A stretch of DNA of 63,179 nucleotides, counting the filler, from Dirinaria sp. TL-2023a (lineage: Eukaryota), in assembly GCA_051941275.1 (NCBI GenBank). It is 47 parts of 47 records of this genome, joined end to end, with 100 filler letters (N's around TTAATTAATTAA, not from the genome) between each part and the next. Parts side by side here need not be neighbours in the genome. Positions count along the whole stretch, not along the records: positions 10,961 to 12,226 come from JAVEBF010002854.1; 46 more parts are not named here. The stretch is one strand, 5' to 3'. The position numbers and the translations under genes are program-made. The notes under the pieces are model-generated. The model saw only the letters and a list, made by a program, of their open reading frames with translations. It had not been told where the DNA came from and made no database searches. Shown here in pieces: positions 1 to 63,179 of the stretch; the first letter of the stretch is position 1; each line of letters opens with the position of its first letter.

Positions 1-251
1 CTGTTTCTGAGTTTGAGCATGTGCTTGCGTTTGTTGCGTCTGCGCTCTCTCGTTGACGTCTTTAGTCATTGTTGATATCATCAATCAAATCGTATTTCTT
101 TTTTATTATCTCGCGAAACAACGAGAACAAAGAGTAAAATGTGTAAACAACAGTGTTCAGTTCAATTATAGATGATAACACAGATGTTGTTGCAATTGTT
201 TGAAACTCGTACAATTGCAAAACGAGATAAGAGGTTTGATGCTTTGTGTAA

Positions 252-500
252 TGTCAAAATCGATATAGAAGATATGATCTATGTAGATACTATCAACTAA
301 ATACACAAAGCATGAAGAAAAAAAGAAATTTATGAACTGAAATCAGATATAATATAAATGTGTGAACGTTGAATTCTGATCGATCGAATCGATCATCACT
401 TCGGATACGCTAGTCTCGATCAGGTCAAAACTCAACACCACACACAAAAACCTTATAGAAAATAACCCGGGTAATAATAGTGAGAACCAGACTCGTAACA
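252..500 (-). mobile_element. LTR, family A2, RIP-degraded
   Basis: TG...CA ends. Colinear with 56233-56481, differing mainly by C>T/G>A transitions. Confidence 0.85.
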
Positions 501-1274
501 GAAGTCAGCAAACTCCCTTCTCACAGATCTGTTGATCATTTAATCGATCTTCAATCTGACGTTATCTCATCAGCGAAGAAAGTTTACGACATGTCTCGCG
601 ATCAAGTCGCAGTGATAAAGAAATATGTCGATGACATGCTCGAAAAAGATTTTATTCGACGAAATCATTTCGATTATGTCGTCTTTGTTCTGATCGTCAA
701 AAAGTCTGACGACGAATTACGAGTTTGCGTTGATTATCGAGTTCTCAATGCTTTAATCATTAAAAATCGCAATGTTTCATCACTAATTCGCGATACGCTG
801 ACTCGTCTGTGTCATGTCAAGATCTACATCAAATTTGACATCATCGTCGTCTTCAACGAAAATCGTGTTCGCGAAAAAAAATTTTAAAACAAAACTGTTT
901 TCATTACTCGTTACGAGTTTTTCGAGTATGTCGTCATGTCTTTCGAGTTATACAATGCTCTCGAAATATTTCAATCATTCATCAACGATATTTTTCGCGA
1001 GTATTTTGATGATTTCTGTACGACATATCTGAACGATATTCTAATTTATAGCGAAAGTTATGAGCAACATTAGAAACACGTGCACAAGATGTTAAAGAAA
1101 TTTAAAGTCGTTTATCTTTTTCTGAACGTTAAGAAATGTTAATTCAACGTCACTCAAGTAAAATATCTGAGATCAATCGTCACTATCGAACAGCTCAAAA
1201 TGAATCTCGACAAAATAAAAATCGTTCAGAAATGAGAGATTTCTCGCTCATTTAAGAACGTTCAAGTCTTTCTC
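501..1274 (+). pseudogene. Ty3/Gypsy reverse transcriptase relic
   Basis: LRVCVDYRVLN, KFDI, VMSFELYN (=MPFGLxN) and YLNDILIYS (=YLDD) motifs, with stops and a frameshift. Confidence 0.92.
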
Positions 1275-1374
1275 NNNNNNNNNNNNNNNNNNNNNNNNNN
1301 NNNNNNNNNNNNNNNNNNTTAATTAATTAANNNNNNNNNNNNNNNNNNNNNNNNNNNNNNNNNNNNNNNNNNNN
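1275..1374. other. Artificial contig linker N44-TTAATTAATTAA-N44 (first of 46)
   Basis: The same 100-bp spacer recurs about every 1.3-1.4 kb and has stops in all six frames. Contig lengths fall from 1274 to about 1218 bp. Confidence 0.98.
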
Positions 1375-1509
1375 GGTTTTTTATCAGTCTATCAAAGCAT
1401 CATTCGATGCAGAGAAACTGACACTTTAATTCATATTATTGATATTAAGAAACATCTTACACATGTGATTTTAGCGCTGAGAGATCAACGCATTGAAAGA
1501 GAAGACTGT

Positions 1510-1860
1510 TGTCATGATACTTTGATCCTTACGATCTAGTGACTTATTACGTGAGATGAGTGAAAGCTTTTTCAAGATTCTTTGAGATCAGTAAAACTCA
1601 AACGAATACTCGAAAACTTTTAAATGATTTGATGTCATCGCTTTATAAGCGCTGCGTAGGCTTCAGTACAATATATTCGCAATACTGTCAAGTGATTGCG
1701 AAGTCGTATAGAATAAAGAGACCATTCGTATCCCGAGGACTTGAGTTTCTCAGTAATTAGTCTTGATAGTTATAGACTTCTTATTTCTCATACTGTTGCA
1801 CATTGCCACATAACTTAGCTAGTACTTGATTTCTATAAGGAACTTCTTACTAGCATAACA
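1510..1860 (+). mobile_element. 3' LTR preceded by a purine tract, abutting a truncated family A LTR
   Basis: TGTCATG...CATAACA ends, with GAAAGAGAAG just upstream. Confidence 0.65.
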
Positions 1861-1971
1861 ATATACGTGTGTGCGGGTGTCGGATAAACACCCCGATCGG
1901 GTTAGCGCATTACCCCTAAGAACCCTGGGAGGTGTTGCCCCAGGTAGTATACCAGGTGCATGCTCGTAACA
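1861..1971 (-). mobile_element. Partial LTR, family A
   Basis: Near-identical to 45831-45941. Confidence 0.88.
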
Positions 1972-2128
1972 TTTATCTGAAAAACTTGTATCATCAATTA
2001 AATCGAGAGACGTCGAATATTATTAAAATTATGCATCTGCGAATCAAGATCTTGAATAAAATTCGCTATGAGTCTTAAACGATCAATATGTCTCACGAGA
2101 ATGTTAACGAGATGCGTCAAGAATATAT

Positions 2129-2258
2129 TGTTACGACCCTGGAACATCTAAGTAGTAAGATAGGTACCAAGTCCCTTGACTTGGTTTAGTTAGTCTTTTG
2201 GCGCTGCCGGGACTTTTACCATTGGGAAACCTATCTAACCAAGGTTGGATCTTTGACA
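2129..2258 (+). mobile_element. Short (~130 bp) LTR, family C
   Basis: TGTTACG...TTTGACA. Copies at 13693-13809 and 31690-31821 (reverse). Confidence 0.88.
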
Positions 2259-2485
2259 AGCTCCGCGCTGACGAGCCACGAGCGCTCGTAGGCACAATGC
2301 TCTATAAGCGTCAACTGCTCACTGACTTCTAGTCAGTCTCGAGATCCAGCCTTCCGACGCTGACTCCTAGACGGCGCTAGCCATGCTTCAGACCCCGAAA
2401 GATTGCCCCTGGGCACCCCTCGCTGCCAAGCGGCGCTAGTATACATTGGTTAATATATATTAATGTATCAGGTATTACTGTTACA
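2259..2485 (-). mobile_element. Partial LTR, family D
   Basis: Reverse complement matches about 10497-10722. Confidence 0.85.
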
Positions 2486-4119
2486 CTGGACCTCTCCAAC
2501 AGACCAAATCCTAGCATCTCTTATTAGATACCTGGAAACCTAGGTTGATAGTAGAAGACGCAACATGAATGAAAAGAAGAAAGCATGAGATTTAGATCAC
2601 ACATCGACACGCTACATCGTCAACAACTTAGGTCTTCTCTACGCGAGTNNNNNNNNNNNNNNNNNNNNNNNNNNNNNNNNNNNNNNNNNNNNTTAATTAA
2701 TTAANNNNNNNNNNNNNNNNNNNNNNNNNNNNNNNNNNNNNNNNNNNNGTGGGTTGACAGGGTGGGTGCGCTCCCACTTTGGGGGTGGGAATAACAACCA
2801 CGAATGAAACCCGAAACCGGATACGAGCAATTACTTCGCATCAGCGCGGACGAGAAGTTGTACGTACCAGCACGCTCCTTCTTATCGAGGATCCCTTCCC
2901 AACCTTCCTGGGTGTAACTGGGAATGCATTTGCTGGCGTTTGTGGTTTATCGGGGGCATAGAGACCAGCTGCAGGCTGCTAGAAGCATGAGTCCATTACC
3001 TACAGTACAGGGCATGTGGGTAAGGTACATGGTTAGGAGCAAGGGAGCTCCCACGGCGGGAATCGCTGGATCCAGGGTCATGGTTGTGGCGACCGTTGTC
3101 CGTTGAGCAGAGATAGCTGATGAGATAAGCTACCTATGATAGAATACGCAGATCCTATTCGCAAATACGAGTCTTGTCACTCTTGTGCAGCTTCAACCAT
3201 GTCGAAAGTACGGAGTACCTACACAGTAGTAGTACAGGCTACCGAGTGATGAAAGTTCGTGGGGTGATTCCAAGCCCCAATGGCAAATAACGTGCGGGGT
3301 TGAGCTGTTCCCAGGCCACGCGTACGCGTACGAGTACTGTACTGTACGGAGTGTCCACAAGGACGGTTCTTTTTCGGTCTAGAGGCTCCCTTAGGGACTT
3401 CTAGAAGTGGATGGGTTATGGCGGGTTGGTGGATGACAGCTGGGCTTGCAGTAGCTTGCATCATGATCTCCCACTTGCCAGAGATAAGAAAAGAAGAGGA
3501 CGGGGGATTTTGTCGTGTTCATGCACGTGAAAATGCCACTGCCGTTTCATCCCCTTTTCGCGTTCATCAGTGCGTTTTTCCATTAGAGAATCAACAATAC
3601 GGTGTCCTGTACACGTATGAATAAGGTACCTTAGATACCTTACTACATATTGTGTAAGTAGGTAAAGATTATTTTTGATCTCCGTGCCTACTTCTAGCGC
3701 ACGTGTGCAATAGTAATGGAAAAGCCAAAAGCAAAACGTAAGGTAGAGTAGGGAGTAGTTAAGGTAGCCTGACCAGTGACCTCCACTTACTGCTGATTAT
3801 TACTCGTGTGAACTTGCCTCGGATCGCGCTAGTAAGCACCGGCTTCACTACCTTAATCTGCAACCGGGCAACTTTAGAAGCCGCTTCCACTTGCGACCCC
3901 CAGCCCTCGCAGCTATGTACAGCCTATGAGCCTACAGTACTATACTGTGGTATCCGTATCTTCTTTGTCTCCAGCGTACTCGCACTCCCACATCTACCTC
4001 TCCCCACTCAACCAACTCTNNNNNNNNNNNNNNNNNNNNNNNNNNNNNNNNNNNNNNNNNNNNTTAATTAATTAANNNNNNNNNNNNNNNNNNNNNNNNN
4101 NNNNNNNNNNNNNNNNNNN

Positions 4120-4282
4120 CGAGAGCAGCGTCACCTCTCTTGTAGTCTGCCTGCGTACTCCCTCGCTTGTAATCAGCGGGAATATCAGTGTTGGCGTTTG
4201 CATGGCCTAGATCATCTCTTAACAATAGTATTATAGAAACATGGAGCAGAATCATGCTTACTGGTAGGCGCACATGAGGCAT
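4120..4282 (-). CDS. Putative secreted Kex2-processed repeat peptide precursor (ADYKRG repeats), 3' truncated
   Basis: MPHVRLPVSMILLHVSIILLLRDDLGHANANTDIP-ADYKRG-STQ-ADYKRG-DAAL. Hydrophobic N-terminus, then two repeats that use different synonymous codons. Confidence 0.6.
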
Positions 4283-5141
4283 AAGAGGCCAGCACGAGAA
4301 CGAAAAGCTTTGAGTATAGCATTCTGTATATGTATAGGCGCGAGCTGTGAGGTAGACGAATGGTGTCAAACTTGGCAGTTGTGATAGAGGAACTCGAGAT
4401 CTATACGCGGGTGCGAGCACACAATTTAATGATTAAAGCAGATGCTCGTCGCTGATGTAAGTAGACCTTCCCCTTACTACGTCATGATCGTATTGTGTAA
4501 TTATATGGGACACAACAGCAGGGATGATTTTCGTGTTTTCAGCTCAGCAAGCCTGAGCATGCCCGATGATGACGAGGCCACAGGCATTGAGTGCACGCGT
4601 AACGCAGCGCAGTTGCATATGAGGTTACACCAGGCTAAAAGTTTTGTGGTGACATTCTTACGGTTGCCTTTGATAGCATGAAGTGGGTGTGCTGTAGAAG
4701 CTGCAGTACGTTATGGCCCCCAACTCAGTCTGCGTTAGGACTTGATTACCCTCAACAGGCGTAGTGCAGACGATACAGGAGCTGAAGGACATACCTACCA
4801 ATCATTCAGCCTTTAAACACATAACCGTAGTCTAGTGGTGGTGATCAAGCCCAGATGCAGACTGCTTCAAATCTGATCAGGAGACATATCGATATGATGC
4901 CAAAGAAGGACCCGGACCCGAGCACACCCTCACAGCGGAAGAAAACCTGCCGGTATCCCTTGGCGTCACTACGCTTCGATCGATCGGTCTTGCTGGGTTT
5001 TGTCCGATGTTCAAGCGTTCTTCCTCATCTTGGAGACACGATTCTACTACTTGGCCCATCTTCTTTCTTAGCTTACAAGTGATTGGATATTTAACCAGTA
5101 ATCCTATTTCTTTGGATTCTCAGCACCATTCTCTGCAAACC

Positions 5142-5389
5142 ATGTTCTTCAGTCTACACCCAAGGACAAAATATCATCTGATTGGATCTTCTTTTGGGGG
5201 GGAGGCAGTTTTAGAAGAGCCAGAAGAATCAACAGATCGATATGAGCAAAGGTTCAAAAAGCGAAAGTCAATACTACTTTGCACGGCCTGCATTATCATT
5301 CCCTGCCTGATTGTTACTTTAATTCTAGCCCTTCGGCAAGAAAAGTCTATCAGTCAGGAACTTAGGATTGTGTATGCGTCGTCCGATTG
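5142..5389 (+). CDS. Type II membrane protein N-terminus (UstYa/DUF3328- or UstQ-like architecture), 3' truncated
   Basis: KYHL motif, acidic stretch, KKRK, then a single TM helix (ILLCTACIIIPCLIVTLILAL). The family cannot be confirmed because the catalytic part is beyond the contig end. Confidence 0.5.
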
Positions 5390-5610
5390 NNNNNNNNNNN
5401 NNNNNNNNNNNNNNNNNNNNNNNNNNNNNNNNNTTAATTAATTAANNNNNNNNNNNNNNNNNNNNNNNNNNNNNNNNNNNNNNNNNNNNGTACTGAGACG
5501 TGACGAAAGACTCTTTTTTTTCTTTTTTTTTTATATAATTAACAGATTTTTAACGAGTTTCAAAACAATTGCTCTCGCATTAAAGATCAATGCTCAAGAA
5601 AGAAGACAAA

Positions 5611-6043
5611 TGTAACAGTGATACTTAATACGTTGATACATATTGATTAATGCGAGCTAGCGTCGTCTGAAATCGAAGATCAAGAATCATATTCATGAAT
5701 AAACGTCTTGAGCATAACAATTATGCTTGCGTCGTCGAATCGTCAGTTTTCGAAGATCAAGATCTTTAGCTGTGCAAGCGTCAGTGAAAAGTCGACGTTT
5801 GTAAAGAATGGTATTTACTAACTCTTCTGATTATTTAGCGCGAGACTGTTTATGATAAAACATCATGACGAAGTCGTGTTGAGATTCGCAGTTAAGTATG
5901 AGAAATCACTCATCGTTCTCGAAGAATCCTCAGTGATTAGCTCTAGCAAAAACTATAGTACTAGATAGCAAGCAAGTCTATTACACTGTCACGTCTTTCA
6001 CATAAGTATCTATCGACTCGTATCCGATGAGTACGATCTTACA
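5611..6043 (+). mobile_element. LTR (433 bp), family D2, with upstream purine tract
   Basis: TGTAAC...CTTACA. Near-identical to 47621-48053. AAGAAAGAAG lies upstream. Confidence 0.88.
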
Positions 6044-6758
6044 GTATATCGTAGTTTTGTTCAGCTGACGATAGTTTTCTCGAGAAATATGTCACTGAGT
6101 GTTATTTGCTCTGTTCTTTCTGACACGAACAAATTTTTATGATTAAATTCGATGCATCGATCTCGATTCGAATTGATTTTGTTTCGTCAAACATTCTGAG
6201 TGTTGATTTTCTCAAACATGTTTTTTTCAATTATTCGAATGCTCTCTATTCGTCTTTTTCTCAAGTTCATTGAGTGTTTTTTGCAGTGAGTTTAATTAAA
6301 GATACTGTCTTTTTGAAATAGTCTCTGATAAATTTTCGATTGTAGTTCGTGAAATCGAGAAAATATTGCACTTCTTTCACAATTGTTGATGTTTGTCAGT
6401 CTCTGACTGTTTGTAATTTGCTAAAAATAATGCGATTTTCATTTCTTTCGATGACGAAACTCAAAAAATCGATTTCTTTTCGATGAAATTCACATTTCTT
6501 CAATTTGATTTTCATGCTTTTTTCGTGTAGTTTTCTCAAAATTTGACTAACATGTTTCACGTGTTGTTTCAAGATCGTGAAATAAATCAATATATCGTCA
6601 AAATAAACGATTACAAAATCGTTTAAATATTTTTTGAGTGCATCGTTAATTATTTTTTAACATGTTGCAAACGCGTTTGTGAGTTCAAATGACATGATCA
6701 AATATTCGTAATATTTATATCGTGTTCGAAAAACTGTTTTTCATTTCTCGTTTTCTTT
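6044..6758 (-). pseudogene. Ty3/Gypsy RT-RNase H relic
   Basis: IVYFDDILIYF, KLKKCEF and VQYFLDFTNYNRKFI motifs with in-frame stops. Confidence 0.9.
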
Positions 6759-7156
6759 NNNNNNNNNNNNNNNNNNNNNNNNNNNNNNNNNNNNNNNNNN
6801 NNTTAATTAATTAANNNNNNNNNNNNNNNNNNNNNNNNNNNNNNNNNNNNNNNNNNNNTTGATTGAAAGCATCGCGATAGAACATGATACAATACTGATG
6901 ACGATGAGTTTGAGCATGCAAAGAATATAACTAATGACTATCACACACGATATTCTGACAAGCCTGACGACGCAAATAACAAAGCATCAAATATCGACAA
7001 TGAGATCAACAAACGCAGAAGCCTTAGACACACATAGAAGCTAAACATCTTGGTTGTCATCTGATCAATTTCGCAGACATTCGCATACAAAAGTCTAAAA
7101 CGGAATAATCTTGTTTCAGCTGCAACAGAGACGTTGTTTATTGAAGAAGGGGGTAA

Positions 7157-7434
7157 TGTCATGAATCAGACTCTTATGAGTCTAATCACATGATTGCATA
7201 AATCCTGAAGTAGAGTCTCTGAATATCACATGTGTGTGGAAAGGTCTATACTAAGTATTTTGCTAAAGATGTTGTGTTTTTGTCTGATCAGGTTTAGCGT
7301 TCTCGGACCGATGTTGTTCCGATCTCACATTTAAACCTACCTGTATTTAGATTTCCTTTTCCTTTTCTTCTTCATAGATAGTGTCCTAGTCTATTTGTAC
7401 TCATATGCCATTGAGCGCTGTGCAGACCCTGACA
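7157..7434 (+). mobile_element. 3' LTR, family E, with PPT
   Basis: GAAGAAGGGGG precedes TGTCATG...CCTGACA. Reverse copy at 9669-9966. Confidence 0.87.
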
Positions 7435-8126
7435 AGTCTGAGCAGTTAAGTGACGCAAGCGTCTTTTCTGCGATCAAACTAGCAGCGTTGACAGCGCAAC
7501 TGAGTGATAGTGTTATCGCAGATACTCAAGTCAGAGACTTGAATGAGAAAGTACTCGATAGACGTCGCAGTTTTTTAAATTCTGCTTCGTCTCGACTTTT
7601 AGTACATCGAATGACTAAATCGAAGAGATTCTTCGTTGCTTTTCAAGAGTCTATGACCGCGTGATTGCATTAATTACAACGGAAGAACGCTTTTGTTGTG
7701 AAGAAGCAATGGCGACAGAGATTTGCAAGTAAAAAGGAAGAACTTTCGCATTGAAATATGAGCGAGAATGAACTGCTACGTCGAGATCTCGCGATTTATA
7801 TTTTTAACGACTCTGCTACGAAGAAAGAGATTCTTCGTACTCATCATGATGACTCTGATGCGAGTCACTTTGCGCGAAGTCGTACAGAAGCTGCGATTCG
7901 CAAGAAATATTTCTGATTCAGCATGCTGTCAGAAATCGAGAATTATGTTCGCTCATGTTTCGATTGTCAACGAGTGCGAGTTTATCGTCATAAATCTTAT
8001 GATAAACTTAAATCAATTTCGTCAAATGAAGAGCAATTATTTAATATTATTACTCTGAACTTCATTACTGATATGCTCTCTGCTAAGAATTTATACACTA
8101 AAAAAATCAATGATGCTATTTTGATA
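7435..8126 (+). pseudogene. Gypsy integrase (HHCC zinc finger and core start) relic
   Basis: HHDDSDASHF...YVRSCFDCQR...ITLNFITDM...DAILI. Confidence 0.88.
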
Positions 8127-8226
8127 NNNNNNNNNNNNNNNNNNNNNNNNNNNNNNNNNNNNNNNNNNNNTTAATTAATTAANNNNNNNNNNNNNNNNNN
8201 NNNNNNNNNNNNNNNNNNNNNNNNNN

Positions 8227-9493
8227 AAGTGACATTGTCGATTTTGACAACATGCTCAAGCATCTTCACAGCCTCTTCGTACTGCTCATTTTCTAGATAA
8301 GCACGTCCGAGCCAAGACTGCGAATTAAGTCGACTTGAATGATCCTCAGTCAGAGTGACATTGTCGATTTTGACAACATGCTCAAGCATCTTCACAGCCT
8401 CTTCGTATTGCTTATTTTCTAGATAAGCATGTCCGAGTTCATGCTGCGACTGAAGTCGATCACCATCAAATTCGTTCAGTGTCTCGTTGACTTTGACTAT
8501 TTGCTCAAGCATTTTCACGGCCTCATTGGTACGCCCCTTCCGTGAATAAGCATAGGCGAGAGCTTGCCGCGCACCAAGTCGCCTAAAATCGTCTTCCTCT
8601 AGATGTTCAACCATTTTCAAGACATACTCGAGCAACTCTAGGCCTTCTTCAACTTGGTTATTATATACGTAAACATAGGCTAGTTCTATCTGTAAATCCA
8701 GCAGTCTATCATCATCTTCCTCCCAATCTCGAGACCTTATCGCGATGAGTTTTTCGAATATATCAACGGCCTCTTGAAAGTTGGCCTTGTCCCAAGCGAT
8801 CTGCGCCGCGAAGTACTTTAGTTTCAGTAGATCTTCCTGGTCCAATTTTTGGTCTTCGAGCCTTGGGCGAATACGTTGCATAAGAGAGTCAAGCATGTTA
8901 TAATTAAGATCCCACTTGAAGACAGTTAAGAGTTCGATGAATATATAAGCTGTCTCCTTCTCATACATATGTTGCATGTACTCTTCGATGTTGTGACTCA
9001 CACAGGCTCGCACATGTTGTCGAAGGAAAAGCATATGATCATACTGATATGGTTGACATGAAAGTGAAAGTACTGTGGCAGCTGATAGCCAGGCGCTGGA
9101 CCGATCTCGATAGTTTTGTCGCTCTAGAGCCCACGCATGTACGAGAGAGTGCGCAGAAATGATAAGTGAGCCGCCGTCTTCAGTCGTGGTGATGATCGAT
9201 AATGATTCCAAACTTGCACAGGCTCTGCGCCATCTCATGCGTCCTTGAGGGGCAGACCAATCGTCCGTGACATATACTGGCATTCCGGAAAAGTGGTGTA
9301 CGGAAGTGGACAGAACTCTTTCATCATTGGTCGCCTCAATATCTCTGAGCTGAGAGACAGATTCTGAAGCCCTTTGATACAAAATCTCAGAAATGCCACT
9401 GTTATGCATGAACGCAAAGGTATGGAGAAGTTCTAAAGCATCTGCATCTTCTGACTTTGAGGACTTTTCGAGATAATCTGCAGAAACCTCAAA
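8227..9493 (-). CDS. Fungal NLR-like protein (end of NB-ARC region plus TPR repeats), truncated at both ends
   Basis: SAHSLVHAWA motif followed by 42-aa TPRs (EAVKMLEHVVKI...RLxSQxxLGxAYL). The frame is open across the whole contig. Confidence 0.85.
8228..8479. repeat. 126-bp tandem TPR-coding repeats
   Basis: Units start at 8228 and 8354 and are near-identical over their first ~80 bp. Confidence 0.9.
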
Positions 9494-9668
9494 NNNNNNN
9501 NNNNNNNNNNNNNNNNNNNNNNNNNNNNNNNNNNNNNTTAATTAATTAANNNNNNNNNNNNNNNNNNNNNNNNNNNNNNNNNNNNNNNNNNNNGATCTTT
9601 TATTGCGATTGCTTGGTTTACTCGTGCAACGCCGACGAGTGCAAAGATAAAGATGATAGTTAGTGTAA

Positions 9669-9966
9669 TGTCAGGGTCTGCACAGCGCTTAATGACATAT
9701 GAGTACGAATAGACTAAAACACTATCTATGAAAAAGAAAAGGAAAAGGAAATCTAAATACAGATAGATTTAAATGTGAAATCGAAACAACATCGATTCGA
9801 GGACGCTAAACCTGATCAGACAAAAACACAACACCTCTAGCAAAACACTTGATATAGATCTTTCCACACACATGTGGTATCCAGGGACTCTGCTTCAGGG
9901 TCTAGGGTCCATGCAATCATGTGACCCAATCATATGATCAGGCTCATAGAGATCTGGTTCATGATA
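9669..9966 (-). mobile_element. LTR, family E
   Basis: Reverse complement of 7157-7434, with a small insertion. Confidence 0.85.
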
Positions 9967-10116
9967 CTGCGAACGCTTTATCATCTTTATTACTCGTTTC
10001 TTTCACGCTCGATACTCGATTATTTTCACGTCAAATACTCGAGTATGATCACGCACGCTACTCGACGTTTTTGAGATAGACTCACGAGAGCTCGTCGTCT
10101 TTGAAGAGAGAAATAA

Positions 10117-10278
10117 TGTTACGGGTTTAGTGCGATAGTATTGAAGCTCCCTCGAAGGAATCTCGGGAGCGCTAGCGAACGAGGCTTTCACTTAAACCTC
10201 GCCCCCATGTATCTTAGTTCTGTATAGCTAGTATTCTCGTCAATATTATATCTATCTATGCAGTCTAGATCCCTGACA
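10117..10278 (+). mobile_element. 3' LTR (162 bp), family F, with PPT
   Basis: GAAGAGAGAAA upstream. Copies at 17899-18060 (same upstream internal sequence) and 18764-18925 (reverse). Confidence 0.88.
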
Positions 10279-10496
10279 TTTATGCTTTTATATAATCTTT
10301 CTCAGATCGAGCTGACTGAGCTGCGACGCTATTTAAAGAATATTTTAAAAAAGAACTGAATTTATCATTTCGTTTCGTCAGCAGAAGCTTCGATTCTTTT
10401 TGTATCTAAAAAAGATAAAGAACTACGATTATGTGTAGATTATAAAGGGCTAAACGCGATTACAATTAAAAATCGTCATCTTTTATCTTTTATAAC
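10279..10496 (+). pseudogene. Gypsy RT N-terminal relic
   Basis: YNLSQIEL...[30 protein letters not shown]. Confidence 0.88.
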
Positions 10497-10860
10497 TGTA
10501 ACAGTGATACCTGATACATTGATATATATTGACCAATACAGACTAGCGCCGCTTGGCAGTCGGGGGTGCCCAGGGACAATCCTTCGGGGTCTGAAGTATG
10601 GCTAGCGCCGTCTAGGAGTCAGCGTCGGAAGGTTGAATCTCGAGACTAACTAAAAACCAGTGAGCGATTGACGCTTATAAAGCATTGTGTCTACGAGCGC
10701 TCGTGATTCGTCAGCGCGGAGCTCGTCATGGTGAGGCAATATTAACGCTCGCGATTAAGTATAGAGGATCACTCACTCTTTCGAAGAGGGTTCTTAGTGA
10801 TTAGTTCTAGCAGAAACTACAGTATGAGGTAGTCATATAATCTATTACACTGCCACGTCT
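10497..10860 (+). mobile_element. LTR, family D, truncated
   Basis: Starts TGTAACAGTG. Matches 2259-2485 (reverse) and shares ends with family D2. Confidence 0.82.
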
Positions 10861-11404
10861 NNNNNNNNNNNNNNNNNNNNNNNNNNNNNNNNNNNNNNNN
10901 NNNNTTAATTAATTAANNNNNNNNNNNNNNNNNNNNNNNNNNNNNNNNNNNNNNNNNNNNGTTCTTCCTCGTCTGAACGATTTATCGTCAAAATTATTGA
11001 CAGAAGTATCAAATAAAGAGTCGTTTTTCATTTTGCTTGAGAGAGATTGTTATAGTCTAGCTAATAAATAAGAAGAATAAAATCCATACGTACATATTAG
11101 CATCGAGATATGACATGATCCAAAGTGCGTAGATCTTGAAATAGATGTAGTAAGCTAATGTAGAGTCAGGCTCCTGACGCTCAAGCAACACAAAACAAAA
11201 AACGAATAAAAGAGATATAATTTTAAATTGTAGTTGAATTTCCAGGAATCCCGATGATGGTGCAGAGGGCTGCTTGAGATAGTAGGGCGTAAAACCCCGC
11301 TAGTCTTCGAGTGCTGGCGCTGATGTGCAGTCGGGTTCCTTCTTCTTTTGTGATTTTTGAGGGGGAGGGTTCGAGTCTCGCTAGGTGCTTCTTTTTTTTT
11401 CTTT

Positions 11405-11519
11405 TGTCACGATCTTAAACAATAAGTAAGTAGTAAGATAGGCAGCCAAGTCTTGATCTTTGGATCACTAACATATTGTCAAGGCTTTGACCTGGGTAAA
11501 CCTATCTAACCTAGAGACA
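11405..11519 (+). mobile_element. Short (115 bp) LTR related to family C, putative 5' LTR
   Basis: TGTCACGA...GAGACA. Shares TAAGTAGTAAGATAGG and AAACCTATCTAACC with 2129-2258. Confidence 0.75.
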
Positions 11520-11713
11520 ACAGCGTTAAAAGCACTCAGCTTCTTTGCCAGCGTCATAGACATCACCAACATTATCAGGCTACCTAGTAGTATAATCACA
11601 TCAGCATCGAATACAACTCATTTGAAGCAACGATTTGAGCATAGACAAAGTCAGACCGCCAACTTGCTAAAATCATATCTTCAACACCTTCTCTACCTGG
11701 TAGCTTCTACATC

Positions 11714-12226
11714 ATGGATTTTCCAGACATGGGCAAAAGCATGGAGCAGTTTGAAGCCAAAACGAGTCAGACCTTTTCTGCTTGTCAACAGTCTTCAATC
11801 GCATACAAAGTCACTTGCAACACGCAGCAACGTCGCGAATCCTCCTTCAAAGCCTACACAGCATGGTCGCATCAGTATCCTTCGCAACAGCAGATGATTG
11901 AAGTCGGCTTTCAGTATGTACATTGGAAAGGCAGCGACTGTGTTGAGTGTTGTACCTGCAATTTGGAGCTTAACAACTGGAACAAGAGCGATGATCCTTG
12001 TGAGGGACATAAGAACTACTCACCCGACTGCCTATGGCTAAAAGAGCATCGTGATGAACTCGTGGCAGCGAGAAAGCATGTGCGTAAGCATCATACAAGA
12101 AAGTCAAATGCAGCATCAGATGCAGCACCAGAACCACCTTTCGCAGTTCCCTCACCTACTGCTCCAACGTCTACATTATCCTTCCTCACCATCACCGCCA
12201 TCGACAGTCTTCCTGCACCTGCTATT
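11714..12226 (+). CDS. BIR (IAP-type zinc finger) domain protein, 3' truncated, inside an LTR element
   Basis: RRESSF...W...GFQY...D.VECCTC-NLELNNWNKSDDPCEG-H-KNYSPD-C fits the BIR pattern CX2CX16HX6C. Confidence 0.88.
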
Positions 12227-12326
12227 NNNNNNNNNNNNNNNNNNNNNNNNNNNNNNNNNNNNNNNNNNNNTTAATTAATTAANNNNNNNNNNNNNNNNNN
12301 NNNNNNNNNNNNNNNNNNNNNNNNNN

Positions 12327-13094
12327 CCTATAGACCCCTTCGCGCCCCGTCCCCTCTCCCCCGAAAGCGCCTTCCGGGAATCCCTCTTCGACGCACTGGC
12401 CGACGACGAAGGCGCCGCGTTCTGGGAATCCGTCTACGGGCAACCGATACACCAGTATGCGCGGCCCGCTGCCTCCTCCAACCGCCCATCTTCGAGCGCG
12501 GAAGAGGGCTCGAACCTCGAAGCCATGACGGACGAAGAATACGTCTCGTACGTGCGGGCCCGGATGTGGGAGAAATCGCACGAGCACGTGCTCGAAGAGC
12601 GGGCGAAGCGGGATTCCGAACGGGCGCGGAAGAAAATGAAGCAGGAAGAAGCGAAGCGGTGGGACGAGGATGTTGAAGCGGCGCTGAGGAGAGGCGAGGA
12701 ACGACGGAGAAGGAGATGCATGGACGCTGCGTGGCAGAGGTATACGGCGCGCTGGGACGAGTTTTTGCACCGCCCTACTACTAAGCATGAGGAGAGCGCT
12801 GCCGCATTGAGGAAATCCATCCCCTGTCCCGTCCTCTCCGGGCGATGGCAGGATGTGGATCATGAGTCCGTGGAGCGCTTTTTCTTGAGCCATGCCCGAA
12901 CCGAGGAATCATTGGATCTGCGCGGCGTGCTCAAGGTTGAGCGGGTCCGTTGGCATCCGGATAAGATGCAGCAGCGGGTTGGGGCTGGGGTTGGGGCTGG
13001 AGGGATCGATGCCGAGACTATGAAGATGGTCACGGCTGTGTTTCAGGTTGTGGATGGGTTGTGGTTGCGGGCTAGGGATAAAAGCAAGAGCTAG
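12327..13094 (+). CDS. NFKBIL1-like conserved fungal protein (RWHPDK), 5' truncated
   Basis: AFRESLFDALADDEGA.FWESVYGQPIH, MTDEEYVSYVRARMWE and LKVERVRWHPDK motifs. Confidence 0.75.
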   Translation, partial: PIDPFAPRPLSPESAFRESLFDALADDEGAAFWESVYGQPIHQYARPAASSNRPSSSAEEGSNLEAMTDEEYVSYVRARMWEKSHEHVLEERAKRDSERARKKMKQEEAKRWDEDVEAALRRGEERRRRRCMDAAWQRYTARWDEFLHRPTTKHEESAAALRKSIPCPVLSGRWQDVDHESVERFFLSHARTEESLDLRGVLKVERVRWHPDKMQQRVGAGVGAGGIDAETMKMVTAVFQVVDGLWLRARDKSKS

Positions 13095-13528
13095 TTGATG
13101 CTCCTTATTCTGGAGCTCTGGATGATTGGTTGGTAGGAATGAGCTTCTTAGATTCGGATAATATAACAATCTTGTCTATGCAACACCTCTCTCCCTACGA
13201 AAAAAAAAGGAGATAATGTCGCCTCCTTGTGTGGTGCTTTCTACCAAAAAGCCCATTTAAGCCTGAGCGCAGAAAAAAAAGCTTTGCTTTTATCCCTTCC
13301 TCCCTTTGAACTTGGAAAAAGAAATCTATACTCATAGCTCAGGTAAAGAGGGGGAAAAATAAAAAAAGTTCAGTCACTCCATTTAAAAAAAATATCAACA
13401 GGAGTAGAAGTAAAGTTCCCCCCTCGACCTCCACCTCCCTCTGCTGGAATTGGAAATTCCTCCACTACTCCGAAAAGAACATTCATTTTTTCTCGCTCTC
13501 TTCAAATCTTATCGAATTTTATTCATTC

Positions 13529-13533
<5 letters not shown>

Positions 13534-13592
<59 letters not shown>
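13534..13592. repeat. (TC)n microsatellite
   Basis: Pure dinucleotide run up to the contig end. Confidence 0.95.
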
Positions 13593-13692
13593 NNNNNNNN
13601 NNNNNNNNNNNNNNNNNNNNNNNNNNNNNNNNNNNNTTAATTAATTAANNNNNNNNNNNNNNNNNNNNNNNNNNNNNNNNNNNNNNNNNNNN

Positions 13693-13836
13693 GAACACCT
13701 AAGTAGTAAGATAGGCACCAAGTCCCTTGACTTGGTTTAGTTAGTCTTTTGGCGCTGCCGGGACTTTTACCATTGGGAAACCTATCTAACCAAGGTTGGG
13801 TCTTTGACATATCTAACCAAGGTTGGGTCTTTGACA
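13693..13836 (+). mobile_element. LTR, family C, with its last 27 bp tandemly duplicated
   Basis: Matches 2143-2258. TATCTAACCAAGGTTGGGTCTTTGACA occurs at 13783-13809 and 13810-13836. Confidence 0.88.
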
Positions 13837-13980
13837 TCTATCTCCTTTCTTTCTACCTACCTCCTTCTTACTCATCTCTTTCCTACCTACCCACCTTCTA
13901 CCTACCCATCTCCTACCTACCCACCTCCTTTCTACTCACCTTCTTCCTACCTACCTACCTCCTATCTACCTATCTCCTAC
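13837..13980. repeat. CCTA/CT-rich low-complexity tract
   Basis: Many imperfect CCTAC/CTAC units with no G on the + strand. Confidence 0.8.
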
Positions 13981-14602
13981 ATGCGACTCGCGAGAACGTC
14001 GTTTAATGAATCTCTCGTAAGCCGTGATAAATGCAGATCATAAATTCATAACAGAAGAAAGCTTCTGACACGATTCAGCTTCTTCTATCAGTGTAGAAAG
14101 CTTAGCTCCGCGTCATTGAGATCTGTTGAAAACGAGCAACAGATGAAATCTACATTACAATTTACACGGCATGAGGTATTGATGATGAGCTTGTGATTTC
14201 TCACATTTTTTAGATCAGAGTGATGTTCCCCGACGTTTCTCATCAAATTTTGATGAGGGACCTCAGGGAATATTATTCACCTCAAGAGAGGCCTTTCGAA
14301 GAGAAACTATGACAAAATTTAGATAAAATTACTAAATAAATTATTATGAGTGCTTGCTATATGAAATGAACTATCTACCGCATATATTATCGCATTGCAG
14401 AAAATTGCCTAGATGATTACACTGCATGCTGATAAATTGCTTTGAGAAATTCTCTCAAACGTCTATGATTTTGAGTCTAGATAATGATCGTGTTTCTACA
14501 GAAACATCTCGTTGCGTATCATTTTGCTAAGTTTATTCAATGAGTGATTGTTCGATGCTCTACGAGCCTCGATAACTTTCATCATCGCTCGTACAGAGTC
14601 AT

Positions 14603-14824
14603 TGTTATGGGAGCCGACCAAAAGGTATCAAAATTTGGGGAAAAGAAGATGAAGTTCTATTCCTGCCTAAAACTATCTAATATGCTATATGAACTAGTTA
14701 CATGCGAAAGAAAAGGCAGTCACCAGGGACTGAAGTCCCGGGTCCATGGACCCTGGTCCTATAAATATGGTCCTGGTCCTATGACTATAGTCCTTAGTGC
14801 CATAATACCCATGATACCATAACA
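14603..14824. mobile_element. Putative LTR
   Basis: 8-bp inverted termini TGTTATGG...CCATAACA and an internal TATAAA, in repeat-like DNA. No second copy and no TSD seen. Confidence 0.55.
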
Positions 14825-15144
14825 ATCTGCCATCAATAAACAAAAAGACCAACGCCCTCGTTGACTTCTTAGCAAGAGCTAAGAAAATGAGTGTTCGCAA
14901 ACGACGTCGAGATGACTCTGATACGACGTCTTGACCGCGTTGTTGATATAGTGACANNNNNNNNNNNNNNNNNNNNNNNNNNNNNNNNNNNNNNNNNNNN
15001 TTAATTAATTAANNNNNNNNNNNNNNNNNNNNNNNNNNNNNNNNNNNNNNNNNNNNGACCTTCGTAACAATACTGTCCTTGTCGTTCCCCCCAAGCCGAG
15101 CAACCTCTCAGTTGTGATCGCGGTTCGACTGCCGCCAGCCCATC

Positions 15145-16317
15145 ATGAGCGCGATTCTTCGTAGATCGCGGCCTCAGAAAGGCGATGTTGAGCCTCAGAG
15201 CATGGGCGAAGGTCTAGCAGAGACTGGTCAACCCGCGCCTACGTCAAACTTGGGCCCGCGAGTAGTGAACCCGGGCGGTGTCAACACAGTGATCGAGTAA
15301 AAATATACCAACCGCGTCATGCTTCTGAGAGTTGATCACAGGCTTTAGCATAGTATTCATCCATGGCCTTACGGGCGATAGAGAATCAACGTGGACTGCC
15401 AAGGGCGCTCCAGCCTGCTGGCCGGAACTGTTTCTCTCCAACGATCTCCCCGAGGCCAGAATCATTACATACGGGTACGATGCGGACGTGGTCAACTTTT
15501 GGTCGATGGCATCACAAAACACGGTTGGCGACCATAGTCAAAAGTTCTTGTCGTCTCTCGCCAACCTCAGGGATAGTACAAATACTGTTGGTTCAATGGT
15601 CATTCTGTGGGCTGCTCAACTGATACTTTTACAGAGCACGAGACCGCTAGCATTCGTTGCGCATAGTATGGGCGGGATTGTCTGTCAAGATGTAAAATCA
15701 GATCTTTTGGCTCAGGGACAATCTCTGATACGCGATAGGCATTGTTGAAATCGAGGAGTAGTATCGACCAACATACTCAGCGTATCTTTGAGTATACAAA
15801 AGGCATTCTCTTCATGGGAACTCCACATTGTGGGTCAGGTCTTGCAGAATTGGCGGTTACCGGCAGCAAGTTTCTTCGGTATTTTCGTCGAGTCAATCAT
15901 GGAGCTTTGGAAATCCTGCAGCAGAAATCTGAGGTCATGGCAAGAATACGGCAAGATTTTCACACAATGCTACGAGGTCGGGACCAAAGCAAAGACAAGG
16001 AGATCACAGTCATATGCTTTTATGAAGAGCTTCCAGTCCAGGCTATTGGAGAGGTAATTAATTGTTGGAATGATCAGGAAATGTCTTATAACTGACCCTC
16101 GCAAGATTGTGCCAAAACATGCAGCTTGCCTCGACAGGTATACATCCATTGGCGTTCACGCAAACCATATGAATATGACGAAATTTTTGAGCCATCAAGA
16201 TCCCGATTATCGAAACGTACTTTCCGAGCTTCAAAGGTTCGTTCAGTCTCATATGCAGCAAACGGAAAAGGAGCTGCCCTCAGCAGCCTCTGTATGCCCT
16301 GAAATCCAGGGACAATC
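15145..16317 (+). CDS. SesB/SERAC1-like alpha/beta hydrolase (NLR effector-type lipase fold), multi-intron, 3' truncated
   Basis: IVFIHGLTG, WPELFLSNDLPEARIITYGYDA, FVAHSMGG (nucleophile elbow), GILFMGTPHCGS, CFYEE and ANHMNMTKF motifs. Confidence 0.88.
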
Positions 16318-17121
16318 NNNNNNNNNNNNNNNNNNNNNNNNNNNNNNNNNNNNNNNNNNNNTTAATTAATTAANNNNNNNNNNNNNNNNNNNNNNNNNNN
16401 NNNNNNNNNNNNNNNNNGATGATATTGTGCTGGTGAAGCGTTGGAGCTAAAAACGATCGTCGCCGCTTGCTAGTACGGGATGCAGATCCGAACGCACAGT
16501 CTTAAGACGGTACTGGAGGAGCCGACAGCTGCATGAGCTGTGCGAGCGGGGAGGGAAGGAAAACGAAGGAAAGAGAATAAAGGAATAGAAACTGTTAACG
16601 AAGACAGGAAGGAAAGAATGTGTTCATTTTCCATTATCGCCGCTTTTTTAGTAGACATGCGAAGGCTCTGCGCCGAGTGATCTCGCTAATCACTGCGGAT
16701 CCACTACGTCCGTAAGACCTGTTGACCTGATCTCGGATAGAATGGCGATCGAGCAGCAGCTCACCCCCAAGAAGGGGGCGCAGCCACCCAGGATCACCCG
16801 GGGTCACCCCGGATCACCCAGGGTCGCGCGACGATCATCCGGGTCGCGCGACCTTAAGGCGGCGCTCACCCGAGGCCCGATGAGGGGTGCGACCGAGGCA
16901 GATTTCTGTCTTCTTGGCATCGTGACTTCATTCAACCATCCGAGCCACCATGTCTGCAGCGTACATCAGCGACAATCATGATTGTCACTGAAATTTTACA
17001 GATGTAAGTCGCCACCTTTCAGTCTCCATATTCGATATCAATCTTCGATGCCTTCGGGCTGCAGTGATGACGCCATATGGTAGCCTAGAAGCAGGGCGTT
17101 GTTAATACGCCTTCTCCCGTG

Positions 17122-17678
17122 ATGGCTCACCTTTTCAATAAGACTACAACGGTATCTGAGCACCCGGAGAATACTGGCCGGCTAAGTAAGCAAGTCTCAG
17201 CAAACGCTGATCAATTGCAGCCCAATCGAGCGCTATGATCATAGCCTCATGGTGGCCCGATTTAGGATCATGGCCATGGTTTGGCACCAGAGCTGGCCAA
17301 GTTGAAAGGCCCAAAAACACGCCCGTGAATCCTTCGAGGCCCACGAGACCGAACTATAACTTGATTCACGCAAAACCTCTGCCCCTTGATGTCTATCCTC
17401 TGCCACCACTGACACCCCACAACCCACTATCACTAATTCATGTAACCGCCGTCTATCTCTGGCATTTGGCGATCCGAGCCTCGTCCCACTCCAAAATCCC
17501 ATACCGGGCCTACTGGTCTCCCGAAACTCGCTCGATACATGTGACGGATGAGGTAACAATCCGAGCTTTATGGGAGAAAGGATTTTTTGGTAAGGGGAGC
17601 TTGAGCAGAAGCGAACCGACCTGGCTCGAACGAGAGAAGAGGCGTCAGGGTATTGTAGCGAAAGACACTAGCGAAGAG
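17122..17678 (+). CDS. SEN2: tRNA-splicing endonuclease subunit Sen2, 5' part
   Basis: LWEKGFFGKGSLSRSEPTW signature. A GT-AG intron at 17186-17220 keeps the frame. Confidence 0.88.
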
Positions 17679-17778
17679 NNNNNNNNNNNNNNNNNNNNNN
17701 NNNNNNNNNNNNNNNNNNNNNNTTAATTAATTAANNNNNNNNNNNNNNNNNNNNNNNNNNNNNNNNNNNNNNNNNNNN

Positions 17779-18060
17779 TTTTTTCACGCTCGATACTCGA
17801 CTATTTTCACGTCAAATACTCGAGTATGATCACGCACGTTACTCGGCGTTTTTTGAGATAGACTCACGAGAGCTCGCCGTTTTTGAAGAGAGAAATGATA
17901 TCACGAGTTTAGTGCGATAGTGTTGAAGCTCTCGAGGTTCCTCCGAGAGAGCGCTAGCGGACGAGGTTTCTATTTAAACCTCGCCCCCATGTATCTTAGT
18001 TCTACATAGCTAGTATTCTCGTCAATATCATATCTATCTATGCAGTCTAGATCCCTGACA
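17779..18060 (+). mobile_element. Internal 3' end, PPT and LTR of family F
   Basis: Near-identical to about 9997-10278. Confidence 0.88.
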
Positions 18061-18506
18061 TCGACAAACAGCAAAAATTTGACTTATTTTGATTTTAAAC
18101 GATTTCATGATTTGACGCAGATCATTGTTTAGATTTGAAAAATTCATCATGTAAAAGATAATAAATAAGATGTTGAAAATATGATGTTAGCAAATTGATA
18201 ATCTTATTTTGCTGATCGAGTAAATGAGTTTGAAGTTTTGTTGTGCTCAAATCGATGCTTTAAATGAGTTGCAAATAATGTTGCAAATGAGATAAATGAT
18301 GTTTATGTTGCTAACAAGCAATTGAGTGTTTTTAAAATTGTACGTTTTTATCGCAAGCGAGCTAAATGCTTTTGAAACTGTTGTCAACAAGATGACTGTT
18401 TACTGCGATGTAGTTAAATGCTACAAGCAAACATCGATATTCTATCGATAGAAGACAGATGATCGAAGCATGTTGATGCTATCATTTGTTAGAGCACGAA
18501 GTCACA
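18061..18506 (-). mobile_element. Degraded relative of the BIR-carrying element (putative 125-bp LTR at 18382-18506, leader, ORF start)
   Basis: Leader aligns with 11520-11713. ORF MNFSNL...MKSFKIKISQIFAVCR aligns with MDFPDM...MEQFEAKTSQTFSACQ. Confidence 0.75.
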
Positions 18507-18763
18507 GATGGTTATACACACAGTGTAATGGGTAATAATATAGGTAAAAGCTATTGATAACGATGATAATAGGTACATGATGACCGGAGTACAATAGAAA
18601 TACCCAGTGCGGGCCGGGGATAAGCCCTATGACCGACCCTAAACCCGATTTGGCATGACCTCCGCAAGACACATGGAAAATCTATAACACTCGAGATTTT
18701 AGCGAAAAATAAAATTTTCAAAATACAATTCGCTGACTGATTCCAGAGAAACAATTAATATAA

Positions 18764-18925
18764 TGTTAGAGATTTAAACTGCATAAATAAATATGATATT
18801 GACGAGAATATTAGTTATGCAGATCTAAGATACATGAGAGCGAGATTTAAGTAGAAACCTCGTTCGCTAGCGCTCCCGAGGTTCCTTCGAGGGAGCTCCA
18901 ATACTATCGCGTTAAACCCGTGACA
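18764..18925 (-). mobile_element. LTR, family F
   Basis: Reverse complement of 10117-10278. Confidence 0.87.
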
Positions 18926-19797
18926 TTAGAAATCAAGATAGCAAAGAGAGAGCAATCATATTTGAATGAAGAAACGAGCCGCTCTTTTTTTTTTTTTTTT
19001 TGATTTCTCAGTTATTAGTCTTAGCAATAAAAATAGACCNNNNNNNNNNNNNNNNNNNNNNNNNNNNNNNNNNNNNNNNNNNNTTAATTAATTAANNNNN
19101 NNNNNNNNNNNNNNNNNNNNNNNNNNNNNNNNNNNNNNNCGGCGGGTCAATCCTCCCGCCGACGCCATATGACTGCGTGGTGGACTTATTGGTGGTGCAC
19201 TATAATTTCGTGGGAACGAGGTTAGGCATGCGATGCTCTTTTTGGGGGGGGGGCTTCCCGATTTCACATGAAGCACACGATCGCGAGCGGGCTTTTATTG
19301 GAAGGTGTTGTTGAGGGTGTTGTTCATTATCAGCTCTGGATTGGCTTTTTCAATGGATGATCTTTGCAAGCAAGCACAGGTTTTCCATGGAAGAAGGAGC
19401 CTTGTAAAGTACATATGCTTTCACAACGTTGAATGGGAGGCTCAGCATGCCGAGTACTGTAACTCGGTTACGGTTGGGGCGCTTCCCCAAACAGTCCTAG
19501 TGCTTCAAAACCAGCCTTGTGTGCTCTCAGGAACAAACGTCCAATTGTTAAGTACTGCAAATCGTAGTAAAAACAGCTGCTTCAAATTTTAATAAAATGT
19601 TATAAATTGGAGATATCTGTTTATTCCCCTGTTGTTCCCCTATGCATAGTGCGGAGATGATAGGAAAAAAATAGATAATTTCCTTTAATTTACATCGACC
19701 TGATTTCGCGCCAGTACAAGAGGATCGTTTGTTTTGTCAAGCTTTCCACCTTATCCCCCCCTTCCCTTCATTCGTGCGAAAATGGGGGGCTCATGGC

Positions 19798-20399
19798 TTA
19801 GTGTGCTGCGTCTCTTGCATCAACATGGAGAATCTTTAGACGGAGTTCTTGAAAGTAGCTTACCATCCGGCTGTGACAGTATGTAGTTGACGGCTTTGTC
19901 GACTGCATTCGAACGTTAGATGGCCAGATCTCGGGAATCAATGTAAAATTGGAAGATTGAGCTTACTGCTATGGATCGCGTCGGCCTCCTTATCGGGTAT
20001 CTCTATACTGAACTCCTACAACCCTTGCCTCAGCTCCTGTGTACTCGTAGTATTCTTTTTGACTGGTGGGGGTAGTTAAATCATACCTCCTCAATTGCCA
20101 TGACCACCTCAACTGTGTCCAAGCTGTCAAGGCCCAGATCATTCGAGAAATGTGACACGTTCGTGAGCTGCAGAAAGTCTGTTGTCAGGCTTTTCGCACA
20201 TTTGCCGGGGAGAACTACAGCTCCGCGCGTACCTTGGATGCATCGGTTACCTGGGATAGATCCGTTAATCACCCTGTATGAACCTGTTTTGGTAGATGTC
20301 TCTCTCTCGCTCACCTTGTCGAAGTTCTTTAGAAGATCCATGATCCTGCCCTCAACTTCCAGCTTCGACAGGCCCGAAGGTGCCGAGTACCATCTTATG
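19798..20399 (-). CDS. ACP1: Mitochondrial acyl carrier protein, multi-exon, 5' truncated
   Basis: RIMDLLKNFDKV | HFSNDLGLDSLDTVEVVMAIEE | EFSIEIPDKEADAIHS | VDKAVNYILSQPD | AH*. Confidence 0.93.
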
Positions 20400-23217
20400 N
20401 NNNNNNNNNNNNNNNNNNNNNNNNNNNNNNNNNNNNNNNNNNNTTAATTAATTAANNNNNNNNNNNNNNNNNNNNNNNNNNNNNNNNNNNNNNNNNNNNC
20501 GGACAAGAGAGCAGTGTTTCTCCTCAGTCGGTCAAACGATTATGCAAAAAGAAAGGAATTTAGGACTGATGTTCCCTTCCCGCTCAGCTATGAGCGAAAA
20601 TGATTGCCAGATCTGCTTTCTGTATCGGATGAAACTCGTGCGGAGATTGTTCCAATTGTGCGATATTAATACACTGGTCTTTGAAAGGAGATGTGCTACG
20701 CTGTCTCTCTGTCTTGCAACATGGAATATGAGAGCCCGGGCTCAGATTCCTCCACACAAGGTGAAAGATGGCAGAAAAAAGCACCAAAAGCAAGTCATGC
20801 TCAAGACGAGAAATTAGGGGGACTGCTGTTCCTGCTAGATAGGTAATTTCCATCTGTTGAACTGGGCACTTAGAATCTAGCAGTCACTGCTCAGGAGTGA
20901 CTCCGGCCTCTCGCGGAATTGATGCTCGATTCAGTTTAGCACTATCCTCACTGAGACGCGGCATATCATGGATCATGAGGTACTCATATCTTTTACATTT
21001 ATATGTCGAAGTTTTGCCTTTTTTTTCTTCTTGTTTTTTTAAAATGATGCTCATGCATTTACCTTTTGGATATGAACCCGATGAATAGAAATGGAAGAGA
21101 TGAAGAAGGTGTATATGTGTTTGTAGTAGTGGTGATCTACCTTTTTTTTTTTTTGGTGGAGAGATTGGATGTATGTGTGTATGCTATTATTGTTCGGAAG
21201 GGGTTTTAGGTTCGTTTTCTTGGCTGGAGGGAGGTTTTTAATTCGTTTGATGGAAGCGTAAATGTGTGCTTCGATCAGATTACATTATGTTGGGTAATAT
21301 CAGTAAAACTTGATGAGAGATTCGTTGAGTGTACCTTATGAGCTTTCTCTTAAAAGGATGGACTGGGGCAGGCAAGATTCCCCCCCCTTTTTTTTTATTT
21401 TTAAACCTAAACCCGATTAATGGGAGAAGAAGAGTCTGCTATACCTCTACAGTAGTAATCAAGCATCCTAACATCGCGTTGTGAAGTTTTTCAGTTTGAA
21501 AGCAGATCCCTTAAATACGCTATTAAATTAAGTGGTTCAAGAGGAACATTTTTTTAAAAGGGGGGTAGGCGGGAAAGGGAAAGAAGGTAAGCCGGAAGGG
21601 AGGATTATAATGAGATAAGTGATTGAGCTGGGTTTGAAGGAATTTACTGAGGTATGGCGGAGAAGATAAGAGGAGGGATTGAGGAACGCGTGGGGGGACT
21701 GATTGATATCGCTTCGCGGCTCTGGCAATGTCAATTGCATCCCAGGATTTGGACGAACNNNNNNNNNNNNNNNNNNNNNNNNNNNNNNNNNNNNNNNNNN
21801 NNTTAATTAATTAANNNNNNNNNNNNNNNNNNNNNNNNNNNNNNNNNNNNNNNNNNNNGGAAATCATCGGTACCAGGGCTCGTTCAGGGTTCGGTCCGAC
21901 TAGTTGTCCCGGCGTTTCACCGCCTATTATACTTAACCTGAGAAATCTCTGCCATAGCTTGTTCCTCCTTAATGCCAATAATCATCCTACTTTGGTGCCT
22001 CCCATTGCATATATTCCAACACCGTGACCTTGTGGTATATTATTCTGCGCAGCGGCTATGGCCCTATAGGATCCTTGGCCTGGGACTGACCCAATCATAC
22101 GGTGGTTGCGTCTATAATTGTCTAGCAAGAACATTTCATTTGGGAATAACGATCGGAGAATTTCCTCTGAAGAAGAGCTGTGCGGCGTCGATGCCATGAC
22201 TGTAAAGAGTTTGCTTCTATGACGCGTTTTCGAATCGAAGAAACCGAGATGAGTACGAAGCTGGTGTACTGAAGAGCTTAAAATATTCGATGGCAATTAA
22301 GACTGTGAAGATCAGGTCCAGGCACTTTGTGTCAAAGCTTTCACCAATAACCGTGACCTCCTGCACAACTATGTTGTTAAAGGAGCTACACAACAGACAC
22401 CAGCAATTTCTTCTGAAGTGGACAAAAGTCCAACGGCTCAATCGGTTCTTCTTTTCAAAACTGAAATTAGGAAGATAGCAGGAAGCTAATGAGATCTTGA
22501 GAAGTATGAATGCTTTGAGGATCTTGGTGTCATAGGTGGCTCATCATTAGCAGACAACAAGTCTGGTGTCTGAAAAGCTCCGCGTTAAATAAGCAGCTCA
22601 GTCACTGAAAGGGTTTAGTGGATGTTAAAGAAGAGGAGGTGTTCCACTGAATTACCTTCACATCTCGCATACTACCCAGTGACATTGGACGGGTTTTGTG
22701 TTCAAGCAGTATCCCGACAATTTTACGCTCTTTACAATCATGGTTCATCAGGATTCACACATTGGCTCACAGAGCCTGATCCCTGCGATCTGATTCCAGG
22801 GTTTGAGTGGAGCATGTCCTCTTGTGCATATCATGGAGCATGTGCTCCCTGCTCCTCTCATTTCCTTATTGGGAGCAACCCCAGACTTCTTCGCATTGTG
22901 TCTCCTAACTTGCTGCACAAATTGCACACGCAGCAATGCGATCTATTCCCAGAGGATTTCTTTTCCATCCAGGAAAAGAAGATGCAGGGTCTTAATTTCA
23001 GGCTCTTCAACATCGTTCTTTGGCTAATGAATCTCTCGTATTCAACCACAACCCAACATACAGGAATGAAGCAGCACGTGTCAACCCATGGCAGCAGCAG
23101 TGGTGAATATTAGACAGNNNNNNNNNNNNNNNNNNNNNNNNNNNNNNNNNNNNNNNNNNNNTTAATTAATTAANNNNNNNNNNNNNNNNNNNNNNNNNNN
23201 NNNNNNNNNNNNNNNNN

Positions 23218-23457
23218 TTCTTGACCTCTGCTAATACCGTCAGACAGATGCGAAGTGCGGCGACAACGGAAGTGCTACTGACGATTCCGATAGACTTGCC
23301 ATGCTCCAAGTATGACCACGACAATCGCTGAAAATGGCAGCCAATGCCAGTCCCATAAACTTACCCCCAGACAGAGCACCGCAGAAGGGACGTAGACACC
23401 TGTGATATACTGTGGTGAGAGGGGACCAGACGGTCTTCTTTGGTGGGCCGTAGACAT
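23218..23457 (-). CDS. CBR1: NADH-cytochrome b5 reductase, N-terminal exon(s)
   Basis: GVYVPSAVLCLGVSLWDWHWLPFSAIVVVILG membrane anchor typical of ascomycete Cbr1, then an intron. Confidence 0.65.
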
Positions 23458-24333
23458 TGTGAAGCGCAAGCCTTTCAAAGAAAGAACACAGGAGCTACAG
23501 GGATTGCTTTGCTGATGAGTGACAAGCTCCGCAAATTGTGAGTGTTATGCCCCTGGAGAACTTTAGAATGCGAAGACAGAGTTGCATACTCCGTATTGCT
23601 GATGCTGACCGAGAGTTACCGCAGCCAATCAAACACCTTATCGATAGGGCACAGTGTGAAGTGTCAGCTCCCTACGCTACAGTACCCGAGCCCGGTCCAG
23701 GACCTGAGTGTAAGGCTGAACAATTAGCCATTTCGTATCGATCGATATGTGAATCATGTTACACCCTTTGCAAATTTTCTGTTTACAAGCTGGACATGGA
23801 TTCATTAGTAGGTGCTTCAAACAGGGTTTTTATAGAAACCGAATACTTACGCTTCACGCTCACGAAGTGTTATTCTAATCTTCTATGGATCATGGCAGAA
23901 TCAAGTATTAACTAGCAGCGAAGACAACAGAGGGTACAAATTTATTCCAGCTGAGCTTGTGCTCGTGCTCGATTCGATATGCTATTTGATGTTGGAGAGT
24001 TGTAGAAGTTGGGAGTATAAAAACAGAACAGGCTTAGTACCACCGTGGCTACGTTGGTGCAATGGTAGGTGGATGATTCTCTGGCACGAGTGGGAGCGAA
24101 TAATCAGTGGCAGATCTCGGTCCAAAAGAAAGCGCGTTAGCAATGAGGAAGCACGTAATAAAGCCAATCAATGTAAGCCTGTGCCTACCAAGCAGTTATG
24201 TCACGACATCCCAGCCTCCATCGCCGTACCGCGTGATGCAACGCCAATAACAATATCCAGCCAACCATAATCCGTCCAAACACTGATGTTCTGGGTCCAT
24301 CGCAGTCGTAAACCAATACCACCTGCCGGTAGC

Positions 24334-24471
<138 letters not shown>

Positions 24472-24572
24472 ANNNNNNNNNNNNNNNNNNNNNNNNNNNN
24501 NNNNNNNNNNNNNNNNTTAATTAATTAANNNNNNNNNNNNNNNNNNNNNNNNNNNNNNNNNNNNNNNNNNNN

Positions 24573-24777
24573 ACCATGGGATGTCGTTGCGACATCGTTC
24601 ACAGGCTTGAGTAACAAAGATGGCTGTAACTTGCTCGTCATACACTTTCTGCTGTGGTAGCGATAGGCTTGTGTAACCCTTATCTATCACCTGCTTAGTA
24701 ATGCCCAATGCAGCCCCTTGTAGATGATTGTTGTCTATAAGTTGCTGCAAAAAATGAGCTTCCTCATTCTCTTCCAT
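24573..24777 (-). CDS. Bacterial hypothetical protein with CxxC, 3' truncated
   Basis: GAGGTG RBS before the ATG. GAALGITKQVIDKG...LS..Q...CERC..DIPW. No introns. Confidence 0.7.
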
Positions 24778-24843
24778 ATGCACCTCGTTCGAGACTATTT
24801 ACTACTGGCAACTTCCGCGAAGGCAAAAAGCGTTGCAACAATA

Positions 24844-25308
24844 CTATCCAAGCACAGAAAGCAGTAATGGCAATAAAGCAGCTAAAGTAACAATACTAGA
24901 AGCGACTACTATCATAAGCACACAGCCTGTGCCAGAATTAGCCGGTGATGAAGACAGAGGAGGCGTTTGCTCAGAATTGGGTATCCCAGATTTCTGGTGA
25001 GATGATGCAGAAGTGTTCTCCGGTTGTATCTTCTGTTGTGGTGTCGAGATAACTGATACTGGTTTTGGCTCGTCTTGCTCTACTTCTATGCCTCTACTCT
25101 TCTGAATCTCTATGTATTCTTTGAAAGAAATCACGCGCCCTTCTTGCTTCTCCATTAGTCGAAGTTTTTGATACTCTGACTGTGATAGTCTAGCACCTCC
25201 TGATTCGTCCAATCTTCGCAAAAATTCTGAACGCGACATTAAATAATTGGGAGGTTGCCATGAAGTACCGGGCGGTTCGTAGTTTCTCCATTTTCGTGAT
25301 TTCGCCAT
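24844..25308 (-). CDS. Bacterial hypothetical protein with C-terminal TM tail
   Basis: 154-aa ORF, AGGA upstream, ending GTGC plus a hydrophobic helix. Confidence 0.7.
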   Translation of the reverse strand: MAKSRKWRNYEPPGTSWQPPNYLMSRSEFLRRLDESGGARLSQSEYQKLRLMEKQEGRVISFKEYIEIQKSRGIEVEQDEPKPVSVISTPQQKIQPENTSASSHQKSGIPNSEQTPPLSSSPANSGTGCVLMIVVASSIVTLAALLPLLLSVLG

Positions 25309-25609
25309 GCCTTTAATCCTGCGAGCTTTTATGTCAGATGTTGTATGCGATGCCCACTAGCATAATTACGGAATATACCGGGTCAGGTCTTCGTCTTTGA
25401 CGATTTTATTAGCGCTACCTGCTTCGTGACCCAGGCTTTGATACTGCTCGCTTGCCAACGCCATCCCCTTACCCTGAACGATAAACGTCTTTTTCACGAC
25501 AACTTCCTCAGACAATGAATGTTACAAAGAGTACAGCGGTGCTGAGTATCCGTTACAATATTGCGTTCTGGCCGCCTGATAGCTTAATATCTGTTATGTC
25601 ACGCATCGG

Positions 25610-25822
25610 CTATTTTGACAATAGACTGCTGACACATAAACAAAGCAAATATACGAAAACTGTACCGGTCAATGATATTAAAATTACCCCGCCAACTAAT
25701 GCTAGCAGACAACATCCGCCTTCAGTAGCAGGATTTGCTCGTGGTGACGCGGGCTTTATTTCCTCTAATGCCTTTTCCTGTTTTTCCTCGTGGGCGCGGG
25801 CGCGTTCAGCAAGTCTTTCTCT
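25610..25822 (-). CDS. Bacterial hypothetical protein C-terminus with TM tail, 5' truncated
   Basis: RERLAERARAHEEKQEKALEEIKP...EGGCCLLALVGGVILISLTGTVFVYLLCLCVSSLLSK*. Confidence 0.6.
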   Translation of the reverse strand, partial: RERLAERARAHEEKQEKALEEIKPASPRANPATEGGCCLLALVGGVILISLTGTVFVYLLCLCVSSLLSK

Positions 25823-25923
25823 CNNNNNNNNNNNNNNNNNNNNNNNNNNNNNNNNNNNNNNNNNNNNTTAATTAATTAANNNNNNNNNNNNNNNNNNNNN
25901 NNNNNNNNNNNNNNNNNNNNNNN

Positions 25924-26585
25924 CCTTCCACGCTCTATCCGCTCTCGCCGCCGAAACCAAAACCTACCTGCTAGGGGGCAGCATCCCGGAATACGTAGCC
26001 TCAACAAAGAAATACCACAACACCTCGCTCCTATTCTCACCAACAGGAAACCTGCTGGCCACGCACCGCAAGGTGCACCTCTTCGACATCGACATCCCGG
26101 GCAAAATCACGTTCCGGGAATCCGACGTCTTGTCGCCGGGCAACAAACTCACGCTCGTGGATTTGCCCGGCTTCGGCACCATCGCCCTCGCCATCTGCTA
26201 CGATATCCGGTTTCCAGAACTCGCCACCATCGCTGCCCGCAAAGGCGCGTTCCTCCTCCTCTACCCAGGCGCCTTCAACCTGACCACGGGCGCGCTGCAT
26301 TGGAGCCTGCAGGCGCGCGCCCGCGCGGTGGATAATCAGGTTTATGTGGCGTTGTGCAGCCCTGCGCGGGATATGCAGGCTAGTTACCATGCGTGGGGAC
26401 ACAGTATGGTGGTGGATCCCAATGCGCAGGTTATGGTTGAGGCTGGGGAGGAGGAAGAAGTGATTTATGCGGAGTTGGAGGGGGAGAAGATTGTGGAGAC
26501 GAGGAGGAATATCCCGCTCGAGACGCAGAGGAGGTTCGATGTTTATCCGGATGTTAGTAAGGGCAAGATCCGCTTTGAGGAATGA
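25924..26585 (+). CDS. NIT3: Omega-amidase / nitrilase family protein, 5' truncated
   Basis: GGSIPE, HRKVHLFDIDIPG, ICYDIRFPE, PGAFN.TTG..HW, ARAVDNQ and AWGHS motifs. Confidence 0.93.
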
Positions 26586-28621
26586 ATTGAATGATTTTAC
26601 GTGAGAGATGGATGATGGGGCTCCCGTTTTGAGCTTTTGCTCGTGTACCGCTACCTTATATCCTTCGTTATCAAATGCTGCATATATACATAAGACTAAA
26701 AGCTTCCGAGGAATTGTTCAATATCCTAGCGATTTTATCTTAAAAAAGGCAAAAAAAAGAAAGAAAAAAAGACCCTACTACGAAGAGAGGCATACTACAA
26801 AATATATATATCTCCGCAAATTACGCCTGAGCAGGGGGAGGAGGTCCAAGCATGCAATGTCTCTCTACCTTACCTACTCCTTGAATCCACCCCAAAAAAA
26901 ACATCGTCTTGTCTTGTATTTGTATGAGATTGGTTACCTACCCACCCTACCCCCTACCCAAACAAAAAATATTTAAACGCCCAGCTCTGAGCACGAACAA
27001 GAAGAAAGAAACACCAGACACCCCCAAAGCAAAACACAAAAATATTCATCCTATCCTATGCAGTCCTATTAAAAATAATGCCTCGCTAAAAAAGCGCCCA
27101 CAGTATGATTGACTACCTCAACTGCACTAAAACCAAACTAAGACTGACTGACTACCTTACATGTAGGTAGGTANNNNNNNNNNNNNNNNNNNNNNNNNNN
27201 NNNNNNNNNNNNNNNNNTTAATTAATTAANNNNNNNNNNNNNNNNNNNNNNNNNNNNNNNNNNNNNNNNNNNNGTCCTCCTGCAGGATCGCCTACCAAGA
27301 GCACCTCCAAACAGGTACCACCACTACTCGAAAAGAAAAGGCTGCATGCAAAGATTCCCAAGACGTTAAGGAAAAGGACCCTGCCATATCACAGCCGACC
27401 AAAGGTATGCCAAAATTTAGAACAGCGTCAACACGTGGAACTAATCTAGATCTAGATGTTAAGCAAGTTGCGAAACCGCCTGAAGCATTAGGCAAGGGTG
27501 ATAACGACACCCATTCCTTCAAGTCCACTGATAGCGAAGGGAGCGGCAAGCCATTGGTCGGAGATGGGAAAGAGGCTCGACGTTGAATGTATGGCAGACC
27601 TAACCGGAATCAAGAGGGACAGGGATTCAACATTTGGAATTGCGTGCTAAAAAGGGGTAATGGGTGGGAGCTAGGAGGTTCAGTGTTGAGAGACGAGCGA
27701 TTAGCAATAGCAATCCTACAATCAATTGCCTTGCTGTCTGCCAAGCCTCAATTATCTGACTGTTATTCGAGTGCCTTTCATCGTTTGGAGCCGTTCGTTG
27801 ACGATATTCATCACGCTTTTTGACCGAACTGAAGTCCCACGACCCTTGAAAGACTTATTGAATGAGGCAGAGGGCGTTATGTCGCTATTAATACTCGGGA
27901 GGACGCGATTCGAGCCATTCAATCTTGCACTAGCTTCGCAGGCGTAGCTGTTCTCGTTCTTGATGGGTAGTAACATTAGACTGATACACTCAGTACCTAG
28001 TCTGCGACGTCAAAAATTCACTCTCGGGTGTCGGTGTCGACACCCTCGACACCATCACATCATGCCCGGTTAACCTTGAGTCGAGTACCTTGGCTAAACC
28101 TGTGCTGCCTCTTCACATTCTCGATAAGATCGAAATGGTCGAAGGAATGGTCCACCTCGATGCTATACCATGGCATTTCAATATGTTCAATTTCGTGACT
28201 AAGAGTCGCTTAGAATCCTTCGGGTCCAGCAGCAAAGCCACATACTGCTACCTAGACGCACTCCTCACATCCTGCTCTGGATGATGAGTCATTTCTGAAG
28301 CCAGAATCAAAAGCTTCTGCATTCTAGTCATTTACCAGCACGGACAGACCCTCCGATCTCGTCTCGCATCTTATGTTTAAAAATGCATACCATGCGACCC
28401 TTACTGGTTCCCTCGAGAACATTCTCAACCCGGACTACCGCATGACGACGACCCGCACATGGTAACAGTCGTGAACCGGTAACAGTCGTGAGCCATATCA
28501 GGGCTCAATGGACCACATTGCNNNNNNNNNNNNNNNNNNNNNNNNNNNNNNNNNNNNNNNNNNNNTTAATTAATTAANNNNNNNNNNNNNNNNNNNNNNN
28601 NNNNNNNNNNNNNNNNNNNNN

Positions 28622-28988
28622 GAGTTTCCTGGAAAGATAAGACACTGGAGGTTTGGTTATATTTCGCTATGAAGGAAATCAGTCGAGGGATGAGGCGCAA
28701 GACAACCCAAAGCCGCTCGAGGTCGTTGAAGGATCTTGGTTGATCGTTTTACCGGGGAGAAGCGGAATGATGGTGAGAACATGGCGGGCGGCTCGCGCCC
28801 CACCCTTCTATGAACAACCTTTTCCTTCCATGGCTAGACCTCCAGACTGTCACATAGACAGCAAGGAATGAGGCAAGCAGGCTTACCCAAGCAGCTCCAG
28901 CACTGGCAGCACTGGCAGCACTTCGAGCAGGCTCGGTCGAATAAAGGGTCGGGGCTGCAGCAGAGGGTGCCGGCTGGTCAGCGCTCAT
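28622..28988 (-). CDS. Hypothetical fungal protein, 5' exon(s)
   Basis: MSADQPAPSAAAPTLYSTEPARSAASAASAGAAW then a GTAAGC donor. Possible acceptor near 28667. Confidence 0.3.
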
Positions 28989-30024
28989 TGGTCGATGCAG
29001 GCGTCAGCCCCGGAAGACTAGGTAAGTGGGGACCTAGCGAAGTCGCATTGGCACTTTCAGCATTGCCCATTTCGATGGACTTCGTTGTCGTGGGAAAGAC
29101 TGAGAGCAGTGAAGCAGGACCACCAGAAGGAGAGCGACCCTCCTTCAGCAAGTGTCACTAACGGAACCGACAAGGGTTACTAGCGTGGGCCTTATGCAAG
29201 ATTTAACGCATGGTCTGCATGCCACCGCATCCGGTATGGTTCAGGAGATGGCACGCCATCTGATGCCATTGTTTGAAGGCTTCTTAACGTGGCACCCGCG
29301 CCAGTCGCGGAGAGGGTGTCGATGAAACAAGACGTTGAACGAATCACTGCTGCCGAGAGGGTGGGGGGAGGGAAGAGAATATTCACCCTCGACCCCATTT
29401 ACCCGCGCCCGGGACTTAACCACATGGCATCTCGTTGCACTAAGCACCACAGTACATGACATGTACCCGTACCGTGAGGGCTTATGACAGGATACACACT
29501 ACATTAGCTTGCACATTGCTCTGAACCCGGCTCACACACACGCCTGTGTAGCCTCGGCGCCTCCGTGGGCATCGCATTGGAGATGGATCACGTGCTTTTC
29601 CTTCGTTTGCCTGGTTGCTATGCCTACCTGAAGCTCCAGTACCTGACAGTCCTCACACAGCATATCAAGAGGCAGTATGGTACTCCGTCGAAGTGTTCCT
29701 TGGGCCATTGGCTATTGTCTTGGTCCCAACTGATCCTGACAATTCTACAATTTTCCAAAATAAAAGGCTGCGGGAACAACCAAAAAGGTCCAAGGCTCCC
29801 CCTATCTTGACACATTTTCAAGAGCTCGCTGGACACCACCACCACCACCTCCTCCTCCTCCTCCTCCNNNNNNNNNNNNNNNNNNNNNNNNNNNNNNNNN
29901 NNNNNNNNNNNTTAATTAATTAANNNNNNNNNNNNNNNNNNNNNNNNNNNNNNNNNNNNNNNNNNNNCTCCCACCCTACCTTCCACAATCAAAAGCTCTA
30001 GCATACTAATTCCGCTTACGCTAG

Positions 30025-30318
30025 GAAATCGCCAAAAAACGCACGCGCCGCACCGTCAAATCACAACGAGGTATCGTTGGTGCCTCGCTCGAGGTGATCA
30101 AAGAGCGACGGTCGCAGCGACCTGAAGCACGTGCCGCTGCCCGCCAGGCCGCCATCAAGGAAGGCAAGGAGAAGAAGAGCGCCAGCGAGAGCAAGAAGAA
30201 GATGGAGAAGGCCAAGAGCGCAGCCGCGGGCGCCAGGGGCCAGCCTGGACGCATCCAGAGTAAGATGGGGGCCAAGGGGGCTGCGAACAAAGACAAGGCG
30301 ACGGCGAAGACGAGGTAG
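30025..30318 (+). CDS. RPL24: 60S ribosomal protein L24, last exon
   Basis: EIAKKRTRRTVKSQRGIVGASLEVIKERRSQRPEARAAARQAAIKEGKEKK, after a CTAAT...TAG intron end. Confidence 0.93.
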   Translation, partial: EIAKKRTRRTVKSQRGIVGASLEVIKERRSQRPEARAAARQAAIKEGKEKKSASESKKKMEKAKSAAAGARGQPGRIQSKMGAKGAANKDKATAKTR

Positions 30319-31312
30319 ATTGTGGGAGTTGGGTGGGGAGGGTGGAGGGTAGCTGGTGAGGGATGTGGGGCTATGAGTGCCTGCTTAGCATAAATCTCAA
30401 TCTTCCTCCATATTTCTCATCCTCCACAAGCCCGTTCTTACTCTTGCTCTTGCCAGTTTTGACTCCCAACGTCCAATCTCAAATCCCCTCCCATCTTCCA
30501 TGCATCGCCAGATACATGCCAACAATTGCAACCACCTCTTTACCATAGGCTTGGCGTCTATACCTCTCCCTTCGGATCCCGGCTTTGACCTTCTAAGATT
30601 CGACGAGCTTTGTCATAATTTTCCGTGGTATACGCAAGAACAAGGCTCACCTCGCTGGTATCGTGCGGCGCTAGACACTTCTTCGTCGATCATTGCACAA
30701 GCTTGACCTTTAACAATGCTATTGGTAGGAACATGTCCACTCGCATCCTGCTGTAGCTAATTGAATGTCTTGAGGAGTTATCTAGATTTTTCTTTTCTAA
30801 CTTTGAATTCTGTTCTTCAACAGTTTGCGGAGAAGGGGCAATGACACGGTGGATGCATTTTCTGCTGGATGTTCTCCCAGGTCTTTTCAGATCCTGAATA
30901 AGTACCTTTGCGCATCGATCTCTCGGTCGTGGTGAAGGCTCTACCTTACCTTACTCCTTGATTTTTTTCCAGCGGCGACATCGTATTTACATTGGAGTAA
31001 CAGCGAAATTCTCGTCAGTTTCCCTGTAACGTCTACATGGCTCGATTTTGGCATCCTCGTAAGAATAACAGGTCTTCAACGTACTTCAGTATTTCAAAGT
31101 AGCGACTAGGAACGGATCTTCAAATATATCTACGATGATAACAAGGCTGTGGCCACTGAAGTGGTTACGCTCGGCGGCGATTAGTTGCGGTGGAATCATG
31201 CTCACCTACGGTNNNNNNNNNNNNNNNNNNNNNNNNNNNNNNNNNNNNNNNNNNNNTTAATTAATTAANNNNNNNNNNNNNNNNNNNNNNNNNNNNNNNN
31301 NNNNNNNNNNNN

Positions 31313-32557
31313 ATCAAAAGAGTTTAGTTAGACATGAAAATCGACTTTATGTTCTCGAGAATGAGGCTGTAAAAGAAGAACTTATTCGCAAGAATCATGA
31401 TGATTCTTTGATCGATCATTTTGATGCAGAAAAAACTCTGAAACTAATTCAGAGAAAATATTACTGACTCGTCTGCGAAAAACAGATGAAAGAATATGTT
31501 CGATCATGTGATATTTGTCAACGCATCAAAGCATCGCGATATAGATCATATGATGAGTTTAAATTCTTGTCTATCGTTACGAAATCATGAAAAAAGCTCA
31601 TCATGAATTTCGTGACGAGTTTGTCGTTGAGCAAACGACGCAACGTTGTATACGACGCGATTCTGATAATAATCGATAAATGTATCAAATGTCAAAGACT
31701 CAACCTTGATTAGATAGGTTTCCCAATGGTAAAAGTCCCGGCACGGCCAAAAGACTAACTAAATCAAGTCAAAGGACTTGATGTCTATCTTACTACTTGC
31801 TTAGTTTTCAGGGTCGTAACATCAAAATGATCAAATATATATCGATCAAAAAAATTATCGACGTCGCTCAGCTGACGAAAATATTTTTCGATGAAATCGT
31901 CTTACGTTTTGACATGTCAGATGACATAATGAGCGACAAAAAGTCTGTATTCATTAATACATTTTGATTCGCGATATGCTTTCATGCGAAAATTAAACGT
32001 CGATTAAACACTGTTTTTCATTCACAGACAGATGACTTAACTGAACGTTAAAATCAAGTTCTAAAGCAATATTTAAAAATTTTCGCAAATAAAAAGCAGA
32101 CAAATTGAGCAAATTTGTTTTCATTGACAGAATATGTTTATAATAACAGTCATCATAGTTTCGTCGATTTTACGTCGTTCTTTCTCATGTATGCTTATCA
32201 TTCAGAAATTCGCTATAAAATTGAGAACAATGTCGTAAAAAAGAAGATATCATCTGCAAATCAGAGAATCAAAAAATTGTACACGTTAAAAAACGAGCTG
32301 AGCGAGCGTTTAAATAAAATCAATGAGTATCAGACGCGATATTATAATAAAATTCACAAGTCTAAAAAGTACGTCGTCGAAAAGCTGATACTACTGTTAA
32401 TTAAGAATTTTAAGCAAAAACGATTTAGCAAAAAGATGTCGCATAAATTTGTTGAATCTTTTAGAATAAAGAATAAGATAAAAGCGCAGACGTATAAATT
32501 AACGCTGCTCTTTATTTATCGAATTTATAATACTTTTCACGTTTCGCTGTTAAAGTC
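31313..32557 (+). pseudogene. Gypsy integrase relic interrupted by a solo LTR
   Basis: HDD...HF, CDICQRIK, MNFVTSL, IMSDK and TVFHSQTDDLTER*NQ motifs. Same family as 42633-43279. Confidence 0.92.
31690..31821 (-). mobile_element. Solo LTR, family C (132 bp), with 5-bp TSD TCAAA
   Basis: TCAAA at 31685-31689 and 31822-31826. Removing the LTR and one TSD restores IDKCIKMIKYI. Confidence 0.92.
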
Positions 32558-33091
32558 NNNNNNNNNNNNNNNNNNNNNNNNNNNNNNNNNNNNNNNNNNN
32601 NTTAATTAATTAANNNNNNNNNNNNNNNNNNNNNNNNNNNNNNNNNNNNNNNNNNNNTTGAGCATTTGCTCTGGGCCCCTACGAACCTGTTGAGCCGCCC
32701 CTTGTGTTGATATTGCTTCGGCTCTAATTAACAGAACTTCAACCAGGTTTCGGTCAATGAAGTGTGCCACCCCCCAGCTAATGTAAGGTCGGGAGCGCTA
32801 AGATATAGGATATCGTAAAGCTAAGAAACCACGCGCCTGCTCTTAGCTGCTGGCCATGTAGCTGTCAGTGTGTGACCGAAAGAAAGCGGGGTTGGTACGG
32901 ATTGAAATGGGCCAACATTTTACACTAGACTACCCCGCACTTAGACCATTTGAGGGAGTAAACCACCAGTCACTACTACCCGGTAGGCGTCTCCCACGAA
33001 GTAGTGTGCTCGATGGCCACGCATATTATCTCTTGAGAACCCAATATACGGTCCCCAACATTCACTCTGATTAATGCCCGCATCTACAACC

Positions 33092-33725
33092 ATGGCTGAC
33101 ATCCTCAGCGCCATCTTTCCCTGTATAACGCGCCGTAAGCCTTGGCTAAGTAATTTCGACAAATCTTCACTCCCGCCTTGCGAAGAAAAATCCACAGACG
33201 TTCCCTGCGAGGAAGCTGCTGACCGTATTGTCAACGCGTTTTTCGAAGCCAACGAAGGGGCTCCGCTCTTGCTGCTCACATCGACGGCATCACCCGTCAA
33301 GCTGGCGGATGGTCTCAATGGCTAGCTGAATAGATCCGAAAAGGCATCGAAGTAGCGCTCATAGCCGGCAAAGAGATGAATGCCGCGTTGGCTGCAACAT
33401 ATGACAAAGCGTGTGAAGCGGCGACGGTGTTTGGACATTTTGCGAAAGACCACCCTTTCGCTACGACGATCTTTGTTACGGTTATTGCAATTGGAGTACT
33501 AGTGATCCTGGCCCCTTACGTGATCGAGATGCTAGGATTTGGAGAGTTGGGACCCATTGAAGGTGAGCTTGTGTCTGCTTTCCGTTATATTATGGTTAGA
33601 GCTGCAGAGGCGCTGATTGTTATGTAGGTACTTGGGCTGCGGTGTGGCAATCTACATATCGTGGTTTTGTGCCTAAAGGCTCCCTTTTCTCTTACTTCCA
33701 GAAATTAGGGATGACTTGGAAATAA
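33092..33725 (+). pseudogene. Fungal IFI6/IFI27-like-motif membrane protein with a frameshift and a stop
   Basis: LGFGELGPIE|GTWAAVWQSTYRGFVPKGSLFSYFQKLGM. A 1-bp frameshift near 33260 and an in-frame TAG near 33331. Confidence 0.6.
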
Positions 33726-34685
33726 GAATTCGAACTTTAGTAGCCATTTGGGGACGTGGCCTTAATGCTGCTCTTAGCAATGTAAAAGGATATCGATTGC
33801 AGGATTCCCAAAGACACTTCATCGAACCAGCCGTGTAGATATTATACGATTTCCTATTCTGAGCCATCATCTTTCCGTCTCGGCCTGGAGTGCCTTATGT
33901 TNNNNNNNNNNNNNNNNNNNNNNNNNNNNNNNNNNNNNNNNNNNNTTAATTAATTAANNNNNNNNNNNNNNNNNNNNNNNNNNNNNNNNNNNNNNNNNNN
34001 NTTGCTTGAGCTAGGACCTGATCTGAACTTCTGAAGTCCTATCCCGTTTTTTTGGCATTGCTTTAGCTTGGGTGTCTAGCCTGGCCCTGCATGCACTCCA
34101 AGTTCTAGGTAAACTCAATTTCCACATCGGCTACACGCACTCATCCCACACAAAGTGGCCCTACACCGTCGCAAAGACGATTCCGCTCGAGTCGAGACCG
34201 TTTGAAGATCACCCACATGGGCGCAACTACTTTCAAAGAATTTCTAACCGCCATGGATGCCTACGAGCCAGCGACACTGGCCGTTCGGAGATAATCAGCG
34301 ACGCTATCCTTCGATCTTGTGATCAACTAGGGTTGAAGCATGCCGCATACGTGTAGGAGTCCATGTACATACCGGCAAGACATGATTCCTCCTGCGAAGA
34401 GCGAGCAACCAATATTGCTGGTTCGCGATGCTCCACAATCTGTGCGCCTTGACGTCGCCTGCAGTGGGCTTCCTCCGCCTGCAGAGTCATCCTTCGCCTG
34501 GTCCTCTTTGCGTCATAGCTTTATCTGCCAAGCTGTTAGCAACAATGGCACACATCAAATGTAGATCAATGATCCTTCGCTATCGATCTATATAACAGTA
34601 CCATGGCTGTATTCTGAGCTTTTGCATTCCAGTTGCACCTTCTCAGTGGTTCACGGTCATATAAATTCGGGAGAAAATACGAATA

Positions 34686-35245
34686 ATGACTTCCATCATG
34701 GCACCTGAAGCGTTCGCTTCGACAACATTCGATTACCTGATTGCAGGAGGAGGAACTGCAGGATTGGTCCTTGCGAACAGATTGACTGAGATCCCGACTA
34801 TATCTGTTGGGGTTATTGAAGCTGGTGAAGATCTGACAGACGACAAAAAGGTCACGACACCGCTGTACATGTTTGATATGCAAGGCGATCCGAAGTACGA
34901 TTGGAACTTTACTAGCGAGCCACAGGTAGGTCGAGGGGATTAACGGTGAGAGTTCCAACATTAAATGGTACGCAGGAAGCATTGGACGGCCTACGGGTAC
35001 GACAGGCTCGTGGCAAGATGCTTGGCGGCTCCAGCGGCATCAATTACATGCAATTCACGTTTGCATCTCGCACTGATTTGAATGATTGGGAGAAGCTTGG
35101 GAATACCGGCTGGAACTATGAGTCTATGGCGCCTTATTACAGGAAGTTTGAGAATTTCCAGGCCCCCGGCCCATCGATCGAGCGTCTTGGCATCAACACT
35201 GCATACATTAACGAGGCCGTGCATGGGCATGGAGGTCCTATCAAT
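34686..35245 (+). CDS. GMC oxidoreductase, 5' part
   Basis: FDYLIAGGGTAGLVLANRLTE...VIEAG, then an intron, then RGKMLGGSSGINYM. Confidence 0.93.
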
Positions 35246-36828
35246 NNNNNNNNNNNNNNNNNNNNNNNNNNNNNNNNNNNNNNNNNNNNTTAATTAATTA
35301 ANNNNNNNNNNNNNNNNNNNNNNNNNNNNNNNNNNNNNNNNNNNNCTGTCAGGGATGTGCACGCAGAGTGCTGTATAAGAACAGAGCTTTCGAAGTCCTG
35401 AAAGACAAAAGCGGGAGCTAGCTCTAATCCCCATGAAATGAAGAATGTCACAGAACGCCGAAGTTTTATATGCTTCTCTCTCCCAACTCTATGTTTTCTA
35501 CGTTTTCTACAGATTATGTTACCTTATTGCATAAGGTAGGTGGGATTGTTATGGATGTAACTACGGTATGTGACGTATGTACTGTAATTGAGCACAAGAG
35601 AGAGAAAGAGAAGAAGAATCGGCACGAAGAATGTTGATTTTTTTTTCCTTTTTTAAAGCATGCGTGGTATTATCTTTTCGATGTAGCAAGTAAATGCTTG
35701 ATTAGGTGATGGTAATTTTTTGGATATGAGACCTATGAAGGAGTCTTTTTTTCCCCCTTTCCCTGGTCAATTAACTACCTAAGTGCTTGCTGTAAACTCC
35801 CGTGACCGGAACCGAAGACAGGAACCAGCAAGCTCTTTTTATTTGTTTTTTTGGCCTTTCTTTTTTCCTCCTAGACGGGAAGTTTTTTTGTTTCCCAATT
35901 CCGCGTTTTGGTTTTCAGTTTTCAGGTTTCAGCTTTTTTCTTTTTTCTTCCTTGAAATTGTTGTTGTTCCTGGTTGTTGGAGATGTTACGACACTGAGAA
36001 TATGATCAAACCCTCTAACTGTAGAGATTCCTCCTCCGACTTTTGGTATGCAGATAGTAGAACACCGAGAACTTCATTGCACTTACTGATGCCTCGATGG
36101 TGAAGTAGCTTCTTTCTAAGCAAACGGGTCGGGTAAGACGAGACTTACAAGATTTGTCCTACGGAGGCTTGCGCATTATTGCTACAACGGGTCTTTGAAC
36201 AAAAAAAGAAATGAAATCTTTCGCTACGAGGAGGATAAGCTCACCTGGAGCGAGGTCTGTGAGACGCTTGAGCTTCGTTGGTTCAGGGGTATGAGGACGA
36301 AGGTGCCAGAATAACCGGATAAGGGACGAGGCAAACCCGGCGATGAAAAGGAACTAGAGATATGCGGAGGATGGGGACAGGATGCGTTGAGGTTATCGTT
36401 GAACGTTGAACGAGGAGTAGCGAGGCAGGAGGCGAAATCGGTTTCTAACGAAGCAAGTTAGGTAGAAAGAGAATGATAGTTGTGTTGAAGACCTAGGCTA
36501 TCGTAGGAGGCATGGTAGGACGACGAGGTAGATGAGACATCACAATCGGCGTGCGAGCGGACGATGGATACGGAGGAAGGGGGGGGGNNNNNNNNNNNNN
36601 NNNNNNNNNNNNNNNNNNNNNNNNNNNNNNNTTAATTAATTAANNNNNNNNNNNNNNNNNNNNNNNNNNNNNNNNNNNNNNNNNNNNCAAGTATCGTTGT
36701 TACATAAGAATTGTAGACAAAGCTAGAAATTGAAATGACTATATCGCTCTTCGAAACGTCACTCTCGAGAGCTATGCGTTTTTCGTCTGATCATGCTCAT
36801 GATCATGATCATGCTCTTTCTCTAATGA

Positions 36829-37928
36829 TCATTGATTTTTAGAGTCATTCGAGTTCATATAAATCTCGTGAATTCGATTGTTCTTGTCGCGATCGAGGCA
36901 GTTCTTAATCAAATGACTCAACTTTTCACATTCATAACAATGAGATTGTTTTGATGAATTGACGTTTTGACGTTGATTATCTGAGCGATATGATTCTGAT
37001 GACAATGTTCTAGATGAGAGAGCTCGATAGTCGATAAAGCGATTAAATGCGATAAAGAATCTAGACGTAAATGTAATACGCGATGCTGATCGTCGATTAT
37101 ATTCTGCTCTATTATAAATGAGATTGCGTTGTTTAATATCAATCATCTGCAAGAAATTCTTTATTTCGAATAGATTAGTAAACTTAGCATCTCTAATAAC
37201 AAGTACATTCTACAGCTTATATGTGATCTTTCGCTTCAAGTCTGTTATTAATTGCATCTCGAAATACTTAAGAATGCGGTCATTTTTAATCAATTTGGAG
37301 TAAAAGACATTGAATGACTCGATGCTCATTCTAAAGTGATGATACTCATGATTGACTTTCTTTTCTTTATTGACTTCATCATACACGCCTTTCAGTATCT
37401 CAAGGATCATCAGATAGTTTTGAAAATAAAGCTTGTTCGCAATACGATGTGCGTTAATATGAGTAACCGCCTCACCGTCAACGCGTTGCATAATATAGAT
37501 CGCTTTGACATCTTTCGAAGCGAAGTGATCCTTATTGAAGATTAACTTGTCGACTATCTTATTGGATCAATCCTCGTATATCGGGTCCTTGTCATCGATA
37601 AACACAGATGGATCAGACATTTTGACTGACCGTTGTACATGCGTCTGACTGCCTATTTGACTGTCTATTTGAGAGACATGAGATACTCCGCTCTGCGATA
37701 CTTCACGTTGTGCGCGAGCGGCAGCGAGCTCCGCAGTCAATCGTTCATTTTCGACTCTTAGTTTGTTATTTTCCTCATTCAGACGGGCATTCTCGTTCTT
37801 CGCACGATCGTGTCTGATCTGTAGTTTACTTCAATCGTTTCTTCATTTATTGACTTTCTCTCGGGACTGATTATAACGGCCTTGAGTCTCAATGACAATA
37901 TTATTGGCCTCGTCGCGCTTCTTAACTA
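36829..37928 (-). pseudogene. LTR-retrotransposon gag relic with CCHC knuckle
   Basis: KMSDPSVFIDDKDP.YED* region and CYECEKLSHLIKNC knuckle, with scattered stops. Confidence 0.8.
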
Positions 37929-38028
37929 NNNNNNNNNNNNNNNNNNNNNNNNNNNNNNNNNNNNNNNNNNNNTTAATTAATTAANNNNNNNNNNNNNNNN
38001 NNNNNNNNNNNNNNNNNNNNNNNNNNNN

Positions 38029-38217
38029 ATCTTGGGCAACACCTCCCAGGGTTCTCAGGGGTAATGCGCTAACCCGGGGTGTTTACCCGACACCCGCACA
38101 CACGCATATATACCCGGGACCCCTTATTGTATCTAGTTTTCCTTCTTCTTCCTTCCTTAGTGATAATATCCTTAGTTAACTATACCTGCATTGACTTGCT
38201 CTGCACCGGTCCTAACA
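38029..38217 (+). mobile_element. LTR, family A, partial
   Basis: Reverse complement of about 45724-45915, ending CCTAACA. Confidence 0.88.
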
Positions 38218-39012
38218 ATAAAATCTTGAGAACAAGTCAAAATGACTCTCGCGAGTTTATCTCTTTACTCGCTGCGATATGCGTCGATGAAATAGCACTA
38301 GCGTCTGCTTTAGTCTATCAAGAAGACACACACGATTTACAAAATATCTGATTTGAAGACTTTGATCATTCAAGCGAGAAAGCACACTTTGCTGTATTCA
38401 AAAAGAGCTGAATCAAGGAGAAACTAGAATTCTCGTGATTATCAACGATTTTTGAGTCAGCAATCAGAGCAAAAATCGACAATAGTAGACAAATGTTAAT
38501 CGTGAATGAATATTCAAGTTATCTTAATATGCGATTTATCGATTACTGCGACGAGCATAATATTCTACTCGCTATTTTGTCTTCGCATTCTACGCATCGA
38601 TTACGGTCTTTGAATGTTTCTATCTTCTCGTCGCTCGTTACTATCTATGCAAATGAAATCGACAAGTTTATACAGTTTAGTCAAGCTTTCTCTCGCGTCA
38701 CAAAACGCAGTTTTTGAGTATTTTTTCAAAAGACGTGAAAATCAACTTTAACTGCTTTAAATATTCTCTCAGAATTCGCCGTTACTAGAATTTGATCTTT
38801 AAATTCTACAGAAATTCTTTCAAAACTTCAAATCAAGACTCTCACTTCATGTTCAAGCGATAAGAAACTTAAGCGAAAGATTTCAAACTTTATACGAGAC
38901 GTACGTCGCGCTATTAAAGTTCTAAAAGAGAAGGATTCTGCCTTAAACTCTGAAGTCGATTTGATCGTTCGTGAAATGAAGAAACTCGTTGTCGAAAAAG
39001 ATATTTTGCAGC
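38218..39012 (+). pseudogene. pogo/Fot1-type DDE transposase relic
   Basis: MLIVNEYSSYLNMRFIDYC...LSSHSTHRLRSLNVSIFSSL corresponds to LLILDGH...LPPHSTHRLQPLDV. Confidence 0.9.
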
Positions 39013-39268
39013 TGTGACGACTTTAGAGGAATTTGGCCTCAGGAGCGTCGCACGGAGCCTCGTCTGCTTGAAAGACAAGATAGTTCTCGTGATAACTGAC
39101 CTCGTTTGCTATTGAAACGCGAGTTAGAGTCACGTCAACCTCGTTTAGAGCGTTTCGATAGAGTCTAGCGCGAGATCGAATTCAGAAATCAAGATAGCAA
39201 AGAGAGAGCAAGCGTATTCGAATGAAGAAACGAGTCGCTCATTTCTTTTAAGCTTCTCAGTTATTAGT
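39013..39268. mobile_element. Family G element, partial
   Basis: Reverse complement of about 42377-42632. A third fragment lies at about 18927-19030. Confidence 0.85.
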
Positions 39269-39369
39269 NNNNNNNNNNNNNNNNNNNNNNNNNNNNNNNN
39301 NNNNNNNNNNNNTTAATTAATTAANNNNNNNNNNNNNNNNNNNNNNNNNNNNNNNNNNNNNNNNNNNNG

Positions 39370-39624
39370 ACGGATGCCGATATCGACTATTCGGATATTC
39401 CGGCCCTCGATCAATCCTTTTTCAAGAAGGCTACGGAGGCATGGCCGCCGGCGAAACAGCAGCTGACCATCCGCCTCGATGCGGACGTTCTCGAATGGCT
39501 GAAAGCCAACGGACGGGGCTATCAGACGCGCATCAATCGCATCCTGCGCGCGGCGATGGAGAATCAACCGCTGCACGCCGCGCGGCCGCTGCGACGTGCG
39601 GCGGCACCGGCGAGACGTGTCTAG
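39370..39624 (+). CDS. brnA: BrnA-family antitoxin, bacterial, 5' truncated
   Basis: DIDYSDIPALD...KQQLTIRLDADVLEWLKANGRGYQTRINRILRAAM. Not in the ORF track. Confidence 0.9.
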   Translation, partial: TDADIDYSDIPALDQSFFKKATEAWPPAKQQLTIRLDADVLEWLKANGRGYQTRINRILRAAMENQPLHAARPLRRAAAPARRV

Positions 39625-39691
39625 CCGTTTCCATCGAACTTGCAGCGGCGAGGCGCGGGCCGCCTGATATGGGCAGTAGGATAAAGGGACA

Positions 39692-39869
39692 ATGGCACCC
39701 CTCGACTGGTCGCAATGCCCGACGTGGAGCGCATCCCCGGCAAGTCGGCGGCGTGTTGCTGTTCAAAGACACCCGGACGCCGGTTTCCATCGTCTTTGAA
39801 AATCTCGAAGCGGGAATGACCATTGACGAGATCACGGAGCAATGGAGGACTTCCTGGTTCAATATTTAA
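39692..39869 (+). pseudogene. DUF433-family antitoxin, frameshifted and truncated
   Basis: MAPLDWSQCP/DVERIPGK/VGGVLLFKDTRTPVSIVFENLEAGMTIDEI needs two 1-nt corrections. AAAGGGA RBS upstream. Confidence 0.78.
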
Positions 39870-39974
39870 CGATGTCGAGCAGAGAATTATAAATAGCATT
39901 GGTAGAGCAACTATAGTGCCTATCCCCCTTCTTTAAAAGTAAGTCACGATTTTAAGCAATATGATGAGCTTTTC

Positions 39975-40586
39975 ATGTTTTTTGGCCACGGCATTTCACT
40001 TGGAGAGGGCTGGGTAGCTAAATGGAGAGGCCCCGAGAACCTAATTCTTACGCGAGAACGGTTTGAGTATGAATTTTTCATACCAATTGGGAGGAGAGGG
40101 ATCCAAACAATCTATCTTTTAGATTTGCCCTGCTACTGGTCTAAACCAAAAAACACTCTTATTACTCCAGAAGAACGCAGGCAAATTATCGAAAAACTGG
40201 GGATGTTGGTCCAAAAAATTCCTCGGAAGCTTGTTATTTCCGATTTGCCAAATCCAAACAAACGAGTGTTCAAGCTGCCAGATCAAGGGAGCAAGCATTG
40301 TGGGTATATAGGGAAAGATGAATATTGCATTTCTAGAGAACAAGAGAATTTATATCTCTGTGACGGCCGAGGATTAAGATCATTTCGAATCACTAATAAA
40401 ATGACATGCGAAATGACCCAAAATAAGGGGAAATGGTGGTTGAAGATCGCAAATCCTGGGGAAGTAATAATCGATCAAGAAGTTCCGATCCGGAAGGGCG
40501 AGATGTGGATAGATACTTTTGCTTGGTATGTATGTCGAATCATCAAAGGAAGCCCTCAAGAAGAGTATCAATCCAGTTCTGATTGA
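39975..40586 (+). CDS. Bacterial hypothetical protein (203 aa), lower GC than its neighbours
   Basis: Complete intronless ORF. N-terminal half is reminiscent of Imm74-like immunity proteins. Confidence 0.65.
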   Translation: MFFGHGISLGEGWVAKWRGPENLILTRERFEYEFFIPIGRRGIQTIYLLDLPCYWSKPKNTLITPEERRQIIEKLGMLVQKIPRKLVISDLPNPNKRVFKLPDQGSKHCGYIGKDEYCISREQENLYLCDGRGLRSFRITNKMTCEMTQNKGKWWLKIANPGEVIIDQEVPIRKGEMWIDTFAWYVCRIIKGSPQEEYQSSSD

Positions 40587-40705
40587 CCATCCATGAGCAT
40601 AAAACNNNNNNNNNNNNNNNNNNNNNNNNNNNNNNNNNNNNNNNNNNNNTTAATTAATTAANNNNNNNNNNNNNNNNNNNNNNNNNNNNNNNNNNNNNNN
40701 NNNNN

Positions 40706-41942
40706 TTTTTCTGCATGTTCGTGAGAGACTAATCTTCATGTGCGTTTTGCTTCTAGATTCTCAACTTCAGATTCTAATGCTTTCTTGAATTCTGAGCATA
40801 GTGAGTGACGTAGCATCTGTTGAAAGGTTTTAGACTCTGATGATAGGTTGTCTCTATGAAGTCTAGCATCTTGCTCTATTGAGTTATTTAGTGCGGCAGT
40901 AAAGACTTCGATATATGTCTGCATGCTTCCAGTAGTAGCTTCATTTAAGATCGCACAGTATGTCTGACGTCTAGAATTTTTCTTGCGTGTGCGAGTTGAT
41001 CTTTCCGATAAGATATTATTCTCATTTAACAAGGTTCGACTATAATGCGGAGGTGCACGTGATAAAGTCGTAGGACCTGCATTCGTTGTCTGAGTTGGAT
41101 CTGCATCTGTTGCTTGAGGTGATTCCGAACTCGTAGAGAAAGAACTTGATGACGTAAGTGGCGTGTTGTCTTCTGAAGTTGTTGAAGCAGATGAGGACAG
41201 ATATTCTGATGTATCTTTCTTTGTTGCATTTGTTGTTTCTTCATGTGTCTGATCATCGCGTATAGTGTCTGTAGACGCTTCAAATAAGTCTTCGTCACTA
41301 TCGAAGTCAATTTCCGTGACTCTGATGAAGTTGTTTCGTGAAATATCGAGTGTATCATTTCGTAAGAAAGGCTCAGAGATCAGCTGTGCTGCATTTATTT
41401 CGTGTGACTTATAGCTGAAATTCTCGTCGAAAATCACGTCGCGAGTTCTTATGATTTTCTTCTGACTAGGAATTCAAATGAGGTAGATGTTTGTGTTATC
41501 GTATTCTACAAGGAAATCGATATGTGCTCTGATTCTCATTTTTTCGCGTCTGAATATTGTCTTATCAATTGAATATGCCTTTGTTTCAAACTGCACTAAA
41601 TGTGCTATGTTTGACTTCTTGTTTGTTGCCATTTCAAAAGGCGTTTTTCATGCATGCTTTTTAGATGAAGTGCGATTCATAAGATACTCGGCAGTTTGAT
41701 TAATTCATGGTCATAAGTAAATCGATAGTTCTGCTTGAGCTCTCATGGTTCTTGACTTAAAAATAAGTATACCTTCGATGCGTTCGCTATGATCGTTTTG
41801 AACAGATGTATCTGGTGCGAAAGATTTCATAATAATGTCTTTGCTTGCTCTGTAGATATCTCAATCGTTGTCTAGTGAACGCTCGTCATCGATTCGTACA
41901 AACACTATCTTGATCTCATATCTGATTTCAATCGTTTGTATG
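40706..41942 (-). pseudogene. Ty1/Copia integrase-to-RT linker relic
   Basis: HIDFLVEYDNTNIYLI*IPSQKKIIRTRDVIFDE motif and ALESEVENLEAKRT* at the RT start. Confidence 0.88.
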
Positions 41943-42042
41943 NNNNNNNNNNNNNNNNNNNNNNNNNNNNNNNNNNNNNNNNNNNNTTAATTAATTAANN
42001 NNNNNNNNNNNNNNNNNNNNNNNNNNNNNNNNNNNNNNNNNN

Positions 42043-42199
42043 AGGCGTGTTACCCGCATACCCGACCCCCTATTTGTTGCTTGCACCTCCTGTACTTATA
42101 CTTCTGCTTGTTCTGGTTTTTTCCTTCTTCTCTTCCTTATACTTAGTGTTCTGGTCTAGTAGTACCCATATGCCTATGAGCGCTGTGCAGGCCATGACA
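42043..42199 (+). mobile_element. LTR 3' part, related to family E
   Basis: Ends GAGCGCTGTGCAGGCCATGACA, like 7413-7434. Confidence 0.65.
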
Positions 42200-42202
42200 A
42201 TA

Positions 42203-42632
42203 TGTGACGGGTTTAGGGGAATTTGGTCTCAGGTGTGAGGTGAAAGACCTCGTTTAGGGGAGCTGCGTAGTAGAAACGAAGCTGCAGACGAGGCACAGAC
42301 ACACCGCGTGGACGCGGACGACGATTCTTGCTAATGAGTGAGAGAGACAAAAGAGTAGATTGCTTCTATTGCTAAGACTAATAACTGAGGAGTTCAAAAG
42401 AAATGAGCGACTCGTTTCTTCATTCGAATACGCTTGCTCTTTTTTTGCTATCTTGACTCCTGAATCCGATCTCGCGCTAGACTCTATCGAAACGCTTTAG
42501 ACGAGATTGACGTGATTTTAACTCGCGCTTCAATAGCAAACGAGATCAGTTATCACGAGAACTATCTTGTCTTTCAAGCAGACGAGACTTCGTGCGACGC
42601 TCCTGAGATCAAATTCCCCTAAAGTCGTCACA
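42203..42632. mobile_element. Family G element (~430 bp) with ~33-bp inverted termini
   Basis: Left TGTGACGGGTTTAGGGGAATTTGGTCTCAGG; right, reverse-complemented, TGTGACGACTTTAGGGGAATTTGATCTCAGG. Confidence 0.85.
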
Positions 42633-43279
42633 ATATGATCTTCGCAGACGGGTCAGTAATATTTTCTCTGAATTAGTTTCAGAGTTTTTTCTGTATCAAA
42701 GTGATCGATCAAAAGATTATCATGATTTTTGCGAATAAGTTCTTCTTTTACAGTCTCATTCTCGAGAACATAAAATCGATTTTCATGTCTAATTAAACTT
42801 TTTTGATCTAAAGATCATGTCTTAACTTGTCTGCGTCGATTCTGAAACGAATCAAAATCATAATCATCTCGATGATCAGTCGACTGATCTGTGACGCAAA
42901 ACTTTTTTGCTCATTTATTCTGTTCTTAAAATTTCTTAATTAAGAATTTCAATGATCTCGCTGAGTCTTCGTAAACGCTCTCTGACATGTTCTTAATAAC
43001 TCTTCGCGAGATAACGACTTGCATCTCAGCTAGATCAAACACAGAACTCAACTCAATGAATACTCTCTGTTTGCTTTGCGACAGCTTATTATTAAGTCTG
43101 TCGACAGCGTTAATTTCAACATCAGTTATCGAAAATGTATCGATCTGTGTCGAGTTGCGCTCTCTACGCGACGAATTTACGCTCGTTAATAATAACTTAT
43201 TCTGCAACGTTGACAGCAACGTGATGTTATTAATCGAGATCTCTTCATAATCGAGTCGTCTCGAAAACTCATCTGCAGA
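42633..43279 (-). pseudogene. Gypsy pol relic (RNase H end to integrase zinc finger)
   Basis: ADEFSRRLDY...HDNLLIDHF...RKYY. Homologous to 31313-31480. Confidence 0.87.
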
Positions 43280-43525
43280 NNNNNNNNNNNNNNNNNNNNN
43301 NNNNNNNNNNNNNNNNNNNNNNNTTAATTAATTAANNNNNNNNNNNNNNNNNNNNNNNNNNNNNNNNNNNNNNNNNNNNCAAAGCTACTCTGTTGCCATC
43401 AGGTCAAGGCAAGAACCTGTCATCAATTTTCATATCTTGAAGGACCCGGTTGAAGATCTTCAACGACCACCTCGTCCATTCATATCGTTCGCGTATCCAC
43501 AATTTATATTTCTAAATCCCTCAAA

Positions 43526-44497
43526 ATGGCAGCAGCTGCCGTAGCTGTCGGCGTCGACATCATCGGTGTGGTTTCAGGTGTTTTTGGCATCGTCCAATTT
43601 TTCCAGGGCGTTTTCCCTCCATCACCATCGTCCATCAATCGAGCCGGGGCATCCACAGTCCGCATTGCCGCTGGCATGGACGGCAAAGGCTTAAGTCAAG
43701 CCGAGGGCCCGATTGACGAGATTGACCTCTTCAACGACTATGAAGGTTGGATCGGTCACGCTACCTACTATCCCAAGGATAGCCAGATCGAATCCGGAAG
43801 CTTTACGGATTTTACCGTCGATTGCCATGGCCAACAACCGACCTACCTCCAAATCCGTGGTCGGGATGACGCAGTTTGCATTGCGTACATCACGCAGACC
43901 TGGCCAGATGGTACTCAACGCGGTTGGTCTGGCGACGTGGGCATGCAGTGTGGTCAGTCATACTGGGCATATTCCAATGTCATAGTCAGCGACGACGGCC
44001 ACAAGCCCGCCTGTACTTGGTTGGATGTAGATCATACTGGCGGAATCAAGCAAGCCGCTATGCAGATCCACATGCAGGACTTTACCAGTACAACCGTCGA
44101 CACCTCGAACACGACAAAATACTGCAGCGCACCAGCCATGGTCTTCGAAGACCACACGGAAGGTCTGCCGTGGAGCATTTGGAAGCGCAGCACCACGCAC
44201 GCCAAGCGAGAGACTGGCGTCTTGAAGCGCTCCGCAGCCATGTCCAACCATATCATCGGCAGCCAAGATGCGAGTCACAGCGCCCTGAAACTTTGCCAGT
44301 CACGCACGAGCTACGGCCCGGATTTCGTGTCTTTCTCCGAGGGCGTCTTCTGCGATATGGATACGAAGACGCCTTGGCCGCTGTGCTCGACTGAGAAGGT
44401 GAAGGATGACTGCTACCATTGGGACACGCATACTTTGATCACGAGCGGAGACCATCAGCCGAGGAACTATGGCAATGTGGTTGAGTGGGAGAAATGA
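43526..44497 (+). CDS. Cys-rich putative secreted or membrane protein (323 aa) with three clustered KR sites
   Basis: Complete intronless ORF with a hydrophobic N-terminal helix. DAVCIAYI..TWPDG...W.GD.G..CG domain, KR x3 linker and a Cys-rich C-terminal domain. Confidence 0.85.
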   Translation: MAAAAVAVGVDIIGVVSGVFGIVQFFQGVFPPSPSSINRAGASTVRIAAGMDGKGLSQAEGPIDEIDLFNDYEGWIGHATYYPKDSQIESGSFTDFTVDCHGQQPTYLQIRGRDDAVCIAYITQTWPDGTQRGWSGDVGMQCGQSYWAYSNVIVSDDGHKPACTWLDVDHTGGIKQAAMQIHMQDFTSTTVDTSNTTKYCSAPAMVFEDHTEGLPWSIWKRSTTHAKRETGVLKRSAAMSNHIIGSQDASHSALKLCQSRTSYGPDFVSFSEGVFCDMDTKTPWPLCSTEKVKDDCYHWDTHTLITSGDHQPRNYGNVVEWEK

Positions 44498-45723
44498 GTT
44501 GGTGTGTAGAAGATTATAGCTTAACATCCTATTGTACGTTAGCAGCGCTACTAGTCGCTTTCTCTATACAAATAAGTCTCTCAATCAATGATTCAATACG
44601 GCGAGCGCTCTTCCCNNNNNNNNNNNNNNNNNNNNNNNNNNNNNNNNNNNNNNNNNNNNTTAATTAATTAANNNNNNNNNNNNNNNNNNNNNNNNNNNNN
44701 NNNNNNNNNNNNNNNTAGGGGCAAGCAAGTTGAGAGAGTCAGCGAGGTGGGGTTGGTGGAAGCGGAGGATAGTATGATGGTTGTTAGTGATGCGGATGAG
44801 GAGTAGGGGCTTTTGCTTGGCTTTGGGTTTTTCTTGTGTTGTATTGAGTAGGGGATACATGGCATGGCATAGCACAGCATAGCGGGTGGCGTCTTTAGTC
44901 AAATAGAGTAAACATTCATTGATAGTTACACTCGCTCATATGAAGGAAGCATCGATTATCATCCATCAATCTTATCCATCCACCATATTAGAATAGAGCA
45001 GTAAATCCAGCAGTCCCTCCATCCCTCTCGGAGAGGAAAAAAAGCCCCCCATAGCAGCATTCCCATCGTTATCACCCTTTTTCTATCTCTATACAGACCA
45101 GCGTCAAAACTAGGTACAACCCCAGTATCCAATCCAATACCGCATAGCTTTGCCTGCACACTCTTCCCATCTATTCAAAAATTTACAGCAACGCCAAAAT
45201 TTAATCTGCGAAAAGAGGAGATGGAGAATGGGGGGGAAAAAAATTCTACCTCCATTATTATATGTAGAATTGATCAGGGGTATTAAATCGTGCTATGGGC
45301 TCTTGTTGTTGTATCATATTCACCTATGTATGTACTTTGTTTATTTGATTTCATGCGAGTTTTATTATTAGGTGAAGGTGAAGGTGAAGGTGAAGGTTAT
45401 GGAGTTTGTGGCTTAAGTCGGGAAGAGAGGGTATGGATTATGGAGTGATGGTTTTGTATTTTGTAGGGTTGTGTGGAATGTGGAAGGGGGGGATTTGCGT
45501 GCCCGCCTGTGGATCTTCTTTTGTATAATAAGAGGTAGTTACTTGGGACTGAAACAACAAACACCGGCTCAAATTTAATTTTTAAAAATACACAACCACA
45601 ACCACGATTATACTTTGCAAGAAACGCTCCAAATTACTCAGTAACTTCTAAGGTTTCAGATGACACCAATTATATATATGTAATATCAACATATATGTAC
45701 TATGACGAAGGAAACCCCGAGAA

Positions 45724-45941
45724 TGTTAGGACCGGTGCAGAGCAAGTCAATGCAGGTATAGTCAACTAAGATATTATCACTAAGGAAGGAAGAAGAAGGA
45801 AAACTAGATACAATAGGGGGTCCCGGGTATATATGCGTGTGTGCGGGTGTCGGGTAAACACCCCGATCGGGTTAGCGCATTACCCCTGAGAACCCTGGGA
45901 GGTGTTGCCCCAGGTAGTATACCAGGTGCATGCTCGTAACA
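45724..45941 (-). mobile_element. Intact-looking 3' LTR, family A (218 bp), with PPT
   Basis: TGTTA...TAACA termini. GGGAGGTAG purine tract on the minus strand at 45942-45950. Confidence 0.9.
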
Positions 45942-46050
45942 CTACCTCCCNNNNNNNNNNNNNNNNNNNNNNNNNNNNNNNNNNNNNNNNNNNNTTAATT
46001 AATTAANNNNNNNNNNNNNNNNNNNNNNNNNNNNNNNNNNNNNNNNNNNN

Positions 46051-46601
46051 GGCTCAACCAAAACATCCTCCTTCGTTCCCCACCTCCACCAAAGACTCAT
46101 CAGCGGCGCCTTCGCAACGGAAACCTCATACCTATGACCAGGCTCCAAGCCATCAACGCCGCACGCAAACACACTTCGTCTTGCGTGCTTCAATCGTTCA
46201 GCTTCTTCCCGCGTTCGCTGCGCTGCCGCTTTTGAAAGTGGTCTCACATCCTCGTTGCCGCGCGCAAATCGTGTGGAGACGGTTGTTCGGGCGTGAGGCT
46301 CGAGTGTGAGGAAGTATTGTTCGTCGCCTGACCCGCGGGCGCGAGAAAGGGGCATTCGCTGGACACGTACTGAGGTGGTTTCCACAGTTTTGTTGGCGGT
46401 GAGATCCCAAATTGGAAAGCAATCCTGGATCAGCCCTGTTTGGGGGTGGAAGGGTTTACTGTAGGAGAGGAGAGTGATGGGGCGGTCGCTATTTGAAGTG
46501 ATGGTCAAGGATAGCGTTGGAGGGTTTGGGTCGGAGTATGAGTATGTGGTTGGTGATAGGGAGAGTTCTACAGAGAGCTTGGGTGCTTGGGAAGTCGACA
46601 T
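46051..46601 (-). CDS. Hypothetical fungal protein, 3' truncated
   Basis: Open ORF of more than 180 aa (LSVELSLSP...GVDGLEPGHRY...WWRWGTKEDVL). Confidence 0.7.
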
Positions 46602-47384
46602 TGTTGCTGCTATGGGTAGAAGATTTTTACACCATGCGCAGAACTCTATCGTAATCGATTCTTGAGGAGTGGCGTTCTTCAGGTCAGACGAAGAATCGGT
46701 TTGTGCTTTTCTTGTACTTGAGGATTGTGGCTCATGTCGGACATGACGTGATCGACGATGAGGCTTCGAAACGGTTACATCAATTCCATAGCCTTGTGGC
46801 TTACTTACGTATACGCGTGGCTTTGCTGTTCTTCGCCACTCGCTCCTAGATAGAGATGTGTTGGCCTCGTTTTGTTTCGTTCCCCATCTCTTTCTTCTCT
46901 CGTTTATCTATATGTTGGTACGGAAAAAATACAAACGATTCAACACTTAGCAGAATCTTCCATGCGCAAGACCTGTTCTACAAGTGCACACTTTGAGTAC
47001 TGTAAAGATTGAAGGTAGAGCATCTTCAGCCTCAAGGTCGTCAAAAAATGCCAAGAATGCCAAGAACCTTGGCTGTCTTGGCTCATTTGAACTTCATCAA
47101 TCCTCTTGTTGCTCAATCCCCGTCATGGGATCACTGCATGCCTCTCTGAAAATACATGAAACGTAACAGTAGCACATACATACTGTCATACATCAGCTGA
47201 CAATTCTAAGAAAGGTGAAAAGGAACGCTCATAGAGAGCACCAGCGCTCAACTCAGCGTGTGATTGGCTGAATAATTTGAAGTCNNNNNNNNNNNNNNNN
47301 NNNNNNNNNNNNNNNNNNNNNNNNNNNNTTAATTAATTAANNNNNNNNNNNNNNNNNNNNNNNNNNNNNNNNNNNNNNNNNNNN

Positions 47385-47620
47385 TATATAATATTCACAT
47401 CGAGAATATTTTTCAAATATCGAAATATATTTTTTGCGACGTTTATATGTATTGCATTTGAGTTTGTAACAAAATCGTTTACGTTTACATAAACTTTTAC
47501 ATTGTTATCACAGAACTCAAAAATAATGTTAAAAAACTTTAATAATATTTTGCGTTTTATAATATAATCTATATTTTGATAATTTTCTCGCAAAATCTCA
47601 TAAATTTTTGTTACGATTTT
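47385..47620 (-). pseudogene. Copia RT C-terminal relic, heavily mutated
   Basis: NSNAIHINVAKNIFRYLKNIL resembles P...H..AAK.ILRYLKGT. Confidence 0.7.
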
Positions 47621-48053
47621 TGTAATAGTGATACTTGATACGTTGATACATATTAACCAATGCGGGCTAGCGCCGTCTGGGGTCGAAGATCAAGAGTCAT
47701 ATTCATGAATAGACGTCTTGAGCATAACAATTATGCTTGCGTCGTCGAATCGTCAGCTCTCGAAGATCAAGATCTTTAGCTGTGCAAGCGTCAGTGAAAA
47801 GTCGACATTTGTAAAGAATTGTATTTATTGACTCTTCTGATTATCTAGCGCGAGACTGTTTATGATAAAGCATCATGACGAAGTCGTGTTGAGATTCGCA
47901 ATTAAGTATAAAAAATCACTCATCGTTCTCGAGAAATTCTCAGTGATTAATTCTAGCAAGAACTATAATACTAAATAGCAAGCAAGTTTATTACACTGTC
48001 ACGTCTTTCACATAAATATTTATCGACTCGTACTCGATGAGTACGATCTTACA
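47621..48053 (+). mobile_element. LTR, family D2 (probable 5' LTR)
   Basis: Near-identical to 5611-6043 and followed by a gag-like frame. Confidence 0.88.
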
Positions 48054-48103
48054 GTTTTAATCACTTCAACGCTTTCAAGAAAAAGACTCGAAATGTAATA
48101 ACG

Positions 48104-48614
48104 ATGACGTTCTCACGAGAAATGCTTGAGTCACAGCGTGAGAGCGATTTCGAAATCATTGTCAACGATCGTCAGTGACTCGTCTTCGAGTCTTTGTTAT
48201 TTAATATCGAACAAGATAATAGTTTCGACATCTTGCGAAATGATCTCGCTCAGCGTATTCGTGATTTAGAAGCTCAGAATCAGTTTCTGCGAAGTTAAAA
48301 TCGATTGCGAGATTTGCAGAATGAGAATCGTCGTCTGACAGTCGACGTTTCGAAAAATATCACGAGTGTCGCGCAATCGATTCTCGTTAAAAATAAAAAC
48401 ATCAAATCAGAAAAGATGCGTTTTTATAAAAGAGAGTCTCAGAGCGAGCATGTGCGATGATTTAAAAAGATCGAGATCAAATATCTGATGAGCTCGAATT
48501 ATTTTCTTAATGATCGTTCTAAAATTGTTTATTGTATGCAATTCTTAAAAGATGACTCTGTCACGCAATGATATCAAATCGGCAAAGATGATATCGATCT
48601 TAATAGTTTTATTT
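48104..48614 (+). pseudogene. Gypsy gag relic
   Basis: KSEKMRFYKRESQSEHVR*F...YFLNDRSKIVYCMQFLKDDSVTQ*Y, typical of a retrotransposon gag capsid region. Confidence 0.72.
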
Positions 48615-48760
48615 NNNNNNNNNNNNNNNNNNNNNNNNNNNNNNNNNNNNNNNNNNNNTTAATTAATTAANNNNNNNNNNNNNNNNNNNNNNNNNNNNNN
48701 NNNNNNNNNNNNNNGGGGGGGGGGTGGAGCTGGGAGGCAAAGAATTGACGGCTGAGCCAG

Positions 48761-49943
48761 ATTATCTCAAGTATGACAATTGCTACAACGCAGGCCAGTC
48801 AGGCACGCAATTGATTAGCTACAACCGTTACGATGCCATGTCCAAGGCATTAAATGCCACGGGCCGCCCGATCCTCTACTCCATGTGCAATTGGTACGTA
48901 CCTTCCAGCCTATGTATACCACATCTTTTATCCAGCAAAAAATGAAAAAACATTTGCGGAGCAAAAGCGATCTCCCCAAGGCGTCCTCCAACTTCTCGAA
49001 TTTTACCGTCCGAAACAGGCATGCTAACCTCGCAAACCCTCCTTTAGGGGCGAAGACTACCCCTGGAACTGGGCGCAAACAATAGCCAACAGCTGGCGAA
49101 TCTCAGGCGACGTCTACGACTCCTTCTCCCGGCCCGATAGCCAATGCCCATGCACGAGCTACGACTGTCCCCTCGCAGGCTTCCACTGCTCAGTCCTAAA
49201 CATCCTCAACAAAGCCGCGCCGATCCCGTCCAAAGCGCAGCCGGGGGCGTGGAACGACCTCGACATGCTGGAAGTCGGCAACGGCGGCATGAGCGACAGC
49301 GAATACGTGCTGCACTTCTCGCTGTGGGCGATCCTGAAATCGCCGCTCATCATCGGCACCGACGTCCGCAACATGACCCCGGCCACGCTGGCCATCTACT
49401 CCAACCCGGCCGTGCTCGCCGTCAGCCAGGATCCCATGGGTACCTCGGCGTACCGGGTCTGGACCCGCCCCGCCGCCACAGACGAATACGGGCAAGGCGA
49501 GATCCAGTGCTGGGTCGGCGCGCTCGCGGGCGGCGATTTCGTCGTCGCCCTCCTCAACGCGGGGAATACCAACACCACCATAAACACGACCCTCGAACAG
49601 ATCTTCGTCATCCCCAGCGCCACCAGCGCTAATGGGCTCGCGCCCCCGGTCCTGCAGAGCTGGGACGTGCACGATTTATGGGGGTATCGCATGGATGATG
49701 CGACCGCCAACGCGGTTTTGAAGGGGAATGGTACTACTCCTAATGGGGGTGCTGCTGGGTATATGGATGCGACGAATTCGACCATGAGGTATAATGCCAC
49801 CGAGATGAGTTACGCGCAAGGGCTGAAGAGCGGCGAGAAAGCGCTCTTGGGGAAGAAAGTCGGCAGTGTGCCGCCGCGGGGCACGCTGAGTGCGGTTGTC
49901 GGACGGCATGGTGTTGGGTTGTTTCGATTAAGGAGGAATGGGG
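48761..49943 (+). CDS. Alpha-galactosidase (GH27), partial, multi-exon
   Basis: YLKYDNC, RPILYSMCNW, NSWRISGD, WNDLDMLEVGNGGM and HFSLWAILKSPLIIG motifs. Confidence 0.95.
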
Positions 49944-52900
49944 NNNNNNNNNNNNNNNNNNNNNNNNNNNNNNNNNNNNNNNNNNNNTTAATTAATTAAN
50001 NNNNNNNNNNNNNNNNNNNNNNNNNNNNNNNNNNNNNNNNNNNTGCTCTTCTGTACAAAGGTCTGTTCCCTATATGACCGTAAATAACCCCTTCCATCCC
50101 GCTAACAAATCCTCGATAGCGTAAGGGTTAAAACTACAGCAGACTCCTTTCCAAGGGGTGGAGTGCTGAGAGGAGGAATCAATGTCCCGCGTTCGAACCC
50201 CGAGCCTACCTACATTACACAGCAAACTTCCCAACGGCTGTGGTGGCCTCAGGAGGGTTTCTATAGCAGGGAAACCTCGAGAGTTTGAAGGGTTGCTCTC
50301 GAGGGGCCTGGTGAATCTTTTTGCGGTTTGATTCTTTTGGATATGATACAGAGCCTTCTGTGCTCATGGAGTCGAACTGGTGTTTGGTCGTCAGGCGCGT
50401 GGCAGGGAGCACGCGCCATCTTGTCTCGTATACATGTTCTTGAGAGTTTCAAAATCGCTTTCATTTCTTCTTTGACGTATATTCAAGGTTTGCAATTGTG
50501 TTTATGGTTGTACCATTAGAGTTGAATTATGGAGCTTACGTCGACTGAATTGAAGCTTTTGAACTCTGAACCAACTTTCAATGTATCTTCGCATGATAAA
50601 CGATCACAGGATATTTCGCAGGTACTCAAGGTCAAAGTATACGCCAAAGAAGATGGCTTATCATCATTCTCGGGTCTGCAGGCATCAAAAGCAACTAAAG
50701 ATTGCTCCTAAATCCCTGGCGAAACGATAGACATGCACTTGTCCGAATGGATCACAACGAGCAACTGGAGCAACCTGAGATTATACACTCCTGGCTACAA
50801 TGAGACTGAGTATCTGTGTATGCTCGTCCTGGAGTAATTGCATATTTTCCTGGTAATGCGCATGTATCATAGTATTCTGTTCATCTTCAATGGCGAGTCG
50901 TATTACTCTAAGGACTGTAGAATCTCGAAATGTGGCTGGATGTGTTTACACTCTCATCATCAGAAGCTGCTTGTCGATTGGAATTTGCCAAATTTTCAGA
51001 ACAGAACTCGAATGCTTGTTAGTTCAGTTTGTACGAGTTTAAGAACAGTACACCCAACCCAAACAAGCTGCACAGCGCTAGAAAAGGGATAAAGCTGAAA
51101 GTTTTAGCAAGTCGAGCTGAGCCACGCGATAACTGATGAATGGCTGACGTTCTTAAACAGTACATGCTCCCTAGCTCTCTATTTCAGTTTTAGAAAAATC
51201 AAGGTTGTCTACAACAGAATGAGGAAGATGTTTAAAGCACCGAGAGGGTAGTCGAAATAGCTGCTCGCTCTCNNNNNNNNNNNNNNNNNNNNNNNNNNNN
51301 NNNNNNNNNNNNNNNNTTAATTAATTAANNNNNNNNNNNNNNNNNNNNNNNNNNNNNNNNNNNNNNNNNNNNTTTTTTTTTTTTTTTCAAAGGGAGGAGG
51401 GTTGCTCAGCTAACTTGCTTGCTTCAGGTATTGCTTGGCTTGCTTCAGAGATTACTTCTCCGTAGCTATGGACACATATAAAGAGGTATATAAAAAGGTA
51501 TAGAAATGGTTATAGAAGAGAAGAGAAGACAGGAGAGGCATTTTAAATCCAGAAGGGGGGGAATAGAGTTGTTGTTGTTGCTGTTTCGCATCTCCGTGTC
51601 TCCCCCGCCCCCCACTTTTTTCTTTTGCTACCGAGGAGTAGGAAATATGAAGACCTACTTTGATGCTTAATCAATCAGAATTGTTAATTAGGGTGACTTG
51701 AGTAATTGAAGTCTGGAGCGGGTCTGAGATAGATTTTAAACGTGTGGATGTATGACGAGAGAGAGAGGGTTTTGAATAGCACTTTTTTAATTTCATGGGG
51801 TTCTTTTTTATCGATTTTGGAGATGGGGGGATGTTGGGAAAGAGGGGGGAGGCATTGATTTCTTGAGATGCATGCTAATCATATAAGAGTTTTGTCCGTA
51901 CATGAAATCATAATTCTGGCCACGAAATAGTGCAGCAAGCGGCTTTCGAACTCGATTTTCAGATTATGGATACTGATCATTTTAGAAGGCTTCGACTACG
52001 TTGGCACCCCCTCTTCCCAGTCGCACATTTCCCTTCCCCCCTCCTTTTCTAATTTCGCATGCCCTTCTCTACTCTCTCTCTTTCGCCTCACGGTTTGCCT
52101 CAAATTTTATATACTTTCTTGCGAAGAGCATGCACTCTCTAGATAAGATAGAACTCAGAGGATAGTGTGACGTATGCGACAAGAGTTATGAGAAAACATG
52201 TAAATAGTTAATCTCTCGAACTTTAGAACTTATCTCGATTCTCAATTGAAAATTCATTCGCAGTTTTCTCGAAGTTTTTTTCGAAAGATGTACAGTTCAA
52301 CTTTCAAAGAACGTCATGATTGCTTGGACAATCTCATTATATCTTGACACTATATCTCTTGAATGACTTGAAAATGGGCGAAGAGTTGATGATTCCATTC
52401 TGAGACAGTCGAAGAAGACTTTGGGGTGAGTAGAGTGAGAGGCGTGTGCCATTGAAAAGAGAAGAGGTGTGCCATCAGAAAGATGAGGTGTGCGCCTAGC
52501 GGCGGCCTTGTTAAATAGATTCATTCAATTCTCGTTGATTGATGTCTCAGGACTAGAGTTCCAAAACTCTTCGCTTTTATTTTTGCGCATATTTAACANN
52601 NNNNNNNNNNNNNNNNNNNNNNNNNNNNNNNNNNNNNNNNNNTTAATTAATTAANNNNNNNNNNNNNNNNNNNNNNNNNNNNNNNNNNNNNNNNNNNNCG
52701 TCATCTTAGTATGGGAGAGTGGACCTCGCAAGCCCTGGCCATAGAGCAACAGCGTGCTGGGCACGGAGCTAGGGATCACGTGTGAGCGGCTCTCCGCCGA
52801 TATATGTAGCATTGACATTTGTATCTAGGTCCTAATCACTCCTTTAGCATTCATACGGGACCTATACAGGTCGGTTTCCCTGGGCTCTCGGTGCACGCAT

Positions 52901-53831
52901 TGGTGCTAGGTCATTCTCCCGGTCTATCCGCCACATCTATTCCCTCACAATACCTGTACCCTACATTATTAGCAAGAAATCTCAAGACAATCTTTTCAAA
53001 ATAGCACGCTGCCTGCTAGCAACCTCCCTACCATCCAGCATATCCTTAACCATGAAGCGCGATCTATTCCTGCCGTGAAAAACTCGAAACCAAAATTCCA
53101 TTTATCATCTCCGCCTTCCCCGACCCACATCAAGGACCCAGCATACGACATCATTAAATATCTCCAAGAAGAGAAAAAAAGATTGACAATCGTTACCGTG
53201 AACGTCGAAACTAACGAAATTCCTGAGCTGTTAACTGAAAGTTAGATTGACATCGGGGTCGGCGTCCCCCTTTTTTTTGTTAGGGGGGCAGCTGTTGCGG
53301 ATATCGTGATGATCTTGACGTTTGCTTCTGCTTTTTTGACTCTTTTCCTTGTTAGTTGCTTGGGCACCATGATACAATTTTCTCAAACACCAGATACCCC
53401 ACAAAAGAATCATCATCCACTCATACCTAAATCCAACTGAACTTACCAAACGCTTTTCAAGCTCATAATCTATTGAAATACATGCATTGAAAGATGACTT
53501 GATAAAATGATCATTCACAAAAAAAAAAAAAAAAAAAAAAAACTACGACAGAGTTTGTCATTCTAAGTACAAGAGGGGGGGACTAGAACATTGATTATTT
53601 GGGTAGAATTCGAATTGAGCTCTGATATATCGATGATTTTTGATATAGAGAAGACGTAGAGGATTGAGAAATCTGGATTGACGAGGAATATAAAAGGCGC
53701 GGGCTCAATAACCCCAATATAAAACGTCAAGCTTAGAATCCACTCCAAGATCATTCAATTAATAACCCAAAACAGCCATCGTTCAATCTCCCCTAAATCA
53801 ACATCCCTGTTTCGTCTCCCTGCCCCTTTCA

Positions 53832-53863
<32 letters not shown>

Positions 53864-54024
53864 ATGACCCCTTAAAAAATAATTCCCAAGCCACAAAAAA
53901 AATTTTGAAATAAATAAGTAGAACNNNNNNNNNNNNNNNNNNNNNNNNNNNNNNNNNNNNNNNNNNNNTTAATTAATTAANNNNNNNNNNNNNNNNNNNN
54001 NNNNNNNNNNNNNNNNNNNNNNNN

Positions 54025-54615
54025 TTGGCGCGTCGAGGCGGTGTCAAGCGTATCTCAGGTGACATCTACGACACAGTCCGAGGCGCAATGAGTGATCGGC
54101 TTCGCACAGTAAGTGCTGGCTTCATGATTCAGCTGGTTGGGTATGAGCACTAATTTCATCCGGCAGATTTTAGAGCAATGTAGTATGATGCTGGAACATT
54201 GCGATCGTAAAAGTAAGTCTTTGAAGGTCCACCGTATCCTTGGTATTTGCTAATTACCAAATCAATTTGTGTATGTAGCTGTGACGGTTTCCGATGTAAG
54301 TCTTCCTGCAACCGAGAGACAGGATGACTGTATACTAAAAGCACGTAATGCAGGTGATTTTTGTGCTTCGACGGGTAAGCTCCTTTGCTCTCAGTGTCAC
54401 CCTCACCTTCTCTTATTCCCCATTTCCTTTGGCTCTCTTTTTCCCTTCCAACCGACAAACAATCTTGACTGACTAATCTCCTCCCGTCTACAGTTAGGAC
54501 GGCCTATTTACGGTACGCATACTGCCCCTCCCCCTTTTCCCCAGCTCTCAGCACTCTTATGAGCTATCATTACTAAACTCAATCAGGCTTCGAAAGTACT
54601 CGCGGGCGCCGCTGA
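54025..54615 (+). CDS. Divergent histone H4 variant (H4E/hH4v-like), at least 5 introns, 5' truncated
   Basis: Spliced product LARRGGVKRISGDIYDTVRGAMSDRLRT|ILEQCSMMLEHCDRKT|VTVSD|VIFVLRR|LGRPIYG|FESTRGRR*. All introns are GT-AG. Confidence 0.88.
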
Positions 54616-55351
54616 GATCCGTTTCAAGTCCATTCAACCAAATCTCACAATCAAACATCCCTAGCTACAGCCTTGTACGATACCTCAAGCCCCACCACGC
54701 ATTCTACATACACCCTGAACCCCAATCTCAGTCAAGATAAACGGATCCACCCAAAAACGCAGCCCGTTTTTCAAAATTCGATATCTGGCATAACGCCACA
54801 AGTCAGATATCCCCCCCCCCTTTTTATTTCCCGGGCAAATCACCAACCAGGGGGGCTTTTTTAAAAAATCCTCCGAAATCTCGATGTCTGTCCAAAAGGT
54901 CCCACTCAGCGTAGCCAACACAAAAAAGGGGGAGGTGTATTCTTCAAGTCCTTTACTCACCTTTTCTTTTTCTTTTCTCTATGGAACCAATATGATACCC
55001 CACAACCCCAAAAACATCCATGTATGTACATACATATGTTAGAACCCCAAAATCCCAAAAAAAAAAAAAAAATCCAAGAAATCCATATCGTCCTCACCTC
55101 AAGTCATGACCAACCCCCCCCATCAAAAACCCTCAATGCCAAAACCAGAAAAAGAGCAATCCAATCTACCTCACTTCAATTTCTCAATTTTCATTTCCCT
55201 CGTATAATAAGTCATCTCAAAGGTAAAACGTAAAGTAAAGTAAAGTAAANNNNNNNNNNNNNNNNNNNNNNNNNNNNNNNNNNNNNNNNNNNNTTAATTA
55301 ATTAANNNNNNNNNNNNNNNNNNNNNNNNNNNNNNNNNNNNNNNNNNNNAG

Positions 55352-56232
55352 AAACACGTGCAGAAAAAGAGCAATTGAGCGAAAATAACGATCATGAGCA
55401 TCGCGAGCGCACAGAGAACAACACGCGTCAACGTTACTGCTACATCGTCGGAGCGTCAGCTGAGCAGAGAACTGAAGATTGTGATCTGAATCAAAGAAGA
55501 CGCGAAAGCGAAAAGAGTATAGAAAATGAGTGCAGCAGAGATGATCGCACTGACACAAGAACTCAACAGCGTCAACACGCTGTCGACGCGCAAAAGTATA
55601 TTGAGAATTCGAAAATTCAAAAACATGATAGTTTTTCGCGTCGACTCGAAGACTGTCAAAAAAACGCTGAAATCGAGCGATCATTGAGTCAAAGATGTGT
55701 TCAAAACGATCACTCTGCGTCAGAAACGCGCAGACGTACTGATACACGAAATACGAGTCAAAAGAATGTCAGCAGATATGACGAAGAATTCAAAGATCAT
55801 TGAAAAAGTCTGCGCGAGAACACACTCGAGACTTAAAATGAATAAGACAGAGTGATTTACGAAGAATATCGACAAAAAAGATTATTCGTTTTTAATCGTG
55901 TGAGTCACGAGCGCTGAGATAACAAATCGTCTGATTCAATGAAATATAACGATTGAATTCGACATCAAAACGATTTAGTACTACGATAGAGAGAGCAGAC
56001 TGAAACAATGCTTGAAATGTCAAGAATATAAACATCTAATCTACGCGTGCAAGAATAATCAACAATGCGCTCACTGCGCACAGAATCATCGCACAGAAAT
56101 CTGCTTTAACATCAAAAAAGAGAACAGCTGAAAATGCGAAGCATGCAAAGACAAGCATCGAGCGTTTGATCTCAGATGTTTTAAAAGACAGACTGAAAAA
56201 CAAAGAATCAGAGTCGTCGAAAAAATGAGATC
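55352..56232 (+). pseudogene. Tad1-like LINE ORF1 relic with three zinc knuckles
   Basis: QCLKCQEYKHLIYAC, CAHCAQNHRTEIC and KCEACKDKHRAFDLRC, with stops. Confidence 0.85.
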
Positions 56233-56481
56233 TGTTAGGACCGGTGCAGAATATATGATCTATGCAGGTGCTATTAACTAAATACACAAAGTATGAAGAA
56301 GAAAAGAAATCTATGAACTGGAACCAGGTATAATATCGATGTGTGGGCGTTGAACCCCGATCGGTCGGACAGATCATCACTTCGGATGCGCTAACCTCGA
56401 TCAGGTCAAAACTCAACATCACACATAAAAACCTTATAGAAAATGACTCAAGTAACAACAGTGAGAGCCAGACTCGTAACA
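56233..56481 (-). mobile_element. 3' LTR, family A2, with PPT, interrupting the LINE
   Basis: TGTTA...TAACA termini. GAGAGAGAGGTAG on the minus strand after 56481. Copy at 252-500. Confidence 0.88.
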
Positions 56482-57638
56482 CTACCTCTCTCTCTCAAAA
56501 AGCGGTGTTCTCATCGCGTGTATGCCTTAGTCATGACGTCGATGACGTCTCTGCGAAGATTTGTTATTGTTGACNNNNNNNNNNNNNNNNNNNNNNNNNN
56601 NNNNNNNNNNNNNNNNNNTTAATTAATTAANNNNNNNNNNNNNNNNNNNNNNNNNNNNNNNNNNNNNNNNNNNNACAGTACCTACCCTACTTTACCTAAC
56701 CCTTTCGAATCCTCCATTGGAAATGAAAACATATACCAGCACAAAACAGCACCTAGGGTGGATCTTTTTACAGAAAATTTCCCCGGAAATAATGGAAACA
56801 AAAATATGCGGCGGAGGTTTTGACATGTTTAGCTCCGCGTCGAGAGAAGAAAAGTTCAATCAGAGAACCAGGTCGTGATTTCGGGTTTTTGTTATAAATT
56901 TCTTAAAAGAGGAGGGGGGGGGGGGGGGGTAGGGTTCGGGTAAGCATGGGAAAGGAAGGGAAGCGATTTTTTCTTTTCTTTTGGAAGATTTTGTTTGACG
57001 TTTGGCGTTTTGGCTCTGAAGGAATATAGAGGGGGAGGGGGAGATGGAGATATGTATATGTATAAGGTATGTATGTGTGTGCATGTTGAAAAGAGTAACG
57101 GAAGAGGAGAGATGAGAAGCGAAGGAAAAGGAAGAATACAGAGGCTTTGATCGAAACATAAACATCTCTTCTTCTCACCAACCTCTATCTACCTTCACTA
57201 CTACTTTCCATGAACCAGTGGTCTCGATTGCTTATCTTCTCCGAGAAAAGAATTAGAATTACATCCACTACTGTCACCACACACTCTTCCCTCTCCTTTC
57301 CCCCTTCCCCCTTTGCAACTACCGTCTTATCTCCCTCCCTGCTCTCTAATCATTCCCTCGTAGTAGATACAGAGAGAAAGAAAGAGATAACAAATGCCAA
57401 GTTAACTTTGCACGCGACAATGCCAAATCATGATTGTGAAAAAAAAAAAAAAAACCGCGAACGTCCTAGATCCCAGATCTAGAACGAGCTTCGTGGACCC
57501 CGCTTTTTCTATTTGAAATTTTTTTCCTCGTGGGTATTTGGCATGTAAAAACGAGCCCCTTAAAACAACAAGATCGCAACCAAACGCAAACATCCGTTAC
57601 AAATGATGCTGATGATGGTGATATGAAGGGGCGGCTGT

Positions 57639-57897
57639 TTATGCGAGGAAAAGAGCGGCGAAGGCGGCCAGGGCGGCGACGCCCATGGAGCTGCTGACGG
57701 TGCTGGCAGCGCCGGTGAAGGGCGCGATTGGCGAGCCGGTTGGCTGGGGAGGCGAGACGCTGTGTTTTTGTTTTAGCTTCATTGTGCTGTTGGCTGAAAC
57801 GACAGGGAGATGGTAGAACTTACACGCCGGATGAGGCAGCAGTGCCTGATGGGACTGGTACTGGAGCAGTGCCGTACGGCACAGGGGCGCTTGTTGC
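57639..57897 (-). CDS. GPI-anchored Ser/Thr/Pro-rich cell-wall protein, C-terminus
   Basis: APVPYGTAPVPVPSGTAASSG|...PFTGAASTVSSSMGVAALAAFAALFLA*, a GPI-signal-like tail. Confidence 0.78.
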
Positions 57898-58231
57898 NNN
57901 NNNNNNNNNNNNNNNNNNNNNNNNNNNNNNNNNNNNNNNNNTTAATTAATTAANNNNNNNNNNNNNNNNNNNNNNNNNNNNNNNNNNNNNNNNNNNNTTA
58001 TTTGACAACAATTTTAACGTTGGCAATAAGCCAACGGGCCACAAGGGCCAACAAAACCCCAAATACCACCGCCACCACCAGCACTGCGACCTCGTCAGCG
58101 ACTTTCAGGCACGCCGACGTGACATGAACTTACACAAAACGAGGCGGCCGCCCGACACCCCGCGCGGGCGGCGGTCGGGAGCCGAAGAGAAGGGCGAGAG
58201 GGGGGCGGACCGCAGAGCCACTATATGGCAA

Positions 58232-58525
58232 TCAATTAGTCAGTATTTCGCTATACTCGCACACCTTCGCAGCACGTCTTCGCAGAGGGCGAAGAAAGAG
58301 TAAGCACTTATCAGACCAAGCCACAAACGCGCGCTTAAAAGCGTCATCGTCCTCATTTGCTGCCGCGGCGCGGACGGCGATCGCGAGGTCAGCGGCGGGG
58401 TCCGATTCGCATCGGTGCTTGCTTGCGCTACAATAAGCGCACTTCGTCTGACGAACGCCAGACGAAGCAACACATCGATGCGAGCGATCCACCGTCAGCC
58501 TCGCAACACATCGTCGACATCAGGT
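58232..58525 (-). pseudogene. Cys-cluster (Zn2Cys6-like) protein fragment in repeat-like DNA
   Basis: CRRCVARLTVDRSHRC...KCAYCSASKHRC spacing. Confidence 0.45.
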
Positions 58526-59349
58526 CAGATTGATCTGACCGACTACTCAGTATGTTAGCCAGCTTCTTCGCAACTATACCGTAGCGAGTCTATCTGCGGC
58601 GAAAATCGGCATCAAAGAAGTGGGGGAGTCGAGAGAGGGACGCGAGCACGTCAGAAGAGCCCGCAGGCGAGGGAGCGGCGTCGGCGAGGGTCGGGAGCGC
58701 GAACCCGAGGAGCAACTGCGCGGAGAGCGAGGGGGGCGGCAGCGCAGGCGACGGCACAAAACGGCCGTTGGGGCCGCGCGAGCGACCCCGAAGGGCAGAC
58801 TTTTTTGTCTATGCGAACGTCAGCGATGATCCTCAGCGATCTCAGCAGCCTCGCAGCGAAAGTACTTATCATAGTTGTTCTCTGTCAAACAGAAGTCGAT
58901 ATGTTAGTCAGTCTGCTCGATTTGAATCGCATAGCAACATCAAGAGAGTGATCGCAACGCAAACTCGCGCTGCAAGCAACAGAAATCAGCTCAAATCGCA
59001 TTCATATCGACTTGCGACTGTCGATGTCATCGCAGAGCAGATATCAGAGTAGTCAGGCACGCAAGAGAAGGTGATCAGATAGCAAAACGTCGCAGAAAGA
59101 GCGCTGAGATTATACTTACAAAGCTTGTCTATGTCTGTAGATGAAGAAGAAAAGAAGAAGAAGAAGAAGCAGACGAAAAGAAAGATGATTAAATATCTTC
59201 TACTGTCATCTCAACCACGCNNNNNNNNNNNNNNNNNNNNNNNNNNNNNNNNNNNNNNNNNNNNTTAATTAATTAANNNNNNNNNNNNNNNNNNNNNNNN
59301 NNNNNNNNNNNNNNNNNNNNCCGTTACCACCAACCACAAATACCCATGC

Positions 59350-59541
59350 CTAGGCCGACTTCCCCTCGTACCACTTAACATCCTTCCTCGGCTCGCCGGT
59401 CGAGGATCGAGACTCATTCTCCTTGTGGGTCAAGCCGGGTGCATTGACGAGCTTCTCCTTCTGCTCCTTGGTTAATAAGAGTGAGTCGTTGCTCTTTGAG
59501 GAGGAGGATTGTGATTGTTGTTGGTTGTTGGAGGTAGGCAT
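59350..59541 (-). CDS. Small hydrophilic hypothetical protein (63 aa)
   Basis: Complete ORF with an A-rich leader (AAAAAATG). Family not recognised. Confidence 0.4.
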   Translation of the reverse strand: MPTSNNQQQSQSSSSKSNDSLLLTKEQKEKLVNAPGLTHKENESRSSTGEPRKDVKWYEGKSA

Positions 59542-60691
59542 TTTTTGGTGGTTTTTTTCTCGCGTGGGAGGATTTTTTGGGAAGAGTGGTTTATGTGTTT
59601 GTAGCTGGGAAATTTTGGGGGTTTTTGGGTTTTGAGGCGGACATTGCTTGGGTTGTGGTTTAGAAAGGTCAATAGTGGGGGGAGGGAGTCCTGCTTTTGT
59701 AGAAGAAGGGTAAGGGGTGATGAGACAGGTATTGTGTTGGTCACAAGCAGATTGTCAGTAGTGTTCATCGAGGTGATGTGGACAAAGAATGAGTTGAGTC
59801 ATATTTCTTGAGATATCACAATCGCATTGTTTGACGTGTTCGATGCTGCGATTTGAACACTGACCTCTGAGTCCCGGATCTATCAGCAGCCGCATGCTAA
59901 TAAAAGGGGAATTTTCAGCAAATTGTTTGTGCATGAGATTCGTGGATTAGCATAAATCGCTCCGAGTTCGTATCACCTGTGGATTCCGAAGGTACTTGCT
60001 GACGACTTCGCCTCCAACCCGGGATGAGTAAGCCATTTGGCATTTTTTGAGAGCTAAGTCCTGGGAATGAACTGTATCGTTCAAGTCACAAAACCCTCTG
60101 CTGGTGGAAACAGTGGTGCAGCAAGTAGTTAACGGATAGCCAAGAGTTGAAACTTCCATACCTCGGCAAGAATGGGCGATTGGTCTGTTCATAAGTGCAT
60201 TCAATTCGTCCATTTCTATCGTTCGTGACACTGATCAACTTCAACGGTGTGACTATTCAAGGTCGCCATTTCTTTGCTGAACTAGTCCGTCATCATTTCG
60301 TAGATACGTTTCATCATAAGTTACTGGTCTGCTTGGCAAACGCTTAGAATAAGCACCTCGACACGGCGTGTGAGAGTCGCGATGATACTATCGGAGGAAG
60401 AGCACCTCAGCGTGACTGGCATTGGCGAGTGGGTGCTATATCAAAAACGCTGGTGGAAGGTTCGGCTTACTTCTAATAGCAAGTCCATAGCTGTGTGATG
60501 TAGACTTGTAATGGGTTTTGTAGGCTCGACGAGGATGAATCNNNNNNNNNNNNNNNNNNNNNNNNNNNNNNNNNNNNNNNNNNNNTTAATTAATTAANNN
60601 NNNNNNNNNNNNNNNNNNNNNNNNNNNNNNNNNNNNNNNNNCCCTACCACCTTTCAATTTTCTAACGCATATGTCCAAAAACCCCCTACAG

Positions 60692-61217
60692 GGAAGAAGC
60701 CGAAGCCAAAAAAGCTACTGCAGCCCGTAAAAAGGCAGAAAAAGACGCCCTCCTAGCCGAAGAAGAACGCAACACCCCTTCCAAACCCAAAGGCAGCAGC
60801 TCCGCCAACAAAAACACGGCCACGAAAAAAACTCGCGGCCTGGATCTTTCCCAACTCGACGACCCACAACCTACATCCCAAAAACCAGCGCTCAACGCCT
60901 CGGGCATCGACAACGCCCTCGACGCCCTATCCCTCACCACCGCGAACGGCGATTCGGAAAAAGTGGATCGCCATCCGGAGAGAAGGTTTAAGGCCGCGTA
61001 TGCGGCGTATGAGGCGCGCCGGCTGCCGGAGGTGGAGGAGGAGTTCAAGGGGCTCAGGAGGCAGCAGAGGGTGGATCTGATTCGGAAGGAGTTTGAGAAG
61101 AGCCCCGAGAACCCGTTTAATCAGGTCAGTGCGCAGTTCGATAGTACGAAGGAGGAGATCAGGGCGATTCGGGCGATGGAGAGGGAGAAGGCTGAGGCGA
61201 GGCTGGCGGCGAGATAA
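60692..61217 (+). CDS. CCDC124/DUF1014 family protein, last exon
   Basis: LNASGIDNALDALSL...DRHPERRFKAAYAAYEARRLPE...FEKSPENPFNQ. Confidence 0.9.
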
Positions 61218-62395
61218 GATGGTGTGCTGTGATGGTGGAGAGTTGCTGGTTTTGGGGGGTTGTTTGGGCATAGCGGGATGAAAGGTCACATACATAGGTA
61301 CATAAGGTAGTCGAACTACACTTTTTCACTGGTAGGCTGTTCATATCATTTCCCTAAACAAAACAAACAATCTCTCCATCTCCCGTCCCACTCTCCTATA
61401 CCCACAGAAGAACTCCCGCTCTAGCCTTTCAAGCACGCTAACTAGAATATCCCAATCACCTTCCATCTCTTCCCTTCCCCATTCTATTCAATCAATCAAC
61501 CAATAATTCCTACAAACTGGACTCCCGCCTAGAAAAGCCGAAGTTAGGTTCATTCAATATCCATCAATATATATCCATCAGCAAGAAATGAGGGGATCTG
61601 GTACCTAAGGTACCTCACCTCACCTTCCCTGACCCCACTCCGAAATTATGAGAGGGCGGTTTTTATGACTTCATGTAGAGGCACTCGTGGGGTACAGACA
61701 GACTGGATGGGATTAAAAGAATGTAATATGCTGTTATGGATTTATTTGGGATATGGATATACATACGGTTATCAGGGGTCTAATCAATGAAGGGGGGAAG
61801 GGGGAGTTAGGTAAGATGCTGTATGTAGGTACGAGTAATTTATTAATTTAAGGAGGGAAGGNNNNNNNNNNNNNNNNNNNNNNNNNNNNNNNNNNNNNNN
61901 NNNNNTTAATTAATTAANNNNNNNNNNNNNNNNNNNNNNNNNNNNNNNNNNNNNNNNNNNNGAAGGGAAGGGAAGGTGGTGATCATGAAGGGAATGGGGA
62001 GTGGGGGGATGGGGAATTGGTGAAGGATTCGAATGCGGTTCGTATTGAACATAATGGGATTTGGGAAGAAGTCTTGTCTTGAATACATCTGTTTCATGAG
62101 CATCTCTCTATTTCCTCATGAACGATGTAACTTCCATAAAACCCTGCCTTACTGCTTGAATTTATAGTTCATAGAGCCATAGCGCATGTAAACATTGATC
62201 GGGCTTTTTGTAGTCTGGATTTTATTTATCACAAGTGAGTGCATCATGAGCGTTATTTCTGAGTGCGCTCGAAGTAGGAGAGGGAGGTGATCCAACAATC
62301 TTATCTCTTTCCTGCATGATATACCTATCCCAAAGCACCCCATCCACCTCTCGGCGCTGCTCTCTTAGACTCTTGCTTACATCGATATATGAATA

Positions 62396-62973
62396 GGTAA
62401 CCACTAGCGCCACACCACCCTACTTTGCTGCAACACCACCTAAACTTTGCTGGCACACCACCCTGCTAACTAAACCTATCTAGGTAGGATCTAGACCTAG
62501 TGAGGTAAAGAATCCGCACTCAGCTTCATTGTACTGACAATATTGCAATGGAAAGTGATGATACTCTGAAAGTTTTGTTTATTAAAGTCTAGTAAAATCA
62601 TCACGTCGGCGTCAGAGCACAAATCGAGAAGACGTCATTGCGAGTTATTACATGCTAGATTTACATGTGAAAAGTGCTCATGAAGGCGCCTGGAACGTCT
62701 GATATCTCGTCGCCGTCTCCTCGTCGACCCCGTCGACCTCTTTCACCCGAGGTAGATCAGGCGGCAGTGAGGGTAGGTCAGACGGCAGTGAGATAGGTCA
62801 ATTGGAAGTGCAGAAATAAAATGTAGAGGAAGAAGCAGGTACCTTATGCTGGCAGAACGCGTGTGTAAACAACGCGGGTTCCTTACTCCACTAGATCTAG
62901 ATCCTACCTAGATAGGTGTAGTTGGCAGGGTGGTGTGGCAGCAAAGTAGGGTGGTGTGGCGGTAGTGGTTACC
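62396..62973. mobile_element. Non-autonomous TIR element (MITE, 578 bp) with 8-bp TSD
   Basis: TIRs of about 100-120 bp starting GGTAACCACTA. TATGAATA at 62388-62395 and 62974-62981. Confidence 0.92.
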
Positions 62974-63179
62974 TATGAATATTATTCCTTTTTCTTTTTT
63001 CGAGGGACATCGTGTTCTGATTTAACTTAGTTGGAGTACCTATGGCGATGATGAATGATTGGGATAAAATAGTCGACATACAGCGAGCACAACCGGGCGC
63101 TTGTGTATCCGATTCTTTGTTTTTTTTTTTTTTTTTTTTTTGGTGGTGGGTAAAAGAGTAGATAGATATGAAAGTAATG

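Follow-up and report, generated by a model that had tools for sequence, protein, structure and literature searches.

A 1266-bp unplaced contig of Dirinaria sp. TL-2023a probably holds the 5' portion of an LTR element of a lichen-fungal kind, gag-only and non-autonomous, that has captured a BIR domain. The encoded protein is a member of a family that is Gag-derived as judged from structural modelling, and it is itself devoid of a capsid domain: the BIR stands where sibling proteins carry a capsid-like head. Among the relatives, one complete LTR-bounded, BIR-headed copy was found, and the closest known kind of element is the plant TR-GAG element.

The repeat, the leader and the reading frame on the BIR contig

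The window, i.e. the whole stretch of DNA that was analysed (63,179 bases), consists of 47 contigs of 1218-1274 bp each, arranged in order of length, with 100-nt linkers (N's around TTAATTAATTAA) between them. Only one of the 47 contigs carries the protein family described below, as a single copy. The linkers on its two sides lie at 10861-10960 and 12227-12326, and its neighbours beyond them are unrelated contigs. An LTR-like stretch, a leader and the start of the BIR ORF follow each other on this contig in that order.

10961..12226, no strand: single 1266-bp unplaced contig that holds the whole finding
11405..11519, plus strand: LTR-like stretch, 115 nt, TGTCACGA...GAGACA, related to the family C LTR (130-132 nt) but diverged from it
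11520..11713, plus strand: leader, 194 nt, from the LTR to the start codon, with no recognised primer-binding site
11714..12226, plus strand: 5' part of the BIR-headed Gag-family ORF, ATG at 11714, 171 codons, no stop, cut by the contig end
11834..12040, plus strand: BIR domain, aa 41-109 (PF00653, E 7e-15)
12077..12103, plus strand: HVRKHHTRK, remnant of the conserved first C2H2 finger of the family (finger 1), from alignment to relatives

The contig ends at position 12226 with the BIR ORF still open; a 3' LTR and a target duplication are therefore not visible for the window copy.

The sequence-only reading had described a 115-bp TG...CA repeat with blocks in common with a family of short LTRs, family C, followed by a leader of about 195 bp. 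Both were recovered. The stretch at 11405..11519 has TG...CA termini with a 4-nt inverted repeat (TGTC/GACA), and it matched the family C repeat at 2129, 13693 and 31690 in a 26-nt block (25 of 26 positions, E 1e-4) and in a 30-nt block at 84% identity. In local alignments it scored 82-84 against the family C repeat, as compared with 200 for the family C copies among themselves. These copies reside on contigs unrelated to the BIR contig.

2129..2258, plus strand: family C LTR copy, 130 nt, TGTTACGA...TCTTTGACA; its flanks (TATAT and AGCTC) differ, without target duplication
13693..13836, plus strand: family C LTR copy, truncated 5' where the contig starts; its 3' end carries a tandem duplication of 27 nt
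31690..31821, minus strand: family C solo LTR, 132 nt, with identical 5-nt flanks TTTGA (31822-31826 and 31685-31689)

The family C repeat is a true short LTR of 130-132 nt. The octamer TGTYACGA opens at least three repeat families in the window, where it occurs 12 times as opposed to 3.4 ± 1.8 expected occurrences, a count of 12 being reached in none of 100 shuffles. Because of the likeness to family C, the enrichment of TGTYACGA and the short solo LTR at 31690-31821, an LTR of the kind that is common in this genome very probably starts at position 11405. Solo LTRs are frequent in the contigs of the window.

Immediately after the window LTR, no tRNA complement that could serve as a primer-binding site was found, with no tRNA gene in the window available for comparison (ARAGORN detected none). 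Self-priming of the Tf1 type was not indicated either, as the first 54 nt after the LTR contain no stretch of at least 7 nt complementary to it. Rfam gave only a chance-level match on the BIR contig.

The ORF begins with MDF, resembling the MDFN, MEFN and MDSN starts of the family described below. The complete BIR motif noted earlier was borne out by the Pfam profile PF00653, which scored 55.8 bits on the 171-aa ORF (cut-off 22.9) and covered profile positions 1-69 of 70. The zinc ligands read from the translation are C79, C82, H99 and C106 (C-x2-C-x16-H-x6-C), and their columns are invariant in the alignment of eight BIR heads. Sequence matches of the ORF in the PDB were BIR domains throughout (NAIP, DIAP1, cIAP, XIAP, survivin). 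No second BIR follows within the 171 aa; the domain is succeeded by the remnant of the family finger and then by a Pro-rich linker.

Two departures from the BIR consensus, WP>WS and AG>VG, had been attributed to repeat-induced point mutation (RIP). Both are real C>T changes relative to the family consensus, but RIP as their cause is not supported. RIP prefers CpA, and mutated repeats are recognised by a TpA/ApT index above 0.89, a (CpA+TpG)/(ApC+GpT) index below 1.03 and W and Q codons turned into stops. In the window ORF the two indices amount to 0.53 and 1.52, there is no stop in 171 codons, and both changed C's precede C, not A. The ORF thus carries no RIP signature.

A protein family with exchangeable heads

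A search of 1.84 billion representative proteins with the ORF yielded 2579 matches at E <= 0.001, nearly all of them to multi-BIR proteins with identities of about 30%. Word-index searches with this 171-aa ORF in the 'longer' and 'near' length classes yielded nothing. The nearest single-domain proteins by best single stretch were P0087, P0148 and P0143 (36-41% identity), which are alike past the BIR and have this body in common. With the tail of P0148 alone as query, 45 proteins were retrieved at E <= 0.001 in a search covering proteins up to 781 aa; these 45 and P0143 make up the family set (n = 46). Thirteen members stem from Physcia stellaris, where they are located on different scaffolds, and three from Heterodermia speciosa, the remainder originating from metagenome or Logan assemblies. 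Going by these carriers, the DNA of the window probably derives from a lichen-forming lecanoromycete. The members are 30-70% identical to one another. In current annotations they appear as ordinary genes, labelled 'hypothetical' or 'C2H2-type domain', and the scaffolds are large (up to 1.5 Mb). Over 92 aa, P0178 from P. stellaris and the window BIR have 50% identical residues. Membership in this multi-copy, modular family agrees with the earlier view that the ORF is not the cellular BIR1. A search of the remaining 46 contigs of the window for family tails found none, barring one weak Pro-rich match at 22667-22942.

The body of the family is constant. From the N to the C terminus it comprises a coiled coil (EEARIAKEKAEAFA), a C2H2 finger that is strongly conserved (CRRCPAKFPSNTKLHxHV; finger 1, present in 37 of the 46 proteins) and a Pro/Thr-rich linker, followed by the motifs ISWAEIASRP (ISWAEIASxP), YLTxxDLxxMF and RITSYF and by a C-terminal C2H2 finger. 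The heads that precede finger 1 are of several kinds: BIR, a Cys-rich head of the pattern 'PWSPLLCxC...CxWF', a head reading 'MDFNPWKDYTPPAYLPPP', and a gag-like head. Pfam recognised a BIR in seven of the 46 proteins, and two more matched a profile of the family BIR; in the BIR-headed relatives the BIR is followed by a helix and then by the C2H2 finger. The gag-like head occurs in nine of the 46 and has the pattern EIGLFxPxLxVNxETPxGD...FRNVRLFIQQ...CLQGxALRWF as read by eye. The family is thus modular, with a constant body and an exchangeable N-terminal head that is capsid-like or a BIR. A protease, reverse transcriptase or integrase domain of Pfam was present in none of the 46 proteins. RING and CARD domains were absent from all seven full or partial BIR-headed relatives; the C terminus of the window protein lies off the contig.

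At finger 1, where relatives read ARKxACRRCPAKFPSNTKLHxHVxDHHxxK, about 18 residues have been lost in frame from the window copy, both cysteines among them. The nearly invariant W of the ISWAEIA motif is missing as well. Owing to these two losses, the window copy may be decaying or non-functional.

The nature of the gag-like heads was approached by profile and structure comparison. The head of P0156 matched the Pfam profile Retrotrans_gag at a sub-threshold E value of 0.0019. An AlphaFold2 model was calculated for P0159 with an alignment of the nine gag-like members. Block-mean pLDDT values were 75-92 for the head (residues 21-160), and the remainder was disordered save for the finger regions. 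Upon structural alignment of the P0159 head with 48,161 PDB chains, the first 28 rows were all retroelement capsid-type domains, namely dArc1, Arc, PNMA2, copia, the CA-CTD of Ty1 Gag, PEG10, MLV, RSV, foamy virus, Ty3 and HIV. The best match, dArc1 (71 residues aligned, rmsd 2.5), had a Z score of 6.5, a modest value of a size that, by the tool's own warning, can be common, so that the weight rests on the uniformity of the list and on the Pfam hint. A Foldseek search of the PDB with the gag-like head gave no match at E <= 0.001, and a sequence-profile search of the PDB returned zinc fingers only. According to the model, the sibling heads fold like the capsid lobe of retroelements, and the family is Gag-derived. 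Because the sibling heads at the same place are predicted to adopt this fold, the BIR can be said to sit in the gag position; the term had been chosen from the DNA alone and proved apt. The window ORF has no capsid (CA) lobe, the BIR standing where siblings carry the CA-like head.

LTR-bounded relatives and the origin of the BIR

Three loci, L001, L002 and L003, emerged when metagenomes were scanned with the family alignment. The first two represent one and the same locus, recovered from two assemblies with 100% identity over 2301 nt. L003, located on another contig of the L002 assembly, is more decayed and keeps the tail, the 3' region and one LTR. A first metagenome scan with BIR-derived patterns, as well as scans of viral contigs and of genome contigs with the family alignment, confirmed nothing. 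The repeats of L001 are as follows, in the coordinates of that locus.

9579-9759 and 11377-11557, direct repeats: LTRs of L001, 181 nt each, about 85% alike

These LTRs have the ends T[G/A]TTACGA...TCTAACA with the inverted repeat TGTTA...TAACA, the start being of the same terminus type as that of the window LTR. A BIR-headed copy lies between them, a purine run (GAAAAAGATAAG) just precedes the 3' LTR, and the outer flanks read ATTTG on both sides, representing a 5-bp target duplication. The unit measures 1979 bp. Since only 1617 nt separate the repeats and these are mostly a single ORF, there is no room for pol; a unit without pol is at most non-autonomous. A full element with a matching 3' LTR and a target duplication, as sought in the checks of the sequence-only reading, was thus recovered from another genome; it contains no pol. 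L001 has the properties of TR-GAG-type elements, being shorter than 4 kb and carrying LTRs and a single ORF in the gag position but no pol. A primer-binding site was not recognised in L001, and neither a pol nor an autonomous partner was seen in the analysis.

The ORF of L001 runs in one frame over 10001-10825 and is interrupted by six in-frame stops of the RIP type. In comparison with P0178, two of these fall at W, one a place off W at a gap, and one at Y. The RIP indices of L001 are borderline (0.92 and 1.13). The locus is situated at the edge of a region of 20% GC, with ordinary genes adjoining (RPN13_C, SNF5). Its anatomy marks L001 as a non-autonomous LTR element with gag only, inactivated after it had been repeated. 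This is the one complete example, complete LTR-bounded BIR copies having been found at a single locus (L001/L002). The LTR plus leader of the window aligned with those of L001 at a score of 64, as compared with 38.9 ± 6.3 for simple shuffles. Homology of the two at the DNA level was not accepted: a score of 64 ranked first among 542 natural windows, but a minus-strand window reached 63 and several others 59.

The provenance of the BIR was analysed by profile search and by phylogeny. Outside the family, a profile of the family BIR scored best (62-70 bits) on the first BIR of the two-BIR, RING-less proteins P0150, P0100, P0074 and P0125, of which P0150 falls in Ascomycota clusters, one of them named 'putative Survivin'. 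Seven BIR heads, including that of the window, formed one clade in five of five trees. The clade received an SH-like support of 0.936 with FastTree (437 domains) and aLRT values of 70.2, 82.8, 79.1 and 85.4 with IQ-TREE on four subsamples, from which the degenerate heads P0185 and P0187 were left out. The BIR of P0193 was placed outside the seven-head clade. One clade of BIR heads fits one capture and subsequent spread, so that a single capture event is supported, in line with the earlier idea of a captured IAP-like domain. The sister group varied by run between Bir1-like domains and the middle BIRs of some three-BIR proteins; Bir1-like domains were never more than four enclosing clades away (one to three in two of the three sets of analyses, the fourth in the remaining one). 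Because of this unstable sister group no donor is claimed, although fungal Bir1 would be the simplest reading.

Interpretation and relation to known systems

In the explanation that we favour, the contig would comprise the 5' LTR, the leader and the start of the single gag-position ORF of an element with the anatomy of L001, and the window copy would be, or would have been, such an element, transcribed from its own LTR. Since the element has no pol, it would have to be copied in trans; an autonomous LTR element that also has TGTTACGA termini could supply reverse transcription and integration. The BIR-headed protein might join capsid-headed Gag in particles by means of the common coiled coil and fingers. 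Its BIR would be derived from a cellular BIR gene, most simply fungal Bir1. Survivin/Bir1 binds the N-terminal tail of histone H3, and the BIR may likewise act as a peptide-binding module, most likely for this tail. Of the survivin residues concerned, the two that bind the H3T3ph phosphate look replaced here, and the acidic ones that hold the peptide N terminus look kept. Binding of the H3 tail would tether the element complex to chromatin; this is the least certain step.

A broader version of this explanation, which we put forward tentatively as a possibility, envisages a lichen-fungal LTR lineage with a modular Gag, whose body of coiled coil and C2H2 fingers stands in for the usual CCHC nucleocapsid. 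In this lineage a gag-only parasite swapped its capsid for a host BIR, rides in the particles of its relatives, and steers or tethers integration via H3 or another peptide with N-terminal Ala. If true, it would be the first case of a retrotransposon that makes use of a BIR domain.

The same observations have to be weighed against the main rival, the idea that the ORF is a host gene. A domesticated Gag-derived family would have expanded in lichen fungi, and the BIR head would have been acquired by exon shuffling. The upstream LTR would be a remnant promoter, or a solo LTR that landed nearby, and the protein would function as a regulator or, like Ty1 p22/Drt2-type proteins, as a restriction factor that acts on capsid-headed Gag through the common body. 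The frame open for 171 codons with non-RIP dinucleotide indices is in line with this idea, and so are the divergence of the members (30-70% identity) and their presence as called genes on scaffolds of up to 1.5 Mb, the frequency of solo LTRs in the window contigs, and the lack of a visible pol, primer-binding site or 3' LTR. Moreover, an endogenised Ty1 Gag restriction factor occupies row 9 among the fold matches of the sibling head. On the other hand, the order LTR, leader, BIR ORF recurs in L001 together with a second LTR and a target duplication, and the decay of L001 within an AT-rich region is of the kind seen in repeats. The absence of finger 1 and of the nearly invariant W from the window copy does not befit a conserved host gene, and this copy is located on a 1.27-kb unplaced contig, a situation that we infer to be frequent for repeated DNA. 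Taking both sides together, a host gene appears rather unlikely.

Far less probable is that the LTR and the ORF do not form a unit at all, because of an assembly chimera or because the contig belongs to another organism in the sample. The window is made of very short leftover contigs, which would be compatible with such an artefact. However, the type of LTR (TGTYACGA start, related to family C) is common to other contigs of the same assembly, the arrangement of LTR, leader and ORF is that of L001, and no mark of a junction was seen between 11405 and 11714. A cellular BIR1/survivin orthologue with a chance solo LTR upstream is already contradicted and can hardly be entertained. It would draw on the best profile scores outside the family (62-70 bits), obtained for the first BIR of two-BIR, RING-less proteins, and on the occurrence of P0150 in Ascomycota clusters with one 'putative Survivin'. 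Yet the 171 aa hold a single BIR, whereas two-BIR proteins have both within about 210 residues; past the BIR, the similarity is to the C2H2-finger body of the multi-copy family and not to Bir1; and the window BIR was found inside the family clade in each of the five trees.

The gag-only, non-autonomous LTR element with a captured BIR was compared with known systems. To our knowledge, gag-only non-autonomous LTR elements are known only from plants, in the form of TR-GAG elements. The nucleic acid-binding part of Gag is usually a CCHC knuckle. In PMC4350172, TR-GAGs (plant terminal-repeat retrotransposons with GAG domain) are described as non-autonomous elements of less than 4 kb with an ORF in the gag position and no pol. 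L001 resembles them in its length of 1.98 kb, its two LTRs, its target duplication and its single ORF. It differs in that the plant elements have a normal Gag, whereas the element here is fungal, its capsid lobe is replaced by a BIR, and nucleic acid binding would be assigned to C2H2 fingers.

Fungal Bir1 is a single-copy protein with two N-terminal BIRs and a C-terminal passenger-complex helix; survivin/Bir1 is a subunit of the chromosomal passenger complex. The proteins described here have in common with it the BIR zinc domain followed by a helix, and are distinguished by one BIR instead of two, a different C-terminal body and multi-copy relatives. BIR domains are also cargo of large DNA viruses of animals. 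According to a passage of 10.1101/2021.11.30.470311, the baculoviral BIRs were 'hijacked from their hosts', and in both cases a genetic parasite would have taken a BIR from its host. Viral IAPs belong to animal DNA viruses, usually possess a RING and block caspases. In the present case a retroelement of a fungus carries the domain, in fusion with a Gag body and without a RING. The sequence-only reading knew of no such description in fungal LTR elements, and likewise no report of a retrotransposon or a Gag-family protein with a BIR was found in the literature that was searched (subscription journals lay outside the search).

Chromoviruses are Ty3/gypsy elements that carry a chromodomain, of the type of host chromatin readers, on their integrase. 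As LTR elements with an acquired reader-type domain they may serve as a model for the proposed tethering role, unlike the present case, where the reader is a BIR on a Gag-like protein and the element has no integrase. Arc, PNMA, PEG10 and Ty1 p22/Drt2 have the capsid-lobe fold that is also predicted for the sibling heads. They keep this domain, whereas the window protein has lost it in exchange for the BIR.

For the annotation of lichen genomes the family is a warning, as its ORFs are called as ordinary genes. Gag-only non-autonomous LTR elements would be extended to fungi. The family would present Gag as a scaffold whose capsid head can be swapped for a host reader domain, and it may offer a natural test of whether a survivin-type BIR can act as a chromatin tether for a mobile element.

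Composition of the window and open frames on other contigs

The window (1-63179) consists of 47 leftover contigs of 1218-1274 bp each, which are sorted by length and chained via 100-nt N/TTAATTAATTAA linkers. Wherever a feature seems to extend across a linker, it is an artefact. Two open frames were observed on contigs other than that of the BIR-headed ORF:

8228-9493 (-): 422-aa open frame spanning an entire contig; TPR_8, TPR_12 and TPR_10 matches, E down to 4e-21
12327-13091 (+): 255-aa GC-rich open frame; terminal J-domain-like 'RWHPDK' motif, recognized by eye

The TPR frame harbors at its low-coordinate end an internal direct repeat of 174 nt (80% identity, copies 126 nt apart). By its appearance, the frame resembles the repeat-bearing end of a protein of the NLR type. 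The 255-aa frame yielded no Pfam match at E <= 0.01.

Retroelement pieces and short-LTR termini

Retroelement-like pieces and further short repeats were located on other contigs:

32109-32558 (+): Tf2-1-like integrase SH3 domain (PF24626, E 6.6e-9)
10360-10605 (+): 81-aa frame resembling decayed Ty3/gypsy reverse transcriptase
493, 56474 (-): repeat family opening with a TGTTACGA terminus
1964, 45934 (-): second repeat family opening with a TGTTACGA terminus

The PF24626 domain shares its contig with a solo LTR of the short-LTR family C (31690-31821, -). They are oppositely oriented and do not belong to a single element. The 81-aa frame gave no Pfam match at E <= 0.01; judging by its motif, it reads like a decayed piece of a Ty3/gypsy reverse transcriptase, and its contig has repeats in common with five other contigs.

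Family C opens with the same TGTTACGA terminus as the two additional repeat families, for which the pair scores were 284 and 210. One integrase-recognition end seems to be common to several short-LTR families of the Dirinaria sp. TL-2023a genome. Adjoining the LTR-like sequence at 11405 on its upstream side, positions 11355-11404 contain GGTTCGAGTCTC, a tRNA T-arm-like stretch followed by a T-rich run. ARAGORN called no tRNA in the window, and the stretch could be either a decayed tRNA gene or a chance resemblance.

Heads and linker of the protein family

Among the 46 family proteins, a third type of N-terminal head was found in P0170, P0171, P0181, P0186, P0188, P0189, P0190 and P0157. This Cys-rich head ('PWSPLLCxC ... 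H ... CxWF') had neither a Pfam match nor a known fold, and it may be another captured zinc module. The BIR-headed protein P0193 from Physcia stellaris is devoid of finger 1, the conserved first C2H2 finger, as is the window copy. In all trees its BIR was placed apart from the clade that the remaining seven BIR heads form; this may reflect either a further, separate capture or a long-branch effect. In metagenome locus L001, the Pro-rich linker of the decayed BIR-headed copy contains tandem repeats of 60 nt and 45 nt (L001 10405-10720). The Pro-rich linker seems to grow through internal duplication.
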